Below, piece by piece: positions 1-31,175 of a DNA stretch of 31,175 nt. Position numbers and translations under genes: made by a program. Below the pieces are notes generated by a model. That model worked only from the letters and a program-made list of their open reading frames with translations, had not been told where the DNA came from and did not search any database. The first letter of the stretch is position 1. Every line of letters starts with the position of its first letter. The DNA comes from a virus (taxonomy: Duplodnaviria; Caudoviricetes). The stretch is from the IMG/VR virus record IMGVR_UViG_3300032244_000256, positions 1 to 31,175 of that record; one strand, written 5' to 3'.

Positions 1-63
1 GGAGAGGGTAGCGCCACCGACGATATTTCAATTCTGTATTACAAAGCTATACTTATAAATTAG
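1..63 (+). CDS. 3' end of an upstream gene (partial), probably virion structural
   Basis: Open frame from base 1 (GEGSATDDISILYYKAILIN) ends at TAG 61-63, just before a promoter-like element. Confidence 0.5.
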   Translation, partial: GEGSATDDISILYYKAILIN

Positions 64-85
64 CTTGAAATATACCGAATTGTAG

Positions 86-107
86 TATACTAAAATCAAC
101 TGGGTGC
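86..107 (+). promoter_or_regulatory. Putative late promoter, TATACT-N8-CTGGGTGC
   Basis: TATACT 86-91 and CTGGGTGC 100-107; the same spacing recurs at 20054 and 29510. Confidence 0.65.
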
Positions 108-123
108 TGCAGAGGTAATTATA

Positions 124-954
124 GTGGCACGAGAACTGTCATCCATCATATCAGAACTAGGTAACGTGTATGACCCACAGCGTCAGCTCGTTCAACAACA
201 ACAACAATCTTTAGAACCAGCAATGCAGGCAGAACAACAAGGTTTGGAAGCCGCTAAGAGCGATGCATTCCAGGCTATTACAGAAGCCGCTAACCGACGC
301 GGTATGTTTTATTCAGGTGTTCCTATAGCAGAACAGGCTAAATATACAGGAAGCACTTTCCTTCCAGCTGTAGCTAACTTACGAAGCAAATACCAACAGC
401 AGCGTTTTAATTTACAGGATGCACTTAATAAAATTCAACAAGAACAGTATAGCCAAGCTTACGGCGTCCGACAGAAAGAACTTGATACAGAAGAACAGCA
501 ACGACAATTTAACGCACAATTAGCAGCACAACGAGCAGCAGCTGGTGGTGGCGGCGGATACGCAATGCCTTCATTCGGTGGAGGTGGCGGAGCAGCTGCA
601 GCATCATATCGTGCAGCACCTAAGCAAGGTGGCGGATTTGCCTTCACAGATCCTAACGGAAACCCAATTATCGCAGCAACTTCCTCAGCGGCAACAGGTA
701 TCCCAGTCAGGAACCTCTTACAGAATATGGCTAACCAGGGTGACCAAGGTGCTAAGGCAGCACTTAACTTTGTCGGTGGTGACTATAGGTACGATCCTAA
801 CAAGATTAGTCAAGGCCAGAACGCAGCAATATATAACGCACTTGTTTGGGGAACTAACCTGCCACAAGCTAGCGCACCTCAAGCTGGTCAGGGAAGACCG
901 CAATTTGTAGCATCACCTACTCCTCTATATAAAAGTATCCCAGGCATGAGGTAA
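124..954 (+). CDS. Putative internal virion/ejection protein (Gln/Ala-rich coiled coil, Gly linker)
   Basis: 276 aa, GTG start after GAGG; Q/A-rich helical N-terminal half and poly-Gly linker; lies upstream of tail-fibre and lysis genes, as podovirus ejection genes do. Confidence 0.6.
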   Translation: MARELSSIISELGNVYDPQRQLVQQQQQSLEPAMQAEQQGLEAAKSDAFQAITEAANRRGMFYSGVPIAEQAKYTGSTFLPAVANLRSKYQQQRFNLQDALNKIQQEQYSQAYGVRQKELDTEEQQRQFNAQLAAQRAAAGGGGGYAMPSFGGGGGAAAASYRAAPKQGGGFAFTDPNGNPIIAATSSAATGIPVRNLLQNMANQGDQGAKAALNFVGGDYRYDPNKISQGQNAAIYNALVWGTNLPQASAPQAGQGRPQFVASPTPLYKSIPGMR

Positions 955-963
955 GGAAATAAT

Positions 964-2328
964 ATGGCACCACAACAAGATTGGATGAACCGACAGGCAG
1001 TGTACAATCCACAGGCCTACTTTGATGCGCTTCAACAACAATACGCAGCACAGCAACAAATGCAACAAGCTCCTGCTCAACCACAAAAGAAAAAGCGAAG
1101 TTTACTTGCTACTCTTGTACCTGCAGCTGGTGCTATCGGTGCTGGTCTACTAGCAGCTCCACTAACAGGTGGACTTTCTTTAGCTGGAACTATTGCAGCT
1201 CTCGGAGCAGCTGGCGCAGCTGGTGGTGCTCTTGGTGAAGCAGGTGCACAGAAACTAGCAGGTGAAAAGTTTAATCTTGGTAACATTGCTAAAGAGGGTC
1301 TTATATCTGGCGCATTCGGTGCAGGTGGTGGCGCTATATCTGGTGCTAGAGGATTACGAGCAGCTAAAGCAATCGGAATGACAGCTGATGATGCAGCTAG
1401 GGTTGCAGCAGAAGCGGCACGTGGCACTACATCAGTCAAAGCTATAAAGCAACTCGGTGGCCCAACTGGTGTTACTGGTAAAATCGCAGAAGCAGGAACT
1501 GGCTTACGAGCTGGAGTAGTTAATCCTAAAATTGCAGCATCTCCATTCGGTGCAGAGCAAGAAACAAAACTGGTTAAAACTCTTGGCGAACTAAACATTA
1601 AAGGTTCAGCTACTGCACAATACCGACAGCTTCCTGGAAAGATTAATCAACTAGGTGGACAGATCGATACAATCCTAGCCAAAAATACTAATACAAGTAC
1701 AGTTCCTTCATTAGTAAGTTCTATCAAATCAAAGGCTAGCGCTCTACCACAATTCGTTGGTGCGGATCCTAACTATGCTAAATCACTCACTACAGAAATC
1801 AGTGACATCACTGCACGATTCGGTGGTAAGCAACTAACTGCAGCACAAGCACAAACAGCTAAATCAGAACTGGGTGCTAAAATGAGTGGCATCTTTGGTA
1901 AGGTAGCTAAAGGCGTTGACCTTAATCCAAAAGAGGCTTCACGACTTGCAGTATGGCAGAGCCTTGATGATACCGTCGCTAAACTAGCACCTGAAGCTAA
2001 AAGACTTACCGCTCAGCAATCTGCACTATACACAGCATCACCAGGCCTACTAACAGCCTCTAAGCGAACAGCTGGTATTCCATTACTAGGTGTTAAGACT
2101 AAGACAGCAGAACGCGGTCTACAGGCGCTACAAGACGTTACAGGACGAGGACTAGAAGCAGTTGGTGGAGTTGCTACACCAGGATTAGCTGGAACAATAG
2201 CACGACAAACAGGACGACAAGTTGTACCTCGTGCAGTAACAGGTATGCTCGGTGGTGGTGAACAAGCTCCTGAAGCACCTCTCACACAGGATATGCAAAT
2301 GCAACCTACTCCAATGGATCAAGGTTAA
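964..2328 (+). CDS. Putative ejection/DNA-transfer protein, N-terminal part
   Basis: 454 aa with AAGGA RBS; hydrophobic Ala/Gly-rich segment (LLATLVPAAGAIGAGLLAAPLTGGLSLAG) typical of ejection proteins; same frame as the next ORF. Confidence 0.65.
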   Translation: MAPQQDWMNRQAVYNPQAYFDALQQQYAAQQQMQQAPAQPQKKKRSLLATLVPAAGAIGAGLLAAPLTGGLSLAGTIAALGAAGAAGGALGEAGAQKLAGEKFNLGNIAKEGLISGAFGAGGGAISGARGLRAAKAIGMTADDAARVAAEAARGTTSVKAIKQLGGPTGVTGKIAEAGTGLRAGVVNPKIAASPFGAEQETKLVKTLGELNIKGSATAQYRQLPGKINQLGGQIDTILAKNTNTSTVPSLVSSIKSKASALPQFVGADPNYAKSLTTEISDITARFGGKQLTAAQAQTAKSELGAKMSGIFGKVAKGVDLNPKEASRLAVWQSLDDTVAKLAPEAKRLTAQQSALYTASPGLLTASKRTAGIPLLGVKTKTAERGLQALQDVTGRGLEAVGGVATPGLAGTIARQTGRQVVPRAVTGMLGGGEQAPEAPLTQDMQMQPTPMDQG

Positions 2329-2337
2329 CCTCAAGGA

Positions 2338-2880
2338 ATGGAAATGCAACAACCTCAAGACCTCTATAGCCAGCAAGCAGTAATGTCAGACATCCAACGA
2401 GATCCTAAGAATGCTGCCACTTACCTCAAGTTATATGAAACATTCGCACCTAAAGCAACTGCTCCAGTTAAGAAGTCAGAACAACAGCGAGCAAGGGATG
2501 AAGCGTCTGCACTCACTCAGACTGCCCTACAACAACTACAAGCAGGTAGCGTAAACACAGGACTTGTTAGCGGTAAAATTGAACCACTCAAGGCTATGAT
2601 AGGTAAGGGTGATCCTGAGACTCTAGCATTCAACACTACAATCTCATCACTCAAAGCTGCTATTGCTAAAGCTCGAGCTGGTACAAGCTTCACACCAAAC
2701 GAAGAAAGATTATTGAACAGATACGCTCCAACCATTGGTGATAGCCGACAACAACTATTCGCTAAGCTACAAGCCCTACAAACTGTCTATGACCAGGCTG
2801 CAGCCCGAGAATATGGAACGCAATATTCAGATGGTACAGATCTTCAGTCCGCACTAATGCAAGCACAAGGAGGCTTTTAA
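2338..2880 (+). CDS. Putative ejection protein, C-terminal part or separate gene
   Basis: 180 aa, helical and Q/A-rich; in frame with 964..2328, three codons after its TAA. Confidence 0.6.
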   Translation: MEMQQPQDLYSQQAVMSDIQRDPKNAATYLKLYETFAPKATAPVKKSEQQRARDEASALTQTALQQLQAGSVNTGLVSGKIEPLKAMIGKGDPETLAFNTTISSLKAAIAKARAGTSFTPNEERLLNRYAPTIGDSRQQLFAKLQALQTVYDQAAAREYGTQYSDGTDLQSALMQAQGGF

Positions 2881-4418
2881 TGGCTACAATTTCACTAACA
2901 CTACCAGCAGATGGTCAGACCATTGATGCGTCAGACGTAAACAATCCGTTTAATACGATTGCCGCAGAAATCAACGGTAACCTGGATAACTCAAACATAA
3001 AGGCTGGTGCAGCTATTGATCGTTCTAAGATTGCTGGATTCACTGATGGTTGGGAATCACTTGGCTACTCTCCTTCTACTGTTACAGCTAACGGCAACCG
3101 ATCATACGACCTTACATTCAGCTCAGTTAACCTAACGACTAACATATCTAACGGTATGCGTCTCAAGTTAGCTCGTTCAGTAACTCCTCCTACGCAATGT
3201 ACTGATTTAGAATCGGGAAGTTCTCAGTATTTTTCTAAAACTAGCCCAGCGGGTATGACGTTTACTGATGACTTTACTGCAAGTGCGTGGGTTAAACTGG
3301 AGAGTTATGTAACTGGAACAATTGCCTCTCGTTATAACGGTACAAGTGGATGGGGCCTATACGTTACATCTTCAGGCCAGATACAACTTTCTGGATATAA
3401 TGCGGGTGCTAGTAACGAAAGTAAAGTGTTGTCCTACCAATCTATCCCGCTTAACAAATGGGTACATGTCGCCGCTCAATTAGATATGTCTACTTTTACT
3501 GCCACAACAACCACTTCTTATGTAATGATAGATGGGTTAGATGTTCCAGCCGTCGTCAGTAGAAGTGGGTCAAATCCAACAGCCCTTATCCAAGCAGGTA
3601 ACTTAGAGATAGGTGCTAGTAACGGTGGTACAGCTCCATTCGATGGCAAACTAGCTCAAGTTGCTATCTATTCAGCTAAAGTCACCCAAGCTACGGTTCG
3701 TGCTTCAATGAACCAAACCCTAACAGGCTCAGAAACATCTCTAGTATCCGCTTACTCATTTAACAACGTGATAACAGACCTTAACACTACAAACGCTAAT
3801 AACCTTACAGCTAACGGAAGCGCAGTAGCAACAACTGTCGATTCACCATTTAATGCAACCGAATATGCAATAGTAATGGCAAACTCATTTTCTACTAATA
3901 CTACGCTTACAGTGCAAGTGCCAGAAGGTTATTCACTCCCAACAACTGGAGGAATTGGAACGTGCTATTACTCAACACAAAAAGTTCCTTATGGCTTTCC
4001 AGGACAAAGAGGAAAGTGGGGCCTTCAAATGTTATCGAGAACACAATATTCTCAATCATCGGCAGTAATTAGTACTTGGTACAACATCGGAAGCCATAAG
4101 TTAAATGTTCCGATTGGTTCATGGAAACTTCGCTATGACGTAGGTACATCACACAACCGTACTAGTGGTGCAGCTTCAATATGTTCAACTCTATCAACTG
4201 CCAACAATACTGAGTCAGATAGAAAGTGGACAAGAATATCTAATGCAAATCCTGTAACAGATTCTGACGCTGCCTTTACTGCCGAACATTCTATTGAATT
4301 ATCAGTTGCTACAGACTATTACATAAATATTCTTGCTCTTGCGGTTGCAAGCTCAACCTTGTATACACGAGGAGATAATGCACTCGTTCAGATTTATGCA
4401 GAGTGTGAATTGGTATAA
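2880..4418 (+). CDS. Tail fibre/receptor-binding protein with LamG (concanavalin A-like) domain
   Basis: 512 aa, Ser/Thr-rich; LamG-type motifs FTASAWVK, KWVHVAA, LEIGA, FDGKLAQVAIYS; short N-terminal anchor-like segment. Confidence 0.8.
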   Translation: MATISLTLPADGQTIDASDVNNPFNTIAAEINGNLDNSNIKAGAAIDRSKIAGFTDGWESLGYSPSTVTANGNRSYDLTFSSVNLTTNISNGMRLKLARSVTPPTQCTDLESGSSQYFSKTSPAGMTFTDDFTASAWVKLESYVTGTIASRYNGTSGWGLYVTSSGQIQLSGYNAGASNESKVLSYQSIPLNKWVHVAAQLDMSTFTATTTTSYVMIDGLDVPAVVSRSGSNPTALIQAGNLEIGASNGGTAPFDGKLAQVAIYSAKVTQATVRASMNQTLTGSETSLVSAYSFNNVITDLNTTNANNLTANGSAVATTVDSPFNATEYAIVMANSFSTNTTLTVQVPEGYSLPTTGGIGTCYYSTQKVPYGFPGQRGKWGLQMLSRTQYSQSSAVISTWYNIGSHKLNVPIGSWKLRYDVGTSHNRTSGAASICSTLSTANNTESDRKWTRISNANPVTDSDAAFTAEHSIELSVATDYYINILALAVASSTLYTRGDNALVQIYAECELV

Positions 4419-4427
4419 GGAAATGAT

Positions 4428-4670
4428 ATGACACCTACACCTAAAAAAGAAAACTACGAACTTCTACTCTACAGACTAGATCAGATTGATCGCAAACTAG
4501 ATGAGATGTCTAAAAACTATGTGACTAAACAAGAGTTCGATGAATTCAAAGATGTAGTAGAGCGTGAGTTAAGAAAGAAGACGCTAGGTAATTGGGTCAA
4601 CCCGATCATCGCATCTATATCTACCGCAGCAATTACATTCCTTTTAATAGAGTTCATTAAACAAAGTTAG
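4428..4670 (+). CDS. Putative holin/membrane protein (coiled coil plus C-terminal TM helix)
   Basis: 80 aa with hydrophobic C-terminus (WVNPIIASISTAAITFLLIEFI); directly upstream of the endolysin. Confidence 0.6.
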   Translation: MTPTPKKENYELLLYRLDQIDRKLDEMSKNYVTKQEFDEFKDVVERELRKKTLGNWVNPIIASISTAAITFLLIEFIKQS

Positions 4671-4677
4671 GAGAAAT

Positions 4678-5637
4678 ATGAGAGATTCATACTACCCAGT
4701 TCAAATTAGATTAACGTCTAAGAATAGCTGGTTCACACCTCAAGAAAGTAACAACTATTACACTGCTCGTTATGCACGAGAAGGTATTACTGTCCACTGG
4801 TGGGGCGATGGAACAGGTGCAGACAACCACGACAATATAGTTAACTACTTCCTGGCACAGGGAGAAGCTGGCAACAAGTCAGTGAATTACGTCCTATCAG
4901 ATAACAAGATTACCTTAATGGTCAGCCCAGACAATGTAGCATGGTGCTCACAGGCTGGTAACCCTACAACTATCTCAATAGAGTTCCAACCTACACTAGG
5001 TACAGAAGGTTACAAGAAAGGTGGCTGGCTCATCGATCAACTAGAGCAACGCTACAGTCGTACACTTAGTCTTTACCCACACAAAAAATGGTTCTCTACT
5101 TCTTGCCCTGGAACGCTAGACATTAATCGATTACGAGCAGAGGCTAATAAGTGGAAAGCTGGCGGATATGATCCAGCTCCAGCACCAGTTAATACGCCTA
5201 AGCCGACACCTGAAGTTGTAGTTGCACCTGCTCCTACCGTAGGCATTACATACTCAGTACTTCCAGCTCCAATAACTTACAAGGTTAATAAAGACACAGA
5301 TCTCTGGAACTTTAACACGGCTACCTGGGCAGGCTTTAAAAGCGTCAAGAAGCTCGTTAAGGGCGAAGACTACACTGTATACGCAATTGCAGACAACCAC
5401 TCCGTAAAGGCTCAGTATGGCGTCACAAAGTACTCTTTCGATAAAAAGGTAACTAACGGTGTGAACATGAAAGATCTTGACCTCGTTCAACCAGCACAGC
5501 CTGTACCTGAACCACCTAAGCCAGTACCACCAGTTCCAGTACCAGAGACAGTCCCGACAAATGTGGTAGTGGAATTCTTAACGTCTATTATCAAACAGAT
5601 AACAGAGTTTATAGCTAAGATAACTAAAAGGAGTTAA
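4678..5637 (+). CDS. Endolysin, N-acetylmuramoyl-L-alanine amidase (Amidase_2-like)
   Basis: Zn-amidase motifs ITVHWWG, SVNY, AWC, ISIE, PH..W..TSCPG; Pro-rich linker, C-terminal domain and amphipathic tail. Confidence 0.85.
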
Positions 5638-5638
5638 T

Positions 5639-5812
5639 ATGCCATTAAAAAAAGGTTCATCAAAGAAAACAATCTCAGCAAATATCCGAGAACTATATAA
5701 AGATAATAAGAAGACTGGCAAGGCTAGAGGTGCAGGCGGTAAAGTACGTTCTCAAAAACAGATTATCGCTATTGCATTAAGCACAGCTGGTAAATCAAGG
5801 AAAAAGAAATGA
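5639..5812 (+). CDS. Small basic phage protein (DUF6496-like), absent from the ORF track
   Basis: 57 aa [20 protein letters not shown]...[20 protein letters not shown]; AAGGAG RBS; ATGA overlap with the next gene. Confidence 0.8.
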
Positions 5813-6021
5813 AACTCCCATCGGTAGACTCAGCAACATATAGAGGTATTGTAACTTCACTACAGGCATTCTGTGGATTCGTGGTAGCAGCAGTAGCTCT
5901 TCCTGAGTTCCGTCAACTAGTATTACAGTTCTATCCAGCGGCACTTCCTATCATAGTTAGTGGTGCAGGAATTGCATCTTTTGTGCTAAACTTCCTAAGA
6001 GCTAACGTTAAAAATTATTAA
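5809..6021 (+). CDS. Putative holin (two TM helices)
   Basis: 70 aa, two hydrophobic segments, basic C-terminus, within the lysis cassette. Confidence 0.65.
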
Positions 6022-6032
6022 GGAGAAATAAC

Positions 6033-6449
6033 GTGCCAATATATGACTCAAGCATGGACAACTCACCAATCAAGAGGGTAACCCTTGTAGGTGTAGATGG
6101 ACAGCCTACAAGCAACGCTAGTGACGTTGATCTAGGTTCACTAATCGCAGGTGAAGACCTAACAAACGACGTACTTAAAGTAGAAGACCGTTCTACTTAC
6201 ACAAACATATCAGCAAGTGCACTAATTAAGACTGGTGCAGGACGTGTTAAAGGATTCATGGTAAACTCTCACAGTTCTGGAACTTTAAAGCTCTGGGACA
6301 ACACTTCTGCTGCAACGACTGTTCTGTTGAACACTATCACATTCGCGGCTGGTTCTGGACTTATGTTCAACCTGCCTGACGTAGAATTTGGTACAGGCTT
6401 GTACGCTACTATCGGTGGCACAGCTGACATCACTATTTTCTGGAAATAA
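6033..6449 (+). CDS. Putative virion structural protein (beta-rich)
   Basis: 138 aa with AAGGAG RBS; C-terminal beta-sandwich-like pattern (GTLKLWDNTSAA...FGTGLYATIGGTADITIFWK). Confidence 0.6.
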   Translation: MPIYDSSMDNSPIKRVTLVGVDGQPTSNASDVDLGSLIAGEDLTNDVLKVEDRSTYTNISASALIKTGAGRVKGFMVNSHSSGTLKLWDNTSAATTVLLNTITFAAGSGLMFNLPDVEFGTGLYATIGGTADITIFWK

Positions 6450-6459
6450 GGAGTAACTA

Positions 6460-6651
6460 ATGAACTTTGAGATAACATACATTAACACTGAATTAAACCA
6501 CGTATCTTTTAACGTGCTCAATAATGGAGACGTTATCCTTACAGATAAACGATGTGATCTTACTATCGATGATGAGGACGCGATGAACGCCGAGCTTGAT
6601 CGCTTCTCTCTCATTGTCATAGAAGACTACAATAACCCAGTGGAGGGATAA
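6460..6651 (+). CDS. Hypothetical acidic protein
   Basis: 63 aa, AAGGAG RBS, fills the gap between neighbours. Confidence 0.6.
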   Translation: MNFEITYINTELNHVSFNVLNNGDVILTDKRCDLTIDDEDAMNAELDRFSLIVIEDYNNPVEG

Positions 6652-6652
6652 G

Positions 6653-8566
6653 ATGCCACGAATAGTTTCACAGAACGCTAACGCCAGTCTGTATTTTAAT
6701 GGTAGTTCTGCAAAGATGACTGTACCTGTTGTACCAGATCCTACTGGCTGGTGTTTAGCTATGTGGATTGAACCAGGCGATAAGGGTACTCCGACTCATA
6801 CGTACGTATCTTATAACTCAGCAGCCTTTACAGACGGCATATTTATAAGTAAAAACGCTGGAAGTGGCAATATAAATATAAATGTTTATAACGGAACTGG
6901 AGCTGTATATGCGAACACCTTACTTGCCCCAGCTTCACAATGGATTCATATTGCAGTAACTTACCTTCCTAATGGTACTTGCAAGACTTATAAAAATGGC
7001 GTATTACTTTCATCTGCAACATCTAGTGGGACAATGACTGCTGCTGCTGCTCAGCTACTTACGTTTAATAGCCGATCATTTACTAACTATTTTGCACAAT
7101 CTACTATGTCTAACATTGTATGGCAGAATACTACTACTTCCTGGACTGATGATCAGGTAAGAGACATTTATCAAACTAATAAACTACCTGCAGGTACTAC
7201 AATGTATCTTGCCTTAGGTGAGGGCGCTGGTTCTATAGCTTACGATACATCAGGCAACGCTAACAACGGGACTATAACATCACCTACATGGACAAGAGAG
7301 ACCTTTACTAGGACTCGTAATGCAGTAAATGGTAACTTAGTATACAATGGAGATTTTGAGATAGCTCCTGTAGTTAATGTAGCTCAGACTTCGGGTAGTA
7401 ATTATGTTGACGGTACGGCAACTGGTGCGACCATACCTATATTTGGCTATAGAGTAGGTACACGACTAGGTACTGCTACAGTTCAATTTGATACAGTAAT
7501 AAAACGTACAGGCAATGCTTCAATAAAATTATCAACACTGGCGGTTGCATCGGATATGGCTGTTGGTGCGACAATGTCAACAACTGCTGGTGGATTGCAG
7601 ATTGGCTACCCAGCACTACCGAGCACAAGCTACACGGCTTCTGTATGGGTTAAAACTAATTATGTAAGTGGCGCATCTACAAGTGGTGTTAGGGCTACCG
7701 TTGTAGAAAAAAATGGTATAGGCTCTAGTGGTACTACAAACGTTCTTCTTACCGCCTTACAAACCACACAGGACTGGACACAATACAATCTTGTTTTCAC
7801 TACAGCATCTACAACTAGAAGTTTACTTTTTCTTATAAACGTTAAAGGCGATGACGGCACAGCCACTCTCATAATGGACGCCTGGTTTGATGACATTACT
7901 CTTACACCTACTACAGCTACTACTAGAACCGCTAATACATTCCCTCAAAGAAAGACTTCTGATAACCTACTATCTAATGGTAACTTTGAATATGCTCCTC
8001 CTTTTACAGCGGCAACAACTACCGTAAATAGGTGGATTGACGGTACTGCTACAGGTAACACAGCCTCCGTTGGACAGTATGGCTGGGCATTCTCGTTTTC
8101 AACTGGTACCGCTAGTGCTTCTTTTGATAACGCTGTAAGCAGAAGCGGAAGCAAAAGTCTACGGTTGTCAACCCTAGACGCTTCTGGTACTGCAATAGCT
8201 ACTCAGTCTCTTGCTGCAAGCGTTCCAACCACTGCAGAAACAGGCACAACAATAACCCCAGTCTTACCAAGTACAAGCTATACATTGACTCTATGGGCTA
8301 AGACTAGTAATGCGGCAACGAATAGTGTGTACGCAGATATTCGCGAGTTTACTGGAGCACGTGTTAGCGCCGTAACTACTGCAACCAATAAACTGTCTGG
8401 AACTAACGACTGGACTCAGCTGACCGTCACAGTGACCACTAGCGTAAATACAAGATTTATAGGGATAGTATTAAGAAACGCTGTACCTGGTAACGTATCG
8501 GACGCCTGGTTTGACGATATAACACTTACTAAAGTACCAGCCAACGCTCGTACGGTTGTAAGTTAA
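6653..8566 (+). CDS. Fibre/adhesin-like virion protein: LamG domain plus two CBM_4_9-like domains
   Basis: 637 aa, Thr/Ser-rich; LamG motif QWIHIAVTY; two repeats NL..NG.FE.AP...LPSTSYT...W.KT...DWTQ...DAWFDDITLT. Confidence 0.8.
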   Translation: MPRIVSQNANASLYFNGSSAKMTVPVVPDPTGWCLAMWIEPGDKGTPTHTYVSYNSAAFTDGIFISKNAGSGNININVYNGTGAVYANTLLAPASQWIHIAVTYLPNGTCKTYKNGVLLSSATSSGTMTAAAAQLLTFNSRSFTNYFAQSTMSNIVWQNTTTSWTDDQVRDIYQTNKLPAGTTMYLALGEGAGSIAYDTSGNANNGTITSPTWTRETFTRTRNAVNGNLVYNGDFEIAPVVNVAQTSGSNYVDGTATGATIPIFGYRVGTRLGTATVQFDTVIKRTGNASIKLSTLAVASDMAVGATMSTTAGGLQIGYPALPSTSYTASVWVKTNYVSGASTSGVRATVVEKNGIGSSGTTNVLLTALQTTQDWTQYNLVFTTASTTRSLLFLINVKGDDGTATLIMDAWFDDITLTPTTATTRTANTFPQRKTSDNLLSNGNFEYAPPFTAATTTVNRWIDGTATGNTASVGQYGWAFSFSTGTASASFDNAVSRSGSKSLRLSTLDASGTAIATQSLAASVPTTAETGTTITPVLPSTSYTLTLWAKTSNAATNSVYADIREFTGARVSAVTTATNKLSGTNDWTQLTVTVTTSVNTRFIGIVLRNAVPGNVSDAWFDDITLTKVPANARTVVS

Positions 8567-8583
8567 ACAAATTGTGGTACAAT
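8556..8583 (+). promoter_or_regulatory. Putative sigma70-type promoter of the accessory operon
   Basis: TTGTAA (8556-8561)-N16-TACAAT (8578-8583) with extended -10 TG. Confidence 0.55.
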
Positions 8584-8599
8584 AACCACAAGGACAATC

Positions 8600-8935
8600 A
8601 TGGAACAAGAAAACTTTTGGTACGGTGAACTTGTAAAACATCTTGAAAAAAAAGAGTGGTCTGAAGTGCAAATCACTAACTTAGCTATGAAGGTAGGACG
8701 CAGCACTATGATGAGTTGTGAAGCTGCAGTAGAACTTCTTGAATATGTGCAAGACGTTGACCAACAAATAGCTGAACAAAAAGAACTAGAAGACTTACAT
8801 GCAACCGCTCCTGTCTATAACAGAGAGCAGGCACTGCAATTGTTTGAGTACAATCAATCGGGAAAGACTTTCGCTGACGCAGGCTGGAACGAAAGAGGTG
8901 AATATACTACCTTTATACCAGGCGAAGAGATATAA
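8600..8935 (+). CDS. Hypothetical protein
   Basis: 111 aa, acidic, AAGGA RBS. Confidence 0.7.
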   Translation: MEQENFWYGELVKHLEKKEWSEVQITNLAMKVGRSTMMSCEAAVELLEYVQDVDQQIAEQKELEDLHATAPVYNREQALQLFEYNQSGKTFADAGWNERGEYTTFIPGEEI

Positions 8936-8936
8936 G

Positions 8937-9356
8937 ATGGAAAAGGAAGACCTATTCACCAAACCAAACGGTGACATAGTGTCCAGACGACAAACAAATA
9001 GACACCATGTCTTCTATCCTGGTTACGAATACCAGAACAAACTAGACCGACGGATGAGAAACCTCGGTCTCTTTGTCATTCGTATGCATATCCCAGTCCA
9101 CAAAGAATTACACAATAACGTACCACCACCTCCAAGTATTGGGCATGATCTAAAGCATATTATCATTCAAGAGAACGAAGCAATGGACAAGGAACTACCT
9201 CAGTCCACTCGGCTTGAACTTATTACCTATCATCTTATGCGACTCGCAGATCACGCCCCGAGTCAGCAGATACAGGAAGAAGCAGACGCACTACACAACA
9301 ACTTTATTCATCAACTAGATTACATCCATAAGGGGAAAGTACAATGGCACGAATAA
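8937..9356 (+). CDS. Hypothetical His-rich protein, possibly HNH-like; start re-assigned to ATG 8937
   Basis: 139 aa from MEKEDLF; NRHHVFYP...HIPVHKELH pattern; this start avoids a long overlap with the upstream gene. Confidence 0.6.
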   Translation: MEKEDLFTKPNGDIVSRRQTNRHHVFYPGYEYQNKLDRRMRNLGLFVIRMHIPVHKELHNNVPPPPSIGHDLKHIIIQENEAMDKELPQSTRLELITYHLMRLADHAPSQQIQEEADALHNNFIHQLDYIHKGKVQWHE

Positions 9357-9778
9357 ATGGAGAACAAGAGAATCACTGGCACCCAAAGTACGGGGAAATT
9401 GACTGGTACCCAATGTATGAACAAATGCTTGAAGAAGAAGGCGAAGAACATCCGTATTACTTGTACTACGAACACGAAGGTTATAAGTTCCAACTAACTG
9501 AAGAGAATACTTTTGTTTACTTGAATAGAGTTGCGCCTAACATGAACGGCGTGGCTATTGTTGATCCAATAGATAACTGTGCTTGGTGGTGGTTTGCCGA
9601 CACACATGAGGAGTATGAAGAACTAGAAGAATTAGTAGCGCCAATAGCGACGATCATTTCAAGTGACATACCGCAGGAGTCAGCGGTGAAGAACTATCTA
9701 TTAAGAACGTTAAAAGACGTAGTCAGCGTCGACTATGTTCCAGAGGAGTGGGAAAATGAAGGCAACATGGACGGGTAA
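9344..9778 (+). CDS. Hypothetical acidic, aromatic-rich protein
   Basis: 144 aa, AAGGGG RBS, overlaps both neighbours. Confidence 0.7.
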   Translation: MARINGEQENHWHPKYGEIDWYPMYEQMLEEEGEEHPYYLYYEHEGYKFQLTEENTFVYLNRVAPNMNGVAIVDPIDNCAWWWFADTHEEYEELEELVAPIATIISSDIPQESAVKNYLLRTLKDVVSVDYVPEEWENEGNMDG

Positions 9779-11027
9779 GAGGTTAGCGTGTTTAATTCAC
9801 GACGATTGGCAAACCTTTAATGCTAAATATCCTGAAGTCAAATATAATACATGGAAAGGTAAGAGATCTTACTGGAACGATAAAATAAAAAAGGGAGCGA
9901 TAGATATGCCACCAAAGCCTGAGAAAGAACCAACAACTGGTAACAACTTCGAGGACATTCTCAGGCTGCATAACGTATCGCCTGAACTAGCTAACGAGTT
10001 AACAGAGAAGGGATTCCACGTTGGCTTTATTCGCAACTCAGAAGGTGAGATTGAATACACGATTCCGCTTCCACACGCTAGAGGCAATACTAAAAAGGAT
10101 CTAGAAGGCTTTGAGCCCGCGCAGGCTGCACGTATTACACCAAGTAAGAGAAAACCTCAAGTTAGGGATCACAAGCGCTTGTACGTCTTCTCAGACGCTC
10201 AGATAGACTATCGCAGGCTAGAGGATGGTACGCTTGATCCTATTCATGATGAACGTGCTCTTGCTGTAGGACGAATGATCTGCAAGGACATGATGGTAGA
10301 TGAGATTATAAACTTAGGTGACACCGTTGACTTAGCTGCACTCAGCCGATTCAAGCCTGACTCCGACCACTTCCACCGCACGCTCGGGCCTGCTTTCCAG
10401 AGAGTGCATGACTACTACGGAGAGCTTAGAGCTGACACACCGTGGGCAAAGATAACTGAGGTTGACTCCAACCACAACACACGCTTAAAAGACTTTATGT
10501 TAAAGAACGCTCCTAACTTATACGGCTTCCGTAGGCCAGGAGATGAAGATGAGTATCCAATGTTTACCTACCCTTACATGGCAAACCTTGGGGCAGTAGA
10601 AGTTGACTGGATAAGCGGATACGGATCAGCTGAATACGTTTACGGATTAGAGTACGACACACCGCCAATTATCTTTAAGCACGGCAACTCAGCAGTTAAT
10701 GGTGGCTCAACCGCAGCAAAAGAAAGCCGAGAGAATCCCGAGACTCACGTTGTTAGAGGACATTCACACCGAGTAGAGACTGCATACCGAACTACAAGAG
10801 CAGGTAATTATCTCGCATCAGTAGTTGTCGGTGCTGCATGTAGAATTACTGGAGAAGTTCCAAGCTATCACTCAGCTGTTGACGATAATGGCAACGTCGT
10901 AAAATATCAGGAAAACTGGCAACAAGGTGTGATGGTTATTTATGACTATGATGGAGAGTATCAGTACGACACTATCCTAATCAGAGATGGTAAAGCCAAC
11001 TACAACGGCAAGACTTACGAGGCCTGA
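9756..11027 (+). CDS. Calcineurin-like metallophosphoesterase with N-terminal extension
   Basis: Motifs SDAQ (DxH variant), GDTVD, SNHN (GNH variant), KHG, GHSH; GAGGAG RBS supports ATG 9756. Confidence 0.8.
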   Translation: MKATWTGKRLACLIHDDWQTFNAKYPEVKYNTWKGKRSYWNDKIKKGAIDMPPKPEKEPTTGNNFEDILRLHNVSPELANELTEKGFHVGFIRNSEGEIEYTIPLPHARGNTKKDLEGFEPAQAARITPSKRKPQVRDHKRLYVFSDAQIDYRRLEDGTLDPIHDERALAVGRMICKDMMVDEIINLGDTVDLAALSRFKPDSDHFHRTLGPAFQRVHDYYGELRADTPWAKITEVDSNHNTRLKDFMLKNAPNLYGFRRPGDEDEYPMFTYPYMANLGAVEVDWISGYGSAEYVYGLEYDTPPIIFKHGNSAVNGGSTAAKESRENPETHVVRGHSHRVETAYRTTRAGNYLASVVVGAACRITGEVPSYHSAVDDNGNVVKYQENWQQGVMVIYDYDGEYQYDTILIRDGKANYNGKTYEA

Positions 11028-11239
11028 ACTTGGTTTTGTAGGTCAGCAGTTCTTAGAGTCTTATACATATCTTCATCAGTATCGTATCTATTCAACTCAT
11101 CTATTCTCGCTTTTAGTTGAGATTGTTTTATGAGGTCGGTTAGTCTTATTGCTAGTTCGTCACAATACGTTTGCCAAGAACTATTGCTGTTTTCTGTTCG
11201 TAACTCTTTTACCAGGTCATCTATACTCTCAGTACTCAT
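11015..11239 (-). CDS. Hypothetical protein
   Basis: 74 aa, AAGGAG RBS; converges on and overlaps the phosphoesterase stop. Confidence 0.65.
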   Translation of the reverse strand: MSTESIDDLVKELRTENSNSSWQTYCDELAIRLTDLIKQSQLKARIDELNRYDTDEDMYKTLRTADLQNQVQAS

Positions 11240-11250
11240 TGTATTCTCCT

Positions 11251-11313
11251 TTATTTATGCGGACACTTTCCGCTTGTATGTTCGTTTGAGTTGCAGATGA
11301 TGCATATCTTCAT
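11251..11313 (-). CDS. 20-aa CCHC zinc-knuckle micro-ORF
   Basis: MKICIICNSNEHTSGKCPHK matches C-X2-C-X4-H-X4-C; its stop abuts the RBS of the next gene. Confidence 0.6.
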   Translation of the reverse strand: MKICIICNSNEHTSGKCPHK

Positions 11314-11340
11314 AGTAGAGTTTCCATTTAGTTAAAGTCA

Positions 11341-11976
11341 TTAGTACCAACATCCTTGTGCGCTACCGCACCTTGAATACCAAGTCGCTAATGCATTTTC
11401 CCAACTACCATATCGTACCTTGACGTAGTTGTCCATCCATCTTAGTTGTGTAACGGGATCAGTGTTTACTCCGTTCGGCAACTTAGAACATGGCCATGCC
11501 TGAGGGATTCCACACGCACCTGACGTAGGGTTGATAGCACGAGGGTTACAACCTGATTCTTTTAAGATCAGTTTAGTAGTAGCTTGTGTTTGAGGGATGC
11601 CAGCTTGTGCCATCCAATCCGCACAGCCACCACTAGCACTAGCTTTAGGCGTACTTACGGCGTTTTGAGCCTTGACTGCCACATCACGCTGCTTTTGTTG
11701 CAGCTTAGCTTGTAGCTCACGAGAAAGTCTGTCTCGCTCTTCTTGTAATTGTTTGAGCTGTTCTTCAACTTTAGATTTGTCTGAATCTTTTTTGTTTAGC
11801 TCGTTGTTGAGATCATTATATTTCTGATCTAAGATTTGTAACTTAGCAGAGTTATCTTTTAACTCTATCTTCTTTAACTGAATTCCATCATTTAATCGGT
11901 CTATATGACGTATACCAATCATTGCTACTGCTAGGAAGAGTGCAACAACTGTCGTTGTTAATACCTTTTGTTTCAT
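11341..11976 (-). CDS. Membrane-anchored coiled-coil lytic transglycosylase (SLT/lysozyme-like)
   Basis: N-terminal TM/signal, long coiled coil, then KESGCNP.A.NP.SGACGIPQA...QLRWM.NY...RYGSW, ending in WY. Confidence 0.85.
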   Translation of the reverse strand: MKQKVLTTTVVALFLAVAMIGIRHIDRLNDGIQLKKIELKDNSAKLQILDQKYNDLNNELNKKDSDKSKVEEQLKQLQEERDRLSRELQAKLQQKQRDVAVKAQNAVSTPKASASGGCADWMAQAGIPQTQATTKLILKESGCNPRAINPTSGACGIPQAWPCSKLPNGVNTDPVTQLRWMDNYVKVRYGSWENALATWYSRCGSAQGCWY

Positions 11977-12042
11977 AGATGTTAAGTGCCAAGACGGGGC
12001 GGTATAAAATATGCTCCTTTTTAAAAGTGTTATTATTATACC

Positions 12043-12246
12043 TTACCGCATGAACTTAGATGCAAGTCTGTATGCAGAATCTACACCAACTACTACTGCA
12101 ATTGGCAGAAGGACTTTGTTGTCTTGTGTGACGAAAACGTATGCAGTTGCGAGTTCAGCAAGTGCTACAACCAAGCTGTATAGACCAGCTAGTTTGCCTT
12201 TCAAGTTTCGATCTTTTTTTACTTCTGTTGTTTTTGTGTTCTTCAT
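12043..12246 (-). CDS. Small membrane protein (basic N-terminus, two hydrophobic segments)
   Basis: 67 aa, AAGGGG RBS, own near-consensus promoter upstream. Confidence 0.7.
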   Translation of the reverse strand: MKNTKTTEVKKDRNLKGKLAGLYSLVVALAELATAYVFVTQDNKVLLPIAVVVGVDSAYRLASKFMR

Positions 12247-12290
12247 AGCTTATATTCCCCTTTCGCTATTTATTATTATTGAACACTCGT

Positions 12291-12319
12291 AGTGTAGCAC
12301 GCTGATGCTATTATGTCAA
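12291..12319 (-). promoter_or_regulatory. Sigma70-type early promoter
   Basis: Minus strand TTGACA-N17-TACACT. Confidence 0.8.
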
Positions 12320-12330
12320 GCTTATGCTAA

Positions 12331-12370
12331 TAAAAAAAGTCCCTGGAGTGGTGGGGAAACCAAGGACTTT
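12331..12370 (-). terminator. Intrinsic terminator, possibly ending a ~40-nt sRNA
   Basis: Minus strand AAAGTCCTTGG-13 nt loop-CCAGGGACTTT followed by a T run. Confidence 0.7.
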
Positions 12371-12398
12371 AGCTACATTATACGTTACAATTGCACGT

Positions 12399-12430
12399 AA
12401 ATAAAGAAAGACCCCCAAAAGGAGGTCTTT
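12399..12430 (-). terminator. Intrinsic terminator after ninG
   Basis: Minus strand AAAGACCTCC-TTTT-GGGGGTCTTT-CTTTATTT. Confidence 0.75.
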
Positions 12431-12472
12431 GCTTACACTTCACCTTCAACTAAATAGAGAGGTATATATATT

Positions 12473-12886
12473 TTATACCATTTTCTCATAAAAAGCAATC
12501 TGTTCTCGCGCGTCTTTGATTACTTCTTCTAAGAACTGGCGGGTAACTTTAAAGTACTCCTGAGATTTCTGGTGCAGGCTCTCGGCTGTTCCTGTCCCGT
12601 ATTTAGCTTCCAGTGCTTGTGAATATTTATATTGCTCCCCAGCGCCAAACATATTGCATCCAGCGCATTGGGCATTACAGTTTAACTCGTCCCATCTCGT
12701 TGACGGAAACCTACGACTCATGAAGTGTCCACAGTGCATCTGCTTTATGGGTTTGACCATGCCACAGGTGATACACTCTGCCACCCACTCACCGTTACGC
12801 AGTTCCCCATCACGATAACGTATCATTCGTGAAAAGTATTTGTCTGCATCTTTACGCAAACTTGGTATCGTCTTTAATTTTTTCAC
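12473..12886 (-). CDS. ninG: NinG/Rap-like recombination endonuclease; probable GTG start at 12886
   Basis: D..FS..IR.RD, CITCG, HCGHFMSR, TRWDE.NCNAQC..CN, ALEAKYG, the lambda NinG-family pattern. Confidence 0.85.
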   Translation of the reverse strand: MKKLKTIPSLRKDADKYFSRMIRYRDGELRNGEWVAECITCGMVKPIKQMHCGHFMSRRFPSTRWDELNCNAQCAGCNMFGAGEQYKYSQALEAKYGTGTAESLHQKSQEYFKVTRQFLEEVIKDAREQIAFYEKMV

Positions 12887-13040
12887 TGAGCTCTTTTTGT
12901 TTACGCCTAGCTTCGGCGCTTTTCTTTTGGGCTTCACGGGCTGCCTCCACATCCTTAAAGTATTTACCACCTGATTTTACTTTACGCATGTTTGCGATTT
13001 TACGGTAGAAGTCAGGATCGCTCTTGTTAAGTTTGTCCAT
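12852..13040 (-). CDS. Small basic protein, degenerate KGG-like paralog
   Basis: 62 aa; DPDFYRKIA...GG.YF....AAREA parallels GDDFYKKIG...GGFY....LAKIA of 13395..13682. Confidence 0.6.
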   Translation of the reverse strand: MDKLNKSDPDFYRKIANMRKVKSGGKYFKDVEAAREAQKKSAEARRKQKELSEKIKDDTKFA

Positions 13041-13041
13041 G

Positions 13042-13404
13042 TTACCACCCCGCTGGTAGTTCTTCCTCAAACACTTCAGAGCTTTCTTTTACTGGGTTGA
13101 AGAAGTAACGTATCTCCATACCAGTTTTACCATTGCCCTTAACTCTAAAGCGTCGTCCATTAACATCACTTCGACCATCTTCACAGACTGCCTCTAGTAT
13201 GTTTGCAACCTGAGATGCAGATAGATCTAATCGTCCTTTATCTGTGTCACAAGTATAGATCTTGCGGTATCCTTCTTTCCATGTTTCAGACATGAGCATC
13301 TTACGTGACTCATTATCCCAAGCCTTAAACTTGTATGGGAACATCTTTTCAATTGTGAATTCCTGATCTAATAGATCGCTTAGTTTTGTATATGTTACTT
13401 CCAT
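13042..13404 (-). CDS. Putative single-stranded DNA-binding protein
   Basis: 120 aa from MEVTYTK; beta-rich body and acidic tail ending in an aromatic residue (EEELPAGW); sits among recombination genes. Confidence 0.5.
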   Translation of the reverse strand: MEVTYTKLSDLLDQEFTIEKMFPYKFKAWDNESRKMLMSETWKEGYRKIYTCDTDKGRLDLSASQVANILEAVCEDGRSDVNGRRFRVKGNGKTGMEIRYFFNPVKESSEVFEEELPAGW

Positions 13405-13682
13405 GCTCTGCTCCCTAATACTTTTAATAACCATCTGCTGTGTTGCATCTTCTCTACTTGTTTATCAATTTCAAGATCATGCTCAATAACGTCTGGTTGT
13501 TTACGTCGGCTAATCCTACCACCCTTAGCTCCTGCTATTTTAGCAAGCTCTCTGTTAGCGTAAAAGCCGCCTGTTGTTCCCTTCTTACCGCCCATAGCAC
13601 CGATCTTCTTGTAAAAGTCATCTCCATGCTTTGCTTTGTTAGTGGCTGCTGCTCGCTGTCCACCTAATTTATTTCCTGCCAT
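13395..13682 (-). CDS. KGG-repeat/general stress-type small basic protein
   Basis: MAGNKLGGQRAAATNKAKHGDDFYKKIGAMGGKKGTTGGFYANRELAKIAGAKGGRISRR; AAGGAGG RBS. Confidence 0.85.
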   Translation of the reverse strand: MAGNKLGGQRAAATNKAKHGDDFYKKIGAMGGKKGTTGGFYANRELAKIAGAKGGRISRRKQPDVIEHDLEIDKQVEKMQHSRWLLKVLGSRAWK

Positions 13683-13700
13683 CTTACCCTCCTTTTATTG

Positions 13701-13808
13701 TTAATCAGTTAGAAACACTGCCGCTGCAGACAATCCTATGAACCAAACCCAACTGAATGGTGTAAGGCCTATGGCTACTGCAAGTATATATATAATTGGT
13801 AAACCCAT
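13701..13808 (-). CDS. 35-aa hydrophobic membrane peptide, absent from the ORF track
   Basis: MGLPIIYILAVAIGLTPFSWVWFIGLSAAAVFLTD; starts 2 nt after the upstream stop and fills the gap. Confidence 0.6.
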   Translation of the reverse strand: MGLPIIYILAVAIGLTPFSWVWFIGLSAAAVFLTD

Positions 13809-13810
13809 AA

Positions 13811-14173
13811 CTAAATCTTTGCTGTGTCCATGCATGGTGCAATTGCGTCTGTTTCTTGCTGGTTGTATCCTGTCTTTAGAATACGGTCAACAGTCTCTTG
13901 GTTTTCATACCAATATGCGCCCTTAACCATTTCAAGTAAGTCAAATGTACATCCACAGAATTTATCAGCATCATACTGAGCCGCTAGTTCACCAGTAAAT
14001 CCTTTTTTACAACCTGATATGAAACCATTTCGTGCTGTATTGTAAGTGGCTTGTGGTGTCATGTTAGTTGCTGATGAGAAGATAGCACGCATTCCAAAGA
14101 ACACTGCTACTCCCGTTATTAAACCTATTGCTACTTGCTTTTGTGGACTTAAGTCACTCATATTATTCTCCAA
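13811..14173 (-). CDS. Membrane-anchored Cys-containing exported protein
   Basis: N-terminal TM helix (VAIGLITGVAVFFGM) and C...CxC...C pattern; the start may be ATG 14161. Confidence 0.7.
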   Translation of the reverse strand: MENNMSDLSPQKQVAIGLITGVAVFFGMRAIFSSATNMTPQATYNTARNGFISGCKKGFTGELAAQYDADKFCGCTFDLLEMVKGAYWYENQETVDRILKTGYNQQETDAIAPCMDTAKI

Positions 14174-14489
14174 ACGGTAGGATCGTATAACCGTTAGACT
14201 CTAAGATCTTTTCAAGGTCTTCGTGGTTAATTGATTCTCGAACCGTCTTATATTTATTGTATCGAGCTTCCAGAACGTGATGGTCTGGTTCATATTTACC
14301 TTGTTCCTGTAGTGTTCTACGGATCCGTGTAATTGTCTCAAACGCTGGTAGTTCCTTGAAGATCTCTTTCTGCTGCGGCGTCAAAGATATGCCTGACTTC
14401 TCCATGTAAATGAGTAGCAAAGCCTTATCTGAGTTACGGGCAGAGCGACTAACCTTTAGGATGTTCTCAACGCGTTGACTTATTTTCAT
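14163..14489 (-). CDS. Hypothetical protein, possibly winged-helix DNA-binding; start re-assigned to 14489
   Basis: 108 aa from MKISQRV with AAGGAG RBS; ARNSDK.L and ETITR.RR.LQEQG.Y motifs. Confidence 0.65.
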   Translation of the reverse strand: MKISQRVENILKVSRSARNSDKALLLIYMEKSGISLTPQQKEIFKELPAFETITRIRRTLQEQGKYEPDHHVLEARYNKYKTVRESINHEDLEKILESNGYTILPFGE

Positions 14490-15288
14490 TCTTAAGCTCC
14501 TTACTATAGGTGGTCCATCCGCCATTCCAGTGGAAGATGTCTAGACCTGTTACTTCATATCCTGCTGCTATCATGATGTCAGCGTAGAACTGTAGCTGAA
14601 TCCAGTAAGAGTTAATTGACTTCTGGATGTCGGCGTTAGTTTTAAAGTCTTGTATGCGACATTGCTTTGGTCCAGTCAGTAGCATTCTGTCTATCTGACC
14701 AGCACGTTTAGCCCTGTGGTCTACTATGAAGACTTCATGTACAGCTTTTTCCTTCTCACGACCCTCATAGAACTCTTGTACGGCCTTTTTAATGACTGGG
14801 TGGTCATGTAGGTTAGTTTGCTTATCAATGCTCTTAGAGAGGCTCTGAAAGCGTCCGTATAATTCGAGTGCTTTATGGATAGCTGTGCCAAACCCTGCAG
14901 ATACTTCTGATTTAAGTTTCCACATTTGCTTTATGTCTGTAGCAGATACGTCAAACTTATTTGCCATTGCCTCGGAGATTTTCTCTAGGTCAAATGGTTT
15001 CTCTAAGCTCTTAGCGTACTGTGAGCCAGACATATAGATGTCACCAGCTTCGTTTGTGTAGGTATGAGTAGCGTCATCGTAGTAGATGTCACCCCCAACA
15101 TATGCCGTTATTTTCTTACGCTGTGCTGCTGATGGAAGTGGCTTCTCGCTGTACTTAGCCCACAACTTCTCGATGTGCGGCATTGCCATTGCGTTTGCTT
15201 CTTCAAATGTATCAGCTTCTACTTCAATAGACGGCTGGATGTTTCCATATTGTACTGTTGGTATTACTGCCGTTATTGTGTATTTCAT
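14467..15288 (-). CDS. PD-(D/E)XK (RecB-like) nuclease
   Basis: GTAIHKALE, AGQID, IQDFKT and QLQFY motifs. Confidence 0.85.
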   Translation of the reverse strand: MKYTITAVIPTVQYGNIQPSIEVEADTFEEANAMAMPHIEKLWAKYSEKPLPSAAQRKKITAYVGGDIYYDDATHTYTNEAGDIYMSGSQYAKSLEKPFDLEKISEAMANKFDVSATDIKQMWKLKSEVSAGFGTAIHKALELYGRFQSLSKSIDKQTNLHDHPVIKKAVQEFYEGREKEKAVHEVFIVDHRAKRAGQIDRMLLTGPKQCRIQDFKTNADIQKSINSYWIQLQFYADIMIAAGYEVTGLDIFHWNGGWTTYSKELKNENKSTR

Positions 15289-15401
15289 TCTACTTCTCTT
15301 AAGTTGTATTCCATTTCTTGGTTCATTTCAACAAGTTCATGATGTAAGTCTTCTAGTGCATCCATCAATGATTCAATCTTGTCTAGTATGTCATCACGCA
15401 T
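15285..15401 (-). CDS. 38-aa acidic helical micro-protein
   Basis: MRDDILDKIESLMDALEDLHHELVEMNQEMEYNLREVE; TAATG and ATGA overlaps with neighbours. Confidence 0.65.
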   Translation of the reverse strand: MRDDILDKIESLMDALEDLHHELVEMNQEMEYNLREVE

Positions 15402-15553
15402 TATGCCCCCATTTCTTTGTGATATTCGTAGTCTTCGTCACAGTAACATCCATCTTCATGTACTAACTTGTTTCCGAGGAAGTAACACGTGTCGGATATG
15501 TACTCTGGGACGGTGACATGTATTTTGATCGCTTTCTTAGTCTGGTTATTCAT
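15401..15553 (-). CDS. 50-aa micro-protein with Cys/His cluster
   Basis: MNNQTKKAIKIHVTVPEYISDTCYFLGNKLVHEDGCYCDEDYEYHKEMGA; overlaps both neighbours. Confidence 0.65.
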   Translation of the reverse strand: MNNQTKKAIKIHVTVPEYISDTCYFLGNKLVHEDGCYCDEDYEYHKEMGA

Positions 15554-15681
15554 TCGTAGTTTTCCTCAAGCCAGACAAGGAAGTCTTTTATCTTTGGTTT
15601 AGTTCCGTCACGCTCGCAAATCGCAACGTATAAGTCAAATAAGTTCTCATTAACAGCCTTCGTATCGATATAATCGTCCAT
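15550..15681 (-). CDS. 43-aa micro-protein
   Basis: MDDYIDTKAVNENLFDLYVAICERDGTKPKIKDFLVWLEENYE; GGAGG RBS and TAATG overlap. Confidence 0.65.
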   Translation of the reverse strand: MDDYIDTKAVNENLFDLYVAICERDGTKPKIKDFLVWLEENYE

Positions 15682-15905
15682 TAAAACCCTCCAATTACTG
15701 ACTGCACCAGCATGACAGCTATGTGTACGTTAAAGTACGCAAGTATCATAGTGATAAGTGCCAGCACTAAGAACAATTTGAGTATGCTCTTAATGATTCT
15801 TTTAATATGTTTTAAATGTGCGTAGTTTCTCTTCGGCTTACGACCAAGTACATAGACTCCGCCGCTGTGATTGCCTAAGAAACCATCTCCATTGAGATCA
15901 GTCAC
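15681..15905 (-). CDS. Small membrane protein, first gene of the early operon
   Basis: 74 aa, basic patch followed by a long hydrophobic C-terminus. Confidence 0.6.
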   Translation of the reverse strand: MTDLNGDGFLGNHSGGVYVLGRKPKRNYAHLKHIKRIIKSILKLFLVLALITMILAYFNVHIAVMLVQSVIGGF

Positions 15906-15924
15906 AATCCCCCCTTTTTGTTAT

Positions 15925-16125
15925 TGGTACGCTCAATACTGTCATGAGCCTAACCTTACGCGTTCATGACCGCAGAGCTCTGTTCGGGCTATCTCTTTGA
16001 CAGAATAGAACGTACCATTTTGTTAAAGTTAACGGTGATGGGTAGCAACTTTTAGTTAATTATCCTGCGAGAGTTTCGCTCGCTCTACTACCGTATCCGT
16101 TATTGAAGTGTAAGCTTTATCAGCT
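15925..16125 (-). ncRNA. Candidate structured 5' leader RNA of the early operon
   Basis: Two nested multi-stem domains found by eye; stem mismatches become G-U pairs on the minus strand only. Confidence 0.55.
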
Positions 16126-16132
16126 TGTACTT

Positions 16133-16161
16133 AGTTTACTACAGCATGATGCTGATGTCAA
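16133..16161 (-). promoter_or_regulatory. Sigma70-type early promoter with palindromic spacer
   Basis: Minus strand TTGACA-N17-TAAACT; the spacer contains CAGCAT-C-ATGCTG. Confidence 0.8.
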
Positions 16162-16209
16162 GTACTTTTAATGCTTAATATCATGTAATACTTATGGTAT
16201 ATTCGTACT

Positions 16210-16344
16210 ATGAAACGTCTTAATCAAGAATTAGCACGTAAGCTCATGAAACAAGAAGCTTTTGAGTACATCAAAAAGCGTGAGAAGAAGATTGAGTTAC
16301 TTAAAAAAGGTAAGACTGCCTTTGTAGACACGTTAAAGAAGTAA
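16210..16344 (+). CDS. 44-aa basic helical protein, probably leaderless
   Basis: MKRLNQELARKLMKQEAFEYIKKREKKIELLKKGKTAFVDTLKK; TGgTATATT lies 6 nt before the ATG. Confidence 0.6.
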   Translation: MKRLNQELARKLMKQEAFEYIKKREKKIELLKKGKTAFVDTLKK

Positions 16345-16370
16345 TACTTCTTGCCTGTATAAGTATTAGC

Positions 16371-16550
16371 TGTGGATAAACCATGTAATATTGTATTGTT
16401 TGTTGACTTGTCAATAAAATATCTTACACTACTATTAACACTATACCGTGTGCGTTGAGCAAACAAACAAGAACCACAAAGCTTAAGAGCAAGGCTGCCA
16501 AACATAAAAGGCAAGCCGCAAGCTCTCTTTATAGCAAACAAACTTACCGT
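16371..16550. other. Non-coding region with DnaA box, direct repeats and hairpin (candidate origin)
   Basis: TGTGGATAA 16371-16379; AGCAAACAAAC at 16458 and 16533; bulged hairpin 16486-16526. Confidence 0.4.
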
Positions 16551-16594
16551 TGCACTTATAAAAGTCTGTAATCCATTATGGTATACTTCCCATT

Positions 16595-17119
16595 ATGAAA
16601 CCTAAACAGACTACTAAGACTACTAAACCATTAAAGAAATACGTCCGTATGAAGGACAGACGCCAAGGCCTAGATGTAACAGAGCGGCCAGTAAAAGAAG
16701 TGACTAACGGTAACCAGTGGACACTTACACCACGCCAGATACGTTTTGTAGAACTGTGGCTCACTCCCAAGTCTCCAACCTTCGGCAACGCCTACCAGTC
16801 AGCTAAGGAAGCAGGCTACTCAGACGGCATGGCCGTTAAGATTACAAGCAAACAACTTTCCCTAGAGTGGGTAGCAGAAGCCAAGAAGCGTTTGATTAAC
16901 CTAGAGCCAAACCACACAGTCAAAGCCCTCGAACACATGGCATTACACGCTAAACAGGACCGCGACCGCATTAAAGCGCTGGAGCTGGTAGGTAAGATAC
17001 AAGGTCTGTTCATAGACAGAAGCATCTCCCATGTGGACGTACAATTCACCAATGAAGTTCCAAGACCAATAATAGACCTCACTAATACACAGAACACGTC
17101 TGAAACAAGCCCAGAATAG
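16595..17119 (+). CDS. terS: Terminase small subunit
   Basis: LTPRQIRFV...GNAYQSAKEAGYS HTH motif and RIKALELVGK; upstream of TerL; TGgTATACT 7 nt before the ATG. Confidence 0.85.
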   Translation: MKPKQTTKTTKPLKKYVRMKDRRQGLDVTERPVKEVTNGNQWTLTPRQIRFVELWLTPKSPTFGNAYQSAKEAGYSDGMAVKITSKQLSLEWVAEAKKRLINLEPNHTVKALEHMALHAKQDRDRIKALELVGKIQGLFIDRSISHVDVQFTNEVPRPIIDLTNTQNTSETSPE

Positions 17120-17584
17120 CTCACAAAGCAACAGTTACACATAGGGTAGGGATGGGTTATAGATGCTACCATCACCTGGCCGTGGGGACGTTTAGTGCAG
17201 AAACTCTTCCCGTTGGTAGCTATTAATAGATATACAAGTATATAGGAAGTATATAGAGTAACTATTCATTGTAGCCAACGAGCATGTGTCTGAATGGCTG
17301 TATGTTATACATTCACGATAAACAGAATCCCCTGACACACGTACACACACGGTTGGTGCTAAGACGTCGCACAATGCTTATTGTACGACATGGTTAACAG
17401 GGGTGAGAGTCCTTAGGAGCATTCCTTGTATGTATATACACTACATGTAGCGTAGGGTATGGGGGTATGCCTTTACCTATATACAGAAAACGGAACCGTG
17501 GGGACCCCTAAATCAGGGGTAGGGGTGTCTGTGCGTAGAGAGTTTAACGTGTATATCAGCGCGTGACACATATAGAAAAAAGAG

Positions 17585-17633
17585 AGGTGTGTATGGATTT
17601 TATAGTTTCCCCTTTGACAAAGGTGTGTATACT
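17585..17633 (+). promoter_or_regulatory. Extended -10 promoter with palindrome and direct repeats
   Basis: TATACT 17628-17633 preceded by TGTG; CCTTTG-A-CAAAGG 17611-17623; AGGTGTGTAT at 17585 and 17621. Confidence 0.55.
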
Positions 17634-17685
17634 GATACGTATAAGGAAACACGATGAGAGTAAGAATCGATTGGAGCGTAGCGGA

Positions 17686-17841
17686 ATGAGAGTAAACATA
17701 TATATACGACAAGAAGACGAAGAACTGTGGGCGGCGCTGGAGAACAAGAGCGAATGGATCCACGAACAACTTAATAAGGATGACTCTATACAGGTAGACG
17801 AAGTCGATACTTGGCATATAGGAAATAGTGAAGAAGTTTAG
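17686..17841 (+). CDS. Ribbon-helix-helix-like DNA-binding protein; start re-assigned to 17686
   Basis: 51 aa MRVNIYIRQEDEELWAALENKSEWIHEQL...: alternating beta strand, helix, then NKS-capped second helix; GGAG RBS. Confidence 0.6.
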   Translation: MRVNIYIRQEDEELWAALENKSEWIHEQLNKDDSIQVDEVDTWHIGNSEEV

Positions 17842-17853
17842 TAGAATCAAGGT

Positions 17854-18699
17854 ATGAACTTAGCACAGGCATTACTTAATATAGGCAAAGACGTAGCACG
17901 ACCATTCACACAGTTGGGCACCGCCGTTGCGTATACGCCTCAGGCCGTGTATAGACTTGCACAGAATAAACCGATATATGATATTCAGCAGAAAGTATTT
18001 GGAACAACCAACCAAGGACAGATAGCGAAGAACATTATCGGCAATACCGCACAACTAGGTTTAACTGCCTTAGCTGGACCAGCCGCTAAAGCGGGACTAG
18101 CTGCTCCGACGTTAGGTAGGCAGATTGGATTAAGCGCTGCACAAGGTGGATTACTTGGTGGCGCTATGAATCTTGCTAATATGACCGCACAAAACCAAAA
18201 GATAACTCCACAAGGCGTTTTACAGGGCGCGGCATTAGGTGCTGGATTAGGCGCTGCTACACCGCTAAGTAGAGCAATGTACTTACAAGCTAGGGCAAAC
18301 CCACTAAATGAAGCTGGCTTTGTTAAATTACCAGGTGGAAGAAGCCAACCAATTGTTTCCGACCCACGCACCAGCCCTAACCTAGCGAGCCTCGTAGAAT
18401 CTGGTTCTATTAGTGGCGATGTTAACATGATTAGTCCTAAAGGTATTCAATACGGCGGAGGCGTAAAGGGAACTGCACTTGATCCTGCGCGTGTTGCATA
18501 CTATAAGAATATTATTAAAAACGAAACACAGAGTATTGATCCACTCGTTGTTTCATTAAGAAAAAACACTGGGCAAGTATTTCTGGAGGATGGTAAACAC
18601 CGTCTTGCAGCGATGAGAGCACTCGGCATAACGGATGTACCCGTTGTATTAGAGCGACCTCTCCGTGGAGCTGCACTACAAGCCCGACTAGGAAGGTAA
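17854..18699 (+). CDS. Ala/Gly-rich protein fused to a C-terminal ParB/Sulfiredoxin-like domain
   Basis: C-terminal PLVV...LEDGKHRLAAMRALGITDVPV; the N-terminus resembles ejection proteins in composition. Confidence 0.75.
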   Translation: MNLAQALLNIGKDVARPFTQLGTAVAYTPQAVYRLAQNKPIYDIQQKVFGTTNQGQIAKNIIGNTAQLGLTALAGPAAKAGLAAPTLGRQIGLSAAQGGLLGGAMNLANMTAQNQKITPQGVLQGAALGAGLGAATPLSRAMYLQARANPLNEAGFVKLPGGRSQPIVSDPRTSPNLASLVESGSISGDVNMISPKGIQYGGGVKGTALDPARVAYYKNIIKNETQSIDPLVVSLRKNTGQVFLEDGKHRLAAMRALGITDVPVVLERPLRGAALQARLGR

Positions 18700-18700
18700 T

Positions 18701-20038
18701 ATGGCTCATCAAGTACGCGTACCCGACTACGTACCGTCTAAACGTCAAACTAAGTTCCACACAAGCACGGCTTTTGAAACACTCTATGGTGGTGCCGCAG
18801 GTGGCGGTAAGACTACTGCTATTGTGGCAGAAGCAATAACTTACGCATTGCAGTGGCCCAAGTCACGTGTTTATATGTTTCGTCGGACAATACCTGAGTT
18901 AAAGCAATCTATCGTTCCTGAAATCTATAAACAGGCTTCTCAATACATTGATTCTGGTGGAATGAAATACAATTCACAAGACAGGACCTTCGTTTTAAGG
19001 AATGGTTCTATTATTCAGTTAGCATACCTAGAAAACCCTGGCGATATGTTCCGCTATCAGTCTGCTGAGATTCACTGTTTACTTATGGACGAGTTAACTC
19101 ACTTCACTCAAGACGAATATGAATACTTAAAGACTCGTGTGCGTTCTACAGGCGAGCATCCACTTAAAGTCATGGCCGCTACTAACCCAGGTAACATAGG
19201 CCACGGCTGGGTAAAGAGTTACTTTATTGACATTATCACTTCAGAAACAATTTATACTGACAAAGCAGGCAATACCAGACAATTCATTCCAGCCCGAGTA
19301 GATGATCACCCTATTGAAGCGTTTAGAAAGTCCTACTCAAAACAACTTGAAAGCATCTCAGACCCTGATCTTAAGCGAGCACTTTTGAAAGGGGACTGGG
19401 ATATCTTTAGCGGACAAGTATTTACCGAGTGGGACCGCGAACAACACGTTGTTGATCCATTCCCTATACCTAAACACTGGACTAAATGGCTAGCATACGA
19501 CTGGGGATATAACACATACGCAGCTTGCCTATGGCTTGCACGAGACCCAGCCAATGAAAGAATCTACGTATATAGAGAATTCTATCCACACGCTATGGCA
19601 GCAAGCCAACAAGCTGAGACAATCAATAACATGTCAGGCGAAGAACTCATTGTTACAAAATGGGCAGATCCATCTTTATGGAAACAACACGGTTCTGTAG
19701 AAACTGGCGAAAGCGTTGCTATGATCTTCCAAAAAGCAGGACTTATCTTCCAGCCAGCTAATAATGACCGCATGAACGGTATGAACGCAGTCCATGAAGC
19801 ACTCGCTATAGCCCCTGACGGCAAGCCAACCTTACAAGTATTCTCTAGCTGCATTAACTTACTCCGCACACTACCCGCTTTACCATACGATCAGAACAAA
19901 ACAGAAGATGTTGATACCCGCGCAGAAGATCACTTATACGACTGTCTACGTTATGCGCTCGTTAATCAAAGACCAGCACAGATGCCTGAGATAAAAGTTA
20001 ACGAGGACGTCTATAATAGACGCTTGAAATATATGTAA
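18701..20038 (+). CDS. terL: Terminase large subunit
   Basis: Walker A GGAAGGGKT, Walker B LLMDE, ATNPG, nuclease motifs AYDWGY and DHLYDCLRY. Confidence 0.95.
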   Translation: MAHQVRVPDYVPSKRQTKFHTSTAFETLYGGAAGGGKTTAIVAEAITYALQWPKSRVYMFRRTIPELKQSIVPEIYKQASQYIDSGGMKYNSQDRTFVLRNGSIIQLAYLENPGDMFRYQSAEIHCLLMDELTHFTQDEYEYLKTRVRSTGEHPLKVMAATNPGNIGHGWVKSYFIDIITSETIYTDKAGNTRQFIPARVDDHPIEAFRKSYSKQLESISDPDLKRALLKGDWDIFSGQVFTEWDREQHVVDPFPIPKHWTKWLAYDWGYNTYAACLWLARDPANERIYVYREFYPHAMAASQQAETINNMSGEELIVTKWADPSLWKQHGSVETGESVAMIFQKAGLIFQPANNDRMNGMNAVHEALAIAPDGKPTLQVFSSCINLLRTLPALPYDQNKTEDVDTRAEDHLYDCLRYALVNQRPAQMPEIKVNEDVYNRRLKYM

Positions 20039-20050
20039 ATTTATAAATAG

Positions 20051-20075
20051 TGCTATACTAGCATTATCTGGGTGC
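20051..20075 (+). promoter_or_regulatory. Putative late promoter, TGcTATACT-N8-CTGGGTGC
   Basis: TATACT 20054-20059 and CTGGGTGC 20068-20075. Confidence 0.65.
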
Positions 20076-20087
20076 AACTTATAATTG

Positions 20088-21947
20088 ATGAAGAAAACAA
20101 CTACTCCTACAAAAAGCGCTGACGATCTCGTAAACAAGGTAGTATCTGCCTTTAACTCTTCTTGGAGCTATCGCTCTGGTTCATGGCACGATAAGTGGCA
20201 GAACATGAACAAACTTTATAACTCTCAACGTGTTTACGTTGGTTATAACGGTATATCTGATACATTCGTACCAATGTCATATTCACTTGTTGAGACTATG
20301 GTATCTGCAACCAGCGGCGACAAGCCATCTGTAGAATTTATGGCAACTAAGCCAGAACAAGATGTTAATACGGACGTTCTTAACGCCCTTTTTGCTTATT
20401 ACTGGGACATCGATCAGTGGACACCTAAGCTTATCCAACACAACCGCGCAATGTTTAAACTCGGTACTAGCGTACTTAAAGTTTATTGGAACATTGACCA
20501 CCCTTGCTTAGAGATAATTCCACTACGAGACTTCTTCTGCGATCCAGCTGCTACTTTCTTTAACCGTAACAACGCCAGCTACATGGGTCACCGCTTCCTA
20601 GCAAATAAAAAAGAACTCATGAAAGAAAAGGTCATTGACCCTAAGACTGGTGAGTTTGTTCCTAAATACAAGAACCTAGAAAAACTAGGCACATTTGACT
20701 CTGGTGAAGAAACTGACAAGCAAGATAAAGACAGCGAAATGGGTAACAACGCTGAATTACCACAAGATGAAAACCAGATAGAAGTTATTTGCTACGAGAC
20801 ACTTGATAACGTTATCTACGTTGGTAACCGAGAACAAGTTATCTACGAGAACACTAACTACTTCAAGCAACGACAGCAGTTCCTCGGCTATCAGAACCCA
20901 ACTGGTATGTTCTCATACATGATTGACTCATTCTCACCTGATGAATCACAACTTTACGGTAAATCAGTTATTGAACCAATCGCTAAGCACCAAGAATTAC
21001 TTAACGACCTTACTAACCAGAACATTGACGCTGTATCATGGGCAATCGATCCTGAGATGGAACTTGACCCACAGTATTCTAGCTATCTTGATAAGATGCG
21101 CTCTGCTACTGGTAACGTATATCCATTCAAACCAGGCTCTTACCAGGCAGTACAAAAGCCTATCATTCCTTCTAACGTATTCAACGAACGAACTAACATT
21201 AAGAACGAAATTCGTGAAGCAACCGCTATTGACGAGATTATTAAGGGTATTGCGATGGGCGGAGAAACTACCGCTACTGAAGTTAAAGCACAGCAATCTT
21301 CTGCAGGTCGTCGTTTCGGTTTAATCGTATCAATGCTAGAGAACGGTGGTTACTACCAACTAGCTAAACTAGTCTTCCAGCTTGTACAACTTTATGTCAC
21401 TGCACCTGTTATGTTCCGTGTTATCGGTGATAAAGGAATTAACTGGAAAGAGTTTAACCCTGAACAATTTAAGGGCGACTACGAGCCACGCATTAAGCTT
21501 AGATCAACACTTGAATACGAGAAGCGATACAAGATGCGCGATCTTAAAGAACTCTACACAGCTATGCTTGGTAACCCTTACGTAGATCAGGCGACTCTTA
21601 CTCGCTACATTATCCAGAAAGGCTTTGACCTTGACGCTAAAGAAGTAGAAGATCTTGTTAAGACTGAAGAAGAACTCATGCAAGACGCACAAAGCCAGGG
21701 ACAAGGCAAACCTTCAGCTAACGAACCAAAAGTCCTTATTAACTACAAAGACGCACCACCAGACATCCAGGCACAAATGGAGCAAGAATCAGGATACCAG
21801 CCATCAGTAATACATGAAGGCGCTATGGAAACCAAAGCCGCTCAACAGATGTCAGATCAAGCCCTTAGCGGCGAACAAATCGCACCAGTACCTACAACTC
21901 CCCCTCAGCCAATGCAAGGTATGACGGGAGGACAGGGTGGACAGTAA
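20088..21947 (+). CDS. Portal protein (P22-like)
   Basis: ~619 aa directly after TerL; FFCDP, YGKSVIEPI...QE.LNDL.NQ..D and TATEV motifs; Q-rich tail. Confidence 0.9.
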   Translation: MKKTTTPTKSADDLVNKVVSAFNSSWSYRSGSWHDKWQNMNKLYNSQRVYVGYNGISDTFVPMSYSLVETMVSATSGDKPSVEFMATKPEQDVNTDVLNALFAYYWDIDQWTPKLIQHNRAMFKLGTSVLKVYWNIDHPCLEIIPLRDFFCDPAATFFNRNNASYMGHRFLANKKELMKEKVIDPKTGEFVPKYKNLEKLGTFDSGEETDKQDKDSEMGNNAELPQDENQIEVICYETLDNVIYVGNREQVIYENTNYFKQRQQFLGYQNPTGMFSYMIDSFSPDESQLYGKSVIEPIAKHQELLNDLTNQNIDAVSWAIDPEMELDPQYSSYLDKMRSATGNVYPFKPGSYQAVQKPIIPSNVFNERTNIKNEIREATAIDEIIKGIAMGGETTATEVKAQQSSAGRRFGLIVSMLENGGYYQLAKLVFQLVQLYVTAPVMFRVIGDKGINWKEFNPEQFKGDYEPRIKLRSTLEYEKRYKMRDLKELYTAMLGNPYVDQATLTRYIIQKGFDLDAKEVEDLVKTEEELMQDAQSQGQGKPSANEPKVLINYKDAPPDIQAQMEQESGYQPSVIHEGAMETKAAQQMSDQALSGEQIAPVPTTPPQPMQGMTGGQGGQ

Positions 21948-22170
21948 TTGGTCAAGTGAATTTAAGAGTTTATTTTCCTCACCGTTAGGTAAGAAACTGT
22001 TAGAAGAATTGACTATTGTCAAACAACGTCTGCAAGATGACGCAGCATCCGCTGAAACGGCTGAAACCGCTTTTGGCTTGCTTCGTGAATCAGGAGGTGT
22101 TATAAAGGCAATAGATCATTTACAATTTCTGGCAGTCGTACCTAAGGATGAGGGGGATAAAGACAATTAA
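21937..22170 (+). CDS. Small head-region protein (Bbp19-like)
   Basis: 77 aa with FKSLFSSPLGKKLLEEL; lies between portal and scaffold. Confidence 0.65.
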   Translation: MDSNWSSEFKSLFSSPLGKKLLEELTIVKQRLQDDAASAETAETAFGLLRESGGVIKAIDHLQFLAVVPKDEGDKDN

Positions 22171-22234
22171 AACTAAAAGTCGCCCAGTTTATCCCCCTAA
22201 TCTCTGGGCAAGACATTAACAATTAGGAGTAAAG

Positions 22235-23017
22235 ATGGATACCACAACCCCTACGGAGGGCGCAGACGTTTCTGCACAACCCACACAACCAACAGAGGCG
22301 GTAAAGATAGAAGGAAACGAGCAAGTTATATCGCAAGATGCTAACGGCACTCCGACCCTAGAACCTATCACATCTCAAGACGACCAGCCAAGTGTAGAAC
22401 AGGCCGTTGAAGATGCACCCGCACCTGAAACACAAGCCGACGGTGACGATATCAAAGAATGGGCAGAGAAGAAAGGACTTCCTTTAGAAGATCCTGTGAA
22501 GCTGGCTAAAATGTATCGTGACGCTGAAAAGAAAATGCACGAAGCAACTTTAAAGGCTCGTGAGTTCAATACTGCTGTAATGGATCAGCCACTCATTGAT
22601 TACACTGGTAACGAAGCTGTTGATCAGCTCGCTGCACAAGTAAATCAATTGACTATTCAAAATAAAGTGAATAGTTTTTGGGAAGCTAATCCTGAAGCTA
22701 AAGAATTTGAAGGTAAGATGGCAGAACTTGTAGTTCAGCGACCTCACCTACAAAACGACCTTGATGCTTTATATGCACTAGCTAGGAATGATCCTAGTCG
22801 AGAGGCAGATTTAAAGCGAGAAGGTGGTCGAGAAGCACTTACTAATCTTGCGCAGAAACAACAAGCCGTTCCTCCCTCAGCGGCCGCTACGAATACTGCT
22901 TCATTCGAGAGCAATTCAATTACCTCACAAAACGTATACGAATTGATCGATCGACATGATCAAGAATGGTTCCAAAAGAATTATTCAGCAATAAACAAGG
23001 CAATCTCAGGGAAATAA
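22235..23017 (+). CDS. Capsid scaffolding protein
   Basis: 260 aa, acidic low-complexity N-terminus, LAKMYRDAEKK coiled coil; immediately upstream of the capsid gene. Confidence 0.8.
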   Translation: MDTTTPTEGADVSAQPTQPTEAVKIEGNEQVISQDANGTPTLEPITSQDDQPSVEQAVEDAPAPETQADGDDIKEWAEKKGLPLEDPVKLAKMYRDAEKKMHEATLKAREFNTAVMDQPLIDYTGNEAVDQLAAQVNQLTIQNKVNSFWEANPEAKEFEGKMAELVVQRPHLQNDLDALYALARNDPSREADLKREGGREALTNLAQKQQAVPPSAAATNTASFESNSITSQNVYELIDRHDQEWFQKNYSAINKAISGK

Positions 23018-23043
23018 TACATTAACATATCAGGAGAAATATC

Positions 23044-23925
23044 ATGCCAACAGGCGCATATAATTCTGGTAACGTAAACATTGGTGCAACAGCTGCTAAC
23101 GTTTTCCGCCCAAATATCTGGTCTAAAGAAGTTCTAATGTTCGTTAAGAGCAACCTAGTTCTTTTACCACTTATTAAGCACTACGACGCAGATGTACAGT
23201 CAAGCGGACAGACTTTAGAAATTCCTAACGTTTCTTCAATCAGCGCTAACCTAAAAGCACAAAACACTGTCGTTACTTTGAACTACAACACAGAAACAAA
23301 AACAACTATAACATTGAACAAGCACTACGAAAGCTCATTCATTGTTGAAGATCTAGTAAAAATCCAAGCAATGTCAGATCTACGAAGCGATTACACACAA
23401 GCTGCTGCTTACGCAATCGCAGAAAAGATTGATAGCGATCTAGCTACAAACATGACAAGCACATGGAAAACTGCAAGCCAGGCTTACGGTGCTTACGGAA
23501 CAGCTCTTAATGACAACCTCATTTTGGCTGTTAACCGATACCTCAGCGAGAACAAAGCTCCTCGTTCTGACCGTGCTATCGTTGTACATCCTAAGGGTGA
23601 AGCAGAAATGCTTGCAATCGATAAGTATGTTCGTTACGACGCTCTTGGCGTTGGTGGAGACAACAACTCTATCGCTAACGGTAAAATCGGACGCATCTAC
23701 GGTGCTGACGTCTACATGAGCCAAAACTTGGTTTACCTAGATACAGCAACTGACGAATACAACCACCTCTTCTTCCACAAGGAAGCATGGGCGATTGCTA
23801 TGCAGATGCAACCTCGTACACAAGCTCAGTACAAGCAAGAACACCTTGGCTGGCTCGTTACTGTGGACGTACTTTACGGACACAACTCACTACGAAGCAA
23901 CTTCGGTTTCGTCGTTAAGTCCTAA
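23044..23925 (+). CDS. Major capsid protein (HK97 fold, P22-coat-like)
   Basis: 293 aa; PNIWSKE, GQTLEIP, YAIAEKID, GKIGRIYGADVYMS, DVLYG; AGGAG RBS; strong terminator follows. Confidence 0.9.
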   Translation: MPTGAYNSGNVNIGATAANVFRPNIWSKEVLMFVKSNLVLLPLIKHYDADVQSSGQTLEIPNVSSISANLKAQNTVVTLNYNTETKTTITLNKHYESSFIVEDLVKIQAMSDLRSDYTQAAAYAIAEKIDSDLATNMTSTWKTASQAYGAYGTALNDNLILAVNRYLSENKAPRSDRAIVVHPKGEAEMLAIDKYVRYDALGVGGDNNSIANGKIGRIYGADVYMSQNLVYLDTATDEYNHLFFHKEAWAIAMQMQPRTQAQYKQEHLGWLVTVDVLYGHNSLRSNFGFVVKS

Positions 23926-23946
23926 TACTAGGACCGAGTACATTAG

Positions 23947-23969
23947 GAGACCCTACGGGGTCTTTTTTT
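23947..23969 (+). terminator. Intrinsic terminator after the capsid gene
   Basis: AGACCC-TACG-GGGTCT followed by a T run. Confidence 0.9.
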
Positions 23970-24004
23970 GTATCTGTTAGACGCAAATAATCGTAAAAAT
24001 ATCG

Positions 24005-24033
24005 TTGCCTTTTTTAATACGTTGAGCTATTCT
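24005..24033 (+). promoter_or_regulatory. Sigma70-type promoter of the glycosylation cassette
   Basis: TTGCCT (24005-24010)-N17-TATTCT (24028-24033), just after the capsid terminator. Confidence 0.6.
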
Positions 24034-24058
24034 GTTAGTGTTAATAAAAGGGGTAGAA

Positions 24059-24406
24059 ATGATAGATCCACTAAAACTAGACAAAGCAAACGTAAAAGAA
24101 TACAAAATTCCTAAGGAAGTAGAGCTTCATCCTCGACAAAAGCTAGCATTCCTGGAAGATCAACTAAACCAAATTAAATCACTTCACTGGCGATCACGCG
24201 TAGACATGCTTCACGCTGCACGTCTTCAAGAAGATAGCAACCCTACTCTAAAAGATAAGGGTTACTCTAACATGGCTCAGCACCGCAACGAAGTTCAACA
24301 AACTATCGGCGGTATATTGATGCTTACTAAACTAATTGAAGATCTAAAAAATGAAAACCCAGCAGTCGGCGAAGCAACAGCAGCAGACCACCCAGACGGC
24401 TACTAA
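24059..24406 (+). CDS. Hypothetical helical protein, first gene of the glycosylation cassette
   Basis: 115 aa from ATG 24059 (AAGGGG RBS); coiled-coil-like pattern. Confidence 0.7.
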   Translation: MIDPLKLDKANVKEYKIPKEVELHPRQKLAFLEDQLNQIKSLHWRSRVDMLHAARLQEDSNPTLKDKGYSNMAQHRNEVQQTIGGILMLTKLIEDLKNENPAVGEATAADHPDGY

Positions 24407-25199
24407 ACTAGCTGTCGTATTACCTTCAAGAGGCTTAATGTTCTCTGAGACATTTGAAGAGCTTCTAGGCGAACTTGATGGTATGGACTATGAAATATTC
24501 TGGGCACACGGAAAAAGCCTCCCAGACTGCTTTAATGAGCCCACAGAGCGTGCTTTAAAGGACCCAACAGTCTACGCAGTACTTTTCTGTGAAGATGACA
24601 TGATTTTGCCTAAGGGCATATTGAGAAAGATGTTTGACGCACAATATCCAGTTGTTGCGTTAGACTATCCATTCCAGCAAGATGGCGACTCTACATGCTT
24701 ACACGATCCTGACGGGTTTGCGTTCTGGACTGGGACTGGCTTTATCCTTGTAGCCCGTCCCATTCTCGAACAGCTAGAAAAACCAATCTGGCGTACAAAC
24801 AGAACGTTTGATCCTTTTATTGATAAAGATACTATTCACTTCTGGCCACGCGACTTAAGGAAGGTATACTACGGTTTACATGATCTTAACTTTGGTTTAG
24901 TGCTTTACTCAGCTGGAGTTCCTGTATATCCATTACCTGAGACTGCAGGTCAACGTAAACTTGTAAAACTTGGTGATAAGCACAGTAACAACGGCGCACA
25001 CGACATAAAAGAAATAACTGTTGTCGGAAGAGACCTAGTATCTGGAATGATAGACGTTGAGAATGCACAATTATTTAGGGGCGCGCTTAACAGAGTCAAG
25101 AAAGTTAAATTCTGGGAAGAAACTCCACCATTTATCTCATATGATGAATTTGATCAACCGTATCTAAATGACGGAAGGAAATACGATGTCGTCAGATAG
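24351..25199 (+). CDS. Glycosyltransferase, GT-A/GT2-like
   Basis: AVVLPSRG N-terminal strand, acidic EDDM motif, GTGF, YGLHD. Confidence 0.75.
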   Translation: MKTQQSAKQQQQTTQTATKLAVVLPSRGLMFSETFEELLGELDGMDYEIFWAHGKSLPDCFNEPTERALKDPTVYAVLFCEDDMILPKGILRKMFDAQYPVVALDYPFQQDGDSTCLHDPDGFAFWTGTGFILVARPILEQLEKPIWRTNRTFDPFIDKDTIHFWPRDLRKVYYGLHDLNFGLVLYSAGVPVYPLPETAGQRKLVKLGDKHSNNGAHDIKEITVVGRDLVSGMIDVENAQLFRGALNRVKKVKFWEETPPFISYDEFDQPYLNDGRKYDVVR

Positions 25200-25296
25200 T
25201 AAACTAAACAAAGATAGAAAAGACGTAAAGCCAGCTACTAAGACTGTAGTTATGGGCGGTACAATCGTGACCATTAACTACTGGGTAAAGAAATGA
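25186..25296 (+). CDS. 36-aa micro-ORF, absent from the ORF track
   Basis: MSSDSKLNKDRKDVKPATKTVVMGGTIVTINYWVKK; GGAAGGA RBS; ATGA overlap with the next gene. Confidence 0.55.
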   Translation: MSSDSKLNKDRKDVKPATKTVVMGGTIVTINYWVKK

Positions 25297-26117
25297 AAGT
25301 GGGGGTTATCTTACCCTCTAGGGGTCTGATGTTCTCACAAACTGCAGACGAGCTACTACAAAACCTAAAAGGAATATCACATAAAATATTTTTCTCTCAT
25401 AGGAAACCTATACCTGAGTGTTTCGTTAGTCCTACTAATCGAGCTCTTATAGATAAAGACATCACACACCTATGGTTTGTGGAAGATGACATGGTCCTAC
25501 CTCCTGGTCTATTGCAAGCTATGCTTGACGAGGATGCTAACGCAATTACATGTGATTACCCAGTTACTAAAGACGGAAGAGGATCTGTTTTCTACGATAA
25601 GGGCGGAAGAGTAGTCTTCTCTGGTACTGGCTGTTTGCTGGTTAAAAGAAGAGTCTTTGACAGCCTACGAGAACCATATTTTACCGATAAGGTTAGATGG
25701 ACAATGCTTAACTATGGTGAATCAGTTAAACTCGTTGCAACTAGAAACGATACTAAAGACGGATATGGCTTACACGACATCACGTTCAGCATAAAACTGT
25801 GGAAAGCTGGAATAATCATTAAAGTTCTACCGATTAAACTTGCTCAGCGTAAACTTATTAGCTTAGGTAAAGCAGGTAGCAACAATGGTGCGCACAACAT
25901 TGAAGTCTGGAAGAAAATTGTTAAGAACAAGCGCCTTAAAGCAATTCAAGAACAACCAATCTCACTTGGCGCTAAAACAAAGCTTGTAACAGTAGACACC
26001 CCTACGGGAGCAGTAACAACAAGCCAGAAACACGCAGAAAACCTCGTTAACCAGGGATTAGCTACGTATCCAGCTAAAAGATTTACGATAATAGATGATA
26101 GCGAAGTAGAGATATGA
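25293..26117 (+). CDS. Glycosyltransferase, GT-A/GT2-like, paralog of 24351..25199
   Basis: Shares LPSRGLMFS, EDDM, DYP, GTG, YGLHD and QRKL..LG...SNNGAH.I with it. Confidence 0.75.
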   Translation: MKVGVILPSRGLMFSQTADELLQNLKGISHKIFFSHRKPIPECFVSPTNRALIDKDITHLWFVEDDMVLPPGLLQAMLDEDANAITCDYPVTKDGRGSVFYDKGGRVVFSGTGCLLVKRRVFDSLREPYFTDKVRWTMLNYGESVKLVATRNDTKDGYGLHDITFSIKLWKAGIIIKVLPIKLAQRKLISLGKAGSNNGAHNIEVWKKIVKNKRLKAIQEQPISLGAKTKLVTVDTPTGAVTTSQKHAENLVNQGLATYPAKRFTIIDDSEVEI

Positions 26118-26827
26118 AACTCTTGATTACGATGATTACCTATAACCGTCTTCAATACACGAAGAAGACGCTGCGTAGTTTATGGGCGACGATTCAAGTC
26201 CCATATTTTCTGATAATCGTTGATAATGCATCAACTGACGGCACACAAGCATATCTAGCTAATTTAGTTGAGCGTAACAGAGCTAATCAAGTTATCTTTA
26301 ATGATAAGAACCTATATCCTGGTAAAGCTACAAATATTGGCTGGACTGAAGGACTTGAAGAGTATTCTGAAGCAACACACCTTATGCGTCTTGATAACGA
26401 CATGCATTTTGAAAAAGGCTGGGATGCTATGGCGGAAAATTATTTTAAGAACATCGACAGGCTTGGTCAGCTTGGACTAGATTTTGACGGCGGAGAAAAC
26501 AAGATGCCGCAATACTACAATGGGATGGGACTAGTCGAATGGCCAGGTTGTGTTGGTGGACCAAACATCATAAAACGTTCTATCTTTGAATCTGGTATTC
26601 GTTATGACGAGACACCTTGGGAAGGTTCACGTTCTCGCATGCAAGAGGATAGCAAATTCTCACGAGAAATAAAGAAAGATGGATGGCTAGTTGGTCATAT
26701 GGACGAACGATTAAGCTGGACATTTGCTACTAAAGAAAATTGGAAAGACTACCCAGATTACTACAAGAAAACTATGTATGACCGTGGTTATGATGACGAA
26801 CTTAAATATTTGGAGACATTAGAATGA
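26114..26827 (+). CDS. Glycosyltransferase family 2
   Basis: ITYNR, IIVDNASTDGT, LDND (DxD), ED motif. Confidence 0.9.
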   Translation: MKLLITMITYNRLQYTKKTLRSLWATIQVPYFLIIVDNASTDGTQAYLANLVERNRANQVIFNDKNLYPGKATNIGWTEGLEEYSEATHLMRLDNDMHFEKGWDAMAENYFKNIDRLGQLGLDFDGGENKMPQYYNGMGLVEWPGCVGGPNIIKRSIFESGIRYDETPWEGSRSRMQEDSKFSREIKKDGWLVGHMDERLSWTFATKENWKDYPDYYKKTMYDRGYDDELKYLETLE

Positions 26828-27894
26828 AAACAGTTCTTATTACTGGTGTTGGCGGTTTTATGGGTAGTCATACCCTACGACACGTGTTAACGACGACTGA
26901 CTGGAAGATTATCGGTATTGATTCATTCAGGCACATGGGTAAAACCGACCGTATCACACAACAACTTAGTGACCAAGATCTATCCCGTTTAACATTGATT
27001 AGGCATGATCTCACTGTTCCTTTTAGCGAGCAGTTTGAACAAAAACTAAAAGATATTGACTATGTACTTAACATAGCGTCAGAGAGCCACGTAGACCGCT
27101 CAATAACCGATCCTAGAGAATTTACCGAGAACAACGTTGCGTTGATATTAACAATGCTTGAATGGCTTAAGAAACGTAATAATACACCAATACCTTGCAA
27201 TAACTTCCCAGTATGTGACGACGGATATCCAGGTAATCACTCTCACTTCAATCCTGTAAAGTCATTTATCCACATCTCAACCGATGAAGTATATGGTCCC
27301 GCTACTGATCACAACCACAAAGAAGGTGAACCGTATCGCCCAAGTAATCCGTATTCAGCGTCAAAAGCCGCACAAGAAGCTATTTGCTACGCATACTGGA
27401 GAACCTACAACCTTCCAATAGTTATCACCAATACCATGAACATTATTGGAGAAATGCAGGATCCTGAGAAATTTGTACCGAAAGTCATGAAGCAAATTGC
27501 CAATGGAGAAAAAGTTACCATTCACGCTAGCAAAGACGGACAACCAGGATCTCGATATTATTTACATGCGCGTAACCAAGCAGACGCATTATGTTTCTTA
27601 TTAAAGAATATCGTTCCTACTCGCTACCCAGCAAAAGATTTAGACCGCTTTAACATAGTCGGAGAAAAAGAAGTCAATAATTTAGAGATGGCTGAATTGA
27701 TAGCTAAATTCTACGGAGCAGAACTCAATTATGAGTTAGTTGATTTTCACTCATCACGCCCTGGACATGACCTACGTTATGGACTAGATAATACTAAACT
27801 TAAAGAACTGGGGTGGGTGGCCCCATTCAGCTTTGAAGAAAGTCTGAAATCAACCATAGAATGGACAAAGAATCACCCAGAATGGCTCCTATGA
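26824..27894 (+). CDS. rfbB: dTDP-glucose 4,6-dehydratase (RmlB/RfbB-like SDR)
   Basis: TGVGGFMG, ASESHVDRSI, HISTDEVYG, PYSASKA, RPGHDLRY. Confidence 0.9.
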   Translation: MKTVLITGVGGFMGSHTLRHVLTTTDWKIIGIDSFRHMGKTDRITQQLSDQDLSRLTLIRHDLTVPFSEQFEQKLKDIDYVLNIASESHVDRSITDPREFTENNVALILTMLEWLKKRNNTPIPCNNFPVCDDGYPGNHSHFNPVKSFIHISTDEVYGPATDHNHKEGEPYRPSNPYSASKAAQEAICYAYWRTYNLPIVITNTMNIIGEMQDPEKFVPKVMKQIANGEKVTIHASKDGQPGSRYYLHARNQADALCFLLKNIVPTRYPAKDLDRFNIVGEKEVNNLEMAELIAKFYGAELNYELVDFHSSRPGHDLRYGLDNTKLKELGWVAPFSFEESLKSTIEWTKNHPEWLL

Positions 27895-28556
27895 TTAGCA
27901 TACTTATACCAACTAGAAAACGTCCACATAACATTCAACGATTATGGGACTCAATTGTGAGGACAGTGCGCAATCCACTAGACATTGAGTTGGTTCTATA
28001 CATAGATGAAGATGACGACTCATACGACAATATAAAAGTCCCATTCAAAAAGGTTAGTGGCAAACGCATTGTGTTAAGTGATATGTGGAACGTCTGTGCT
28101 AAAGAAGCTTGCTACGACATTATGATGTACTGTGGTGACGATATAGTTTTTCGCTCAAAAAATTGGGATCGTAAAGTTATAGAAACATTTGATCAGTTTG
28201 AAGATAAGATAGCATACGTCTTCGGTAGAGACGGATCAGTCCACGATCGCATATATGGCACTCATGGCTTTGTACACAGAAATTGGTTTAAGGCTTTAGG
28301 CTATATCTGTCCACCAGTATTTTCTGGTGATTACTCAGATACCTGGATAAACGTTGTCGCTAGACTTATAGATCGACATATCTACATTGATATCTTTACT
28401 GAACATATGCACCCAGATTTCGCTAAAACTGAACTTGATGATACTTACCGAGAGAAGTATGATCGAATGATTAAGGATAAAACAGCTGACATCTATTTCA
28501 GTATGGCTAATGAGAGATATGATGATGCGGCCAAACTTAGAAAGGTAATGAAATGA
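27891..28556 (+). CDS. Glycosyltransferase, GT2-like; start at 27891 or 27882
   Basis: ISILIPTRKR, YIDEDD, CGDDI, YSDTW, EHMHP. Confidence 0.8.
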   Translation: MISILIPTRKRPHNIQRLWDSIVRTVRNPLDIELVLYIDEDDDSYDNIKVPFKKVSGKRIVLSDMWNVCAKEACYDIMMYCGDDIVFRSKNWDRKVIETFDQFEDKIAYVFGRDGSVHDRIYGTHGFVHRNWFKALGYICPPVFSGDYSDTWINVVARLIDRHIYIDIFTEHMHPDFAKTELDDTYREKYDRMIKDKTADIYFSMANERYDDAAKLRKVMK

Positions 28557-29509
28557 AAATAGCAGTACTTGGTGGTGGTGGATTTATAGGATGTAACTTA
28601 GTAAGTTATCTGAAAGACCAAGGTCATTTTGTTCGTGCTGTAGATAAGAAGTTTCCTATGTTCCGTAAAGAGATGTGGGACAAGGCTGACGAAGTCGAAG
28701 TAGCTGATTTACGCGAATATGATGAAGTACATGACGCATTACTCGATATTGATTGGGTCGTACAATTAGCGGCTGACATGGGTGGTGTTGGCTATTTCCA
28801 CGGCGGACATGATTATTATCCATATCTAAGTAGCCATCAGATAAATCTCAATGTACTACAAGTAATGGAAGAATTAGAAATACCACGGTTATTCTTTTCG
28901 GCATCAGCTTGTATATATCCAACGCATCTCAATGACAATACGGACAGCCCAATATTAACTGAAGAAATGATCTATCCAGCAAACTGTGACATGAGTTACG
29001 GATGGGAAAAACTAATGACCCTTCGTCTATGCGAGAGGGCGCCATTTGATGCACGCGTTGGTATCTTTGACACTATCTACGGTCCTTACCAAGAAAAGCA
29101 CGGCGATCGCATGAAGTTCCCCACAGCAATATCTACTAAAGTAATTAAATCGGCTGAGACTGGTGAACCAATTGAAATCTGGGGAGACGGTACACAACAA
29201 CGAGTATTTCTTTACATTGATGACGCCGTTAAAAAGATCTATAACATTTTAAGCAGTGATGTATACGACGGCCCAGTTAACGTTGCTTCAGAGACAGAGG
29301 TTAATGTTAAACAGATAGCTGATCTATGCTGCGATATTGTGGGCAAACCCGAACTCAAGGAAAGTTATAAGTTCCTGCTCGATAAACCATCTGGCGTTAT
29401 GTCACGCAGAACAAGTGGAAAAAAATACGATACATTATACGGTAAAATTAACGAAACCACACCCAAAGAAGGTTTTGAGAAGATGATAAACTGGCTTCTC
29501 TCATTATGA
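28553..29509 (+). CDS. NAD-dependent epimerase, GDP-mannose 3,5-epimerase-like
   Basis: GGGGFIG, LAADMGG.GY, SASACIYP, YGWEK (YxxxK), IEIWGDG.Q.R.FLYIDD. Confidence 0.85.
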   Translation: MKIAVLGGGGFIGCNLVSYLKDQGHFVRAVDKKFPMFRKEMWDKADEVEVADLREYDEVHDALLDIDWVVQLAADMGGVGYFHGGHDYYPYLSSHQINLNVLQVMEELEIPRLFFSASACIYPTHLNDNTDSPILTEEMIYPANCDMSYGWEKLMTLRLCERAPFDARVGIFDTIYGPYQEKHGDRMKFPTAISTKVIKSAETGEPIEIWGDGTQQRVFLYIDDAVKKIYNILSSDVYDGPVNVASETEVNVKQIADLCCDIVGKPELKESYKFLLDKPSGVMSRRTSGKKYDTLYGKINETTPKEGFEKMINWLLSL

Positions 29510-29531
29510 TATACTTAGCCTGTCAGGGCGT
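29507..29531 (+). promoter_or_regulatory. Putative late promoter, TGaTATACT-N8-CAGGGCG
   Basis: TATACT 29510-29515 and CAGGGCG 29524-29530. Confidence 0.55.
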
Positions 29532-29545
29532 TAGGTAAAGAATTC

Positions 29546-31175
29546 ATGGATTTAGAAAAAATAGACGCTTATAACTCTAAGCTAAAAGAGGAAGCTGACC
29601 GCCAAGAGGAACTTGATCTCATTACTAGTGTTGGTGACAAAGTTCAAAAAGCTGTCGAGTACTCTACCGCCAAACTTATATCAGACAAAAAAGTAAACCC
29701 GCAAAAAGTAAATGTTATCAATGACATCGCTACTGCTCGGGATATCTCTAAGGTTGTCGCTGCACTAGATAAACTAGCAGTCGTTTTAAAACCTGAGCCA
29801 AATGATGACACTGGCGTTGTATCTGCTATGGACCGCGTCTATCAGGCTATCCAAGATATTCCTCGTTTATTGCCTCAATCACCAGAACCAGTTGAAGATG
29901 TAACTGTGACAAATATCACAGAAATTCAAAAATATATTCAACCTTTAACTGACGCTGTTAATAAATTAGAACTTAATCCGATATTTGATCCACGCATAGA
30001 AGTCAAGCCCGCAGACGTAAAAGTCAGTACTGAGAAGGTTGACACAGAACCATTATTACGAGCCCTAGAAGCACTCAGTAAAGAGGTGACCAAACTTACT
30101 CTCAAGGATCAACCAGTGACTGACATGACTCCTCTTGTAGAGGCAACTAGGGCTACCACTAAAGCAATTAACAGTCTTAAGTTTCCAGTACCTAACTACA
30201 TCCTTCCTTTTAAAGATATCAATGGTAAGGCTGTTCAAGTACAACTAGATGCTTCAGGTAACGTGCCTACATCTGGTGGTGGTGGCTCAACTGCACAGAC
30301 TGATATATTCAACCAGACAATTATTGGCACTCGCAATAATCAAATAGAAATTGATTTCTCAACTACTGCTGCTAATTTACTAACTGAACTAACAGTAACT
30401 CCAACCAGTGGTGGTAGTGCATCAGTAGGTAATGGGCAAGGTACAATCTCAACAGGAGCAAACACTAATGGTGGCTATAAGGCTGTATCAAATCTATCAA
30501 CTACATATCACCCACACTCAGAAATATATGCTGCATTTACTACTATTTTTACTACAGGTATTGCTAACTCTTATCAAAGAATAGGTCTTTATGATGATGA
30601 CAATGGTTTCTTTATAGGATATGAAGGTACATCATTTGGTGTAACCAAAAGAACTAGCGGAGCAGACACCACAACAGCTCAAGCAAGTTTTAGCGAAGAT
30701 ACTCTTAGTGGACAGACAGGCTCTAGCTTTACAAGAAATGGCACACCAGAAGCATTAGACCCTACTAAAGATAATCTATATAGAATAAGATTTGGTTGGT
30801 TAGGTGCAGCACCAATTTACTATGAAATACTATCCCCAGATGGCGAGTGGGTAACCTTCCACATTATCAGACACCCAAATAGTGCTACTATACCAAGTAT
30901 TGCTGAGCCTAATCTTCCAATGACAATGGATATAAAAAAGAATACTGGTGGAAGCACTGTACTAACATTATCAACAGCTTGCTGGGCTGCTGGCTCAACA
31001 AATAGTCAAGATGTAACTTATGCGAAACCAACTGAAAGATATGCTATTGCAGATATTGAAGCAACAGCTACTTATAAATACTTTGGCTTCCAAAGAGATG
31101 ATGGGTATTGGTATATTATGAGAAAGACATTAGCAACTAAAAAATTTGAGTATGTAGCAGGTGCAATTGTATATA
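29546..31175 (+). CDS. Large putative virion fibre/decoration protein, truncated by the window end; absent from the ORF track
   Basis: Open from ATG 29546 to the end (543 codons): helical/Pro-Val N-terminus, SGGGGS linker, then a Thr/Gly-rich beta domain (QRIGLYDDDNGFFIGY, YRIRFGWLGAAP). Confidence 0.8.
   Translation, partial: MDLEKIDAYNSKLKEEADRQEELDLITSVGDKVQKAVEYSTAKLISDKKVNPQKVNVINDIATARDISKVVAALDKLAVVLKPEPNDDTGVVSAMDRVYQAIQDIPRLLPQSPEPVEDVTVTNITEIQKYIQPLTDAVNKLELNPIFDPRIEVKPADVKVSTEKVDTEPLLRALEALSKEVTKLTLKDQPVTDMTPLVEATRATTKAINSLKFPVPNYILPFKDINGKAVQVQLDASGNVPTSGGGGSTAQTDIFNQTIIGTRNNQIEIDFSTTAANLLTELTVTPTSGGSASVGNGQGTISTGANTNGGYKAVSNLSTTYHPHSEIYAAFTTIFTTGIANSYQRIGLYDDDNGFFIGYEGTSFGVTKRTSGADTTTAQASFSEDTLSGQTGSSFTRNGTPEALDPTKDNLYRIRFGWLGAAPIYYEILSPDGEWVTFHIIRHPNSATIPSIAEPNLPMTMDIKKNTGGSTVLTLSTACWAAGSTNSQDVTYAKPTERYAIADIEATATYKYFGFQRDDGYWYIMRKTLATKKFEYVAGAIVY

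Follow-up and report, generated by a model that had tools for sequence, protein, structure and literature searches.

To our knowledge, antiterminators consisting of RNA alone are known from few phages, and we know of almost nothing that has been learned about gene control in the phages of the ultra-small Patescibacteria. The put RNA of phage HK022, as described in PMC9378689, lies downstream of early promoters, spans about 70 nt and binds the zinc-binding domain of the beta-prime subunit. The KH domains of NusA, according to PMC2724277, bind short single-stranded RNA rich in A and U, with AUA being critical in the mycobacterial complex. Here we analyze a structured RNA that heads the leftward early operon of a phage, divergent from the small terminase gene, and compare it with these systems.

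The stretch of DNA under analysis, hereafter called the window, is the whole 31,175-nt linear virus record IMGVR_UViG_3300032244_000256, which is 79% complete and carries genes for terminase, portal, capsid, endolysin, exonuclease and NinG. The likely hosts of the phages carrying the RNA are Saccharibacteria, judging from the relatives of the exonuclease (one named after a Saccharibacteria genome, another located in a Saccharibacteria MAG) together with the large terminase, which finds matches in 3 of 301 host-class genomes. One of these matches is 50% identical to the window's terminase and belongs to a prophage that lies amid host genes on an 890-kb contig, namely in the Saccharimonadia-class chromosome G242:C1 around 470000-495000 (L178, L179); a copy of the RNA was not found in the G242 genome. 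Two other large terminase genes appear to be interrupted (L027, 1941-3789, and G001:C64, 8174-10447), one open reading frame turning to unrelated sequence past the Walker A region and the other forming a 760-aa frame, and the inserts are possibly intron- or intein-like. The cluster of glycosyltransferase-like and nucleotide-sugar epimerase genes that lies 3' of the capsid gene (window 24351-29509), also present in kin lacking the RNA, possibly serves virion glycosylation.

Table 1. Early leader of the window and the features adjoining it, listed from the promoter in the direction of transcription.
Feature	Position in window	Strand	Basis or remark
Early sigma-70-type promoter (TTGACA, 17 nt, TAAACT)	16133..16161	-	Predicted start near 16126
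Small 5' hairpin P0	16112..16126	-	Fold prediction
Domain 1: P1 (16097-16102/16030-16035) and P2 (16086-16092/16041-16047), closing the conserved core	16030..16102	-	Pair probabilities and covariation
P3 hairpin with T-loop-like loop CGNAA and two extruded bases CU	16067..16083	-	Alignment; T-loop inferred from sequence
A-rich junction: GAUAA, 1-2 variable bases, AACUAA, 1 variable base, AG	16048..16066	-	Alignment
Domain 2: long irregular stem (10 bp, 4x4 loop, 6 bp, upper stem, apical loops)	15925..16017	-	Fold
A-rich linker and G-rich Shine-Dalgarno-like site (15909-15914), outside both domains	15906..15924	-	Sequence and folds
74-aa orphan ORF with basic N-terminus and hydrophobic C-terminus	15681..15905	-	Similarity search found only itself
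43-aa gene, first early gene in relatives lacking the RNA; 3' edge of the cassette	15550..15681	-	Comparison of relatives

The near-consensus promoter that a sequence-only reading had placed before the RNA is indeed present (TTGACA-17-TAAACT, 16161-16133), and 27 of its 30 bases are identical in the relatives L054 and L070. An inverted repeat in its spacer (16142-16154) is broken in these same two relatives and was discarded. Hairpins of differing sequence occupy the 5' position in several homologues, with none in the L104 clade. At the other end of the leader, the 74-aa ORF was considered as a relative of the small first gene of L090, and the two do not align. On the divergent side, a 44-aa basic ORF (16195-16344) and the small terminase gene (16578-17119) both start about 6 nt past an extended -10-like site, which suggests that their mRNAs may be leaderless.

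All seven helices that had been proposed for the two domains, including an alternative one, can be formed at the proposed positions, and the mismatches of both long stems do read as G-U on the minus strand only, a polarity that favours this strand. The helices of domain 1 have pair probabilities of 0.81-1.0, as have the outer stems of domain 2; the inner pairing proposed for domain 2 (15947-15950 with 15987-15990) reaches only 0.06-0.11, since the predicted fold prefers 15987-15991 with 15951-15955. The alternative helix (15941-15947 with 15964-15970), proposed as mutually exclusive with domain 2, has a pair probability of 0.01 and belongs to a domain whose sequence cannot be aligned among homologues; it appears because the palindrome TCATGA is present twice. 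The folding energy of the minus strand is lower than that of shuffled controls (z -2.87, 0 of 200 shuffles; z -1.99 for the plus strand), but such values are ordinary for this genome: of 282 windows tiled along it with 12 shuffles each, 11 fall below z -2.5, and the tile holding the RNA scores -1.97 (minus) and -2.65 (plus). We thus rejected the folding z-score as proof of an RNA. (The most stable fold of the genome, with z -5.3 on the minus and -4.8 on the plus strand, is found at 8866-9085 within the ORF 8799-9356, where there are several hairpins, one of them having a U tract when read on the minus strand.)

Homologues were sought by several routes. Loci reached via the exonuclease and terminase came first, and in the close relatives they show the early promoter followed by a leader of 25-40 nt only. 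When 37 further loci were searched with a model built on the single window sequence, one of them matched, namely L082 (34.8 bits, E 2.4e-4), in which the stems are changed yet paired. A pattern in which only the loop and junction were fixed hit 9 viral loci, of which 7 are true (5 distinct) and 2 were dropped, whereas a pattern with only the hairpin fixed hit 76, including 12 true loci (10 distinct) scoring 60-77 bits; the other 64 are chance matches with 25.4 bits or less, the scoring model having been built from the true members themselves. Each of these scans left free what the other had fixed and still recovered it, so that selection bias is limited, though not removed. Two patterns copied from the window gave chance matches only, at 1 and 3 loci in viral contigs, and no match in metagenomes. 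The total amounts to 12 distinct homologous sequences including the window, all in uncultured phages, five of which form one clade with a mean column identity of 89%. Nothing genuine emerged from 401 and 151 host-class genomes searched with blastn and the one-sequence model (short matches in 2 of the 401 are at chance level, one spanning the promoter and 5' hairpin); the domain 1 model had no match in the 151, and the pattern matched once in the 401, by chance. Five related records gave no match to the RNA, and neither did 88 of the 90 sources searched, a good many of which are short pieces ending before the promoter.

The alignment of domain 1 in the 12 sequences has 54 columns, 23 of them invariant and 6 nearly so (29/54 fixed), an invariance that is partly built in because members were chosen with sequence patterns. 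Across its twelve pairs, 91.0% of the 144 cells pair, compared with 21-46% in controls with slid partners, over which the structure is favoured by having first been drawn from the window sequence. Changes on both sides affect 8 of the 12 pairs and 28 cells, counts that are raised by related rows (5 of the 12 sequences belonging to one clade), and none of 500 shuffles reaches any of the measures. All 7 pairs of P2 change on both sides, with four pair types in the stem, and one pair of the P3 stem covaries through five pair types in 12/12 sequences; RNAalifold recovers the same two stems. These patterns in P3 and P2 are hard to explain without real pairing. We conclude that the RNA is real, the evidence being the covariation among homologues, with folding energy contributing little. 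The earlier proposal of a structured minus-strand RNA heading the early operon is thereby borne out, while the element of about 220 nt it described shrinks, as a conserved unit, to domain 1 with its roughly 55-75 nt.

Within this unit, the P3 loop reads CGNAA-CU in 12/12 sequences, its third base being A in five, G in three, C in three and U in one, and we infer that it takes the tertiary fold of a T-loop. The trinucleotide AUA is present in 11 of the 12 junctions, a weak point given that the junction is an A-rich 19-mer; in a drinking-water contig from run X3, the 3 listed differences fall on variable junction columns, at a depth of 2.2 and possibly as errors. The fixed bases of loop and junction imply a tertiary fold that presents a surface to some partner, and the conserved junction is predicted to form the binding surface.

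Fixed junction bases combined with a T-loop-like loop are typical of aptamers, and phage intergenic DNA is a setting of self-cleaving ribozymes. Domain 1 has the former combination, with T-loop features as given in PMC4810234, and could thus be a riboswitch-like aptamer that senses a metabolite or ion of the host and times early expression. We consider this quite unlikely: neither a terminator nor an alternative sequestering the Shine-Dalgarno site is common to the homologues, the downstream genes have no common function, Rfam offers no match and the proposed switch helix has the probability of 0.01 given above. A self-cleaving ribozyme of a new kind, or a processing site that matures the early transcript, is a very unlikely identity for domain 1; the small and highly conserved core situated between phage genes would suit such a function, but no Rfam ribozyme matches, the alignment contains no covarying pseudoknot and the strict tie to a promoter would be unexpected.

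In most members domain 2 folds into a long stem, with z values from -0.9 to -7.1 over the 124 nt following domain 1, and is short or absent in L148. It aligns by structure in L082 and L096, and in the five-member clade, where the RNA extends to about 300 nt, 9 of the 77 predicted pairs have changed on both sides. Comparison of the sequences thus indicates that domain 2 keeps its shape rather than its sequence.

The RNA is closely linked to promoters. A strong sigma-70 promoter, matching at least 10 of 12 positions, lies within 150 nt upstream of 11 of the 12 homologues as against 60 of 2400 random positions, the contig of the twelfth, L082, beginning 74 nt upstream. All 8 virus records searched, of which four are complete, have one strong copy each, as has the window. 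The first genes after the RNA are unrelated among carriers, so that the element goes with the promoter and not with a gene. In all predicted transcripts the RNA comes first, with an A-rich linker and an open Shine-Dalgarno site behind it, and in 7 of the 12 sequences it leads straight into the ribosome-binding site. Such an arrangement is also what one would expect if the RNA were a 5' stabiliser or translation enhancer, its compact fold blocking 5' exonucleases or recruiting ribosomes. Among 47 distinct short promoter leaders from these phages, moreover, 8 contain the junction word ACTAA, compared with 2.4 in shuffles (6/2000; a post hoc observation on the third-ranked 5-mer). This explanation nevertheless seems unlikely to us, since a plain 5' hairpin would suffice for it, leaving the fixed loop and junction unexplained, and since the five-member clade has a second promoter between the RNA and the first gene.

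The distribution of the RNA is patchy, for it is absent from the closest relatives of the window. In L054, L070 and L052, the exonucleases of which are 70-78% identical to that of the window, the promoter stands directly before the 43-aa gene, and the roughly 410 nt that the window has in addition after the promoter comprise the RNA and the 74-aa orphan ORF, which is missing together with it. A portal tree of 15 rows places the window, with full support, among non-carriers and rejects a single clade of the 7 carriers (p-AU 2e-12, with one long branch present). Kin that have the promoter and lack the RNA, together with this tree, make it likely that the RNA cassette moves between phages. Transfer into the lineage of the window is the simpler reading, repeated loss being a less simple way to the same pattern, in a comparison where some non-carrier records are incomplete. 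Among the carriers one lineage is common, with 167 members in its portal cluster. Just before the early promoter of three relatives lacking the RNA (L012, approximately 3830-3950; L015, 4370-4480; L009, 3140-3230) there is a short unit running from promoter to terminator, possibly a small RNA gene.

Gain or loss in the manner of the small accessory genes nearby would equally befit an RNA that is itself the early "gene", in a cassette of promoter plus RNA whose domain 1 would act in trans, binding a host protein or serving as its decoy, for instance for host takeover or counter-defence, with domain 2 providing stability. The five-member clade points in this direction, its multi-domain RNA of 300 nt lying between its own promoter and the next one, and so does one neighbour gene with a weak anti-restriction match (E 5e-4); the scarcity of terminators downstream is consistent with a role that needs none. 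Against such a role, no intrinsic terminator follows the RNA in any of the 8 carrier records scanned, and there is the direct run into the ribosome-binding site in seven sequences. Nor was a mimicked host RNA found in the 23S rRNA of G242 (one host-class locus), in the 151 genomes searched by model or, apart from the single chance match, in the 401 searched by pattern. On balance we regard an action in trans as a close rival of the reading that follows, though a rather less likely one.

The reading we prefer, with a probability of about 0.35, is that domain 1 acts in the manner of put and nut, as a nascent RNA, on the host RNA polymerase or NusA. The RNA would be transcribed from the early promoter, and the compact domain 1 would bind the host transcription complex (RNA polymerase or NusA) while being made; this binding might then help polymerase to traverse the early operon with no phage protein involved, as with HK022 put, whereas domain 2 and the A-rich linker would be a variable spacer or stabiliser that leaves the first ribosome-binding site open. 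When proteins from ORFs of at least 40 aa were compared all against all between 8 carriers and 11 non-carriers, no family proved to be present in all carriers and in no non-carrier (one terminase family is found in 6 carriers, the window not among them), and the partner would therefore be the host's. Candidates for this role exist: NusA, NusB and RpoC each score over the cut-off in 5 of 5 sampled host-class genomes, and the cysteines of the beta-prime zinc-binding domain are present in both host-class RpoC sequences read.

Other findings count against antitermination. Rho scores over the cut-off in 0 of the 5 genomes, and a strict scan covering up to 7 kb downstream in the 8 carrier records returned 4 terminators, of which three, namely the two of the window and the one of G410, are followed at once by a fresh promoter. 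The two in the window stand in tandem at 12291-12430, ahead of the promoter of a transglycosylase cluster. A looser scan gave 0-5 terminator candidates per record; weak NusA-dependent terminators, as known from work on Bacillus, would escape scans of this kind. In G406 and G412 a promoter lies about 280 nt after the core, with four more beyond. In many close relatives, furthermore, this promoter drives the same operon with a leader of just 25-40 nt. The likeness to HK022 put proposed by the sequence-only reading stays the leading guess, weakened by the fact that few terminators need reading through.

We think it highly improbable that the transcript primes or controls phage DNA replication in a manner like that of ColE1. 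No recognisable initiator was seen among the window proteins scanned, and a run of six G follows domain 2 with a DnaA box at 16371; but the G run is the Shine-Dalgarno site and is not conserved, several carriers encode helicase- or primase-like proteins, the record of the window is incomplete, and kin lacking the RNA have the rest of the region too. The DnaA box (16371-16379) is perfect and lies in the interval from the early promoter to the small terminase gene; G408 and G411 also have such a box, 112 nt upstream of the core, L009 has one close to its early promoter, and these boxes may mark an origin or control site dependent on host DnaA. In L012 (4100-4603), a 144-aa ORF preceded by a run of GTTA repeats takes the place of the window's lone 44-aa ORF; this is possibly an initiator gene with iterons that is missing from the window.

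More broadly, and still tentatively, the RNA could represent a new class of protein-free, horizontally mobile effectors in Saccharibacteria phages, in which a T-loop-containing module of 55 nt takes hold of the host's transcription complex or of some other core protein. If so, such a module would be swapped between unrelated phages like an accessory gene, and it would provide a second independent fold of RNA-only antiterminator after put, in a host that has no Rho. The class of RNA-only antiterminators would gain breadth from such a fold, while a role in trans would make this a rare accessory gene made of RNA. The compact and well-aligned RNA with its fixed bases makes in vitro work possible without culture of the host, and transcript data should be reachable since one carrier lineage is common.

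The RNA is apparently an undescribed family of probable Saccharibacteria phages. As in the sequence-only reading, no known family can be assigned: cmscan of the window against Rfam 15 gave 0 matches at the gathering score (one off-target miRNA match, E 0.67, lies on the other strand), and a scan of 6 homologue loci gave 0 at E up to 5. With blastn the RNA has no meaningful match in 50,697 annotated phage records or in plasmids. Resemblances to the group I intron, glycine, cobalamin, T-box, HEARO and raiA RNAs were considered, but none gave an Rfam match, and the sequence words that had suggested the intron and HEARO are not retained by the homologues. A mycobacterial NusA-site sequence may resemble the junction, though it was not found in the literature searched. 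The literature searches yielded no description of this RNA; its core words are absent from four supplement tables of a survey of structured phage RNAs (PMC10690425), the alignments of which may hold the motif unnamed.

The RNA can be compared with several described systems. The T-loops of tRNA, RNase P and T-box RNAs (PMC4810234) likewise have a loop of five bases with a free third position and two extra bases before the stem resumes; position 1 is typically U, whereas it is C here (C-A in 12/12), U being typical and not obligatory. No second T-loop or docking base is seen in the present RNA. The PeSL cassettes of T4-type phages (PMC2839356) similarly are units of promoter plus structure in a variable early region with gene shuffling, but their stems are terminators in many copies per genome, in contrast to the single copy, fixed tertiary-type core and lack of a U tract seen here. 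The lambda nut and rrn leader signals (boxA, boxB and spacer; PMC2724277) are also close to the promoter and combine a capped hairpin with A/U-rich single-stranded RNA. Unlike the single-stranded boxA of nut, the boxA-like CUCU is found here in the end of the loop and the stem of P3, next to the pair that covaries in 12/12 sequences, and in place of lambda N there is no N-like family common to the carriers, although short or divergent arginine-rich peptides could escape detection.

HK022 putL and putR (PMC9378689) share with the RNA a structured element downstream of an early phage promoter (here in 11/12), independence of any gene and a similar core size, and put needs no phage protein, just as the 8 carriers compared here have no phage partner family in common. 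The put RNA, by the same account, consists of two adjacent stem-loops, is present in two copies per genome after both early promoters and belongs to enterobacterial lambdoid phages; the RNA described here has nested P1, P2 and P3 with a 19-nt junction and then a separate variable domain, occurs once per record and resides in phages of a host that likely lacks Rho. These differences in structure and copy number set it apart from the put RNAs, although its mode of action may be similar.
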